Below, one piece after another: positions 1 through 64,000 of a stretch of DNA of 64,000 nt. A program made the position numbers and the translations under genes. Source of the DNA: Octopus vulgaris (lineage: Eukaryota); NCBI GenBank assembly GCA_951406725.2, contig OX597833.1, positions 29,574,001 through 29,638,000 of the forward strand, in the 5' to 3' direction. Position 1 is the first letter of the stretch; the number at the start of each line of letters is the position of its first letter. The notes below the pieces were generated by a model. It was not told the DNA's origin. It was given only the letters and a program-made list of their open reading frames with translations, and did not search any database.

Positions 1-247
1 GATAGGGTGAGTAACATTTTTAGGAAAGCATTTTCAGTTGGTTGACATCTTGGGGAGGAACAGCTGAACAAGGGGATCAGAGTCTGAGTAGAGGAAAGTA
101 AAGAATGTACAATGAGTGTAGCAATGAGAATGTTGAGTGGATTTGGGAGTAGATAGTATGCGACTAGATAGTTCTGAGGAGCAGAGGCAGTTGTAGTAGG
201 TTTAGTACAGACGAAAGGGGGGGCAGTGTGTTTGAAGGTTAGAGGTT

Positions 248-511
248 TGTTGTGGTGAGAGTCATGACACCCCCTATGAGAATAGACTTGACCAAATGAC
301 TATAAATAGTGGCAGTCTGAGTGAGAGACAAAGAGAGTAAGCATTAATCACAGGAAGTCATAAGGTGTCATTTTGGTAGTTTGTTGGAATATTGTTTGTT
401 GGTTTGTGTATAGTCCATGGAGAGTTTGTTGGATTGTTATGTTGTTGTTACCTAGTTTCGTTATATATATAATAGTACATGGTTATAGTGTAAAAAAGTA
501 TTGCCATAACA
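248..511 (+). repeat. Candidate 5' LTR with downstream PBS-like motif
   Basis: Begins TGTTGTGG (248), ends CCATAACA (511) as imperfect inverted termini. TATAAATA at 301. TTGGTGATGAGG at ~527 resembles the TGGCGACGAGG primer-binding site. No second LTR in the window to confirm. Confidence 0.5.
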
Positions 512-593
512 ATTGACGATACAATATTGGTGATGAGGATTCGAAGCTCACACAGGTCAGTTAACAAATTTTTGTGAGACAAAGTTGTTAATT

Positions 594-3500
594 ATGGAAG
601 ACCTATTAGCTTCTATAATACAGTTGCAAAAACAGCAGCAAGAACAGCAACAGGAGTTGCAGAAACAACTACTCCAGCAACAAGAAAAACAATGACAGTT
701 AATGGAGCTATGCCTTAAGAAGTCCAGAAACACTATAAGTTCATTTTCACCAGACGGCGTATCGAATTCAATAACAGAATTCAGTTATGACCCAGAGGAG
801 GGTACAACATTTGCAGTGTACTTTAGAAGGTACAAATAAATCTCTTCAGGGAAGAATGCAAGTCGTGGATGGACGACGGAAAAGTAAGACTATTATTACG
901 TAAATTAGTGCCAGCTGAACATGAAAAATATTATAATTTCACACTACCCACCAAAACTAGAGAAATTTGTTTCCAGGGAGCAGTCAAACTACTATCAGAA
1001 ATATTCAGTGATAAGAGTTCCCTATTTAACATTCGATGGGAGTGTTGGAATCTAGTTAAAAGAGGGGGTGAAGACTGTCACATATGCCGGGACTGTAAAC
1101 CGAACGTGCAAAAGGTTTAAACTGAAGAAATTAACTCCTGATATGTTTAAGTGCCTCGTTTTTGTACAAGGGCTTACTGCAGACAAAGATGTGGAGATAC
1201 ATGCGAGAATTCTCACAAAACTTGAACGAGTGGACCAAAGTATAACCCTGCAGACAGTTGCAGAGGAGTGTCAAAGAATGGTAAACATGTCAAAATGTAA
1301 AGAAAATTGAAGAGAAGGTGTTCTCACATGTACAAGCATGTCAACTGGGAAGGTATAAACAAAAAAAAGTTAAGACGAAACCCATGCTACTGATGTGGAA
1401 CACTACATTTCTGGAAGGATTGTCCTTTCAAAATGCAAAAATGTTACAGTTGCCAAAAAGTAGGACACAAGAGTTCACATTGCAGAGCAAAGTTAGGAAA
1501 ATCAAATATAAAAAATTGTAAAGTTTTCTCAACGGAAAGTGGAAGCGACACCAAAAAGAGGAAATTTGTACATGTAAAAATAAATGAAGTGAATATTAAA
1601 TTACAACTAGATACTAGTAGCAACATCTCAATTATTAATACCAACACGGGGAAAAACATTGAAAATTACACGAGGCATGACAGGTGAAAATCTACGCTTC
1701 ATAGGTGAAATATTGAGTGATATCACATTTTGGGGAAAAACCTGTAGAGCAAAAGTTTCCATGGTAAAAAATCTGTTCAGTACAGACTGTTTGGAGTTGT
1801 TTGACTTATGAGACTCCCCCACCCCATAAGTCTGTTCCATAAAAATATAAATGGCTGCCCCACCAGTGAAAATAATTCAGCAGCTGAATTGAAGTAAAAA
1901 TTTAAAAACTTGTCTCCTGAAGTGCTGTTGAATAAATTAGGTCTCTGTTCTAAGACTGAAGCCTGTTTTCAAATAAAGGAAAATGTCGTACCTATATTCA
2001 AAACTAATAGAAAGGTACCATTTGCTATGCTAAATCAGTTAGAGGAAGAATTAGACAGACTAGAGGAGATGGGAATTATTCAAAAAGTAGATTATTCTAA
2101 GTGGGCAGCACCAACTGTGTGCATTAAAAAAACAACAAAATCAGGGTGTGTGCCAATCTTTCTACTGGTTTGATAACTGTCTAAAAATGTGCCACTATCC
2201 ACTGCCTACTCCAGAGGCTATTTTTGTAAAATTAAATGGTAGCAAAATATCTTCGGAACTGGATCTGTCTGATGTGTGTCTGCATATAATAGATTGCCAT
2301 TTTATCTGAAGGTCACACCTGCAATATTTCAACAAGTTATGGATGCGACGTTTGCTGACTGTCATTAATTATAAGTGAATCTTGTGATCAACAAGTGTGT
2401 TTTTCAAAAAATAAGAGATTACGGTTTCACACTCAGTGAGGAGAAATGTGAATTCTTTTTGCCTAAAGTTAAATGTTCAGGATAAATTATAAATAAAAAT
2501 TGAAGATGACCTGACCCATCCAGGGCAGATGCAATTAAAATATGCCTCCCCCAACTAACATAACAACATTACAAGTTTTACTTGGCCTAGCAAACTATTA
2601 TCAAAATTACAGACCAAACATGCTAAAGAAAGACGCTAAATGGAATTGGTCAAATAACTGTCAAAAGGTGTTTTGGACTTGTCACTGGCTCATTTTGATC
2701 CTGCAACGGAGATTGGTGTAACTTCTGACGCCTCTGAATATGGCGTAGGAGTAGTTTTGCTACACAAATGTAAAGACAGTAATACGAAGGCAGTGGTTCA
2801 TGCCTTATGTGCTCTGATTGCAGCAGAAAAAACTACAGTCAGATAGAGAAAGAAGCTCTAGCAATTATTTTTGCCTTGAAAAAATTTCACAGATTTCTCC
2901 ACAGTAGAAGGTTATGGCTTCAGATGGACCACTGACCATTACCATCAATTTTTGTTTCAAAGAACGGAATTCCTACCCATTCAGCAAACAGATTCCAAAA
3001 ATGGAGTACAATATTGTTAAATTACAACTTTAAGATGGAGTACATTCCTTCTATGGTCATGCGGATTGTTTATCTAGGCTAATTCTGAAGAATGTGGAAC
3101 CACTGGAAGATACAGTGATAGCCACATTACAATCAGAAAAGGAAATAAAAAATGTTATGTGTAATGTCATTCAGGAGTTGCCAGTGACTGTACAAGATAT
3201 AAAAAGTAAATCAGCAGAGGACAAATACATCATAAGAATGAAGGAAATCTTGAAAAAGAGAAACATGAATGCGAACCATTTTTCACTCTGCAACAATGTA
3301 TTACTGTACACACAAAGGGTGGTAGTACCAACTGCACTACAGAAACGGATATTACATGAATTTTATAGTGGATACCCAGGGATATCAAGAATGAAAGCTT
3401 TGATGAGGAGTTATGTGTATTGGTTGACAAAGGGACATTGAAAATGTTGGTAAAAGTATGTAGAAGTTGTGAAATACCAATCATGACCTGAGACAGATAG

Positions 3501-4140
3501 TCCATAGCCCAGGGTACACATAGACTATACCAGACCAGTGAAAGGCGTGTACTACTTGATCATTGTTGATAGCTTTACCAAGTAGCCAGAAGTATGTAGG
3601 TGCAGTCAACCTGCTTCGAAGGCAACAATAAAGTTCCTGCACAAACATTTTGCTTGATACAGTGTTCCAGTATCAGACAATGGAGCACAATTTACAGGAT
3701 ATGAGTTCAAGAAAATCTGCAAAATGCATGCAATCAAGTGCATGTTTACCCCACCCTACCATCTGAGATCAAATGGGTAAGCAGAATGATTCATAGATAC
3801 TTTCAAGTGAGCACTAAAAAAAAAACAAGGAACGAGTTAGGAAATGATGAAGCTCTAACTAAATTTGTGTGTCCAGAATAACACCCAATCTGAATACCAG
3901 TTCAGGCAAGTCGCCTGCAGAGCTAATGTTTGCTCAAAGGATTAAATCTACCTTCAGCAAATTGTTGCCAAAGGAAAAACGTATAGAGAAAATACAAAAA
4001 ATTCAATAAAACATTTTGATGTTGGAGACAAAATCCATTTCAAAGTATACAAGAATGGTAAAGAGAGTTGGCAGGATAGTGTGGCCACTAAAAGAATTGG
4101 AAACATGATGTATTTAATAAACGATACCTAAATCAATTAA
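594..4140 (+). pseudogene. gag-pol pseudogene of the Gypsy element
   Basis: ATG at 594 (MEDLLASIIQLQKQQQEQQQ); ORF-track pieces 869-1120, 1068-1310, 1433-1687, 1910-2173 and 3094-3441 lie in shifting frames. Confidence 0.85.
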
Positions 4141-4257
4141 AAACCAGACATACAGAAGAAAGGAAGGAAATTCCAATGGAAGTGTTTTATGACATCAATT
4201 AAAAACCAGACATACAGAAGAAAGGAAGGAAATTCCAATGGAAGTGTTTTATGACAT
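4132..4257 (+). repeat. 62-bp tandem duplication at the Gypsy/RTE junction
   Basis: ATCAATTAAAAACCAGACATACAGAAGAAAGG...GTTTTATGAC occurs at 4132 and 4194. Confidence 0.9.
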
Positions 4258-4261
4258 TTTC

Positions 4262-5043
4262 AGTTATGACCTTGAGAGAAAAGCTGGACCTAAGAAGCAT
4301 CAGTTGTGGTGTGCAAGAGAGACGTTTGCGCTGGTATGGTCATGTGGCGAGAATGGATGAAGATAGTTGTGTGAAAAAGTGCCACACCCTAGTGGTTGAG
4401 GGAACCTGTGGAAGAGGCAGACCCAGGAAAACCTGGGACGAGGTGGTGAAGCACGACCTTTGAACTTTAGGTATCACTGAGGAAATGACTAGAGACCGAG
4501 TCCTCTGGAAGTGTGCTGTGCACGAGAAGACCCGGCAGGACAAGTGAGTCCATAACCCGTGGCCTTCTACATGGGATGGAGCCAGCCTACGTATGCATAC
4601 CTTCCCTGCTTGGGACACAAAACTCTACTTGTGAAGACCTGTTGAGGCAAGTGAGGATCAGAATCGAAATCGATCAATGGAAATTGCAGATGTGTTACCA
4701 GTGCCGGTGGCATGTAAGAGAACCTTCCATTTCGCGACCGTTGCCAGCACCGCCCCGTTTCGTGTCCGTTGCCAGCCTCGCCTGGCCCTCGTGCCGGTGG
4801 CACATAAAAAGCACCATCCGTTTGTGGCCGTTTGCCAGCTCTGTCTGGCACCTGTGCGGGTGGCACGTAAAAAGCACCCACTACACTCTCGGAGTGGTTG
4901 GCGTTAGGAAGGGCATCCAGCTGTAGAAACACTGCCAGATTTGACTGGGCCTGATGAAGCCTTCTGGCTTCACAGACCCCAGTAGAACCGTCCAACCCAT
5001 GCTAGCATGGAAAACGGATGCTAAACGATGATGATGCTGATGA

Positions 5044-5047
<4 letters not shown>
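4262..5047 (+). mobile_element. RTE-clade LINE, 5'-truncated 3' fragment
   Basis: RRLRWYGHVARMDED...GRGRPRKTW, 3' UTR repeats, (GAT)n tail then (TA)n. Confidence 0.92.
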
Positions 5048-5086
<39 letters not shown>

Positions 5087-6173
5087 AGGAAAAGTGTTGG
5101 CAACATAACCAAACTTTGGGGTTGGGAGTCATCAGCGTTGATAGAATATGGGTCAGAAAGAATCCATTTTTTAGCACATTATAATGAGACAATCTAACAG
5201 GCAGCTTCCAGCTTCAGAGACTAGAGTTAGATGAAGACCAGTATATGGTCAGTTTAACCTGAGGACTTTCTGACTAGACATGGTCAAATATTTTGCTGAT
5301 ATCATCTGCAACAATATTGATTTTGCTAAATTTCTCAAAAGTGAGGGACTATTGCTAACAGGTCCCTGATATATCTTGCTCTATGGAAACCCTACTAATA
5401 ATCAATGAGAAGAAAAAAAGACTCAAGATTTTAGAAAAGGTAGTTGTTTCCATTACTTTGAGCCACAGCTGGTTAAAAGTCATCCCAAGTGGCGCTAAAA
5501 TTTAACGCTAAGCTTCCAGCTTTTATTTATGGGGCTTTAAACTTAGTAAAATGCTTACTATTGGTATTGCTTGTTCTATAGTTGTTGTTTTTATTGAATA
5601 GCACCAATCAGCTCTACTTGAACAGACCAATGACCCAGAAAGAGTAGACTCAACATTTAGGAGTAACACTAGGTTCACAGATACTTGGTGTATCAGATAT
5701 ATTAGTAGTACAATTATCACCTCAAACAATAGGTCCATATATATTATTTTAAAGTTCACACAAATTTTTCTTTCAATCTTTTCCATTTTTCTTTCATATC
5801 TTCATCTTTCTTTTCTTTGACTATCTACCTGAAATTTAATACATTGGATCCAAAGTTTAATATATTTATAATCAGCTTCAATATTCATTTCTCAAACTAT
5901 TTTCCTAACGTTTGTGTCTTTTATATATTCATGGAACTTTATACATTGGTAATAGTACAGTTGTGCCCTCCACCATTATGTAAATTGATAATTTAGATTG
6001 AAATGCAATTTGATCTCCATATTTAGAATGTACCACTCTCTTCTCTTCTCACTGTCTCTCTCTCATGATATATATATAAATATAAACTACACATGTACAT
6101 ATATATATATGTATATATGTCAAACCATTAATTCCTACACACTTTTACTCTCCATTTTTTTTACCTCTTAATC

Positions 6174-6209
6174 CTTTCTGTTGAAGAGCATAGGCTCGAA
6201 AGATCAAAG
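6174..6209 (+). ncRNA. Minimal type I hammerhead-like motif (PLE-type)
   Basis: CUUU-CUGUUGA-A-GAGC(AUAG)GCUC-GAAA-GA-UC-AAAG: stem I CUUU/AAAG, stem II GAGC/GCUC, A6U core variant. Confidence 0.65.
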
Positions 6210-6649
6210 ACTTTTCAATTCTTCCTGAGCATTAAACTAATACACCTGCTTGTTGCTCTTTCACCTGTCTTCATCTTTTGTTTTCTGTAAATTTGAACTA
6301 TATATGTCAATATCTATATCTATATATATATAAACAATACACATACACACACATATATATATATGTCAGTCATTAGAAAAGTGCTCTCCTGTGGCTAAGA
6401 GTTGTTTTGACTCTTAGTTCAAGCAAAGCTGGTGCTGATTAGCACCCTATATTACTTTAGTGACAACTGTACTTGTTGCCTTTCTGTTGTAAATTGCAAA
6501 TAACCACCTTAATAATTTATACACACATATATATATATATGTAAACAACACACACATTTATATATAAAAAACCCTTCAACAAGTAGAACATTCAGCACGA
6601 GACATTCAGAGAGAGAAAGGTGTGTGGCAACTCTGAGTTGGGACTCATT

Positions 6650-6778
6650 TTTTACTCAGTAGACTGGAGCAATATGATATGATGTGCCTTAACCATAGAT
6701 ATAATTTTCTTCCTGATCCAGGTATTGAACCCATATCATAACTGATCATGAGCTCACTATGCTAATCACTAGGCCAGA
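6650..6778 (-). mobile_element. Degenerate tRNA-derived SINE head
   Basis: Minus strand TGGCCTAGTGATTAG (A box-like) and GGGTTCAATACC (B box-like). Confidence 0.5.
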
Positions 6779-6796
6779 CATCATATCATCATTGCA

Positions 6797-8278
6797 ATCA
6801 TCATCATCGTTTAACCTCCACTTTCCATGCTGGCATCGGTTGGCTGGTTTGACTGGGCACTGGTGAGCCAGATGGCTGCACCAGGCTCCAATCTGATCTG
6901 GTAAAGTTTCTACAGCTGGATGCCCTTCCTAACACCAACCACTTCAAGAGTGTAGTGGGTGCTTTTACATGCTAGTCAGATGGTACTGGCAATGGCCATG
7001 CTCAAATGATGTTTTTACATGTCACCTGCACAGGAGCCAGTCCAGTGGCACTGGCAATGCCCTCGCTTGAATGTTGTATTTCATGTACCACTAGCACGGA
7101 GGCCAGTAAGGCAACGCTGGTAACGATCACACTCGAATGCTGCTTTTTATGTGCTACCGGCACAGGTGCCAGCCAGTGGCCCAGGCAGCGATCACACTCG
7201 GGTGGTGCTCTCAGAACTCCAATTGCACGGATGCCAGTCATGCAGTACTGTCATCGAATTTGATTTCGATTTCACTTGCCTCAACAGGTCTTCGCAAGCA
7301 GAGTTTAGTATCCAATGAAAGAAAGGTATGCTTAAGTGGGCTGGTTACACCACTACCATAGGCCGTGGGTTATGGTCTCATTTGGATTGCCGGGTCTTCT
7401 CAAGCACAGCATATTTCTAAAGGTCTCGGTCACTAGTCATTGCCTCGATGAGGCCTAATGTTCAAAGGCCGTGCTTCACCACCTCTTCCCAGGTCTTTCT
7501 GGGTCTACCTCTTCGACAGGTTCTCTCAACTGCTAACGTGTTAAATTTTTTCACACAGCTGTCCTCATCCATTCACATCACATGACCATACCAGCGCAGT
7601 CGTCCCTCTTGCACACCACATCTGATGCTTCTTAGGTCGAACTTTTCTCACTTACATGCTATCGAGTAGGCAAACTGACATTACACATCCATCGGAGCAT
7701 ACTGGCTTCATTCCTTGCAAGCTTACACATACCCTCATCAGTCACAGCCCATGTTTCACTGCCATGTAACATGGCTGTTCGTACACATGTGTCATACAGT
7801 CTGCCTTTTACTCTGAGCGAGAGTCCCTTTGTCGCCAGCAGAGGTAAAAGCTCTCTGAACTTTGCCCAGGCTATTCTTATTCTAGCAGCTACACTTTCAG
7901 TGCACCCTCCCCCGCTACTGACTTGGTCACCTAGGTAATGGAAGCTATCAACTACTTCTAGTTTTTCTCCCTGGAATGTGGCAGTTGTTCTCTGCACATT
8001 TTCAGTGCTTATTGCTCCCGAGCATCTGCCACATACAAAAACTATCTTCCCTGTTAGCCTTCCTTTGATATTACTGCACCTCTTATGTGTCCATAGCTTA
8101 CACTGGGTACATCTTATAGAGTTTCTACCTACGCCTTTTCTACAGATCGAGCAGAGCTATCTACCTGAAGGGATTTGGGGGTTTTTCTGCTTTCCCACTT
8201 ATTAGGACTTTGGTTTTAGCTAGGTTGACTCTTAGGCCCCTCGATTCTAATCCTTGCTTCCACACCTGAAACTTCTCC
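6797..8278 (-). mobile_element. RTE-clade LINE, 5'-truncated
   Basis: ORF 7659-7997 LEVVDSFHYLG...KGRLYDTCVRTAMLHGSETW; same 3' UTR and (GAT)n tail on the minus strand. Confidence 0.92.
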
Positions 8279-8290
8279 ATATATATATAT

Positions 8291-10615
8291 AAGAAATTAA
8301 AAAAGGAAAATACACACACTTACATAGTTTTAATACAATTTTTAATATATCGACTGGTTTCGCTTTCGCTATTCAGGATATTATGTTTTACTTATTTGAA
8401 TATGTATTTTTTCTTAAGAAGAAATTTTGTCCATGTTGTGTGTGATGATATTCACGAGTGAATGACTTCACAAGTAGATAAATAAGGGGAGGTAATTGGT
8501 TATCATTATTATTGTTATTGTTGTAAGTAAGGGAGATAACTGTTCAGCTTTCGGTAATGGGAGGGGAATATATATGTACAGACAAAACCAGTTTACCCAA
8601 GCAGCAACAGCAATCCTAATATAATAAGTACTAATAATACTGATTTAATTTATAACAATAATAACAGCAATAATAACTTCTACCAACCAAATTACAATAA
8701 ACATTTTTTAGACCAAGTGGAGAGAAACAGGGACACGTGTTGGAACAAAACGTACAGGAGAAACCCAAAGTGATTAACTTATCAAAGAAAACTCTCTCTA
8801 TAACAATAATCAAAGTTTTAAAGTTTACTCCAACCCCACGAAGATCTAACCATAATGAAATTAAAGACAGTATTTCGGAATTCTGCAGAAAACTACGACT
8901 CACAGAAGCACTAACTGACTACGACAATGAGGACGGATCACTAGTCAAAAACAGAAGTAATTACCTTCCACATAAAGGTAGGAATAAAACACTGGATGAC
9001 TTCTGCAACCATATCCAAAATTTCCCCTATACATCCAATAAAAGAAAAATTAATCCGAACCTCAAAAATCTGGAATGGAAAAATCTGACTGAACTACAAA
9101 ACGAGAAAGACCTGACAATTAAAGAAGCAGACAAAGGAAGTGCTGTAGTTCTGATAGGCACAGAACACTATAAAAACTAGTATTATCCATACTAAAAAAC
9201 GAAAAAGTTATAAACCATAAACAACAAAAAACAATGAAAAATCTAGCATCCTTAATTCTTCCACATGGAAAAGGCCTGACAGAAAAAGCAACAGACTGCA
9301 TCACGAACTTCAAATGTAAACCCAGTCTTTTTTACGGCCTTCCTAAAATACACAAGAGCAAGATAATCAATGAAGCTTGCAAACAATCACCAGGCAAATA
9401 TATAAATATCCAAATGCCAGAAGACTTCACTCTAAGACCCATTGTAGCTGGGCCAGCCTGTGAAACCCACCGACTAAGCAATTTTCTAGACATTCTACTG
9501 AAACCCTTGCTGAAATACATCAAAAGTTTCATTAGAGATAATTTAGACATGCTAGAACACCTACCAAAAACAATTAATGAAGAGGCAATATTGGTTACCC
9601 TCGATGTTATCAATCTTTACACCAACATCCCCCATGATTATGGAATAAAAGCAATTAAATTCCAGTTGGAAAAGTACCCCGAAGTACTCCCGGAATGCAT
9701 AAGCCAGATCTTTATTATTGAATCCTTAAAATTTATACTTCAGAACAATTATTTTCTATTTGATGACACATACCATCATCAGAAATGCTGAATTGCGATG
9801 AGAACAAAAGCAGCCCTTTTTCTTGCGAACCTAATAATGGGTTATTTTGAATTCACCTTATATGAAATATCACTTCAGAAATATGGTTACCCATTGGAAG
9901 AGATACCTAGATGACTGCTTTATCATTTGGAAGGAGAACATTGACAAACTTTTGGATTTCAAATCAACACTAAATTATATAAATGGTAACATTCAATTCA
10001 CAATGGAATATAACAAAGAACAATTCCCATTTTTAGACATCATGATAAAAAAAGGTTAACAATCAAATCATAACTAACAACTCATGCCACTTGAAACACA
10101 TCAAAATAAATATCCCTTTCAATTTGGTAAAAAGAATTTGCACAATAGTGTCTGATAGAACAACTCGGGACCTTTGTCTTCAAGACCTCAAAACAGTGCT
10201 TATTGAAAAACAATATCCACCCTCACTTATCGACGAGGGAATTAAATGTGCCAAACAATTAGACATAAAAACACTAAGAACAACAAAACATAACACCACA
10301 CCTCATCTCAAAACATTACTATTTATATCAACACACAATCCCAGAAACAGTGAGGCATTCAACACTATTGTACAAACTTCTTCCTTTACTAACTAGAGAT
10401 CCAAAAATGAACGACATCCTGAAAACACACAAACTGATCAAATGCAAAAAACAAGACAAATCGCTAAAGAGACTACTTACAAATGTGAAGCTTTACAAAA
10501 CAACCACGAAACCAACGGTTGAAAAATGTGGACGCCCAAACTGTGGAACATGCCCCAACCTACTTGGAGGCTCTGATTTCCTTTTCAAACAAGGATAGAG
10601 ATTCACTGATACCAT
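8291..10615 (+). mobile_element. Penelope-like element (Neptune-type), decayed, with an inverted pseudo-LTR at its 5' side (8291-~8550)
   Basis: RT motifs FYGLPKIHK, LRPIVAG, LDVINLYTNIPH, WKRYLDDCFIIW, FLDIMI and linker CGRPNCGTCP. The 8480-8540 segment is the reverse complement of motifs (TTATCTCCCTTAC, ATTACCTCCCCTTAT) found downstream of the related GIY-YIG ORF at 57865-57912. Confidence 0.9.
8347..8381 (-). ncRNA. Minimal type I hammerhead-like motif in inverted pLTR
   Basis: AUAUC-CUGAAUA-GC(GAAA)GC-GAAA-CCAG-UC-GAUAU: 5-bp stem I, GNRA-capped stem II; G8 replaced by U. Confidence 0.7.
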
Positions 10616-11139
10616 CAATTTTAAATTTTATCCACAGATGATATTAGCGGTAATGACATCTTATTTCAAATCTTAGTGTTTGAATATTTTGTCTATAAAT
10701 ATTTTTGCACCATGTGGTGTGTTTTTGATGCAAAACAAAACCAGTACACTAGTGGAGTATAACGTGACAAATTTTACTAGGTAGTCTAGACTGAAGAGGG
10801 TCAAAGATTTGATTTCCAGGTATGTGGATTTCCTAAACTGCATATTCCTTCATAGTTGTGTTTTTGAATGTATTAATTCTTTCCATTATTACTCTGTTAT
10901 CTTGGTGCTTTATGGTGGTTTATTTGAGACTTTAGCTCTTATTTCTGGCAGGCTGATGCTTTTCTGCATCCTTATGCTTCGTGCTAATTTGTAATTTACA
11001 GCTAAATAATGCATATATACATATACATGTATCTATATACAAGTATATATATATATACACACACACATGTATATATATATATATATCCACAATATATATA
11101 TATATGTATATATACATATATATAAATATATAATATATA

Positions 11140-11600
11140 TGTATCCAGCATCACTACACTAAAAAGGTTGCTACAGTCCAGCAGATGAACTACAGGAAGA
11201 GGCTGAAAGAACTACAACTCTACTCCCTTGAGTGCAGATGTGAGAGATATGTAATAATTTGCTTGTGGAAAATACTGGAAGGGCTAGTACCCAATTTTGG
11301 CATCAAGTGTTATATGAATGCTCATATTGGACGCTACTGCATAGTACCAGAGGTAGCATCCAGTGCATCTAACATAAGAACCAGGAACTGTACTACAATA
11401 CCCTTGGGGTTAGAGGCTCTGCCTAAACAATTGTGAAACTTACACAATATAGATGTGGAAGTCTTCAAAAAGAAACTGGACACTCTCCAATCTACAATAA
11501 TAGATGAACCAATGGCTCGACATGAGGCACAGTTGAGGGCAGCAGTGTCAAATTCCATCATACACCAGATAGGCCATCAACAATTTTGATGGGATCACAT
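11140..11600 (+). mobile_element. Old non-LTR (CR1/L2-group-like) 3' fragment
   Basis: NYRKRLKELQLYSLECRCERYVIICLWKILEGLVPN and VFKKKLD resemble LINE ORF2 C-termini. Confidence 0.65.
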
Positions 11601-11747
11601 TAGTCGGAAGAGAGGAAACATGGAAGGATTGTGGGGAGGGTACAGAAATAAAGGGTGAAAAATCATGGTGTGGAGCGCCAGCATGACCACAGCCACCTGC
11701 CTGAAACACATAAAAGAATAAAAGAAGAATACATATATATATATATT

Positions 11748-11800
<53 letters not shown>

Positions 11801-11801
<1 letters not shown>

Positions 11802-12935
11802 AAGAATGTACCCCACAACATAGACTGGTAGTTAGTGACTTTAGGATCAGGACTAGGAGGACAACCAGAAGACGACCAATATGGAGAAGAAGGATCTGGA
11901 AGCTTAAAGATCCTGCAAATGGACAGAGATTTAGGGACATATTACTTGAAGCCTTTGACGAAGTAGAAGGGGATAGATCATCACAGGGGGTAGAAGACAA
12001 CTGGACGTTTCTAAGGGACAACCTGCTGAGAGCCACTGTCCAGATCTGTGGCTGGCGCAAAGTCCCCTCTCGACCTAGAATAACATGGTGGTGGAACAAT
12101 ATTGTAGACAGGGCTATTAGAGAAAAGAGACAGGCTTGGAAGGTTTGGAAAAATGGGGGTAGCAGGGAATTGTATCAGACTGCCAAAAGAGAAGCTAGGA
12201 GACAGGTTTATTTAGCCAGAAGGGAAGCAGATAAGAAAAAATTTGCCAATGTTCTGCGCCGTGAGGACCAAAGACTGGAGGTGTTTCGCGTTGCAAGACA
12301 GTGTGTGAGAGAGAATCGTGATGTGGTAGGAGAGAAGTGTGTTCGCCTGGATGATGGTTCACTTGCGCTAAATGAGGATGCAAAGAGAGAGGTTTGGAGA
12401 TGCCACTATGAAAGGTTGCTGAATAAAGAAAATGAATGGGATAAAGAGAGTCTGCCGAATGTTGACCCAACAGAGGGACCAGCTATCCGAGTTGATAGTT
12501 CCGTGGTAGCTAAGGCAATTAGAAGCATGAAGACAGGGAAAGCCCCAGGCCCATCAGGAATTACTGCTGAGATGCTCAAAATGTCTGGTAGTGTCGGCTA
12601 TAGCCTAGTCACCCGTATAGTTAATCAGGTGATACACAAAGGAGTCATACCCAATGACTGGTGTAGCAGCATAATAGTCAACTGCTACAAAGGTAAAGGT
12701 GACGCCCTAGATACAAATAACTACAGAGGTATCAAGCTGCTGGATCAGGTGATGAAGGTTACGGAGAGGGTCATAGCCCAACAAATTAGAGAGAGAATTA
12801 GTTTAGATGAGATGAGAAACATTGCCAGATCAGATTGGAGCCTGGTGCAGCTGCTGGCTCTCCATACCTCAGTCAAACCGGTGAACACATGCCAGCATGG
12901 AAAGCGGACGTTAAACGATGCTGATGATGATTGCG
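11801..12935 (+). mobile_element. RTE LINE with a large internal deletion
   Basis: QHRLVVSDF...WWWN...KAPGPSGI...NYRGIKLL...LDEM is joined at ~12814 directly to the terminal 3' UTR (AGAAACATTGCCAGATCAG...GATGATGAT). Confidence 0.9.
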
Positions 12936-13012
12936 ATGATGTATATATACATATATATGTATGTATGTATATACATGTGTATATATATATATATATGTAT
13001 ATTTATATATAT

Positions 13013-13045
<33 letters not shown>

Positions 13046-13197
13046 CATAAATATATACATATATATGTATATATACATATATATGTATATATACATATAT
13101 ATACATATATATACATAAATATATACATATATATGTATATATACATATATACATATATATGTATATATATATATATACATTCATATATATATATGAT

Positions 13198-16087
13198 GAA
13201 ATAGAAGGGGGTATAGCTCCTTTAACGAAATAGAAGGGGGTATAGCTACACATGGGGTAGAAGACAACTGGACGCTACTAAGGGACAACTTGCTGAAAGC
13301 CACTAACCAGATCTGTGGCTGGTGTAAAGTCCCCTCAAGACCCAAAATAGTGGAACAATATTGTTGACAGGGCTATTAGACAAAAGAAACAGGCTTGGAA
13401 GGACTGGAAGAACGGTGGTAGCAGGGAAGTGTATCAGACTGCCAGAAGGGAAGCTAGGAGGCAGGTGTATATAGCCAGAGGGGAAGCAGATAAGAAAAAA
13501 TTTGCCAATGTTCTGCGCCGTGAGGATGAAAGACTTGAGGTATTTCGTGTTGCAAGACAGTGTGTGAGAGAGAATCGTGACGTGGTAGGAGAGAAATGTG
13601 TTCGCAGGGATGATGGTTCACTTGCGCTAAATGAGGATGCAAAGAGAGAGGTTTGGAGATGCCACTATGAAAGGTTGCTGAATGAGGAAAATGAATGGGA
13701 TAAAGAGAGTCTGCCGAATGTCGACCCAACAGAGGGACCAGCAAACCGAGTTGACAGTTCCTTAGTAGTTAAGGCAATTACAAGCATGAAAACAGAGAAA
13801 GCCCCAGGCCCATCAGGAATTACTGCAGAGATGCTCAAAATATCTGGTAGTGTCAGCTATAGCCTAGTCACTCGTATAGTTAACCAGGTGATAACACGAA
13901 GGAGTCATACCCAATGACTGGTGTAGCGGCATAATAGTCAACTGCTACAAAGGTAAAGGTGACGCCCTAGATACAAATAACTACAGGGGTATCAAGCTGT
14001 TGGATCAGGTAATGTAGGTTATGGAGAGGGTTATAGCCCAACTAATTAGAGAGAGAGTTAACTTAGATGAGATGCAGTTTGGGTTCGTGCCAGGAAAAAG
14101 TACTACTGATGCGATATTCCTGGTAAGACAGCTGCAGGAGAAATACCTACCCAAAGATAAGCCCCTGTACCTGGCTTTTGTTGACATGGAGAAAGCCTTC
14201 GACAGGGTCCCCCGATCCCTTATCTGGTGGTCAATGAGGAAACTAGGGATAGATGAATGGTTAGTGAGAGCTGCACGAGTCATGTACAGGGATGTTGCTA
14301 GTAAGGTGAGGGTTGGCAACGAGTACAGTGAAGAATTCCGGGTAGAGGTTGGGGTCCACCAAGGTTCAGTCCTCAGTCCCCTCCTATTTATCATAGTCCT
14401 CCAGGCAATAACGGAGGAATTCAAGACAGGATGCCCCTTGGAGCTCCTCTATGCTGATGACCTTGCTCTAATTACTGAGTCACTATCAGAACTGGAGGAG
14501 AAGTTTCAGGTGTGGAAGCAAGGATTAGAATCGAAGGGCCTTAGAGTCAACCTAGCTCAAACCAAAGTCCTAATAAGTAGGAAGGTAGACCAATCACAAA
14601 CGCCTTCAGGTAGATGGCCCTGCTCGATCTGTAAAAAAGGTGTAGGTAGAAACTCTATAAGGTGTACCAAGAGTAAGCTATGGACACATAGGAGGTGCAG
14701 CAATGTCAAAGGAAGGCTAACTAGGAAAATAGTTTTTGTCTGTGGCAGATGCTCAGGAGCAATAAACACTGAAAATGTGCAGACACCAACTTCTACCACA
14801 TTCCAGGGAGAAAAACTAGAAGTAGCTGATAGCTTCGCTACCTAGGTGACCAAGTCAGTAGCAGGGGTGGGTGTGTTGAAAGTGTAACTGCTAGAGTAAG
14901 AATAGCTTGGGCAAAGTTTAGAGAGCTCTTGCCCCTGCTGGTGACAAAGGGCCTCTCGCCCAGAGTAAAAGGCAGGCTGTATGATGCATGTGTACATACA
15001 GCCATGCTACATGGTAGTGAAATATGGGCTGTGACTGCTGAGGATATGCGTAAGCTTGCAAGAAATGAAGCCAGTATGCTCCGATGGATGTGTAATGTCA
15101 GTGTTCATAATCGACAGAGTGTAAGTACCTTGAGAGAAAAGTTGGACCTAAAAAGCATTAGTTGTGGTGTGCAAGAGAGACGTTTGCGCTGGTATGGTCA
15201 TGTGACGGGAATGGCTGAAGAAAGTTGTGTGCAAAAGTGCCACACCCTAGCAGTTGAGGGAACCTGTGGAAGAGGTAGACCCAGGAAAACCTGGGACGAA
15301 GTGGTGAAGCACAACCATCGAAATTTAGGTCTCACTAAGGAAATGACTAGAGATCGAGACCAATGGAAGTATGCTGTGCGTGAGAAGACCCGGCAAGACT
15401 AGTGAGACCATAACCCGTGGCCTCTACCTGGTATGTAGCCAGTCGACTTATACATACCTTTCCTTCTTGGGAGACAAAACTCCACTTGTGAAGACCCGTT
15501 GAGGCTAGTGAAAATCAAAATCAAACCAAATCAAATCAGATATCAGAAAGCAGAACCAAAATCGAAGCCGATCAACATCAATGGAAATTGCAGCTTTGAT
15601 ACCAGTGCCGGTGACAAGTAAGCGAACCATCCGATCGTGGCCTCCGTGCGGGTAGCACGTAAAAAGCACCATCCGTTCGTGGCCGTTGCCAGCCTAGCCT
15701 GGCCCCCGTGCCGGTGGCACGTAAAAAGCACCATCCGTTCGTGGCTGTTACCAACCTCGCCTGGCCCCCGTGCTGGTGGCACGTAAAAAGCACCATCCGT
15801 TCGTGGCTGTTGCCAACCTCGCCTGGCCCCCATGCCGGTGGCATGTAAAAAGCACCATCCATCCGTGGCCGTCTGCCAGCTACGTCTGGCACCTGTGCGT
15901 GTGGCACGTAAAAAGCACCGACTACACTCTCGGAGTGGTTGGCATTAGGAAGGGCATCCAGCCGTAGAAACACTGCCATATCAGACTGGGCCTGAAGCAG
16001 CCTTCTGGCTTCACAGACCCCAGTTGAACTGTCCAACACATGCTAGCATGGAAAGCGGACGTTAAATGATGATGATGATTATGATGA
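13198..16087 (+). mobile_element. RTE LINE, 5'-truncated, RT region plus full 3' UTR
   Basis: QFGFVPGKSTTDAIF, FVDMEKAFDRVP, GVHQGSVLSPLLF, LLYADDLAL, RLRWYGHV, GRPRKTW; frameshifts and stops; six 3' UTR repeat units; (GAT)n then (TA)n. Confidence 0.95.
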
Positions 16088-16112
16088 TATATATATATAT
16101 ATATATATACGT

Positions 16113-16167
<55 letters not shown>

Positions 16168-16301
16168 TAAATTAGAGATAAAACCACTATTAGGCAAATC
16201 AAACAGTGAAAAACATAAGCCAATGCATAAAATTAATTTAATTTATATTATTTTAAATATATATCAAAAGTATTAAAAGTTTAATAAAAGATAAAGAGTA
16301 A

Positions 16302-16396
16302 AACACTACGATCGTTTCATGGCTGTACCAATTCGAATAACAATAATTTAAATTCAATTAATAATTCGAGTTATGGTTACAGTCAATCTTCAGGTT
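16302..16396 (-). ncRNA. Type I hammerhead motif with long stem II
   Basis: AAC-CUGAAGA-U-UGACUGUAACCA..UCGAAU..AUUCGA..UGGUACAGCCA-U-GAAA-CGAUCG-UA-GUGUU; palindromic stem III; weak stem I. The 3' half is repeated inverted at 20787-20817. Confidence 0.75.
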
Positions 16397-16678
16397 AATT
16401 GAAATATTTAAAAAATAATCAGAAATATTTAAACAATATTTTTAAGATATAAATAATATAATAGCAATAATAATTCTCTAAACGAGATATAGACAGTAAC
16501 TACTCCATAACAAAAGGGACATTAGCCATTTGAATGTGGCTAGGGACAGGGCAGGGCAGTGGGGGTGTTACTGATGCATTTAGCCCCAGGCGATCATCAA
16601 CGTCACCAGATAGGCTGACACCATCACGGTGTCCTCTATCCTGCAAAGGGAGATCATTCCCCGAAGAAGCGGATGCCA

Positions 16679-16723
16679 CATACGGACCCAGGTTTCGAGG
16701 TGTTTGCCTCTCGTCAACGTATG
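16679..16723 (-). ncRNA. Type I hammerhead motif (U3 variant) in GC-rich module copy A
   Basis: CAUACG-UUGACGA-GAGG(CAAACA)CCUC-GAAA-CCUGGG-UC-CGUAUG. Confidence 0.75.
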
Positions 16724-17120
16724 GTAGGCACCGCCCCTCGACGAACGACTCTCTGTGCAGGATATTTATATATAGATTTTCACGTAAATACATTTACTGA
16801 TTTCGAAAATCTGTTCTGCTTCTTCGGGGAATGATCTCCCTTTGCAGGATAGAGGACACCGTGATGGTGTCAGCCTATCTGGTGACGTTGATGATCGCCT
16901 GGGGCTAAATGCATCAGTAACACCCCCACCGCCCTGCCCTGTCCCTAGCCACATTCAAATGGCTAATGTCCCTTTGGTTATGGAGCAGTTACTGTCTATA
17001 TCTCGTTTAGAGAATTATTATTGCTGTCGAACAGATTTTCGAAATCAGTAAATGTATTTACGTGAAAATCTATATATAAATATCCTGCACAGAGAGTCGT
17101 TCGTCGAGGGCGGTGCCTAC

Positions 17121-17165
17121 CATACGTAGACGAGAGGCAAACACCTCGAAACCTGGGTCCGTATG
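17121..17165 (+). ncRNA. Type I hammerhead motif in GC-rich module copy C (core mutated)
   Basis: CAUACG-UAGACGA-GAGG(CAAACA)CCUC-GAAA-CCUGGG-UC-CGUAUG. Confidence 0.65.
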
Positions 17166-19514
17166 TGGCATCCGCTTCTTCGGGGAATGATCTCCCTTTG
17201 CAGGATAGAGGACACCGTGATGGTGTCAGCCTATCTGGTGACGTTGATGATCGCCTGGGGCTAAATGCATCAGTAACACCCCCACCGCCCTGCCCTGTCC
17301 CTAGCCACATTCAAATTGCTAATGTCCCTTTTGTTATAATAATATAATAATTTTACTTATAATAAACTCTATTATCAAACTAGAAACATAAAACTTAACA
17401 ATTATGATTATATCAAAATCGACTATAATGTTAAATATTAATTTTAATTTATAAGGTAGGAAACCCACCAATAATCTAATATCGGTAATAATCTATATCT
17501 AATTACATAAATATTTAAAAATGACTATTATATATAAATTATCAATGAAAATATATAAATGTATATAAATATTATAATTAAGATCTAAAATAATCTTTAT
17601 AAATAAATATATATACACTTATATAAAAACCTAATAAATTAATTTTTCATATTTAAAGATGAAATAGCTAATTTCAAAAATACAAATAAAGAAACTTAAA
17701 CGAACTTTCGGAAATCTTATGTGTAATACTTATAGAAATAATCAATTCGTAGTAATATAGTATCGAATAAATACTATAAATACTATAAATATAATTATCA
17801 ATGGGAATAACTAGCGAATATCAATTTAAAAAGACAATAACTAAGTTATGCTATTAAATTAGACATGGCCTGGACCAATCTTTAGTCGAAACATATCTAA
17901 GTTTATCAAAGTTTATCTAATTTAATTATAAGAAATATAAAACTACAATTAATCCTATTAAAACATGTATATACAAAAGCCTAACTTTATACACCTCGTA
18001 TACTTGCTATCAAACAACAAATCTATCGCTAAGTAGTATCTTACGAATAAACTTAAATTTAATATCTAATAATATAGAAAATTACGATAATTAGATCATT
18101 ACATAAACAACGATATTTACATAAAGAAAATATTATTACACCAAAGACTTATAAAATATTAAAATTTACAATTTGAAGATCTTAAATATAAATAAATACT
18201 TATCTTAGCCAGGTTTAGTAATGAACTAAATTTTTGAATCGGAAAACGTCTGTACAGCGTTTATAAGAATACTCGTGGAATTACGTTATTAGCAAAAAAA
18301 TAATAAATTGTTGAAAAATTCATTAAGCGTGAGGAACATATGCTTTATCAATGAGATTGTGAATAGGAACATTAATGGTTTATCAGTGTAAATAGAATGA
18401 AGTCACAAATAAAGAATAAAATCTCTCTATACTATAATATTTATTAATAAAATAACTATGATAAATAATACTTAATACAAAATAAATTAAATAATTTAAA
18501 TGATTAAAAACCACTAATTATTAAATATATTCTAAAAATCTTATATGATTAATAAATATATATTTTTATATAGTAACCCCTTATCATACTATAAAGTCTT
18601 TCCCCAAGCTAAAATTAGTGATCATAACCAAATCTATAAAATACTTATCAAAAATTTGCAGTATAACTATACATACGTATACATAAATATATAAAAATAT
18701 ACATACATATACATATATATATATATATACATATATATATACATATATATATATATACATATATATACATATACATATACACATACATACACACATACAT
18801 ACACACATACATACATATACATATATACACACATATATACACACACATACACACATACGCATATGCACTCACATACATACAATACTCAATATATACACAT
18901 ACACCTATATACACCCCCCCACACACATAAATAAATGTATATACATATACATATATATACACGCACATCAACATATACACATATATACATACACACACAA
19001 ACACATATATCATATAATAAATACGTATATAAATGTCTATATTCATACTACAATACAAAAATAGAGGTAAACATTAAGTTTAATCTAAATAGTTAATCTA
19101 CTAATCTATACTTCTATATTAAATAAAATAGATTAAATAAACAACTAAATAAATCTATTTCAAATATAAAGAGATTACATACAAATAGATTAATATAACA
19201 CAATTATAATTTAACGAAATTATAACAGAAATATAACAAAATATATAAACTTAACTTTATTATAAGATAAATAAAATTGTAACTTACCAGACTCTATATT
19301 CAATAAACCATTAAATATTTATTAAAAAATATATTTAGTAATAAAATATTTAGTAATAAAATAAACAACTATATATAATCTAACTATAATTAAAAACAGA
19401 AACTAAATAACTAAAATAAACTAATATAATAAGTACTACAAATCACCTGCTATATTTAGAATACTATTACATAAATCAACAAATAAGGAGCTAATTAAGG
19501 CTAAGAAATATTCA

Positions 19515-20780
19515 TTATTTATCAAGAAATTTATTATATAAGTAAAGTAACTTGTGTCTGCATTTTATTTTGCGCTCATCCCAGGTATTCACTAAATTAT
19601 CATGCTTATAAAATAAAATTTCCATAAACTCATTTGAACATAAATAACAAAAATTCCCTCCTATACTATATGATTTAGCCTTACTAATTATTTCCCAAGA
19701 TAAATTATAATTAATATTTTGGGATTTAAGTCCCCAAATGTACTTGCTAAGTCCAGTGGAGTTAATTAAGTTTTTATTTTTAAATGAATGCATATGCTGT
19801 GCGATTCTTAATTTTATTTTAGAGGAAGTGGACCCTATATATATCGCGTTTGAGTTATTATTACTCTTATTATTCTCATCATGTAATGTAACTATACATT
19901 TATACACTACATCGTTAATATCACATTTATTATTTAATTTGAATTTAGTTTTATCTCTACATGTACAGTTAATTAGTGTCTTATCTTTTTTATTATTGGT
20001 ATTATTATATAATTTATTTTTATAAAAATTATTCAGTTTAAATTTGTTAAAAGAAGAAATAATGTTACCTACACTATTAGTGGTAGAATAACCTACTCCA
20101 AAATTATTACTAGAGAAAATGTTTTTATATTTACGATTATCTCAAATAAATAGTTCAATAATATCTAAAATCTCTTTAATAATGTTCGTTTTAACTTGAG
20201 CACCATAAGGAGCTATTAACCAAATTTTATTCTTATTTTCTTTCTTCTTATTATTAAAACTGTCATTATTATTATTACCATTATTATTATTATATTTCTT
20301 TATCATATTATTATTATTATTATTAAATTTAAATTTATAATTAACATTTAAAGAATTATTAAAGTTATTATTTTTATTTTTATTTTTATTCTTATTTTTA
20401 TTTATATTATTTTTATTTTTATAATTTCTAAGATTATTACCAATATTACTAACAAAATTATTATAATTATTATTAATATTTTTATCTGTAATATTAATAG
20501 TTTTATCTTTATTTTTAATAAAAAAATTAATATTACTATTATAACCTGCCTCTCTAAGGGCCTCATTGTAATAAGGAGCATGTTTATTAAAAATCTCTAA
20601 ATCATAAGAAAGTAATGATATACGTTTACTTATATTATTAATCAACGTTTTTTAATTGATGGTGGGTGATTACTATTAACATTTATACATCTAAGGTTCT
20701 CATTAAGTTTATGATATGGTTGTGTTTTACCTGTAATTAGATTAAAATTAACATCTAAATAATTAACATTAAAATTCTCA
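19515..20780 (-). pseudogene. PLE RT C-terminus plus GIY-YIG endonuclease (C-terminal EN, CxC linker; possibly Hydra clade)
   Basis: NYLDVNFNL, SNHPPSIKK, SKRISLLS..FNKHAPYYNEAL..GY, IWLIAPY, INCTCR, VVYKC..YIGST..KLRIAQH..CYLCSNE. ORFs 20142-20645 and 19515-19907 are in the same frame with one TGA between them. Clade assignment is from recall only. Confidence 0.88.
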
Positions 20781-21041
20781 TTATATATTGGTACAGCCAT
20801 GAAACGATCGTAGTGTTTTACTCTTTATCTTTTATTAAACTTTTAATACTTTTGATATATATTTAAAATAATATAAATTAAATTAATTTTATGTATTGGC
20901 TTATGTTTTTCACTGTTTGATTTGCCTAATAGTGGTTTTATCTCTAATTTAATATAATATAATATATTTATACTATAAAATTGGATTTAATCCTAAATCT
21001 GATTTTTCCCTGTAAGTTTGGATTTATTCCCTAATATTTTA

Positions 21042-21095
<54 letters not shown>

Positions 21096-21126
21096 ATCAA
21101 AATAAAAACATGATGCCAAGGATTCA

Positions 21127-21204
21127 GCGGTACATATGTTTCGGGCCTTTATTAGACAGATTTATAACAATGCATAATGTATGTCTGTGGCCTTCTTCAG
21201 CCGC
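21127..21204 (-). ncRNA. Type I hammerhead ribozyme motif, canonical core
   Basis: GCGG-CUGAAGA-A-GGCC..ACAGA..UCUGU..GGCC-C-GAAA-CAUAUG-UA-CCGC. Confidence 0.85.
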
Positions 21205-22085
21205 GCACAACAGCTTCCACAAGGACATGTGTTACATCAAAAATTCTTGGTTGGGGATGCAAATCCTCTCATTCGCGTACGACATAATGCGGCAACAGCA
21301 TAGAATTGAAGCGTCCATCTCTTTCTTCTCTTAATGTAGAATGAGGAAATTTGGATGTTGAAGTAATGTAAATAAATTAATAAATAAATACATATATAGA
21401 CGTTGGGGACCTAGTGTATTGGGGACCTAGTGTATTGTAAATCAGAGCTGTTGAGTAGTTAATCTAGTTCCTCAACAGCTCTGATTTACAATACACTAGG
21501 TCCCCAGACGCTCCTGTTGATTTATTGACACCCAAAGCTTCTACAACTAAATTTTGTCATTTTCCTGACCACCATGTTTGGTCCGTAACCTCTATACATC
21601 CCTTATCTTTATATTTTTTTACATTTTTATCAATTTTATTCCTATTTTTATTTTTTTACTTTTATTTCTATTTCTATTTTTACTTTATAACCTTATGCCT
21701 TTATATTCATTTATATTTTTTATATTCTTTATATCCCCTTTATATCTCCTTATATCTCTTTATATCTTTATACTCTACATTTTTATATTTTTCTATACTT
21801 ACACTTTTTATATATTTTTTATCCTTCGTCCTGAATTCTCGCCCCTCCATCTTTACCCCTATTTACTCTTATTACCAGGTTCCTTCACGTCTATATATGT
21901 ATTTATTTATTAATTTATTTACATTACTTCAACATCCAAATTTCCTCATTCTACATTGAGAGAAGAAAGAGATGGACGCTTCAATTTTATGCTGTTGCTG
22001 CATTATGTCGTACGCGAATGAGAGGATTTGCATCCCCAACCAAGAATTTTTGATGTAACACATGTCCTTGTGGAAGCTGTTGTGC

Positions 22086-22163
22086 GCGGCTGAAGAAGGC
22101 CACAGACATACATTATGCATTGTTATAAATCTGTCTAATAAAGGCCCGAAACATATGTACCAC
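22086..22163 (+). ncRNA. Type I hammerhead ribozyme motif, canonical core
   Basis: GCGG-CUGAAGA-A-GGCC...GGCC-C-GAAA-CAUAUG-UA-CCAC (one stem I mismatch). Confidence 0.8.
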
Positions 22164-22268
22164 TGAATCCTTGGCATCGTGTTTTTATTTTGATCAATTT
22201 ACTCCACCACCTACACCACCAAACGGTATACACAGGTGCTTATAATTATCAAGTACTCACCCCGAATT

Positions 22269-22627
<359 letters not shown>

Positions 22628-22630
<3 letters not shown>

Positions 22631-24715
22631 TGCTCAAAATATCTGGTAGTGTTGGCTATAGCCTAGTTGCCCGTATAGTTAACCAGGTGATAAACGAAGG
22701 AGTCATTCCCAATGACTGGTGTAGCAGCATAATAGTCAACTGCTACAAAGGTAAAGGTGACGCCCTAGATACAAATAACTACAGGGGTATCAAGCTGTTG
22801 GATCAGGTAATGAAGGTTATGGAGAGGGTCATAGCCCAACTAATTAGAGAGAGAGTTAGTTTAGATGAGATGCAGTTTGGGTTCGTGCCAGGGAAAAGTA
22901 CTACTGATGCGATATTCCTGGTAAGACAGCTGCAGAAGATATATCTAGCCAACGATAGGCCCCTGTACCTGGCTTTTGTTGACATGGAGAAAGCCCTCGA
23001 CAGGGTCCCCCAATCCCTTATCTGGTGTTCAATGAGGAAACTAGTGATAGATGAATGGTTAGTGAGAGCTGTGCGAGCCATGTACAGGGATGCTGCTAGT
23101 AAGGTGAGGGTTGGCAATGAGTACAGTGAAGAATTCCGGGTAGAGGTTGGGGTCCACCAAGGTTCAGTCCTCAGCCCCCTCCTATTTAGCATAGCCCTCC
23201 AGGCAATAACGGAGGAATTCAAGACAGGATGCCCCTTGGAGCTCCTCTATGCTGATGACCTTGCTCTAATTACTGAGTCACTATCAGAACTAGAGGAGAA
23301 GTTTCAGTTGTGGAAGCAAGGGTTAGAATCGAAGGGCCTTAGAGTCAACCTAGCTAAAACCAAAGTCCTAATAAGTAGGTAGGTAGACCAATCACAAACG
23401 CCTTCAGGTAGATGGCCCTGCTCGATCTGTAAAAAAGGTGTAGGTAGAAACTCTATAAGGTGTACCAAGTGTAAGCTATGGACACATAAGAGGTGCAGCA
23501 GTGTCAAAGAAAGGCTAACTAGGAAAATAGTTTTTGTCTGTGGCAGATGCTCAGGAGCAATAAACACTGAAAATGTGCAGAGACCAACTTCCGCCACATT
23601 CCAGGGAGAAAAACTAGAAGTAGTTGATAGCTTCCGCTACCTAGGTGACCAAGTCAGTAGCAGGGGTGGGTGTGTTGAAAGTGTAACCGCTAGAGTAAGA
23701 ATAGCTTGGGCAAAGTTCAGAGAGCTCTTACCCCTGCTGGTGACAAAAGGCCTCTCACTCAGAGTAAAAGGCAGACTGTATGATGCATGTGTACGTTCAG
23801 CCATGCTACATGGTAGTGAAACATGGGCTGTGACTGCTGAGGATATGCGTAAGCTTGCAAGAAATGAAGCCAGTATGCCCCGATGGATGTGTAATGTCAG
23901 TGTTCATACTCGGCAGAGTGTAAGTACCTTGAGAGAGAAGTTGGACCTAAGAAACATCAGTTGTGGTGTGCAAGAGAGATGTTTGCGCTGGCATGGTCAT
24001 GTGACTAGAATGGATGAAGATAGTTGTGTGAAAAAGTGCCACACCCTAGCAGTTGAGGGAACCTATGGAAGAGGTGGACCCAGGAAAACCTGGGACGAGG
24101 TGGTGAAGCATGACCTTCGAACTTTAGGTCTCACCAAGGAAATGACTAGAGACTGAGACTTTTGGAAGTATGCTGTGAGTGAGAAGACCCAGCAGGACAA
24201 ATGAGACCCATGGCCTCTACCTGGGATATAGCCAGTCGACTTATGCACACCTTTCCTTCTTGGGACATAAAACTCTACTTGTGAAGACCTGTTGAGGCAA
24301 GTGAGAATCAGAATCAAAATCGAAATCGATCAACATCAATGGAAATTGTAGCTGTGATACCAGTGCCTGTGGCACGTAAGCGAACCATTCGAACGTAGCC
24401 ATCCGAACGTGGCTCGTAAAAAGCACCATCCGATCATGGCCGTTGCCAGCCTCGCCTGCACCCCCACCCCCGTGCCGGTGGCACATAAAATGCACAATAT
24501 GACCGTGGCCGTTTGCCAGCCCCGTCTGGCACGTAAAAAGCACCCACTACGCTCACGGAGTGGTTGGCATTAGGAAGGGCACCCAGCCGTAGAAACATTG
24601 CCAGATCAGACTGGGCCTGGTGCAGCCTTCTGGCTTCCCAGACCCCAGTTGAACCGTTCAACCCATGCTAGCATGGAAAGCGGACACTAATTGATGATGA
24701 TGATGATGATGATGA
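22628..24715 (+). mobile_element. RTE LINE, 5'-truncated
   Basis: ORFs 22630-23382 and 23575-24156 (YADD, RYLG, GPRKTW); 3' UTR; (GAT)n then (TA)n. Confidence 0.95.
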
Positions 24716-24939
24716 TATATATATATATACATAATATATATATACATTATATATATATACATTATATATATATGTATGTGTGTGTGTGTGTGTGTGTGTA
24801 TGCATGAATATATGTGAGATAATAGTTTCAGTATTAATAGTAAAAGTATTAAACTGAAAGTATTTCACATTATAACAGAGATGATATTGTTGCACTTTTG
24901 ACATGTAATACTGAAATAGTAAGAGATAAAAGATTGCTC

Positions 24940-25102
24940 CAGGCTCACATTAGTCAAGTAGTTGAAAATTTTTTTGGCCCATGACACTGCATTGACCCTA
25001 AGTAAGGCATGTATAAAATTTGAAATCTGTTGGGTAGTTCTCAAGTTTTAGTGATGCACACAGAGAGACAGACAGACTCACATTCTCAGTTTATATATAG
25101 AT
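24940..25102 (-). mobile_element. Possible non-autonomous Helitron 5' fragment
   Basis: Ends ...ACAGACAGAC..TTTATATATAGAT on +, organised like the end of the Helitron at 28190-28349. Confidence 0.4.
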
Positions 25103-25482
25103 ATATATATATATATAGAGAGAGAGAGATATAAAGAGAGAGCCTGAGAGAGAGAGAGAGTGAGAAAGATACACTAGCAATTTATAACATGATCATATGA
25201 TGTAGTGAATGACTGTATGTGTGTGTATTAGCACATTAATAATGAGGTGAATGAAAAGTTACATGAATGAATAAGAGAAATCCTTGTTTTTGATTTATCA
25301 TGTGTATGTTGTTAAAAGTTGTACTGGATATGCCCATCCAATGAGAAACTACAGAGTTGTGTGAGAAAGTTCTTTTATTTTTCATGCAGTGATTTAGTTG
25401 TGGACAGGTTCTATAGTTATGTGAAGATGAGAAAAAATGACAGAGAAAGAGTGAGAAAGACAGAGAATGAATGCATCTGTCC

Positions 25483-28400
25483 CAGGCATGTAGCTACGGG
25501 GGGGGGGTATAGGGTGCTCCCCCCCTGTTAGAATCTCAGCCCCTCCACCCCAGTATGAGAATTTGTTTTATCCACTTTTGAAATACATTGTCACCACCTT
25601 TTCTTTTTCTCATAAGCAATATCTGAAGTCCCTAAAGATGCAATAAATTTAATTTCTTTTGCTTTAGTAGTGTGCAGAATTGGCTGCTGACTCAGTTGGA
25701 TTAAGGAGTGGGTGATGCTGGGTCAGTTATTGTTGTTGCTGTGGTGCTCATGGTGGCGACAGCAGTGCTGGTGATTGTCCTTGTTGCTTGCTGTTGAAAA
25801 GTATGTGAAGAATTGTTGCTGTAGTTAGAAATTTATGGTAGTAAACGCATCACTACACACGTATATATTAACAGGACATTAAAAAGTCATTTTATTTCCA
25901 CTAATCAGAGAGGATTATTATTCGGGAAAAAGGAAAGAAAATTTTTGAAATTTCCAAAAGTATACATTCAGAAAGTATTTTACAGGTGAGAACTTTCACT
26001 GAATAATTTTTCTTACTCTTTGAACAACGTTTATACTGAAATTATTTTGTGTTTAGCTAAAAAAGCATAACTTTGAAGAAATTGAAAAAAAAAAAAATTG
26101 CTTGAACCGAAATCTCTTTCGAGTTTAATTTAAAAATACATGAATTTTAAGAAATTGTTACTCTTACTACAATATTCTACCTTAGAATTAGTTATTGTGA
26201 ATATCAGTGCCCAAAAATAATGAATCACTACCAAAAAAGAAAACTGAAGCAATCATTGCTGAATTTCCAATCTGATTCATCAAATAATGCTAGGCAGAAG
26301 AGAATTGCAAACCTAGTTTTGCAGCTCAAGGGGGGTCTTGCAAAGTCTTTGACACCCTCATTGGATGATCTAGGACAGGTTGACTGCCAACCAGTGCAGC
26401 CAGTTCTAGCAAAGTCTGATCCAAACATTTATGGAAATCAGAGACATGACTTCTCATCAAACTGGTATACTGGTTGTTTATGGTTAGAGTATTCTCTGTC
26501 AAAGAAAGCCTTGTATTGTTTTGCTTGTCAGCAGTTTAATACTTCTGCTCAAGCTGATACTTGTTTTATAAAAAACTAGCAGTATAACCCGGCCTTGCCC
26601 GGGATTAAGTTACGATCATTAAGCTAATCAAGTTCTTTGTTTCAAACCAAACTAAGTAATATAGACGTCGAATTTGGGTGAAATCCGTTGAAATTAATTA
26701 TATTATATATAAATAAAATAATATAAATATATATGGGCAACAGACACGAACACACATACACACACGTACGTACACCTATTGCATGTTTTGTGCATGCATA
26801 CATGTTCATAAACAGAAATGAATGAGAAAAATGTTGTTAAATTTGTAGATTAACACTGGCACAATTTTCACTAAGAAAAAAAATCATTTTTTTTTTGCGT
26901 GGAATCAACTACTCTGGCCTCAAAACCCTTTTTGTGGTCCGTGAAACAGAGTGGGGTGTGGTGGAAGCCTCACAAATTGTACCCATTTATATTGTGTAAT
27001 TCGCTGACAAATTGTTACTCACCTCTTTGTTTCTTTGTTGTTAAATAAACGGATTGTCAACAAAACACTTTTTTACTCGGCGTAAAATAAAAACAAAACT
27101 CTTTCGCACCCAAAGTAATGTGTAAGAGAGAGAGGGGGGGGGAGAAAGATGAACGATTTAAAATAAATAAATGATTTAAAATAAATATATTGTAATTCGT
27201 TTTTGGATTTGGTTTGCAAGATTCTTTATATGAGTTCGTGGGGAGAGTCATTTTCTTTTTGTGCCTTATTATTTAACACACTCACCGGTAAAATTTCCAG
27301 TTATTTCTTATTTTTATTTTCCAAAAATTTTCGTTGCCTGTTGCAACCTTTTCAATAGTTTTGACTCTGTCCGTTATTTACACTGCATTCCCTTTTGTTT
27401 GTGCGCATGTGTGCTGGTCAGTATGTGTGTGTGTGCCTATACATGCACACATGTACGTATGTATGTGTGTGTGTTTGTATGTATATATGTGTTTGTATGC
27501 ATATGTATATATGTATGTATGTGTGTGGATCTGTATGTATGTATCATGCATATTTATGTGCTTGCCTGTCTGTGTTAGTGTATTTTCTATGTATGTGTGT
27601 GTGAGCATGTGTTTGTATATATATATATGCACCTCTGTCTCCTTGTGTGTGCATATCTGTGTGTGTATGTGTTATGTAACTATGTACCATATTTGTATGT
27701 ATGGATGTGCATCTTTATATGTGTGGGTCCGTGTCTCCATACCTATCCGTCTGTATATTGATCTGTTTATTTACATATCTAACATACAAACACAGGCAAA
27801 CACACACACACATACATACATGCATGCATGTATAGGCACACACACATGTGCACAAACAAACAAAAGGGAACGCAGTATATTGTAATTGTTGTGTGAGAAA
27901 GTATATATACTATGATTATAAAATATAGTGTCTTTCAAAAACAAAAAACAAAACATTTTACATTTTATTTTTTATGAACGTCGTCACTTACTTTCTCTCT
28001 CTCTCTCCCTCTCTCACTTTGTCTTTCCCGTGAAACTCTCTGCCCCCTTCTTCCACTTTTCTTTATCTTATTTTTTTTTGTTAGACGCCATCAAAAAAGC
28101 AATGACTGATATTTTTTATGGCTAAAAGCTATGTATGAAAATAGATCCCCCCCCCCCCCGGTATCCGCGGGTGCCTTGCGGAAAAAATTAAGTTGACAAA
28201 ATCCAGACAGGATGTTGACAAATGTCCTCCTAAAATTTGAGTGACATGCGTGCTAATTTGTGGATGTGCATAAATTACAATAACGTACACACACACACAC
28301 ACACACACACGCAAACACATCATGCCTTTTATAGATATGATGGATATGATGGATATTCTAATTGGCATCATGCAAAAGAAAAAAACAAAAGTTTAAATAA

Positions 28401-28800
28401 GCACGCAAACTCTGATTCCCATATCCAAGCTATGGTAACATAGAATGCCAACAGCGTTTATTCACAACAATATCCGTGTCTTCAGTTTTGCAAAATGATC
28501 AGTTGAGCAAAAACAGTTATCATATCAGTTCCATTGTTGATATTGTTTATTTTCTTTGTGCAAACGAATTGCCTTTTCGAGGAAACGAAAATGAAGCTTT
28601 TAAGGATCTTTATTTGGAAGATGATACGTAGCCTTGTGGTCTTTTTATGAAATTATTCCAGTACACATTGGAGAAAGACTCAAAGTTAATAGAATGTTAC
28701 AGCACAATTAAAAAAAATGCGACTTACACCTCTGCAGCAATGCAAAACGAAATCATCAAATTGTTGAGAAAACACACTGTCAGCCTCGTGGTTGATGTTT
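25483..28800 (+). mobile_element. hAT transposon relic (ZMYM1-like/Tip100-type transposase), interrupted by a Helitron
   Basis: TTF-type zinc finger FSSNWY..WLEYSLSKKALYCFACQQF, continuing GYSNW..KH..S.SH..AM, NELPFRGNE, NATYTSAAMQNEII. CAGGCATGTAGCTAC at 25483 may be the left terminus. Confidence 0.8.
26576..28349 (-). mobile_element. Non-autonomous Helitron
   Basis: Minus strand starts TC and ends CTAG, with hairpin CCCGG..CCGGG ~11 nt before the end; inserted between A and T with no TSD; removal restores the hAT reading frame. Confidence 0.85.
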
Positions 28801-29739
28801 ATTTGAAATTATATAAAAATAATGTCTAAAGACTTGGCTGTTATCTCTAGCATGTAGAAAGACCTTTTAGGCTTAACTATGTGCTTGTTGAAAATCATTA
28901 AAAAAAATATTGGAGTCGATACATTCAACTAAAAATTCTTCAAGGTGATGCCCCAACATGACCTCGGTTTAATGATTGCAACAAGTAAAATGAAAATAAA
29001 AACGAAATATATCAGAAGTTTTGACCAGGTTAGGCGTCAAGAAATGTGAAAAAAAAAAAAATGAAAAAATAACTGAAAAATATAAGCATGGTGCTTTTGT
29101 CCACTATAGCACTTTAAGTAGCAGCTTTTGTCCATACCCCTGTTCAGCACCCCCAGCTATCAAGATAGCACTCCCAGTTGCAATCGGCTCTGTCCTCTGA
29201 CATATCATAATTTTTTAGTTTCGGTCATTTGTGTGGCAGATTGTTAATGTTGGCAAGTTCAGTTATCAGGCAATAGCTGATATTAAACACCTCACAGTAA
29301 CATGTTACTGTATCTGTCTTTCATTCCCCTGTCCAACTTGGTTTTCAACACTAGTCTTCTTCTGCTCTATCTGACTTAGTTTATTTAAAGCTTGACTGAT
29401 TTGCAATCAACAGCTTTTGATTTGTTAGTTTAATGTTGACCTCAGCATTCAATTTGAAAGTTCCTGTTTTTGTTCATGAAAATGTTCTTAATTGGATAAA
29501 AATCAAATTGAGGCAAAGACCAGCTACATATTCATTGCCATTCTAATCAAACCCATTTTTGTATTTCCCCTCATCACCTTCATGAACTCTGAGATATCAT
29601 TCTTCAATTTCCTTTTCTGTCTGTCCCTGCCTTCTCAATCCCTTTCATGGAATCCATTCTGTGGTTCTTTTCATCCAGTTATTCTTCTCTGTTCTGTCTA
29701 AATTACCTGCCTGCCTTCACTTTGTTTTCACTCATTCTA

Positions 29740-30446
29740 TAACTCCTGTCTTGCTTCTTATCACCATACATCTAATTCTGTCATTCAACATAATATTCAA
29801 CATTCTTCTTTCCATGGTATATTGCTTTGTCTTAATTTTTTTCATCCTCTTATTCACCTTTCATGTTCTGTTCCTATATACTGCCTATAGTAAGACACAT
29901 TAGCTGAAAACTCTCCTTTTTAATTGATAGTGGTAATTTTTTGTCATTTATTATTTCCTCTGTACCTTCTTAAAGAATGTTATCTTGTAATTATTTTCAA
30001 CTATTCTTTTGTATCTGATGTAACTGTTTGACCTAGCTGTTTGTAATCATCTATTTTCTCCGTTGTTGTGTTTCCTATGCTTATCTCTTCACATGTGTTG
30101 CAGTTTGTCATATACTTAGTTTTGCCCCTGTGCATGTTTAACCTCACATTTTTGCTGTATTTATTTGGTCTACTTATCCCTCTAATACCTTTAGATGTAT
30201 TTGGAGTAATTGCTATGTGATCCACAAACTTAAGATCTATTAAAGATACTGTCCATCTTCCTGGAAATCTATTTCCTTAAATATTTCTTGCAAGTGCACA
30301 CTTCCCACTATACTGTTCTCTTCTGATGAGTGCTGAGATTGGTTTCTCCAAACTCTCATATACAAAACTGATTGGAAAAAGTGGCTGTATTATACAGATA
30401 AATAATATATTCACTTTCTTGACAAATACACAAGTGCCCATGTCAA
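29740..30446 (-). mobile_element. Old RTE-clade LINE fragment of a different family
   Basis: LRFVDHIAI (ADD-like), LNMHRGKTKYMTN, KIDDYKQLGQ. Confidence 0.6.
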
Positions 30447-31900
30447 TTCAGATAACTGGTCCCTCTGTTGGGTTGGCATTCAGCAGACTATCTTTCTCCC
30501 ATTCATTCACTTTATTTAGCAACCTTTCATAGTGGCATCTCCAAACCTCTCTCTTTGCAGCCTCGTTTAATGCAAGTGAACCATCATCCAAGTGGACACA
30601 TTTCTCTTTTAAGACATCACGATTCTCTCTCACACACTGTCTTTGGTCCTCACGGCACAGAACATTGGCAAATTTGTTCTTATCTGCTTCCTCTCTGGTT
30701 AAATAAACCTGTCTCCTAGCTTCCCTTCTGGCAGTCTGATACAATTCCCTGCTACCACCGTTCTTCCAGTCCTTCCAAGCTTGTTTCTTTTCCCTAATAG
30801 CCCTGTCAACAACATTGTTCCACCACCACATTATTTTGGGTCGAGAGGGGACTTTGCACCATCCACAGATCTGGTCAGTGGCCCTCAGCAGGTTGTCCCA
30901 TAGAAACCTCCTGTTCTTCCACATCATGTGAATCTATATCCCCCTCTATTTCATCAAAAGCTGTGAGTGATATGTCTCTAAATCTCTGTCCATTCACAGG
31001 ATCTTTAAGCTTCCACACCCTCCTCCTCGTCTTCTGGGCATCCATTTAGCGCTGATCCTGAAGTCACTAACTACTAGTCTATGTTGTGGGGTACATTCTT
31101 CACCTGGAAAGTTTTGGCATTTATAAGCAGCCATCTTTCCCTTTTTCTGGTGAGGATGTAGTCAATCTGACTAGTGTGTCTACCAGATCGGTAGGTGACT
31201 AGGTGATGGCAGGTTTCCTGAAGTTAGTATTACAAACTATAAGATCATTTGCATCACAGAACTCCAGCAGCCTGGTTCCCTCCTTATTGTGGGAACCAAA
31301 ACCATAGCCTCCATGTATGCCATGGAAGTCCCCTGCATGTTGTCCAATATGCCCATTGAAGTCACCAGCCACAAAGAGAAGGTCCCTGTCATTTGTCAAC
31401 AAGGTAGTCTGCAAGAAGGTGTCATAAAATCGGTCTTTCTTTTCATCAGGTAGCCCCAGCTGAGGGGCATAGGCCAAGAGAATGGTTGCTAACCCATGAT
31501 GTCGCACTTATCTAATCTTCAGTATTCTATTGCATACTCTGACTACCTCGATTACCTTATCAACCCATTTCTCCACAAGAAGTATACCCACGCCCCCGAC
31601 CCCATCAGTGTTCCCTGCCCAGAAAATCTTGTACCTGTGTTCTTTGCCAGTGAGGAACCTAGCGGAACCTCCTCTCTACCTTAATTCTTGGAGGCAGCAC
31701 AAATCTACACATCTCCGTTCAAACAACTCAACAATCTCAACAGACTTACCTTTCAGTGTGCTCACGTTGAGTGTACCAACTTTGAGGATGCAGGAGGTGT
31801 GGTCCCATGAAACCCTGGGATGGGGGACAGCAGCGTCATGTACCTGAAAAGAAAGCTCACATTTGGCAGAATTCATAAACAAACAATAACCTTCAACCTG
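30447..31900 (-). mobile_element. RTE LINE 5' part with APE endonuclease
   Basis: KVGTLNVSTL..DLCCLQELR, AYAPQLG, VAGDFNGHIG, LLEFCDANDLIVCNTNF, then WWWN linker matching the other copies. Confidence 0.9.
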
Positions 31901-32329
31901 CATACACTACACCATCATTTTTATGCACTATATGATCACTACCTTAAATAGGAGATAAACCCTAAGAAGGGTTGGGGATGGCATTAAGCCTTTGGATGTG
32001 TTCATGGGAGACAGCCAAAGGATGACAAAGGATAGCAAGTTCTGGTACAGGTGGTGGTTTTGTACCACAAAATAGCAAAATTAGACAAGAGCATCTTCTG
32101 GATTCGTATTCTTTCAGTGGAGTTATTAAAATGGAGTAGGGGAATCCGAGCATGTGCACTAGTTTATATAGGGTGGGGTGGTGGAGGAGGGGAAGTGTTC
32201 GCGAAGCAAGTGGTTACCAAAACAGAGAGAGAGAGACAGAGTGAGACAGAGAGAGGGGGTGCCAAAGTTAGGGTGGTCGGGGATAGAACACGAGGGAAAA
32301 ATATATTCTTTTGGGATTTTGGGTAACAT

Positions 32330-32790
32330 AATTTAATGAAACAGAAAATGCTGATAATAGTGAAATAGAATTGAAAAATCTTAGAATTTTAAAAATAAGA
32401 AAATTCTGGTGGTCAGAGCAAAACACAAGTTTACAAGTGGTTTTTAAGCTTTACGAATGGTCACATGTCACTTAAAAACTAATCTCATTCAGGGTGACTC
32501 TCGACCTCCTGAACAAATGAAAACATGAAAATTCATGAAAAGATCCTGGAGGACTATCACTGAACAACTGATAAACTTGTTGATATGACTGGTGTATCCT
32601 AGAGCTCCTGTCAATGAATTTTGAGTGAGGAATTGTAAATGAAAAGAATTACAGCAAAATTTGTGCCTCACTTGCTCATGGAAGATCAAAAGCAGTCATG
32701 TTATGAACTGAAAAAGCAGTTGGAAGTTGAACTGGACCTTTTTTTTTCTAAGGTCATCACCAGTGATGAAAGCTGGCACTATGGAATTTG
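32330..32790 (+). mobile_element. Mariner transposase relic
   Basis: MKRITAKFVPHLLMEDQKQ, KVITSDESWHYG. Confidence 0.75.
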
Positions 32791-32873
32791 CAGATGTGGA
32801 AGAGGTGAAGAAAAAAATAAACGACAGATATATATATATATAATCAAAATAAGCAACAAGGATATCCAAGGTC

Positions 32874-32963
32874 ATGTAGTACAATTGTTTCATGCTACTT
32901 CATTTTATTAAACACTGTAAGTATTACATCAGTTTTAAAATGTCGAGCAGTCTTCAGCCACAT
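32874..32963 (-). ncRNA. Type I hammerhead ribozyme motif, canonical core
   Basis: AUGUGG-CUGAAGA-C-UGCU...AGCA-U-GAAA-CAAUUG-UA-CUACAU. Confidence 0.82.
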
Positions 32964-33211
32964 ATAGAATTTCTCAATTAAGCGAACAATGCACATTCTT
33001 ATACTTATTTCATTTGCCATACAGACAGACGGAGAATGAACATACAGACAGACGGAGAATGAACATACAGACAGACGGAGAATGAACATACTACTATCAT
33101 GTTCTTAATGATGAAATTAACTTCTCTGTCTATATATCTACCCTTTTTGTAATGTTGGCAAATGAAATAAGTATAAGAATGTGCATTGTCCGTTTAATTG
33201 AAAAATTCTAT

Positions 33212-33294
33212 ATGTGGCTGAAGATTGCTAGACATTTTAAAATTGATGTAATACTTACAGTGTTTAATAATAGCATGAAACAATTGTACTACAT
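33212..33294 (+). ncRNA. Type I hammerhead ribozyme motif, canonical core
   Basis: AUGUGG-CUGAAGA-U-UGCU...AGCA-U-GAAA-CAAUUG-UA-CUACAU. Confidence 0.82.
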
Positions 33295-33425
33295 GATCTT
33301 GGATATCCTTGTTGCTTATTTTGATTATAATCACCACATTTGATTTATATGGATAATACCATACAAAATTTTGGTGCCTTAAACTTAAGTACCATATTCA
33401 TCTGAATCTAAATTTTGATGAACTT

Positions 33426-33482
<57 letters not shown>

Positions 33483-33528
33483 CTTACTTGGAAATGGATG
33501 ATTGGCATTCAATTAAATAATAATATAG

Positions 33529-33573
<45 letters not shown>

Positions 33574-33659
33574 AAGTTCAGCAAAATTTAGATTCAGATG
33601 AATATGGTACTTATATATATATATATTATTGTGTATATATATATATACATATGTACATG

Positions 33660-34170
33660 AACATCGAACCAAATATCAATGGAAACAGTAGTAGTTGTGA
33701 TACCTGTGCCGGTGACACATAAAAAGCACCATCCGAACGTGGCCGTTGCCAGTGCAGCCTCCATTGGCTTCTGTGCCAGTGGCACATAAAAAGCACCATC
33801 TGAACGTGACCGATGCCAACCCCGCCTCGAATGGCTTCTGTGCCGGTGGACATAAAAAGCACTATCCGAACGTGACCGATGCCAGCACCGCCTTGACTGG
33901 CTTCTGTGCCGGTAGCACAAAAAAAAAAAAAAAAAAAAGCACCAACTGATCGTGGCCGATGCCAGATCCCTCTGGCACCTGTGCAGGTGGCACGTAAAAA
34001 GCACCCACTACACTCGCGGAGTGGTTGGCGTTAGGAAGGGCATCCAGCTGTAGAAACACTGCCAGATCAGACTGGAGCCTGGGGCAGCCCCTGGCTCCCC
34101 AGACCCCGGTCGAACCATCCAACCCGTGCTAGCGCGGAAAACGGACGTTAAACGATGATGATGATGATGA
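33660..34170 (+). mobile_element. RTE 3' UTR-only insertion
   Basis: Five GTGCCGGTGGCAC..AAAAAGCACC-type units, GTGGTTGGCGTTAGGAAGGGCATCCAG, (GAT)n. Confidence 0.9.
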
Positions 34171-34190
34171 TATAAATATATATTATTTAT

Positions 34191-36788
34191 TAGAAGACAA
34201 CTGGAGGATTCTAAGGGACAACCTGCTGAGAGCCACTGACCAGATCTGTGGCTGGTGCAAAGTCCCCTCTCGGCCTAAAATAACGTGGTGGTGGAACAAT
34301 GTTGTAGACAGGGCTATTAGAGAAAAGAGACAGGCTTGGAAGGGCTGGAAGAATGGGGTAGCAAAAGAGAAGCTAGAAGACAGGTTTATTTAGCCAGAGG
34401 GGAAGCAGATAAGAAAAAATTTGCCAATGTTCTGTGCCATGAGGACCAAAGACTTGAGGTATTTCACATTGCAAGACAGTGTGTGAGAGAGAATCGTGAT
34501 GTGGTAGGAGAGAAATGTGTTCGCATGGATGATGGTTCACTTGCACTAAATGAGGATGCAAAGAGAGAGGTTTGGAGATGCCACTATGAAAGGTTGCTGA
34601 ATAAAGAAAATGAATGGGATAAAGAGAGTCTGCCGAATGTCGACCCAACAGAGGAACCAACTATCCGAGTTGACAGTTCCTTGGTAGTTAAGGCAATTAG
34701 AAGCATGAAGACAGGGAAAGTCCCAGGCCCATCAGGAATTACTGCAGAGATGCTCAAAATATCTGGTAGTGTTGGCTATAGCCTAGTCACCCATATAGTT
34801 AACCAGGTGATACACGAAGGAATCATACCCAATGACTGGTGTAGCAGCATAATAGTGAACTGCTACAAAGGTAAAGGTGATGCCCTAGATACAAATAATT
34901 ACAGAGGTATCAAGCTGTTGGATCAGGTAATGAAGGTTATGGAGAGGGTCATAGCCCAACTAATTAGAGAGAGAGTTAGTTTAGATGAGATGCAGTTTGG
35001 GTTCATGCCAGGGAAAAGCACCATTGATGCCATATTCCAGGTAAGACAGCTGCAGGAGAAATATCTAGCCAACGATAAGCCCTTGTACCTGGCTTTCGTT
35101 GACATGGAGAAAGCCTTCGACAGGGACCCCCGATCCCTTATCTGGTGTTCAATGAGGAAACTAGGGGTAGATGAATGGCTAGTGAGAGCTGTGCAAGCCA
35201 TGTACAAGGATGCTGCTAGTAAGGTGAGGGTTGGCAACGAGTACTGTGAAGAATTCCGGGTGGAGGTTGGGGTCCACCAAGGTTCAGTCCTCAGCCCCCT
35301 CCTATTTAGCATAGTCCTCCAGGCAATAACGGAGGAATTCAAGACAGGATGCCCCTGAGATCTCCTCTATGCTGATGACCTTGCTCTAATTGCTGAGTCA
35401 CTATCAGAACTGGAGGAGAAGTTTCAGGTGTGGAAGCAAGGATTAGAATCGAAGGGCCTTAGAGTCAACCTAGCTAAAACCAAAGTCCTAATAAGTAGGA
35501 AGGTAGACAAATCACAAACGCCTTCAGGTAGATGGCCCTGCTCGATCTGTAGAAAAGATGTAGGTAGAAACTCGATAAGATGCACAATGTGTAAGCTATG
35601 GACACATAAGAGGTGCAGCAATGTCAAAGGAAGGCTAACTAGGAAGATAGTTTTTGTATGTGGCAGATGCCTAGGAGCAATAAACACTGAAAATGCACAG
35701 AGAGCAACTTCCGCCACATTCCAGGGAGAAAAACTGGAAATAGTCGATAGCTTCCGTTACCTAGGTGACCAAGTCAGTAGCGGGGGCGAGTGTATTGAAA
35801 GTGTAACTGCTAGAGTAAGAATTGCCTGGGCAAAGTTCAGAGAGCTCTTACCTCTGCTAGGAACAAAATGCCTCTCGCTCAGAGTAAAAGGCAGACTGTA
35901 TGATGCATGTGTACGAACTGCCATGCTACATGGCAGTGAAACATGGGCCGTGACTGCTGAGGATATGCTTAAGCTCACAAGAAATGAGGCCAGTATGCTC
36001 CGATGGATGTGTAATGTCAGTGTTCATACTCGACAGAGTGTAAGTACCTTGAGAGAAAAGTTGGACCTAAGAAGCATCAGTTGTGGTGTACAAGAGAGAC
36101 GTTTGTGCTGGTATGGTCATGTGGCGAGAATGGATGAAGATAGTTGTGTGAAAAAGTGCCACACCCTAGTGGTTGAGGGAACCTGTGGAAGAGGTAGACC
36201 CAGGAAAACCAGGTTGTGGTGGTGAAGCACAATCTTCGAACTTTAGGTCTCACCAAGGAAATGACTAGAGACCGAGACCTTTGGAAGTATGCTGTGCATG
36301 AGAAGACCCAGCAGGACAAGTGAGACCATAACCCATGGCCTCAGTCCACCTATGCATACCTTTCCTTCTTGGGACACAAAACCCTACTTGTGAAGACCTG
36401 TTGAGGCAAGTGAAATCAAAAGCTAAATCGTTCAACATCAATGGAAATTGTAGCTGTGATACGAGTGCCAGTGGCACATAAGAGAACCATGCGAACCTGG
36501 CCGTGCCAGCGCTGCCCCGACTGGCTTCCGTGCCAGTGGCACGTAAAAGGCACCATCCGATCGTGGCCGTCGCCAGCCTCGTCTGGCACCTGTGCCGGTG
36601 GCACGTAAAAAGCACCCACTACACTCATGGAGTGGCTGGCGTTAGGAAGGGCATCCAGCCGTAGAAACATTGCCAGATCAGACTGGGCCTGGTGCAGCCT
36701 TCTGGCTTCCCAGGCCCCAGTTGCACCGTCCAACCCATGCTAGCATGGAAAGCGGACACTAAACGATGATGATGATGATGATGATGAT
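34191..36788 (+). mobile_element. RTE LINE, 5'-truncated
   Basis: ORFs 34336-35358 and 35428-36225 in the same frame, split by a TGA; RT motifs present; (GAT)n tail. Confidence 0.95.
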
Positions 36789-37514
36789 ATATATTTATAT
36801 GTATACCCATATATATATATATTACTTATATTATATATATATGCACACACACACACACACACACATAGGAAGAGTATATGAGGATAAATTATCCAGGCAG
36901 GTATCATATGAGCACTGTTATAGTCCAAGCTCAGTTTGACCACATTAAGTCGTAAGGAGTGACTAGGACTACTTAGTGTGAGCAATCCCATTGTAATTCA
37001 TCTCATGGTTTGGTTCTCTTGGTTATGAATATTTTTAGGTGTGTAAATACTGCTAGAAGAAGGTTGCAAATGTCTTATACGTAAGCCATAAAAATTGGAA
37101 GATATGAAAGGTGAATATATATTTATTTAACCATATGTCATCCTTAGGATTACAGCCATTTTGTAACCTTCTTCATGCAGTATTGATTTCAGTGTGAAGA
37201 AATTATGCTTATCTGTTTGCATTAATATACATGCATGGCATTATGCAATACAATTGTACATTCACAAATCAATACAAATAAAGAAAACTAGTATTATCTT
37301 TACTGATCAAACAAAACTAATTTTAACTGAGCAATGAAGGGCAGGAAAACCAACACCATCAAATCCTCAACTACCATGACCATTCCCTGTCCACACTGGT
37401 AGGGAATCTGGGCACAACTTGGCCTGATCAGTCACCAACATGCCCACAAAGCCCAACCCCAACCTCAACCCCATAATGACTAGAAAGTCTTCAATACTTC
37501 AACAGATGAATGTC

Positions 37515-37915
37515 GGCATGGCTGTATGGTAAGAAGCTTGCTTCTCAACCACATTGTTCCAGGTTCAGTCCCACTGCATGGTATCTTCTACTATAGCCTG
37601 GGGGTTAGTGAGTGGGTTAGGTAGATGGAAACTGGAAGAAGCTTGTCATATATATATATATATGTATGTATATATATGTGTGTGAGTGTGTGTGTGTTTG
37701 TGTTTGTGTTTGTTCCCCTACTATCACTTGATAACCGATACTGGTGTGTTTATGTCATTTAGCACTTCGGCAAAAGAGGCTGATAGAATAAGTACTAGGC
37801 TTACAAAGAATAAGTCTTGGGGTTGATTTCTTTGACTAACACCCTTGACTAACATGTGGTGCTCCAGCATGGCGACTATCAAATGACTGAAATAAGTACA
37901 AGAATAAAAGAATAG
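37515..37915 (+). mobile_element. tRNA-derived SINE (CORE-like family with internal TG repeat)
   Basis: TGGCTGTATGGTAAG, GGTTCAGTCCC, tail GGTGCTCCAGCATGGC..TGACTGAAA..AAGAATAAAAG; related copies at 40047, 42060 (-) and 62001 (-). Confidence 0.8.
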
Positions 37916-37994
37916 AAGAATATGTAAATATAACTGTATGAATATGTGTGTTTGTGTGTGTGTGTGTGTGACAGTTAAATGATTACATTACTAA

Positions 37995-39510
37995 CGGGAA
38001 TTCTTATATGCTGATGACTTCACTCTTATTCTGAACCTTGTAAGGTTAGAACAGAAATTCCAGGTGTAGAAGTAAAACTTGGAATCAGAAGGTCCTAGGT
38101 AGAAATTCCATGGGGTGTGCCAGTACAATTTATGGACACACAAGGGGTGCAGAGGAATCGTAAGAAGATTGAAGAGAAACAGATTTTATAATGTGACAGA
38201 TGCACAGAAAATAGATTTTCTTCAATGTCAAGGTAGATCCTTATTCTGAATTTGTTGTAAGGTTAGAACAGAAATTCCAGGAAGGCCTCATGAAAGTATA
38301 GTAGACAGTGTACGAACAGGCTAGAAAAAAAAAATTTATGGAGCTATTACCTCTGTTGGTAACAAATTTTTCTCTCAAAGTGAATGGCAGATTTTACAAT
38401 GACATGTACAAACTGAAATGCTACATGGTAGAGATACATTGGCCCTGAATGTAGAGAACCTGCAAACACAAGAAAAAATATGAAGCAACCATGCCCTGTT
38501 GGATGTGTAATGTTAGTGTACATTAACAATGGAGTTCAAATGTGTTGAAAGATAAATTGAGCATAAAAAGAATCAGATGTACTTTAACCTTAACACCTAA
38601 CATATAGCCACCTCCCTTTCTTTAATTCTCCCTCTCAGGAAAAGGACTCTTTAGTCTTGCAATTTACACAATGACCTTACTAGTGCTGGTACTAAAAAAA
38701 ACAATGTATCCAGTACACACAGTAAAATGATTATCATTAGGAAAGGCATCAAGTAATACAAGCAGCCAAAACAGAAACACTGGAGCATGATGTAAATTTC
38801 CAACCCATTAGATCTGGTCAAATCATCTAACCTATTTCAGTATGGAAGTGGACAGGAAGTGATGATGATGAGGATTATAAAGAAATTAAGAATATATACA
38901 CGGAAAACTCCAGGTCTGTAGGGAATTACTGCTGAGATGCTTAAAATATCTGGTGGAGTGGGACGCAGCCTAGTCACTTATATAGTTAATCAGGTTGTCC
39001 AAGAAGGGATCATACCCAACGACTGGTGTAGGAGAATCATAGTCAACTGCTACAAAGGTAAAGAAGATGTCTCAGGCACAAGTAATTTCAGGTATATGGA
39101 ATTGCTGGGCTAGGTGATGAAAGTTACAGAAAGGGTCGTAGCTCAACTAATTAGAACAAGAGTAAACTTTAATGAGATGCAGTTTGGTTTTGTGACAGGG
39201 AGAAGTGCTACTGATGCTATCTTCTTAGTAAGGCAACTGCAAGAAAAGCATTTGGCTAAAAATAAACCACTGTACTTGGTATTTGTCAACATGGAGAAAG
39301 CCTCTGACAGAGACCCTGATGGTCACTGTGGAAGCTTAAGGTAGATGTACAGTTAGTGAGAGCCATCCAAGCCACGTACAGAGATGTTGTCAATAAGGTG
39401 AAAGTCAGCAATAAGTACTAGATATAGCAGTGAATTTAGTGTGCTAGTAGATCACAACAGGTTGCAGTCCTTCTAGATTTATCGTAGTCCTTCAGGCCAT
39501 AACATAAGAT
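37995..39510 (+). mobile_element. Two highly decayed RTE fragments
   Basis: LYADD at ~38005, 3' UTR remnant to ~38875, then ITAEMLKISG..QFGFVTGRSATDAIFLVRQLQEK. Confidence 0.75.
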
Positions 39511-40046
39511 TAAATATGTCCCAACAAACATATTTCAATTGATCAAAATGACTATATATATATATAATCATTATTCCCATCATTTAAAGTCCACTCTCCA
39601 TGCTAGCATGGGTTGGACAGTTTAACAGGAGCTTACATGAAGGCTGTGCCAAGCTTTACATGTAGGCTGTACACAAGCTTTACTATAACCCATAATTCAC
39701 AGTGGCCAACGTTTATGCACAACAAAGACAAATAAAAGCATATTAATTAACATACAAGATCAAATTCATGATTTATTGATATTATCTCTATTTCAAGATA
39801 AGGTGGTAGAACAATCACTGATTGGGAATTGAGGACTCCAGAAATGAAGGGGAGATGATCTCATAAACCAAGAATTCCCTAAAAGCTGACATTGAAGAAA
39901 AAATATCCCAGAGACAAGAGAACAGTCATAGACATGTATGTCTGTTTCAATAGACATCATCAGCACAGCAGTTGCTCTACCCTGTCTTCCACAAAATGAG
40001 ATACTTAGCCATATTAGAAAAAACCGGGGACATTCACACACAAATA

Positions 40047-40410
40047 GGCGCAGTGTAGCTGTGTGGTAAGAAGCTTGCTTCCTAATCACATGGTCCTGGG
40101 TTCAGTCCCATTGCGTTGGCACCTTGAGCCAGTGTCTTCTACTATAACCTTGGGCCAACCAAAGTCTTGTGAGTGGAAACTGAAAGAAGCCCATCGTGTG
40201 TGTATGTGTGTCTGTGTTTGTCCCTAACACCATCACTTGACAACCAATATTGGTGTGTTTACATCTCTGTAACTTAGTAGTCTGGCAAAAGAGACCAATA
40301 GGATAAGTACTAGGCTACCAAAGAATAAGTCTTTGGGTCAATTTGTTTAACTAATGGTGGTGCTCCAGCATGGTGGTAATCAAAATACTGAAACAAGTAA
40401 AAGAATAAAA
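40047..40410 (+). mobile_element. tRNA-derived SINE (CORE-like)
   Basis: GGCGCAGTGTAGCTGTGTGGTAAG..GGGTTCAGTCCC..GGCACCTTGAGCCAGTGTCTT..GCTCCAGCATGG. Confidence 0.85.
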
Positions 40411-40560
40411 TACATACATTCATATGTATGCATGGATGCATGTATGTACATATGTATGGTCTCTTTTGTACATATGTATGTACATGCACAGACATGCATA
40501 TGTACATAAATACACGCATACACACACACAAACGCACACACACCACACACTCACATGCAT

Positions 40561-40597
<37 letters not shown>

Positions 40598-42339
40598 TTA
40601 AGAATTCATTGTAAAAGAAACCTTTCTCTGAATGAGATGGCACAGCAGTCAAGCAGTCAGCTGGTCAGTCAACCATGGCAAGGTGAAGAAAATAGCTGGA
40701 ATGCAGACAATTGAAAAAATCTCTCAATGAGGTTGAGAGAGAAGAAAAAGAAGGAGAGAGAAAGAGGAACGTGGAGGGGGAAGGAGAAAAGGAGCAGAAA
40801 TAAAAAGAGAGAGTGAAAGATAAAGGGGAGGATTTAAGATGTATGGCTAGTGTATTCTAGTGTCCCCTCTTTGTTTAGCCCCTTGTGGGTAGTAAAGAAA
40901 TATATTCTAGTATGACCTCTGATAACACTACCATTATCACAAATATATTCTAGTATGACCTCTGATAAGACTACCATTATCACCAAGTGGCTGGGTAGAT
41001 GAATGCAAGAAGAGCTGTAAACAGGAGAAAGAAAAACTGAAGCAACATACCTATAATATCTCACTATTGCAACCGTCATCACCACAACTACACATCACTG
41101 TGAATGAATGAAAGGGGTGCATAGGGAGCGGGGGGGGTAAGATAACTGTATATGGTATATTTATGGTTACCCCAAAATATATGCTACTGAGAGCATAACT
41201 GAACCAGCAAACCAGCCTCTGTGATCGCTGAACCAGCTAGAGATAGCAACTAAATCTCCAAATCTCCTTGAAATTCTTACTCTTCTGTTAACACGAGTAA
41301 ATGGGTTAATCCTTCTGTGATCCCATTACTAGCACTACCAATATGTTTTAATGAGTTTTGAGAATAAAGAATTGGGATGATTTAATAAAATAACTAGCAT
41401 GGTTTTGTTTTTTTTACAAGAACTAGTATTTTGTAAAATTACAAAATATTTGCAAATGAAATTATGAAGGAAAGTTCCAATTTAAACTTTGTTTTTGTAT
41501 TTTGTTCATTAAACAAACCTTGTATCTAAAAGAGGCCATTACACCAATAATAATGACACATACTAGTTCAGTTTTACTCCTTTATTGTCAGTCAACCTAA
41601 CCAACTAGTTTGTTGGTTGAACAATCAATCTCTTTAGTGACCTGACCTCTTTATTCCAGGTCAGCTTTAAACATGAATGCAGAAAAAAAAATAAGAAAAG
41701 AAGAACATGTTTCTTTTTCTTGTCTTTTCTTTTTGTCAGAATGTTCTGGAGCTAGATATCAATAAGAAAGAACACATTGTGTGATGTAATTTTAATTATT
41801 ATGTCTAATGAGAGAAGAATGGGTTCTACACAACACTTTAAGCAAGTGTCTTCTACAATATCCTTTGGTTGACCAAAGACTTGTGAGTGAATTTAGTAGA
41901 GAGAAACTGCTCAGAAGCCCATGACTTAAGCTTTCCAACTTAATACTTGTCCTAATAGAGTACTCTGGATCTATTTTTTCTTACCTTGGTAAGACAAGAT
42001 TCTTTCTTGCTTGTATATGAATTTACTTGCTTTGTTCTTCTGTATATCCTGGTTCTTTTGCTTGTTTCAGTCATGAGACTGTGGCCATACTGGGGCACCA
42101 TCTTGAATAATTTTTAGTCAAATGTATCAACCCCAGTACTTACTTTTTTTAAAGCTTGGTACCTATTCTATTGGTCTCTTATGCCAAACCACTAAGTTAC
42201 AGGGATGTAAACACACCAACACCAGTTGTCAGGTGGTGGTGGGAGACAAACAGAGACACAATAATGCACACACACAGAGGTCTGTGTGTGTGTGTGTATG
42301 TGTGTGTGTGTGTGTGTGTGTGTAGGAACTACAGACATG

Positions 42340-42976
42340 TAACATAGAGGGCAACTGGGAGTTCCTGCAATACAACTTGCTGAGTGGCACAGACAAACCT
42401 GTGGCCAGCACAAAGTCCCAACCAGTCCTGGAGTGGTGTGGTGGTCAAATGATGTTGTAAACAAGGTCATTTGAGTGAAGAAACAGACTTAGGACTGGAA
42501 GAATGGTAATAGCAGAGAACTATATCTGGTAGCTGAGAGGGAGGTTAGTAGACAGGTGTACTTCGCCAGGGAAGAAGCAGAAAGGAGGAAGTTTGCCAAT
42601 GTTCTGTGATGTGAGGACTAGAGGCTTGAAGTGTTTTGGATTGCAAGACAGTGTCACCCCAAAAATCATGATGTGGTTGGAGAGAAATGTGTTCACATGG
42701 ATGATGGCTCACTTGCAGTTAGTGGCTCTGCAAAAAAGGAGGCTTGGAAGAATGACTAATGTGGACCCAACTGAGGGGCTGGATATTCGAAATGACAGTA
42801 GCAATTAAGGATATGACAGGAAAAGCCCCATTAGGAATCACTGCTGAGATGCTTAAAATATCTGGTGGAGTGGGATATGACCTGGTTACCTGTATAGTTA
42901 ATCAGGTTGACCATCATACAATGATTGGTGTAGCAGCATTATAGTCAACTGCTACAAAGGCAAAGGTGATGCCCTA
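42340..42976 (+). mobile_element. Decayed RTE fragment
   Basis: Homologous to the [18 protein letters not shown] region. Confidence 0.75.
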
Positions 42977-42979
42977 CAC

Positions 42980-43745
42980 CATTGGTTCTGAAACTGGGGT
43001 CTATAGTCCCTTAGAGGACTGTAAAGGGATTTGAGGGGTACTATGAAGGGATACTGAAGCGCTTTGAAAATGGGTGGCTTGAGACAGTTAAGTTTAAAAA
43101 CTTGAAGACTACACACTCATTTGCTAATCACACTTGTTGTACAATAGGTGTGATTGGCTGATGGAAAATATGCATTAGGTTGATCGTGCATGTGCTGTCA
43201 GTATTTTACACTCACATGATTCACCACTCCACTATTCCAATCCACATGTTTGCATGTCTTTTGCCATCACTATCCTCATTGGAGCATGTTCCTGAATAAC
43301 CTTGCCATTTGCCAGACACCCTTTCTCATCCCACATGATGGCTGGGCTTCATAAGGCATGGTTGTTCTTCATAGCAATGTGTTTCAACAAGTGTCTTCTC
43401 AACGGTTGTCAATTCATGGGGGTTTATCTACAGACAAAGCAATGCTCATATACACTTCCACAATTGTGCACCCAGTAGTATATGACAAATGTGAAATAAA
43501 TATACAACATAGTTATATTAAATTGGTTTACTGAATTTTATCTTTTTTCATAATGCCTCAGAAAAAGAAAATGAGATATGACAAATCTCATTTGAAATTT
43601 GGTTTTACTGTGATAAAGTCTTGTTGAAAAGGAAACCACAATGTGTTTTGTACTCTGAGATTTTGGCATCTACTTCACTAAAGCCTAGCTAATTAAAGAG
43701 GCACTTGAAAATGAAGCACCCCAGTTCAATAAATAGAGAATTCAA
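42980..43745 (+). mobile_element. hAT Charlie/Buster-type left end with BED-finger remnant
   Basis: CATTGGTTCTGAAACTGGGG resembles a CAGTGGTTCTCAA TIR; LKFGFT..KPQCVL.SEILASTSLKPS.LKRHLKMKHP at ~43590-43725. Confidence 0.7.
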
Positions 43746-43749
43746 GAGT

Positions 43750-45045
43750 GGATGCTCCATTGACCGATTTTTCCACCTGGTAGAGGGCAGTGAGTGCCTG
43801 GTAACATTCCAGATGCCAATCACCCAGTCTGGGTCTCTTCTTGACCTAGGACTGCAGCTCAGTCAAGGAGACGAGCTGGGGAAAGGCCTGTTTGACAAAC
43901 AGCAACCACACTTGTTCGCCATTTAGGCAGAATATCTGGAGATGCTGCAGCTCCAGTGCATATCTATACAGCATTCATCACGGCATTCCCAGCCCTCCAC
44001 GTAGAAGGTGCTAGCAGAAGCTGGACTGCTGTACCAACGGAACCTATTTCCTCGACAAGAATTTGAAGAGGAGGCACTCCAACTTGGCGAAGTGCGAACA
44101 GCGACAAGGCATGACTGCCAAGCAGCAGTAGATGACAGACGCGATGTACACATTCGCTACCTCCACCTGACCTTTCTGTGACAGCTTCCTTGCAGCCCAT
44201 TTCTGGGTGAGACTGGCTACTCTGCTTGTTACCTCATCTTAATTTTTATCCACCTGGAAGTCTAGTCCAAACCAAACCCCAAGCAACTTTACAAATCCAT
44301 CTGTCCAGCTCCCAACTATGCAGTTGGACAGCATGGACTTGCCTCTCCAGATGCTGAGATGCAAGCCACCAACTTTTCTGGGTTACGTTTTGCTCCTGTC
44401 AAATTTTCATATTCCTCCAGTGATGAGCTGCCCATCTCAATTTCTGAGGTATTCAACACCATCATGGTGATGCCGTCTGTATAAGCCAACACAACACTTC
44501 CACGTCCCAGTTCAAGCGGGAAGCTAAAGTCAGCTGCCTTGAGGACAGCCTCCAGGTACCGATGGTCAACCCTATCGAATGTTTTCGATTGATCTAAATT
44601 GACCATAGCCCCACTGAAGCCAGGTTTACACCCTACCCTTTCTGTGATGTGTTGCATGAGGTGGAGGTTGTCATGTGTGGACTTGGTCGGGATTGCCTCC
44701 CCAACCAAGTCTTCGACGACAAGTGCCAACCTCACACATCTGCCTGGAATCGCTCAGCACGTGTCCATCTTGGCTCATCAAAGACTGAATTGTGGTTTTG
44801 TTACCATGTTGTGCCTCTGAGATATGGGGGGGGGGCATTGAACAGTTTTCACCACCTCTACCACCTCTGCTATTATTGTTGTTGTTGTTGTTATTGTTGC
44901 TGGGACTGAGTGATATGAGAGGGAGAAAGTCTTCTTCTGTGGGAGGTCTGGTGGGAGAGATAGCTTTCCCCCTCATCGCTTCCATGGTTGCTGATGCCAA
45001 TAATGATAGTAATGAGGATGACGCCATCTTGTGCGTGTGTGTTTT
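43750..45045 (-). mobile_element. Internally deleted L1/Tx1-like LINE
   Basis: 5' CACAAGATGGCGTC (YY1-like, MAS start); AIPTKSTHDNLHLM..NLDQSKTFDRVDHRYLEAVL; AYTDGIT (YADD-like). Confidence 0.7.
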
Positions 45046-45139
45046 TTTTTTTTTTTAATGCAATTGATAATTAAATGAATAAATACTGCCCCTCACTGGG
45101 CAGAAATAACCACCAAAAGCCTATCAGTAGGTTCTTAGT

Positions 45140-45822
45140 GTTCTTGTTGTCTGTTTATAAGAAGAATTGATAAAATATATTTGTTCAGACAAGGTGAAAA
45201 GCACAGTTTAAATAATAACTTATAAAGCATGCTCAAAAGAACATCTTACATATCCCACAACCAATAACAACAACAACAACAACAACAACAACAATAATAA
45301 TAATAACAATAAAACCAGATATTGTTGTGGAAGACCAAAACAATAAAGTCTGTTTATTGACTGACATGAGCATACCTTGTGATCATATCTCGTCAAAAGT
45401 ATTTGCTGATTGAAATCAAAAAGATGTGGCATAACAGTGATTGTAGGAGCACTCAGAATGATCAGAAAAGGAACTGAAAATTATTTGAGGATGATCCACG
45501 GCTTACCATCCATGCAAAAAGTGCTAAAGATTGTTTTAACTAATATGTCACATGTATTGAGAAGAGTGTTGTCCCTGTGAATTTTCTTTCCATTTTCCCC
45601 TTTATTTACTTTTTTTTTCCTTTTTTCATGTTTTCTTATTTTTAAATATTTTTCTTCTTTCCTTTTTCTTTCTTTTTTGCTCTTTTTTTTTCTACCGCAT
45701 GACTTTGTAAATGAACAATCTAGTGTGTTTATTCTAATGTCCTACCTATGTTTATTGTGAGTTTCTTTGCCTTAAGTGTTGGGAAGAAACTCTGCAAAAA
45801 ATAGAAACAAAATTGAAAGAAG

Positions 45823-45866
<44 letters not shown>
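45140..45866 (+). mobile_element. R4/Dong-like restriction-endonuclease LINE 3' fragment ending in (TAA)n
   Basis: KPDIVVEDQNNKVCLLTDMSIP (RLE PD..D motif), EIKKMW, VIVGAL; followed by (AAT)n at 45822-45866. Confidence 0.7.
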
Positions 45867-46808
45867 TTATAGTGGGGAGTGTTGTTGCTGAAATTGTTCC
45901 CCAAAGTATTACTAGTATTAGACACAAGGCTCTTTTTTGTTACTAGTAATACATATTTTATTAGATTCTAGCATGAAGCATCTAGCCCGGATTTCTAAAT
46001 CGCAGTCACAACTCTGCATTAGACTTTCACTCAGTATTTTTCTAGCTGCCTTATGTTTTGAAACTTCTGGTTATAACAGATGTTAAGTGGAATACTTGAT
46101 TGTGTGTTTTAAGATTTATTTATACTGCATATCATATTTTCCTAGGTATTTGATTGAGATTTCGAAGCTCTTGTTGATCATAAAAAATAAAAAATACCCC
46201 AAAACCAAGTAACTGTAAACACTTGTGATGGTCTTGAGTCAATGGGGGTAACTTCTACATAGCTGCCTGATCTCTCAGAAATGGTTGCCAGATTTTCCTA
46301 TACTCTCTTATAAAATGTTAGACACATTTGTCTATGTAATCAATGTCATCTTTGGTATCACCCTTGTCAGTGGTAGTGGCACCATTGTCACCATCATTAT
46401 CCCCATCATTATTTTATGTCTGTTTTCCATACTGGCATAGATTGTAAGATTCAATACTGTTCATGTCATTTTGCACATACAGAAACAGAAGCAGAAGAAC
46501 TGGCCAAATTTGGTGTTGTTTATATTTTGCAGTATGGACAGGTTGTGTTTTCAGCTGTGTAAAGAAGTGCTGATCCCTAACTGTGGAGGGAACCTGTGGA
46601 AGAAGCAGACCCAGGAAGACATGGCATGAGGTGGTGAAATATGATCTTTGGATGTTCAGTCTCATGGAGGTGACGACAAGTGGCTGTGACTTTTGGAGAT
46701 ATGCTGTATTTGGGAAGAAACATCAAGCTAAGTGAAATCATTGTTGTAGCTAATGCTGGTAACACATGAAAAGCACCCATGCTGTTTGACACATATATAT
46801 ACATATAC

Positions 46809-46850
<42 letters not shown>

Positions 46851-47671
46851 GGAGGTGTATGTGTGTGTGTACAGGTAAGACTGCATGCAGACATGTATAT
46901 GTACATAAGTATGTATGTATGCATAAGTAAAAGATGAAGTATCAAAAGGATTCATCATCATTGTTGCTGCTATCATCATCATTTTCATTTGACTGTAGAA
47001 GTTACCACTTAAGCACCTTTTGTAATCAGTGGTGGTCCCATGGTTAGGTGATTAGCCCTGGTCATTAATAAGATTTGAATCCTTAACTGGAACTTTCATT
47101 CATAACTGAAAGGTCCAGAACTATCATAAGGTATCTTCTCAGTACTCAGACAATACCCCTGATTTACCATTACTGGACTGTACTCTATTCATTGACCTCA
47201 AAAGGATGAAAAGTAAAGTTGACCTTGATGAGATTTGAAATCAGAGAAAACTTCTCTTCAGTCAATGTGAGTATAAATCATCATATTTAATGATCTGCGA
47301 GACAGTGTAAAAATGTTTCTTTTCCTAATTCTCACTTTGGTGAGTTGCTGACTGTGGCAAAATATTCTCAGCAAAGTATCCAAATTAAATTTGTGGAAGC
47401 CAGCCATATAAAACAAATACAAAGAAGGAATTTCTTCATGGTTGCTCTTTCTGCAAGAAATAACTGCCAAATTTTCCTCAAATCTTATACAAAAGTCATG
47501 GTTAATATAATTCCTATTCTTGTTCTTTCCTGTCTTGCAAGAAACTTGGTAACCAACCTCACTAGTGCCCGTAGCATGAAATAAACAGCATCCAATAGAC
47601 TGTAAAGTGGTTGATGTTAGGAAGTGTATCCACTCATAGAATCCACGCTAAAGCTGACATGAAGCACAATG

Positions 47672-48470
47672 TATGAGGGTGGGCTGAAAAGTTCATAGGC
47701 TGATTATGAAGGAGTAATGCTTGAGCTGTGAAATCTTGCATGCATTAATTTCAACTGTTCTTATTAATAACTGTATTGTCTCTTTCCAGGCAAACTGACA
47801 TCTGAAGATTTTAAAGTAACTAGTAATGACTGCTCTTGAAAATAGACAAACTCTAGCCTAGTGGTTATCAAATACCAACAGAAAAAGGGTTTAGCCCTAG
47901 AGTCATTCATATTGACGTGCTTGCTAGGGGATGATACTCCAGCTTTTTACAACAGCCCAAAAGTGGGCAGTTGAATTTAGAAGGAGAATGGTGAGTCTTG
48001 AAGGTAACCCAACGTATTCATGTCCTGCAACTGCCACCACCAAGAAAAACATTGATCATGTTCACCACAGGTAATGGACGACAGACAATTGACTATAAAT
48101 CAAATAGCCAATGCTATATGCATATTCTGTGAGAAAGCTGAGAATACTGTGCACAATGGACTTGGTATGATGAGGGTTTTTTATTCGCTGGGTGCTGCAT
48201 CTTCTGACACCTGATCATATCACGGGGAAAATCTGACACTGTTTGAGATAGATCCAGATGGTTTCCTTCAAAATTTCCAAACCAAGGGTGAATGTTTGAA
48301 CCAGAGACAAAGAGGCAATTCATGCAGTGGAAACACTCCTCCTTTCCTGCTTTAAAGAAGGCTAAGGTTGTTTCATCTGCAGGGAAAGTGATGGCCTCAA
48401 TTTTTTTAGGGATGCAAAAGGCATTGTGCTTAGTGACTATCTTCAGATGGGTCATACCATCAATGACTGC
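47672..48470 (+). mobile_element. Mariner relic
   Basis: TATGAGGGTGGGCTGAAAAGTT TIR-like start; FEPETKRQFMQWKH..KKAKVVSSAGKVMASIF. Confidence 0.8.
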
Positions 48471-49135
48471 TTGAATTTCATTGATCGTAACTCTACTTCA
48501 TTCAGGGATGTCCTGGGGTTAAACTAACAATGATTGAAACTGATCAGGCCAGCTCTGATCAAGTAGACTTAAATAACCACAAAGAAATTCTCTGGTTGAA
48601 CTTGATTCCACATACTCACAAGTTCTTGTGCCTTATGAGTGTGTAGAATCAAGTTCAACTCTTAACGTAGGTGTAAAGTTGGGAAGAAGGATGAGTGAAA
48701 TTGGTTTGTCTCTGATACACTACATCAGTGTTTCATAACCTTTTACTACAGAGACTTATTTTGGTCAGTCAGTTCCTTCCCATGACCCCTTTTTAGATAA
48801 TTAAATAAAAACATGAAAACTCATTGCAAGAGTGAGGCTTTCTTTTTTAAATGTTAAAAAATGTTAAAAAAAAAATGAGTTTACATTGCTTAGAAAATTT
48901 TAACTGAGCTAAGAAGTGAAGTTTCTCGTTTTGCATAGTTGTGGTTCTGGTTGTTGATTCTTGATAGACAGCAGTTACAGGGATTCAACATAGAGAGACA
49001 GATGGGAGAATCACAGGCACCAAATTGCCTCTTCCCTTCCATCCCCACAGAGCTATGGTGAAGATTAAAATATTATCCTACATTACCTAAAATATCATCT
49101 ATAAAAACAACTTTCCAAAAATATTCTATTTAAAT

Positions 49136-49616
49136 CAGTGGTTCTCAGCTGGGGTCCATATAACCATTCAGGGTCCACATAAGAGTCTGTTGTTAAAATT
49201 TATCTGCAATAAATTAGTTATACCTCTACAATAAATGGCGGTGCCCCAGCATGGCCACAGCTCATGAGCTGAAACTAGAATCAATCAATCAATCAATACA
49301 CAAAATATCTTAACTTTTCAATACAATTCTTAATAATATTTATTTATTAAAATATGATATAATTTTGGGGGATGTACTTGCATAGCAAGTGACCTGACCT
49401 GAGATCGTGTATTTAAGAAACACACAAAAACCGTTAGATTCACTTCAACATTTAAATTAAATTTGCCAAAATATTTTTGTCGCTTTGAGACCACGACCTG
49501 TTCACTGACAAAATTCTGTGATATAATTTTTAAAATATCAAATGGCTAGGTGGGTTCATCTGAGTAAAATAGGAATCAAAGGGAGTCTACAGGTAAAAAA
49601 TAGTTGAGAAATACTG
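49136..49616. mobile_element. hAT (Charlie-like) MITE with nested fragments
   Basis: TIRs CAGTGGTTCTCAG / TTGAGAAATACTG; 8-bp TSD ATTTAAAT / ATTTAGAT. Confidence 0.8.
49462..49512 (-). ncRNA. Hammerhead-like motif with G3-C8 swapped core
   Basis: UUUGUCA-GUGAACA-G-GUCGU(GGUCUCAAA)GCGAC-AAAA-AUAU-UU-UGGCAAA. Confidence 0.55.
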
Positions 49617-51248
49617 ATTTAGATGAAGTTCATTTAATATCCAATACTTTTATTGGTGATTAATTCCTCATTTTCTGTTAGCATAAATGGATTGTGGCTC
49701 TCAATACACCCATATTATTTTGTAGACCATAATATTCATGAACATCTTATATTTTGAATATTTTAAAAGTAAAAGATTTTGTCTTTATGTCATTTTCACA
49801 ATTATATGTGTCACTACATCTGGGCTACAGGACTCACCATCTGGAAGAACTGGTATTTTCCCAGATAATAATTCTGCTCGAGATTTTGGTAGATGTCTGA
49901 TGAAATGTTTGACTGACAGCATATGGAGATTTATCTTCACAAACACAGTAGGGTGTTTGATGAGATATTTCACTGACAGCATATCATGAAATACTTTAAC
50001 TGGCAGCAGCAGTGGTGGTGGTGGTGGTGGTGGTGAAGATAATGATGGTGATAGTGGTGTTGGTGATGATGATGGTGAGGGTGGTTATGACAGAGGTGAT
50101 TGTAATCATGGTACTTGTAGTAGTGATGAAAATGAATTGGTGATGGAACTGGCAGGGGTGATAGAACTAATGATGTTATGATGATGGTGGTGGTAGTGGT
50201 GGTGGTGGTATGGTAGTTGTGATGACGTGGTGGTGAAGTGATAGAGTGATGGTGATGGAAGTGGTAGTAGTGATAATGGCAATGTGGTGATGACAGTATG
50301 TTGTTATTGTGGTGGTGGTGATAGTCAAACAAAAATGATGGAGAATTTTGATGATAAAAAAGATGGCATCATTGATGGTATTGATGAAAAGAGGAGAGGA
50401 TGAAGGACAGAAGAAAGCTTTGATGATAACTTGACAATGAGAAAAGAAGTCATCAATGTTGTCACCATTATTATTGTCATCATCATCATCATCATCATCA
50501 AGATCATATTGCTCATGACAATGACTACATTGATAATGCTAAGTATGATGACATAAAATGCTGTTTTTTTTGTAAAAATATAATTTAATTTATATACATT
50601 TTATTTATGATGTTTCTCTTTTTTATTTCTCCATTTTCTCCTTTTTTACTTCCTCCAAGGAAGGAGATTATGTTTTCATTTATATATATGTTTCATGATG
50701 TACAATTTGAATAATGGTACCAGCCCACAGCTCCAGATATAACTGGTCAAAAGAATATAATATCAAAACGGAAATTAGACGCTAAATATAAAATAAATAA
50801 GACAAAAATACAATGAATATATACATAAAAATTTTACATAAAAATATATACTTAATATATATATACATACAAATTTTTAAAACTTTCCTCTCATGCTCTT
50901 TTTCTCCTATCATTTTTTTATTTGTGTTTTATTTTGTTCTTGCAAACTCTAAGTCTGTTGATTCCCACCTTAAACTACTACATACAAGCCATAAACTAGG
51001 AGGAACATATGTGCAAAGTACGTTCCAGATGGTTGCATACCGGGAACATTAACACTGTATGGGTGGTGGTTTACTTAGAAGAATGCTTCTGTGTGAGAAA
51101 AAACAAAAACAATCAAACAAAAAAATAACAAAAGCACAAAAAATACCCACAACAAAAATGGTTTCTTGCATGTTAATCTGATTATTTTATATGCAGCAAT
51201 ATATATCAGACATTATTTCAAAGAAAGAAAAAGTGAAGTTATTCAAGT

Positions 51249-51392
<144 letters not shown>

Positions 51393-51539
51393 TATCTGTG
51401 TGTGAGTGTATGTATATGTATATGCATATTATACACACACACTCACATAATATTAATATAAGAAAAAATAACTCAAATATTGGCTTGGCCTTTCGATTTT
51501 TGTTGAGACTAAATTTCAAGCACTCTAGTAAGCACCCAA

Positions 51540-52050
51540 CTTCAGTCTACTTCTGCAACAGTGCAGGAAATGTTTAATCACAGCCAGCAAAAATCAACAC
51601 ATCAAGCAACTTGTGAAAGGGGACTGACAAGACACACAATACTTACGGTGTTGTATAAAGAATTGAATTTTCGTCTGTGGAAACCCAATTACATGCAGGA
51701 GCTAAAGCTTGAAGATTGTGACCCCAGATGTCCCGAAGTTCAGAAGTCCAAGAGGTCCTGATCTCACTCCATGTGATTTTTTTACCTGTGAGGTTACACA
51801 AAAGAGGTGTACAAGACAAAACCTCGCACACAGGAGGACACAGATTCAGGAGGTTCTCAGTGATTTCCCAGATGACATCCTTCAGAAGGTTGTTCATTCC
51901 ATCCCTGGCTGTTTGAGGAAACTGGTTGATGCCACCAGTGCTTACATTGAAATAGTAAGATTTACTTTCATTTTCCCATGTAATAAAGGACATGTATCAT
52001 TTGTTTCAATAAATTTGTAAAAGGAATATGATTTTATTACCAATTTTTAA
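51540..52050 (+). mobile_element. Tc1/mariner-superfamily relic
   Basis: LNFRLWKP..QELK..D and PRGPDLTPCDFF (SPDLxPxD motif). Confidence 0.7.
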
Positions 52051-52204
52051 TGACTACTTACTTTTCCCTCATCCTATATATACACACATGTATTTATACT
52101 AAATTGTTTGGTTTTTATACAATTTTATATTTTTATATTCATTTTATGATCATATTATTTGCTGCTGTTGTTGCCATTGTCATTATTATTATTAAAGTTG
52201 TTTT

Positions 52205-52425
52205 AGGCAGTGAGCTGGTAGAATCATTAGCACACCGGGCAAGATGCTTAGCTGCATTTCATCCGTCTTTACATTCTGAGTTGAAATTCCGCTGTGGTTG
52301 ACTTTACCTTTCATCCTTTCAGGGTCGATAAATTAAGTACCAGTTGAGTACAGGGATTGATGTGATTGACATATGCCCTCTTCCAACATTTCAGGCCTTG
52401 TGCCTTTAGTAGAAAGGATTATTAT
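52205..52425 (+). mobile_element. SINE with Nin/Deu-like central domain
   Basis: GGCAGTGAGCTGGTAGAATC..GAGTTGAAATTCC..CCTTTCATCCTTTCAGGGTCGATAAATTAAGTACCAG, (ATT)n tail; second decayed copy at 52440-52570. Confidence 0.7.
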
Positions 52426-52659
52426 TATAATTGTTAAGTAAGTAAGCTGGCAGAATCATTAACACACTAGACAGAATGCTTAGCAGCATTTCATCTGCTT
52501 TTAGATTTTCAGCTCAATTCCATCAAATTCCATCAAGGTTGATGTTGCCTTTCATTGTTTTGGAGCTCAAACTAAGTAAAATTTCCATTTTCCATGCATA
52601 CAGGCTTGTCCTTTCAGGTACCAGTACCATTTAAATAGCACCTGCTAGTGCTGAGTAAA

Positions 52660-52856
52660 TGCATCCATGCTGGTGGCATATAAAAAGCACCCAGCACACT
52701 CTATTAAGTGGTTGGCATTAGGAAGGACATCCAGCTGTAGAAACCATGTCACAACAGACAACTGGAGTCTGGATAGCTCCCAGCTGGTCAGCTCCATATC
52801 CAGTCATCCAACCCATGCCAGCATGGAAAGCAGACGTTAAACAATGATGATGATGA
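52660..52856 (+). mobile_element. RTE-type 3' tail fragment (similar pieces at 54460-54642, 57075-57308, 60840-61056)
   Basis: AAAAAGCACCC..GTGGTTGGCATTAGGAAGG..CCAACCCATGCCAGCATGGAAAG..(GAT)n. Confidence 0.8.
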
Positions 52857-54999
52857 AGTACTGGGGGGGATGATGTAACTGACTTTCCCCTCCCCTCAAA
52901 AATTTGCTAACAAACATTTGAAACCATTGTTACTGTTGTTTTTGTTGTGTTGAATTGTAAAAACATTTTTCGTCTCTTGTTAAGACACAATTTAGTCAGG
53001 TATTACCAAATGGAATTATTTTTGGGAATACTTGTTAAAAATAATTATGGTTTTTATTTTAATCATTGTTATCACATTATCTATTGTTATCAGATTCTGA
53101 AGCTACTTTTAATGTTTGAAGGTGATAATGCTTTGAAGCATTTGTATTTGGGATAATACTGTAAATGTACAGAAGGTGATATAGTACTTATAGAGAAAAA
53201 TGTGAAATGCAAATCCTATATTTTCAAATGGAAATATGTATGTTGGAATACAGCATGTTCACAGCAGCCAATCAACTGTCCACTAAATATGTAAGCATAC
53301 TATTTCTATGCCTTACAGACAAAGCATTAATTAAATATTTGAAAGGCAGTTTCTTGCATACAAAAAGGTTTCACATTTGTAATACAGTAAGTTGAAAAAC
53401 TTTGTGATTATTGTGGCCATTAGTGGACAAAAACCCTCTCTTAAGTTAGCTTAAAACCTAAAAACAACAAGCAATAAAAAGAAACTGACAACATCAGCTA
53501 AGTGAAATGTTTGGAAAATATAAATACAGATAGCAGTAAACCTTATTTTTAAAGACAATAGGTGAAAGTAAGAACATGTTTTGATCTTGTTAATCTCATC
53601 AGCAAAATATAATCATCTCACTTGACAAGGCTTAGAGAGGACCAATGAGTGAATATAGAGATACAGGACAATGGCTAAGGGAAATACTGAAGAGATCTAA
53701 TAAAATCAAAACACATGTTTCTTTCGCCAGTTGGTTTTTAACATAGGATCTCCTATCAGCATTATTTTTGTTTTACAAATATTTCAATTGGCTAATATTA
53801 ATGGATTTACCTTCCTTATTTATCGTTTTTAGGTTGTAAGCACCCTTAAGTGGAGTTTTTCATTACTAATTGCAAGGTTAATACCAGTTAATTGACATTT
53901 CAAACCCACCATATGTGTATTTAGTATGCACAAATGCTCCCCTGAAATGTTTTCACTCAATCATATTGAATGCTTAAAGATAAAGTTGACCCCAAAACAA
54001 TTCGAATATATTGCTGTTGTGGCAATAAAATTAATGAATATATCATCATCATCATCCTCTACTTTATTAACCATCTCTCATATTTTTATTAACTAACATC
54101 ATATCCGTGTGTGTGTGTGTGTGTGTGTAAATTTCATTTTACTTTCGTTCATTTTTATGTCTGCTTTTCAATACTAATATTAAATCAGTGGTTTCCAACC
54201 ATTTTTTTTTATCTATGGACCACTTTTATTACAATTTTATTCTGGTGGACTCCAACAGCCATTCAATGTTTAAAAACTAGTTTTATAGAAACTTCTTTCA
54301 AAATTCCTATTTTGTTTTTCACACATTAACTTGTATAGGGTGAACTGTGTAAAACATTAGAGAAAGAAACCTAGCTGTTCTATGTAATAAATACATCCAA
54401 AGTAACATGGACCATTAAAATACTGCAGGGGAGCCCCACATGTATTTATTGGTGTGGCTGCTGGTGTCATGTAAAAAGTACCCAGTACATTCTGTAAAGT
54501 GGTTGGCATTAAGAAGGGCATCCAGCCATAGAAACCAAGCCAAAACAGAGTATGGAATCTGATGCAGCCACTGACCTTGCCAGTCCCTGTCTAGCCATCT
54601 AACTCATACTCACATGGAAAATGAATGTTAAATGATGATGATAACATATTGCTTATATACACACACATCCATATAAATATAAACATTTTTTATTAGTTTT
54701 TTATTACATTTTGTGTTTTTGTTGTTGATGTTAAAATAAGCAATAAAAGCATATTTATTTATTTACTTTCTTTTCATGAAAGAAGGAAAAATAAAAATAT
54801 AAATCAATGAAAAATGATTAAAAGGAAAATAAAATAATATAAGAATGTTTTTTAAAAGAAAACTAACACACTTTCCCCCAATTTTTGAAACATTCTTGAT
54901 GATGGTGATGATGATGATATTGGTGGTGGTGGTGGTGGTGGTGGTGAGGTCAGTTAGAATAGGTTCTGCCCCTCCTCCACCTTGTGCTATGTCACTATT

Positions 55000-55015
55000 A
55001 CTGCTGCTGCTGCTG

Positions 55016-55094
<79 letters not shown>
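55000..55094. repeat. (CTG)n(CTA)n microsatellite
   Basis: Direct reading. Confidence 0.97.
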
Positions 55095-55097
<3 letters not shown>

Positions 55098-56441
55098 CTC
55101 CACCACCATTGAAAAAAAAGTAACAGATGTCCTTTACAGTATGGAATGGTGTAAACTAATACAGAACTGAAGATATTAGGCTCCTTTCAGCCAAGAAAGT
55201 TATCCCCTACGTTAGTGGTGGTGGTGGTGGTGGTATTGGGGAGTAGGATGGTGAAGGCTATGATGAAGGGCAAGGGATAATGATGGTAGTAGTGGTAGTG
55301 GTGGTAGTACAGATACTGGTTTTTAATGCTGTAGTGGTGATGGTGATATTTTTAATGTTGTGTTGATATTGGTACTACTGTTGCTAGTTTACATGTTTGC
55401 AGTGGTGTGATGGTATTGGCTTTAAAGTTGAAGTGCTGGTGGTGATGATGATGGTAGTGTTAATTTGGGTAGGGTGGGGGAGTTGAAAGTGATGGTGTTG
55501 TAATTGTTGGTATTGGTATCAGTGCAAGGTTGATGGACATGGTACTAGCTGTGGTAGTATGTTGCTGTTAATGATAGTGGTGATGATGTTAGCTGCAATA
55601 CTGGTAGTAGTAGCAGTAGTGTTGATTGTAGTGGTAGTTTGACATTTTCTCAGGTGCTATTCTAAACAAAAAAAAGTGACTTACTCATTTCTGATACATA
55701 AAACAAAAAAAAAAGTCTGACTATACCCACCACCACTACTACTACTATGAATAATATGACAACAACATATAAAAATAATTTGCTATAAAAATAGCGATAA
55801 TAATGATAAAGATGTGGATAATGATGAGGAAGATGATAATAATGAGAATGATGATGATGATGATGATGATGATAATCATATAACAGAAATGATAATGATA
55901 AAAGGTAATAATGATAATAATAAATAAATGTATAATTTCATAAACAAATATTTCAGTGCATATACAGCACACACACACACACATACATACACACACATAT
56001 ATAAACATGCATACATTATATGCACACATGAAAAAAACAGTTAATAAAAAGCCCACAAACCCCCTTCCCATACCCTTCCAACATATACATATCCTTAAAA
56101 ATACAGCGAAAATAACAGCAAAAACGAAGCTTCTAATTTGCCAGTTGTTGGAACGGAAGCCAAACATGAGAAAATATGAAATTAAAAAGGCAAAAAAAAA
56201 AGGCACAGCAAAGTGAGAGGAGCAAAAACTGTACTAGCAGAATGTGAAATGATGCACCCTGCCAGGTGCTTTGGGACTTAAGTAAATATTTAATTATGGA
56301 AAATTAGTGGTCAATGCACTCGATTCCAAACGACCATATGTTGGTGTTGTTTTGTCATCTTAACTCAAATTCACTTCAGTTCATATCATACTGTGGTGTG
56401 ACTAGGATGTTTATAATCTAAACTGAAATAATATACATACA

Positions 56442-56472
<31 letters not shown>

Positions 56473-56528
56473 GTAACAGCTCTATATATATAAATATATA
56501 TATATATAGGCACATGCATATGTATAAC

Positions 56529-56600
<72 letters not shown>

Positions 56601-57339
56601 CACATATATATATATATATATATGTATGCATGCACATATTTATACAAGTACTTATATATTTGTATGCATGTATATGTTTATATTTATATATGTGTGTGTG
56701 TGTATATATATACATACATACACATGTATATATACATATATGCATATATACACATATCTAAATACACAGATATAGTTATTATTTTATATAAGTGATATAT
56801 ATGTGTATGGTATACATTATGTTATGCACACAAGCACAAACACATATAGAGGATATTTTGTATATGTATATATGTGTATATATGTATGTATATATATATA
56901 TATATATATATATTTCAATTTCTGTCTGCCAGCCTCACTCACAAGGTTGTGCTCAGCCCAGCATTATAGTAAAAGACATTTGTCCAACATGCTGAAACTA
57001 TAGTTAGGAGGAAAACTTCTTAGCCACACAACCAGGCCTTCACCTGTGTGTGTGTGTGTTATGTGGTTAATTGAATGCTTACCATCCGTCCATGGCCAGC
57101 CCCGTCTGGCACATGTGCGGGTGGCACATAAAAAGCACCCACTACACTCACGGAGTGGTTGGCGTTAGGAAGGGCATCCAGCCGTAGAAACACTGCCAGA
57201 TCAGACTGGGCCTGATGCAGCCTTCTGGCTTCCCAGACCCCAGTTGAACCGTCCAACCCATGCTAGCATGGAAAGCGGACGCTAAATGATGATGATGATG
57301 ATGATGATATATATATACACACCAAATCATTAAAAGCTA

Positions 57340-58030
57340 CAAACAACCTAAATCACTTAAAAAGATTCTCACAAAGGCAAAATTGTTTTCTGAAATTACG
57401 GATGCAAAAGTAAAAAAATGTGGTAGACCGAACTGTGCAACATGTCCAAACCTGCTAGAAGGATCAGAATTCCTCTTCACAGAGGGACAGAAATTCAAGA
57501 TCAAATCTAATTTTACTTGTGCCTCTGAAAACATAATTTATGTCATAAAATGCTCGGGCTGCCACCAAAACTACATGGGGTCCACGGGACTATCACTCAG
57601 ACGTAGATGCACACTGCATCGACAACAGATTGCATTCCCAGAATACAGAATGATACCCTTTAGTGAGCACATTGAGAAATGCGCAAAGCAAATACTACCA
57701 CAATTTTTAATCTTTCCATTTTACCAATGTGCTATCGGAACACCAACACAAATTAGACTAAACAAGGAAACATTCTTCATTGTAAAATACAAGCCCAAAC
57801 TTAACCATTCCAACATTCTTATACAGAGAAACTCACTCCAAAAGAAAGGCAAGAAATATTAAGCGATTATCTCCCTTACACTGGAAGAAATCACTTATTA
57901 CCTCCCCTTATCTGGAACTCTCTTTCACTCTCCTTCACACTTCTCAACGTAAACATAACGATGTAAGAAATTTGAAAAGCTGAACGCAAAACCGGTCTTT
58001 CTTCAAAAACTATGTCATTGTATGAAAAAA
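57340..58030 (+). mobile_element. Neptune-type PLE 3' fragment: linker plus GIY-YIG and pLTR
   Basis: ORF 57383-57862 KCGRPNCATC..FTCASENIIYVIKCSGCHQNYMGST..LRRRCTLHR..H..C..E..YKPKLN; related to 10525-10600. Confidence 0.92.
57965..58003 (+). ncRNA. Degenerate hammerhead-like motif (possible U3-A8 core)
   Basis: AAGAAA-U-UUGAAAA-GC(UGAAC)GC-AAAA-CCGG-UC-UUUCUU, in the position equivalent to the 8347 motif. Confidence 0.5.
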
Positions 58031-58139
58031 ATTTATAACATTCTTCAGACATAATGATTCAAATATATATTTTTTAACCTTCTAAAACAAGCCTTCTGTA
58101 GTTTTTTCACTTTTTACTATTTTCTCTCTCTATATATAT

Positions 58140-58174
<35 letters not shown>

Positions 58175-58272
58175 TACACATGAGTGAAATTTTAATTTTC
58201 GCTACAGAATGAGCAAGTGAGTACTCAGTATATTTTATAGAGTATATAAATTATTTAAACTGAATTCCATTG

Positions 58273-58313
58273 TTATGACTAGATTTTCATGCCACAGCAA
58301 TCATCAGGCATAA
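58273..58313 (-). ncRNA. Hammerhead-like motif, canonical core, imperfect stem I
   Basis: UUAUGC-CUGAUGA-U-UGC(UGUG)GCA-U-GAAA-AUCUAG-UC-AUAA. Confidence 0.55.
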
Positions 58314-58823
58314 GTCTCATGTTTTCTGTGTATGAAACTCAAACTATGGGAAATAAACTCTGTGTGTGTGTGTGTTTACTCGCATGCGTGTGTGTGCATT
58401 TGGCATGAAAGAGAATTCAATATGTCAAACTGAGCTTGGGTACCCCTAGAATAGTTATTCTGTGAAACAAATCAAACCCATTTCCTTATTTTTTAAGTCT
58501 GGTTCTTGCTTTATTGATTCCTTTTGCCAAACCACTAAGTTACCAATTGCCAAGCAATGTGGGGAGACAAACATAGACACAAAGATATATGCACTTATAT
58601 ATATGTACCCACTCTCAGCTGTAACCAAGCTGGAAGGTTCAATATGTAATATGTTCTATTTATGTGAAAAATCTTATAAGTTAAATTTTACTCTTAATTC
58701 ACATGAAGGAAACAGTTTTTTTGACATTATGTAATAGCTTTGTTCTTCAAAAAGGTCATGTCTGAAACGGTTGTAATGAACCTCAACCCATCTGTGTTAT
58801 TTACATGCACACACACACACACA

Positions 58824-58855
<32 letters not shown>

Positions 58856-59630
58856 TACACACACACAGTGGACTTCCACACTATTTCCTTCTATCAAATT
58901 CACTCACAGGACATTGGTTGAGCCAATGCTATATAAAGAAGACACATGCCTCAGTTCAACACAGTGGGACGGTACCCCATCAAACACGTAGAGCATGTTA
59001 ACAACACACTCATGCATCATTGCATATCTGTTGAATGTGCACTGTCAATGTGTATGTTCGACAAAGTGCTAATGTATTGAGAGAAAAACTGGGCATGAAA
59101 TGAATCAGATGTAGTGTGCAAGTAGGAAGACTGTGCTGTTATGATCATGTGATTGTTTGTATGAGAATAGTTGTATAAAGAAGTGTTGATCAATTAAAGT
59201 GAATGGAATTTGTGGAAGACAGAGGCCCAGGAAGACATGAGACTGAAGGCTGATTTCAAGATGCTGAGCTTTATGAAAGAGATCACAGAAGACTGAGATA
59301 ACTGGAGATTTGCTGTGCTTGAGAAGACCCATCCATCACAGCAAAAGTGAAATCCTAAAATCACTTGGTATGTTTGTTCATATAGGGCCCTGTCTCACCT
59401 TTTCTACTCACCCCTTCTCTCTCTCTGCCCCATCAAACATTCCCTCAATTCTCACTCCCTTTCACCTATCACTCCCCTATCTATGGTACTACTCAGCTGT
59501 TGTTACAACCTCAGAGCTGAATTGGCATATCTTACATACCCTTCCTCTGCTCCCCCTGGAACTACTTCCATTTTTCATCATCATTCCTCCTCACAAAATT
59601 TTGGCTAATCACATCCTTTTGTATGTGAGT

Positions 59631-59849
59631 AGGTCATCTATACAGATTTTCTATAGAAATTATAGCCAGCACTGATTTTGTTATGACATTTCGTATCCAA
59701 GATGTCAGATGTAAACAAACAATGAGCTCTTCATCTTCAATTTCATTGTTTGTTTCCATTATTTGTTTACATTTGACATCTTGGATACAAAACGTTATAG
59801 CAAAATTAGTGCTGACTATAATTTCTATAGAAAATCTATAGAGATACCT
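59631..59849. mobile_element. Fold-back MITE with ~95-bp inverted arms
   Basis: AGATTTTCTATAGAAATTATAG..TATCCAAGATGTCA..TGTAAACAAA is mirrored at 59757-59849. Confidence 0.8.
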
Positions 59850-61696
59850 TAACACATTGTTTAAGTGCACTGCTAACACAGTGTATAGACTTATAAAAAT
59901 GTTTAATATAATTTGTAGTATATTATTGTTACGTAATGAAACACAGTGTGCCTACAAGTTATTAATCCTTTTGTACTTTCATCCACTGATCTCCCTCCTC
60001 TGCTATACCCCATTCTTAACACCTCTCTAATCTGCTATTATTCTCATTGCTTCCTCATTTCTACCATCACACCCCACTTCACTACAGCTCCTGTATATAC
60101 CTCTCCATCTCCCTCTCCACTGCTCCCACATCTTGTATATCATTTCGCTTCTTTCTAATCTACTCTTCCCCTTGAACCACTCCTGCACCTTTCGCCTTAG
60201 GCTTCTCCCTACCGGTATTTCCCTCAACTTAACCTCCACCCTTGTTCGTCACTCCTACATTTACCTCCAGCCTCACCTTTTACACTCTCTGAAAGCATCC
60301 ACTCTCTCTTCCCCTCCCATGACCTACTCTCCACATCCTCTCCTATGCTCCCTTTCTTGTACCTTGAGAGTTTGCTCTGATACTTCATCAGTACTTTCCT
60401 TTCATCTTTTCCTCAAGTACTCCCACCCACCACTTTATATAAGAAGGGCAGCTACGTATATCCTCCGTAGTAAGACACTTGTGCTTGTTTCTCTCTCATA
60501 CTTTAGCCCATTGTTACTCAACCATTTTTGCCTATGAACCCCTTTGATTCCTATTTTATTTTATATTCAATGTATATAAAAAAAAGTCCTACTATATTTT
60601 TATAATTAAATATTATTAGGAATTGTAAAAGAAATTAGAATATTTTGTGTATTGTACAAGTATAACCAATTTACTTCACATAAATTTCAACGGCAAAATC
60701 TTATATGGATCTTAAATGACCAAATAGATCCTGGTAGAGAAACACTGCTTTAGCTTATGAACACCCAGCATAAAGCTACCTTCCCCTCTCAAGTACTCCC
60801 CATTTAGTGGTGGAAGCCTTTTTCTTTTTTCCCCTTCCTGTTCTTCTCTCTTGCACATTACTTGGTAACCTCACTGATACCAGTGATATGAAAAAATAGC
60901 ACCCAGTAAAGTGGTTGACATTAGGAAGGGCATCCAACCATAGCAACCACACCAAAGCTGATATTAGAGTTGATGCAGACTTGTGACTCACCAGATACTG
61001 TCAAACCATCTGACCCATGGCAGCATGGAAAGTGGATGTTAAAGGATGATGATGATATGTATATATTGCAATTTAAAGAAATATATTTTTATGCACTCTA
61101 ATCTTCAACAACTTCCTCAGTAGGAATGCCACCAATGCCAGCATTACTGGTGTTGTTGTTACTACTACTACTACTACTACTACTACTATCATTATCATTA
61201 TTATTATTTTCAGCCCCCACTTCCTTTTTTTGCTGCATGCATTTAATTCTCAGAGCTAGGAAAAATAAGTAATAACCCCCTCCTCCCAGGTTTACAGCTG
61301 CACTGTTATCACCCCAGGACAAAGCTTACATTTGCTTAGATTCCAGTCAAATATGTCCCCACGCACCTCTCTCTCAACAACCAATATACAAAAGGGGTGT
61401 CATGCTGCTTTTAGGTAAAACAGGAAGTTCTCTGGCTGTGTGAATAAATAAAGTGTTGATTTGTGAAATTAGGTATTTCTTGGGAAGTTTGAAAAAAAAG
61501 TGAAAAGAAACATGCATCTTTTCATCTGCTTGTTGATATATACTTATATATATCATGAATATTATATATATGTGTGTGTGTGTGTGTGTATTTATGTATA
61601 TAAATAGATAGATAGATGCATATATGTGATATACAAATACATTTCAAAATTGAGTAAAAATTGAATTAAATTGAAAATCATTATATATACACATTT

Positions 61697-61920
61697 GGAA
61701 GCGCAATGGCCCAGTGGTTAGGGCAGCGGACTTGCGGTCGGAGGATCGCGGTTTCGATTCCCAGACCGGGCATTGTGTGTGTTTATTGAGCGAAAACACC
61801 TAAAAGCTCCACGAGGCTCCGGCAGGGGGTGGTGGTGATCCCTGCTGTACTCTTTCACCACTCTAAAGGCGGTGCTCCAGCATGGCCGCAGTCAAATGAC
61901 TGGAACAAGTACAAAAAAAA
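61697..61920 (+). mobile_element. tRNA-derived SINE (22405 family head joined to the CORE-like family tail)
   Basis: TGGCCCAGTGG / GGTTTCGATTCC head, then CTAAAGGCGGTGCTCCAGCATGGCCGCAG. Confidence 0.85.
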
Positions 61921-62000
61921 AAAAATACACTCATATATGCATATATATATACATATATATATATACATACACACACATATATATAAATATATATATATTA

Positions 62001-62201
62001 CTCTTTTACTTGTTTCAGTCATTTGACTGTGGCCATGCTGGAGCACCGCCTATAGTCAAGCAAATCGACCCCGGGACTTATTCTTTGTAAGCCCAGTACT
62101 CATTCTATCGGTTTCTTTTGCCGAACCGCTAAGTGACAGGGATGTAAACACACCAGCATCGGTTGTCAAGCAATGCTAGGGGGACAAACACAGACACACA
62201 A

Positions 62202-62232
<31 letters not shown>

Positions 62233-62383
62233 CACATATACAACAGGCTTCTTTCAGTTTCTGCCTACCAAATCCACTCACAAGGCATTGGTCGGCCCGG
62301 GGCTATAGCAGAAGACACTTGCCCAAGACACTTGCCCATGTGGTTGGTTAGCAAGCTACTTACCACACAGCCACTCCTGCGCC

Positions 62384-62384
<1 letters not shown>
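62001..62384 (-). mobile_element. tRNA-derived SINE (CORE-like)
   Basis: Reverse complement of the 40047 family, with a short deletion near the B box. Confidence 0.85.
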
Positions 62385-62433
<49 letters not shown>

Positions 62434-62455
62434 TACACACATGCATACATACATA

Positions 62456-63655
62456 TTAGGTTGGTAAAACGTCCTGTTGCATTTTTGACGTGATTAATTA
62501 GATTGCGCTTTTTCAACACTTACTGTGAAATAAGCATTCATTTTTACATTCTGATGTTTTATTTATTTCTTTGCAGATTACTTCATACCTTAGTGGTTAA
62601 ATTTGTATTGATTTTTACCCTTTTATAATGAGTTTAGATCAGACCCACATCAGATACTGCATGCTGTGTGAATTCAAAGGAAGCTCTTCAGCAATGACAA
62701 CAGTAAGAAATATTCATTCTGTCAATGGAAATGAAGTTTAAGTGTCCAGACATTTCAATGATGTCTTGACCAGTTTCACTCAGGAAATTTTTCTCTAACA
62801 AATTCCCCTTGATGTGGACAATCAAATTCTGTCAATACTGAGCTTCTGAAAGCAGTAGTTGAAGAAAATCCAAAACGAACTACATGAGAATTAGCAAAAC
62901 AATTCAAATGATACATTGATCATAAAACCTCTTCATGAACTAAGAAAAAGGTCTAAACTTGGTCAGTGGGTCCCTCATCATCTGACTACTTCTCAGCTTA
63001 ATCAAAGAATTGTTCTTTTCATTGAAGAGTAGACTTGCTACCAAACCTTTGGATGGAAGCATCATCACAAGTGATGAAAAATAGGTTCCCTATGATCATA
63101 TCTAATGAAGATAATGATTAACACTCATTGAAAAAAGAGAATCCATTCCCAAACCAGGAACTATACCTGAAAAAGTTATACTCTGTGTTTGGTGGAATGT
63201 GACAGGTGTCTACCTTGATGAGTTAAACCAAACTGAAACAGTTAATACAGAGAAGTACTGCCATGGATTGGAAGCATTGCATGAAAATATACAGGAATAG
63301 TGCCTGTCGACTGTAAAGGGATTTTGTCTTACATGATAATGCAAGAACACAGGAAAGTCACTCAGGAAAAGATTATGGCACTAAAGATGGAAGTTTGGGT
63401 GTGGCTTCCTTCCTTACCATCTATCTATCATCTATCTATCATCTTTTAAGACTAATGCAACATTATTTTGAGGGAAAATACTTTATTAATTGTAGAGAGA
63501 TCAAAAATGATGTTGAGTGTTTCTTTGCTTCAAAACTTGGGAATCAATTATTTGCCAGGTAGCTGAGGTTACCTTATCACTAATGAGGGGAAACATCTTG
63601 ATTAAATATATCAATTAAAACCAAAGAAGCATTTGCTTTCCCATCTTGAAATACA
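62456..63655 (+). mobile_element. Near full-length decayed mariner
   Basis: TA then TTAGGTTGGTAAAA TIR; LGQWVPHHL, IITSDEK, KVILCVWWN, LHDNAR. Confidence 0.82.
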
Positions 63656-64000
63656 ACAAGGCTATCTTTCAAACTTTATACACATGTACATACATTATAC
63701 ACACACACAGATGAATATACATACAATTTTCTTTTTTTCATGTTTCTCCCAAAAGAATATACAGATTATAAACAGAATAGAAACAATAAAAAAACAACCA
63801 CAACAGGAACAACAACATTGAAAATTATTTCTTACATTGGCAGAATGAGAAAAATTTGTGGAAAAAAAGGTGGAGCAGTTATACTGTTGATTGAACTAAC
63901 CCAGGGACCCTAGGACAAAGTACTAAAAACCAAAGAGTTCAAACATTGGAATATAATGTGAGGAAGACGAGAAAAATGTTTTGAGGTGACTCCGTTGTCT

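Follow-up and report, generated by a model that had tools for sequence, protein, structure and literature searches.

A retrozyme insertion, likely made by a Penelope-like enzyme, at a reused site in the 3' end of a Hydra-clade element of Octopus vulgaris

Inside an extremely AT-rich element of the Octopus vulgaris genome lies a structured module in three copies, one of them inverted, and the question is what this module is and how it came to be there. It was studied in a window (the whole stretch of DNA that was analyzed) of 64,000 nucleotides on a chromosome-scale contig of the 2.8-Gb genome. We consider it probable that the module is one retrozyme insertion, likely pasted by a Penelope-like enzyme into an older Hydra-clade element, at a preferred site within the 3' end of that element.

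The insertion was delimited to 875 bp (16463-17337). Its building block is a 356-nt hammerhead-bearing repeat: the inverted arm A abuts the oppositely oriented partial tandem B+C, with an 11-12-bp target-site duplication at the outer edges. The fixed ends of the family, called e1 and e2, are at unit positions ~310 and ~355, respectively. The parts are as follows.

16452-16462, plus strand: left target-site duplication, AATAATATAAT, of 11 nt, or 12 if the ambiguity is allowed for
16463-16816, minus strand: arm A, a complete retrozyme unit followed by its tail, reading outward and ending at e2 (unit position ~354-356)
16815-17027, plus strand: copy B, a 5'-truncated unit that starts at unit position 144 and carries a 46-nt tail
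17028-17337, plus strand: copy C, unit positions 1-310, ending at e1, with the tail absent
17338-17348, plus strand: right target-site duplication, the second copy of AATAATATAAT

Copies A and B meet head to head with a 2-nt overlap (TC). Copy B begins about 12 nt past the cut site and therefore holds no ribozyme; the B-C spacing, 356 nt, equals the unit length. A preliminary description had reported three near-identical copies with A opposite in orientation to B and C. Sequence comparison confirmed this arrangement and slightly corrected its limits: A and C are 99% identical over 310 nt, A and B 98% over 211 nt, and the differences (A-C 4, A-B 4, B-C 3) are each private to one copy. The same description called the module GC-rich and CpG-rich. 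The latter holds (CpG observed/expected 0.93, against 0.36 for the whole window), whereas the module is GC-rich solely relative to its flanks, with 46-49% GC in absolute terms against their 20%. The triplication is real; an assembly artefact is made unlikely by the recurrence of this architecture at 40 other loci, by the differences private to each copy and by the duplication on either side. With an inverted arm, a partial tandem, a one-sided tail and a short target-site duplication (11-12 bp) all present, what looked like a triplication is, as read from the sequence, a single Penelope-type integration event.

The AT-rich surroundings were assigned to a second element (~16142-21045, minus strand) that lies between TA runs and comprises, in order, an inverted terminal arm, a broken ORF, a long UTR and a hammerhead of its own.

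16142-16451, minus strand: host 3'-terminal region, with its own hammerhead, ending in (TA)n
17349-19514, minus strand: remaining host 3' UTR, ~20% GC, with a microsatellite (18668-19016) that is also found in relatives
19515-20824, minus strand: host ORF, 5'-truncated and broken, with the C-terminus of a reverse transcriptase (RT), a linker and a GIY-YIG-like nuclease
20760-21045, plus strand: host inverted terminal arm, with a 68-nt tail

The host hammerhead has its core, CUGAAGA, at 16393 and the segment GAAA-CGAUCG-UA at 16318. The host family numbers 18,732 candidates, and its intact ORFs are ~840 aa long. Pfam returned nothing above cut-off for the host ORFs or those of relatives, and a PDB sequence search with the host gave no match. 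The motifs YRDD and IYIG/VYIG were recognized by eye. The nuclease region in the window is 81% identical to that of a relative, L083, whose predicted model (pLDDT 79.9) has telomerase RTs as its best matches. L083 also carries RIKWK (RWK in relatives), SDKT, CTCRDKSNC, CYLC and CRH; in the window copy, the final Cys of the linker is missing. Both the telomerase-like RT with a C-terminal GIY-YIG-type nuclease and the RWK/DKT/CxCx5C/CxxC/CxH motif set of the Hydra clade were thus found, and the AT-rich flank is, on these motifs, a separate, 5'-truncated Hydra-clade Penelope-like element. An earlier label of "Neptune" was dropped for Hydra once the clade motifs had been compared.

Several other features of the host and its neighborhood were recorded. 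Between RT and linker, the ORF holds an Asn-rich, low-confidence insert (window 20142-20651; also in L083); PMC3846280 describes a similar insert in rotifer Penelope elements. Near host copies, further hammerhead motifs belong to other families (L075:6089, L088:1139, L095:13 and, on the minus strand, L094). Adjoining the host 5' end, another two-armed inverted insertion lies between TA runs (21089-22201), with arms of ~310 nt or more that are 97% alike over the 112 nt compared. LINE reverse transcriptase fragments, which we take to be RTE-type, are present at 14018-15402 and 22624-23382. The 62-nt tandem repeat found at 15638-15919 occurs again at 4755 and 33704.

The module was present in one of 40 fetched host relatives, and it is on this ground that we regard it as a later, independent insertion, to all appearances a guest in the host 3' UTR. 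In the 20 closest relatives the site motif was matched 12 times, and 11 of these matches were empty. The module was at first considered as a pLTR belonging to the host itself. This was ruled out, since 39 of the 40 relatives lack the module and the host has its own hammerhead; comparison of the module with the ends of the host family (40 loci) detected no sequence similarity.

A search of the octopus genome, which the preliminary description had proposed for copy number and tandem arrays, gave 1,696 candidates for the module, the best 40 scored being 95-100% identical to it. Three sister subfamilies (F2, F3 and F4; 80-85% identity to the module's own, F1) form longer arrays of up to ~10 units, with units of 353-360 nt joined directly tail to head and bearing type I hammerheads; F5 and F6 are more distant. 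Eighty loci were fetched, and 54 distinct complete insertions with both ends in view were kept. Two arms were found in 42 of these; in 40 of the 42, one arm ends at e1 and the other at e2, the rule that the window follows with C at e1 and A at e2, and 35 have TA runs on both sides. In none of the 54 does an arm run on into an ORF. The module has no coding region (the stop-to-stop frames that it overlaps are short, at most 104 aa) and no LTR pair. Its GC content is below 50% (0.46-0.49), and its monomer is stably self-paired, as judged by circular folding (z from -3.1 to -6.7) and covariation. At the window locus the hammerhead motif occurs in A and C only. At least two consecutive intact hammerheads, the criterion for an "active" retrozyme in a 2026 preprint (10.64898/2026.07.22.740005), are absent from the window (B has no motif and C carries U4A) and present at sister loci such as L068 and L160; in that preprint, eight of nine tested dimers failed to cleave. 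The module is accordingly placed by its sequence among the non-LTR retrozymes, an already known kind, with a predicted hammerhead.

Among contigs from sequencing runs (runs not recorded as RNA), family variants were found together with the empty-site joint, in which 12 letters fit both sides; none of these contigs spans the window locus. A contig of 387 nt carries a permuted unit with redundant ends, such as either a tandem array or a circle would give.

The fold had been called viroid- or retrozyme-like. Viroid-like replicons are defined by RNA-to-RNA replication, with ribozymes in both polarities. Here, the hammerhead was found on one polarity of the unit only, spread is by DNA insertions with duplications, and no sign of RNA-to-RNA replication was seen, so the first half of that label was set aside. 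The retrozyme half was borne out by the genome-wide tandem arrays and by a covarying, extended rod. The relevant elements of the module are listed here.

16685-16717, minus strand: hammerhead core of A, type I, UUGACGA (a U3.G8 variant), with the predicted cut between 16685 and 16684
17071-17082, plus strand: TATATATAAATA tract, TATA-like, a putative promoter
17081-17207, plus strand: rod, which extends hammerhead stem I and pairs the 5' with the 3' end in a cut monomer
17127-17159, plus strand: hammerhead core of C, UAGACGA (U4 to A), with the predicted cut after 17159

An Rfam scan of the window gave no match at the gathering score. By eye, a type I hammerhead was readable in A (core at 16717) and C (core at 17127), and none in B. 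That of A has helix II GAGG/CCUC, a helix III of A-U and C-G, and the loop CUGG. UUGACGA, with its U3.G8 wobble, is the commonest F1 core (18 or more of 33 units), and UAGACGA was seen in C alone. The cores of the other subfamilies are CCGAUGA (F2), CUGACGA (F3) and a U3-A8 variant (F4); it is the U3-A8 variant, not U3-G8, that is described in PMC4209133. Helix III comprises one or two pairs and has a self-complementary loop in every subfamily (CCUGGG, CCAUGG, CCGG), which, by analogy with PMC4209133, suggests that cleavage may be dimer-dependent. Since B lacks a ribozyme, the core of C is U4A and the ribozyme of A is on the minus strand, the window copy probably cannot release a monomer and would be a dead end.

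The rod that had been described as an extension of stem I does fold as claimed (-61 kcal/mol; z -6.12, none of 200 shuffles folding as well), although this z is inflated, the stretch having been picked for being a rod. Copy C as a whole folds at z -2.5 on the plus strand and -1.35 on the minus strand; for circular monomers, z is -3.1, -5.4 and -6.7, each against 25 shuffles. The other hairpins that had been named are present in the consensus fold. Covariation was counted in 11 related units from four subfamilies, from which the structure itself had been derived: both sides had changed in 7 of the 33 pairs of the rod, in 1 of the 6 of stem I and in 10 of 86 overall, compared to 0-3 with the partners slid, and none of 500 shuffles reached the covariation score. 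The hairpins downstream of the rod are largely invariant and thus uninformative, and the fold of the 3' half received no support across five subfamilies (1 of 50 pairs). In monomers running from ribozyme to ribozyme, the rod joins the 5' end to the 3' end by pairing, an arrangement that suits circularization.

A TATATA core of the putative promoter tract is common to F1-F4, and its TATAAATA extension was found in F1 only. A transcription start 25-30 nt downstream of the tract would land in the 5' strand of the rod. Two similar stretches were observed in the host: the reused site described below overlaps TATAAATA at 16450-16457, on the strand antisense to the host, and a tract similar to TATAAATA lies ~90 nt before the ribozyme in an intact host subfamily. 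The long dsRNA that had been suggested for A against B and C could form only if the locus were transcribed through.

The site of insertion was then located in host copies without the module. It reads AAGATATA AATAATATAAT AATTTTAC, with 255 exact empty copies and 299 copies of the left flank; in the window it is 59-69 nt upstream of the host ribozyme core. Six subfamilies were found inserted at one host base as two-armed insertions, in both orientations and with the same duplication. For each, the end on the left and the longest possible duplication are given.

Window: F1, e2 left, 12 nt
L068: F2, e1 left, 13 nt
L133: F3, e2 left, 13 nt
L140: F4, e1 left, 13 nt
L134: F5, e1 left, 12 nt
L174: F6, e2 left, 14 nt

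The window sets the minimum duplication at 11, and 11-12 is compatible with all cases at the site; duplications at four non-repetitive sites outside the hotspot (L017, L151, L153, L159) also fit 11-12. Two one-armed inserts, L165 (e2 left) and L204 (e1 left), start at the same left base. The host copies with inserts are 87-100% alike over the flank. The different guests at the same host base show that the events were independent; L134 and L204, which share a subfamily, might not be independent of each other.

Locus L068 was found without any junction pattern. The right-junction search demanded a known junction, so that only the opposite side of each match was independent. In a gapped search over 17 left positions, five of eight matches were true inserts, all at one position, and none was found at any other left position. 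Among the first 100 of the 299 left-flank sites, 23 were not exact empties (judged by eye), and four of these held an insert, again at the same position. A more TA-like control site gave three matches, none an insert, among 324 copies. The contrast (5/299 against 0/324) has a Fisher P of 0.025, or 0.052 without the window, for one control site and non-identical search patterns. Matches to the patterns that were not insertions comprised L135, L136, L141, L164, L167, L169, L171-L173 and 18 of 19 further left-flank sites. No host-type end was seen among nine right-junction matches, i.e. the host family was not seen inserting at this site. Two other occupants were recorded. The F6 retrozyme of L174 (L174:571-6456, G000:C1:7665571-7671456; core CUGAUGA) holds a LINE of 5.5 kb that has zinc knuckle, APE and RT domains; a ~20-bp repeat within the unit flanks this LINE. 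At L138:1443-1501, an unassigned 47-58-nt insert occupies the shared host site as well, and its duplication is the same.

The architecture, ends, duplication, site reuse and conserved structure were observed directly; the remainder of the mechanism is proposed as follows. Tandem source arrays would be transcribed and then cut by hammerheads, probably acting as dimers via the self-complementary helix III, and the rod would hold the monomer ends together, favoring their ligation into a circle. The two target strands would be nicked at positions 11-12 nt from each other by a Penelope protein, probably dimeric, and 3' overhangs would result. From both 3' ends the RNA would then be reverse-transcribed, starting at e1 from one end and at e2 from the other, and either start site might be used at either nick. 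The resulting cDNAs would be of variable length, extending beyond one unit where the template is circular or multimeric, and would be joined head to head through microhomology (the 2-nt overlap in the window). Copying beyond unit length needs circular or multimeric RNA, and the data fit both alike. The cut geometry is thus likely to be a pair of nicks separated by about one helical turn, both of which prime reverse transcription; an interval of that size would fit a dimeric protein. For Penelope elements, a dimer has been predicted and nicking in the element's own pLTR reported; the tail is described as the interval between two RT start sites, both strands are cut and extended in vitro, and hammerhead cleavage is not required for insertion (all PMC11167929). 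Inverted arms, tails and 8-10-bp duplications have been described for Penelope insertions (PMC3846280). Targeting guided by the template was not adopted, the pairing between RNA start site and target being limited to 1-2 nt on inspection.

As to the enzyme, a very young Penelope-like family was noted in the same genome (L176-L195; e.g. G000:C21:32437928-32440012), with an intact 727-aa ORF in many identical copies, RWK, DKT and CNCx5C motifs, its own hammerhead and ends 69 nt apart. This Hydra-like family is a candidate for the active enzyme. Both autonomous families, host and young, have two fixed ends, 68-69 nt apart. The unit matched the ends of neither (20 loci of the young family were fetched, 17 with its hammerhead), and the mobilizing enzyme is for this reason named only as a candidate. 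A bolder proposal, to which we give rather less than even weight, is that Hydra-clade proteins would make a fixed 11-12-nt staggered nick and prime twice on circular retrozyme RNA, at a recognized landing site just upstream of the Penelope ribozyme, used by one retrozyme subfamily after another, so that the parasites would land in their likely helper.

Inverted arms, partial tandems and tails are typical of ordinary Penelope insertions (PMC8557442, PMC3846280), and the module could be the detached pLTR of an autonomous Penelope element yet to be found, an extreme 5'-truncated insertion made from linear read-through RNA without a circle. The Penelope-protein candidates that were scored, 63 of 37,792, leave room for such an element. 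We nevertheless judge this improbable: the absence of any arm running into an ORF (0/54), the arrays of ~10 units joined tail to head, the lack of similarity to the two autonomous families examined and the covariation of a rod joining the monomer ends all speak against it. The arms might instead have arisen by self-priming, i.e. fold-back on one cDNA or an antisense template, rather than both from DNA nicks. Head-to-head palindromic junctions have been so interpreted for rotifer Penelope elements (PMC3846280), and the A/B junction does have its 2-nt overlap. Fold-back alone, however, leaves unexplained both the pairing of e1 with e2 in 40 of 42 two-armed insertions and the constant duplication at both ends in either orientation; one-armed inserts, moreover, begin at the same nick. 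The chance of this account is likewise small.

That the site is nothing special, one of many AT-rich targets whose reuse reflects the search, is a somewhat more serious but still unlikely reading. It draws on the preponderance of insertions in (TA)n, on the single control and on the P of 0.052 without the window. The discovery of L068 without a junction pattern tells against it, as do the single position recovered both by the gapped search (5/8 matches) and among the first 100 left-flank sites (four inserts), and the emptiness of a control that is more TA-like. The module was first taken for a promoter-plus-ribozyme cassette of the AT-rich element, and it might also be a host regulatory dsRNA locus. 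A TATA-like tract does stand upstream of the ribozyme, TATA boxes occur in rotifer pLTRs (PMC3846280), and the inverted arms could pair over 211-310 nt. The cassette did not survive comparison, however: the host has its own hammerhead, 39 of 40 relatives lack the module, the duplication bounds it and the inversion is the family's standard insertion product. Both forms of this reading are therefore highly improbable, and the retrozyme insertion at a preferred host site is retained.

Penelope-like integration, and the mobilization of animal retrozymes by Penelope, have so far been mostly inferred. Nearly all insertions of the family are in TA microsatellites, where the cut is unreadable, and a unique site reveals the cut geometry. 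This one (30 bp, six subfamilies, one duplication length) yields a DNA substrate with two predicted nicks and two predicted RNA start sites, and with the young 727-aa family as candidate enzyme the twin-priming model becomes directly testable. What is new is the reused host site with its constant duplication; the kind of retrozyme and the Penelope-type insertion were already known. Neither a fixed, reused site nor a fixed duplication length for animal retrozymes was found in the literature passages covered.

The module resembles the metazoan non-LTR retrozymes of Cervera and de la Pena 2020 (PMC7229834) and of Li, Clavereau and Pollet 2026 (10.64898/2026.07.22.740005) in its non-coding tandem units of the 350-390-bp class (see also PMC7761336). 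Those also have <50% GC, one type I hammerhead with a short helix III per unit, a highly self-paired monomer and a co-occurrence with Penelope-like elements. Compared to them, the octopus family differs in being dispersed as two-armed insertions whose two ends are fixed and whose duplication is constant, in the lack of detected homology to a pLTR, and in its predicted non-canonical cores (UUGACGA, CCGAUGA). Its ribozymes share with the minimal, dimeric Penelope hammerheads of PMC4209133 a helix I of 6 bp, a helix II of 4 bp, a helix III of 1-2 bp with a palindromic loop and, in F4, the U3-A8 variant; unlike in that account, the F1 majority core pairs U3 with G8 and stem I extends into a ~60-bp rod.

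The host agrees with the Hydra clade as given in PMC8557442 in its RWK-like motif, DKT, CxCx5C linker, CxxC and CxH nuclease motifs, hammerhead and (TA)n targets. It differs in an AT-rich 3' UTR of ~3 kb (terminal region included) with an internal microsatellite and in the Asn-rich insert of its ORF, the clade having been assigned from motifs. The insertion itself is like those of endonuclease-bearing Penelope elements (PMC8557442, PMC3846280, PMC11167929) in its inverted, 5'-truncated arm, partial tandem and one-sided tail, in its (TA)n preference and short duplication and in the two RT start sites that bound the tail. The rotifer Pen2a within Pen3, in opposite orientation and with a 9-bp duplication, is a parallel. 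In contrast to the elements in those sources, the mobile unit has no ORF and its tail is 44-46 nt; the duplication is 11-12 bp, not 8-10 (PMC3846280), and one unique site has been reused by six subfamilies.
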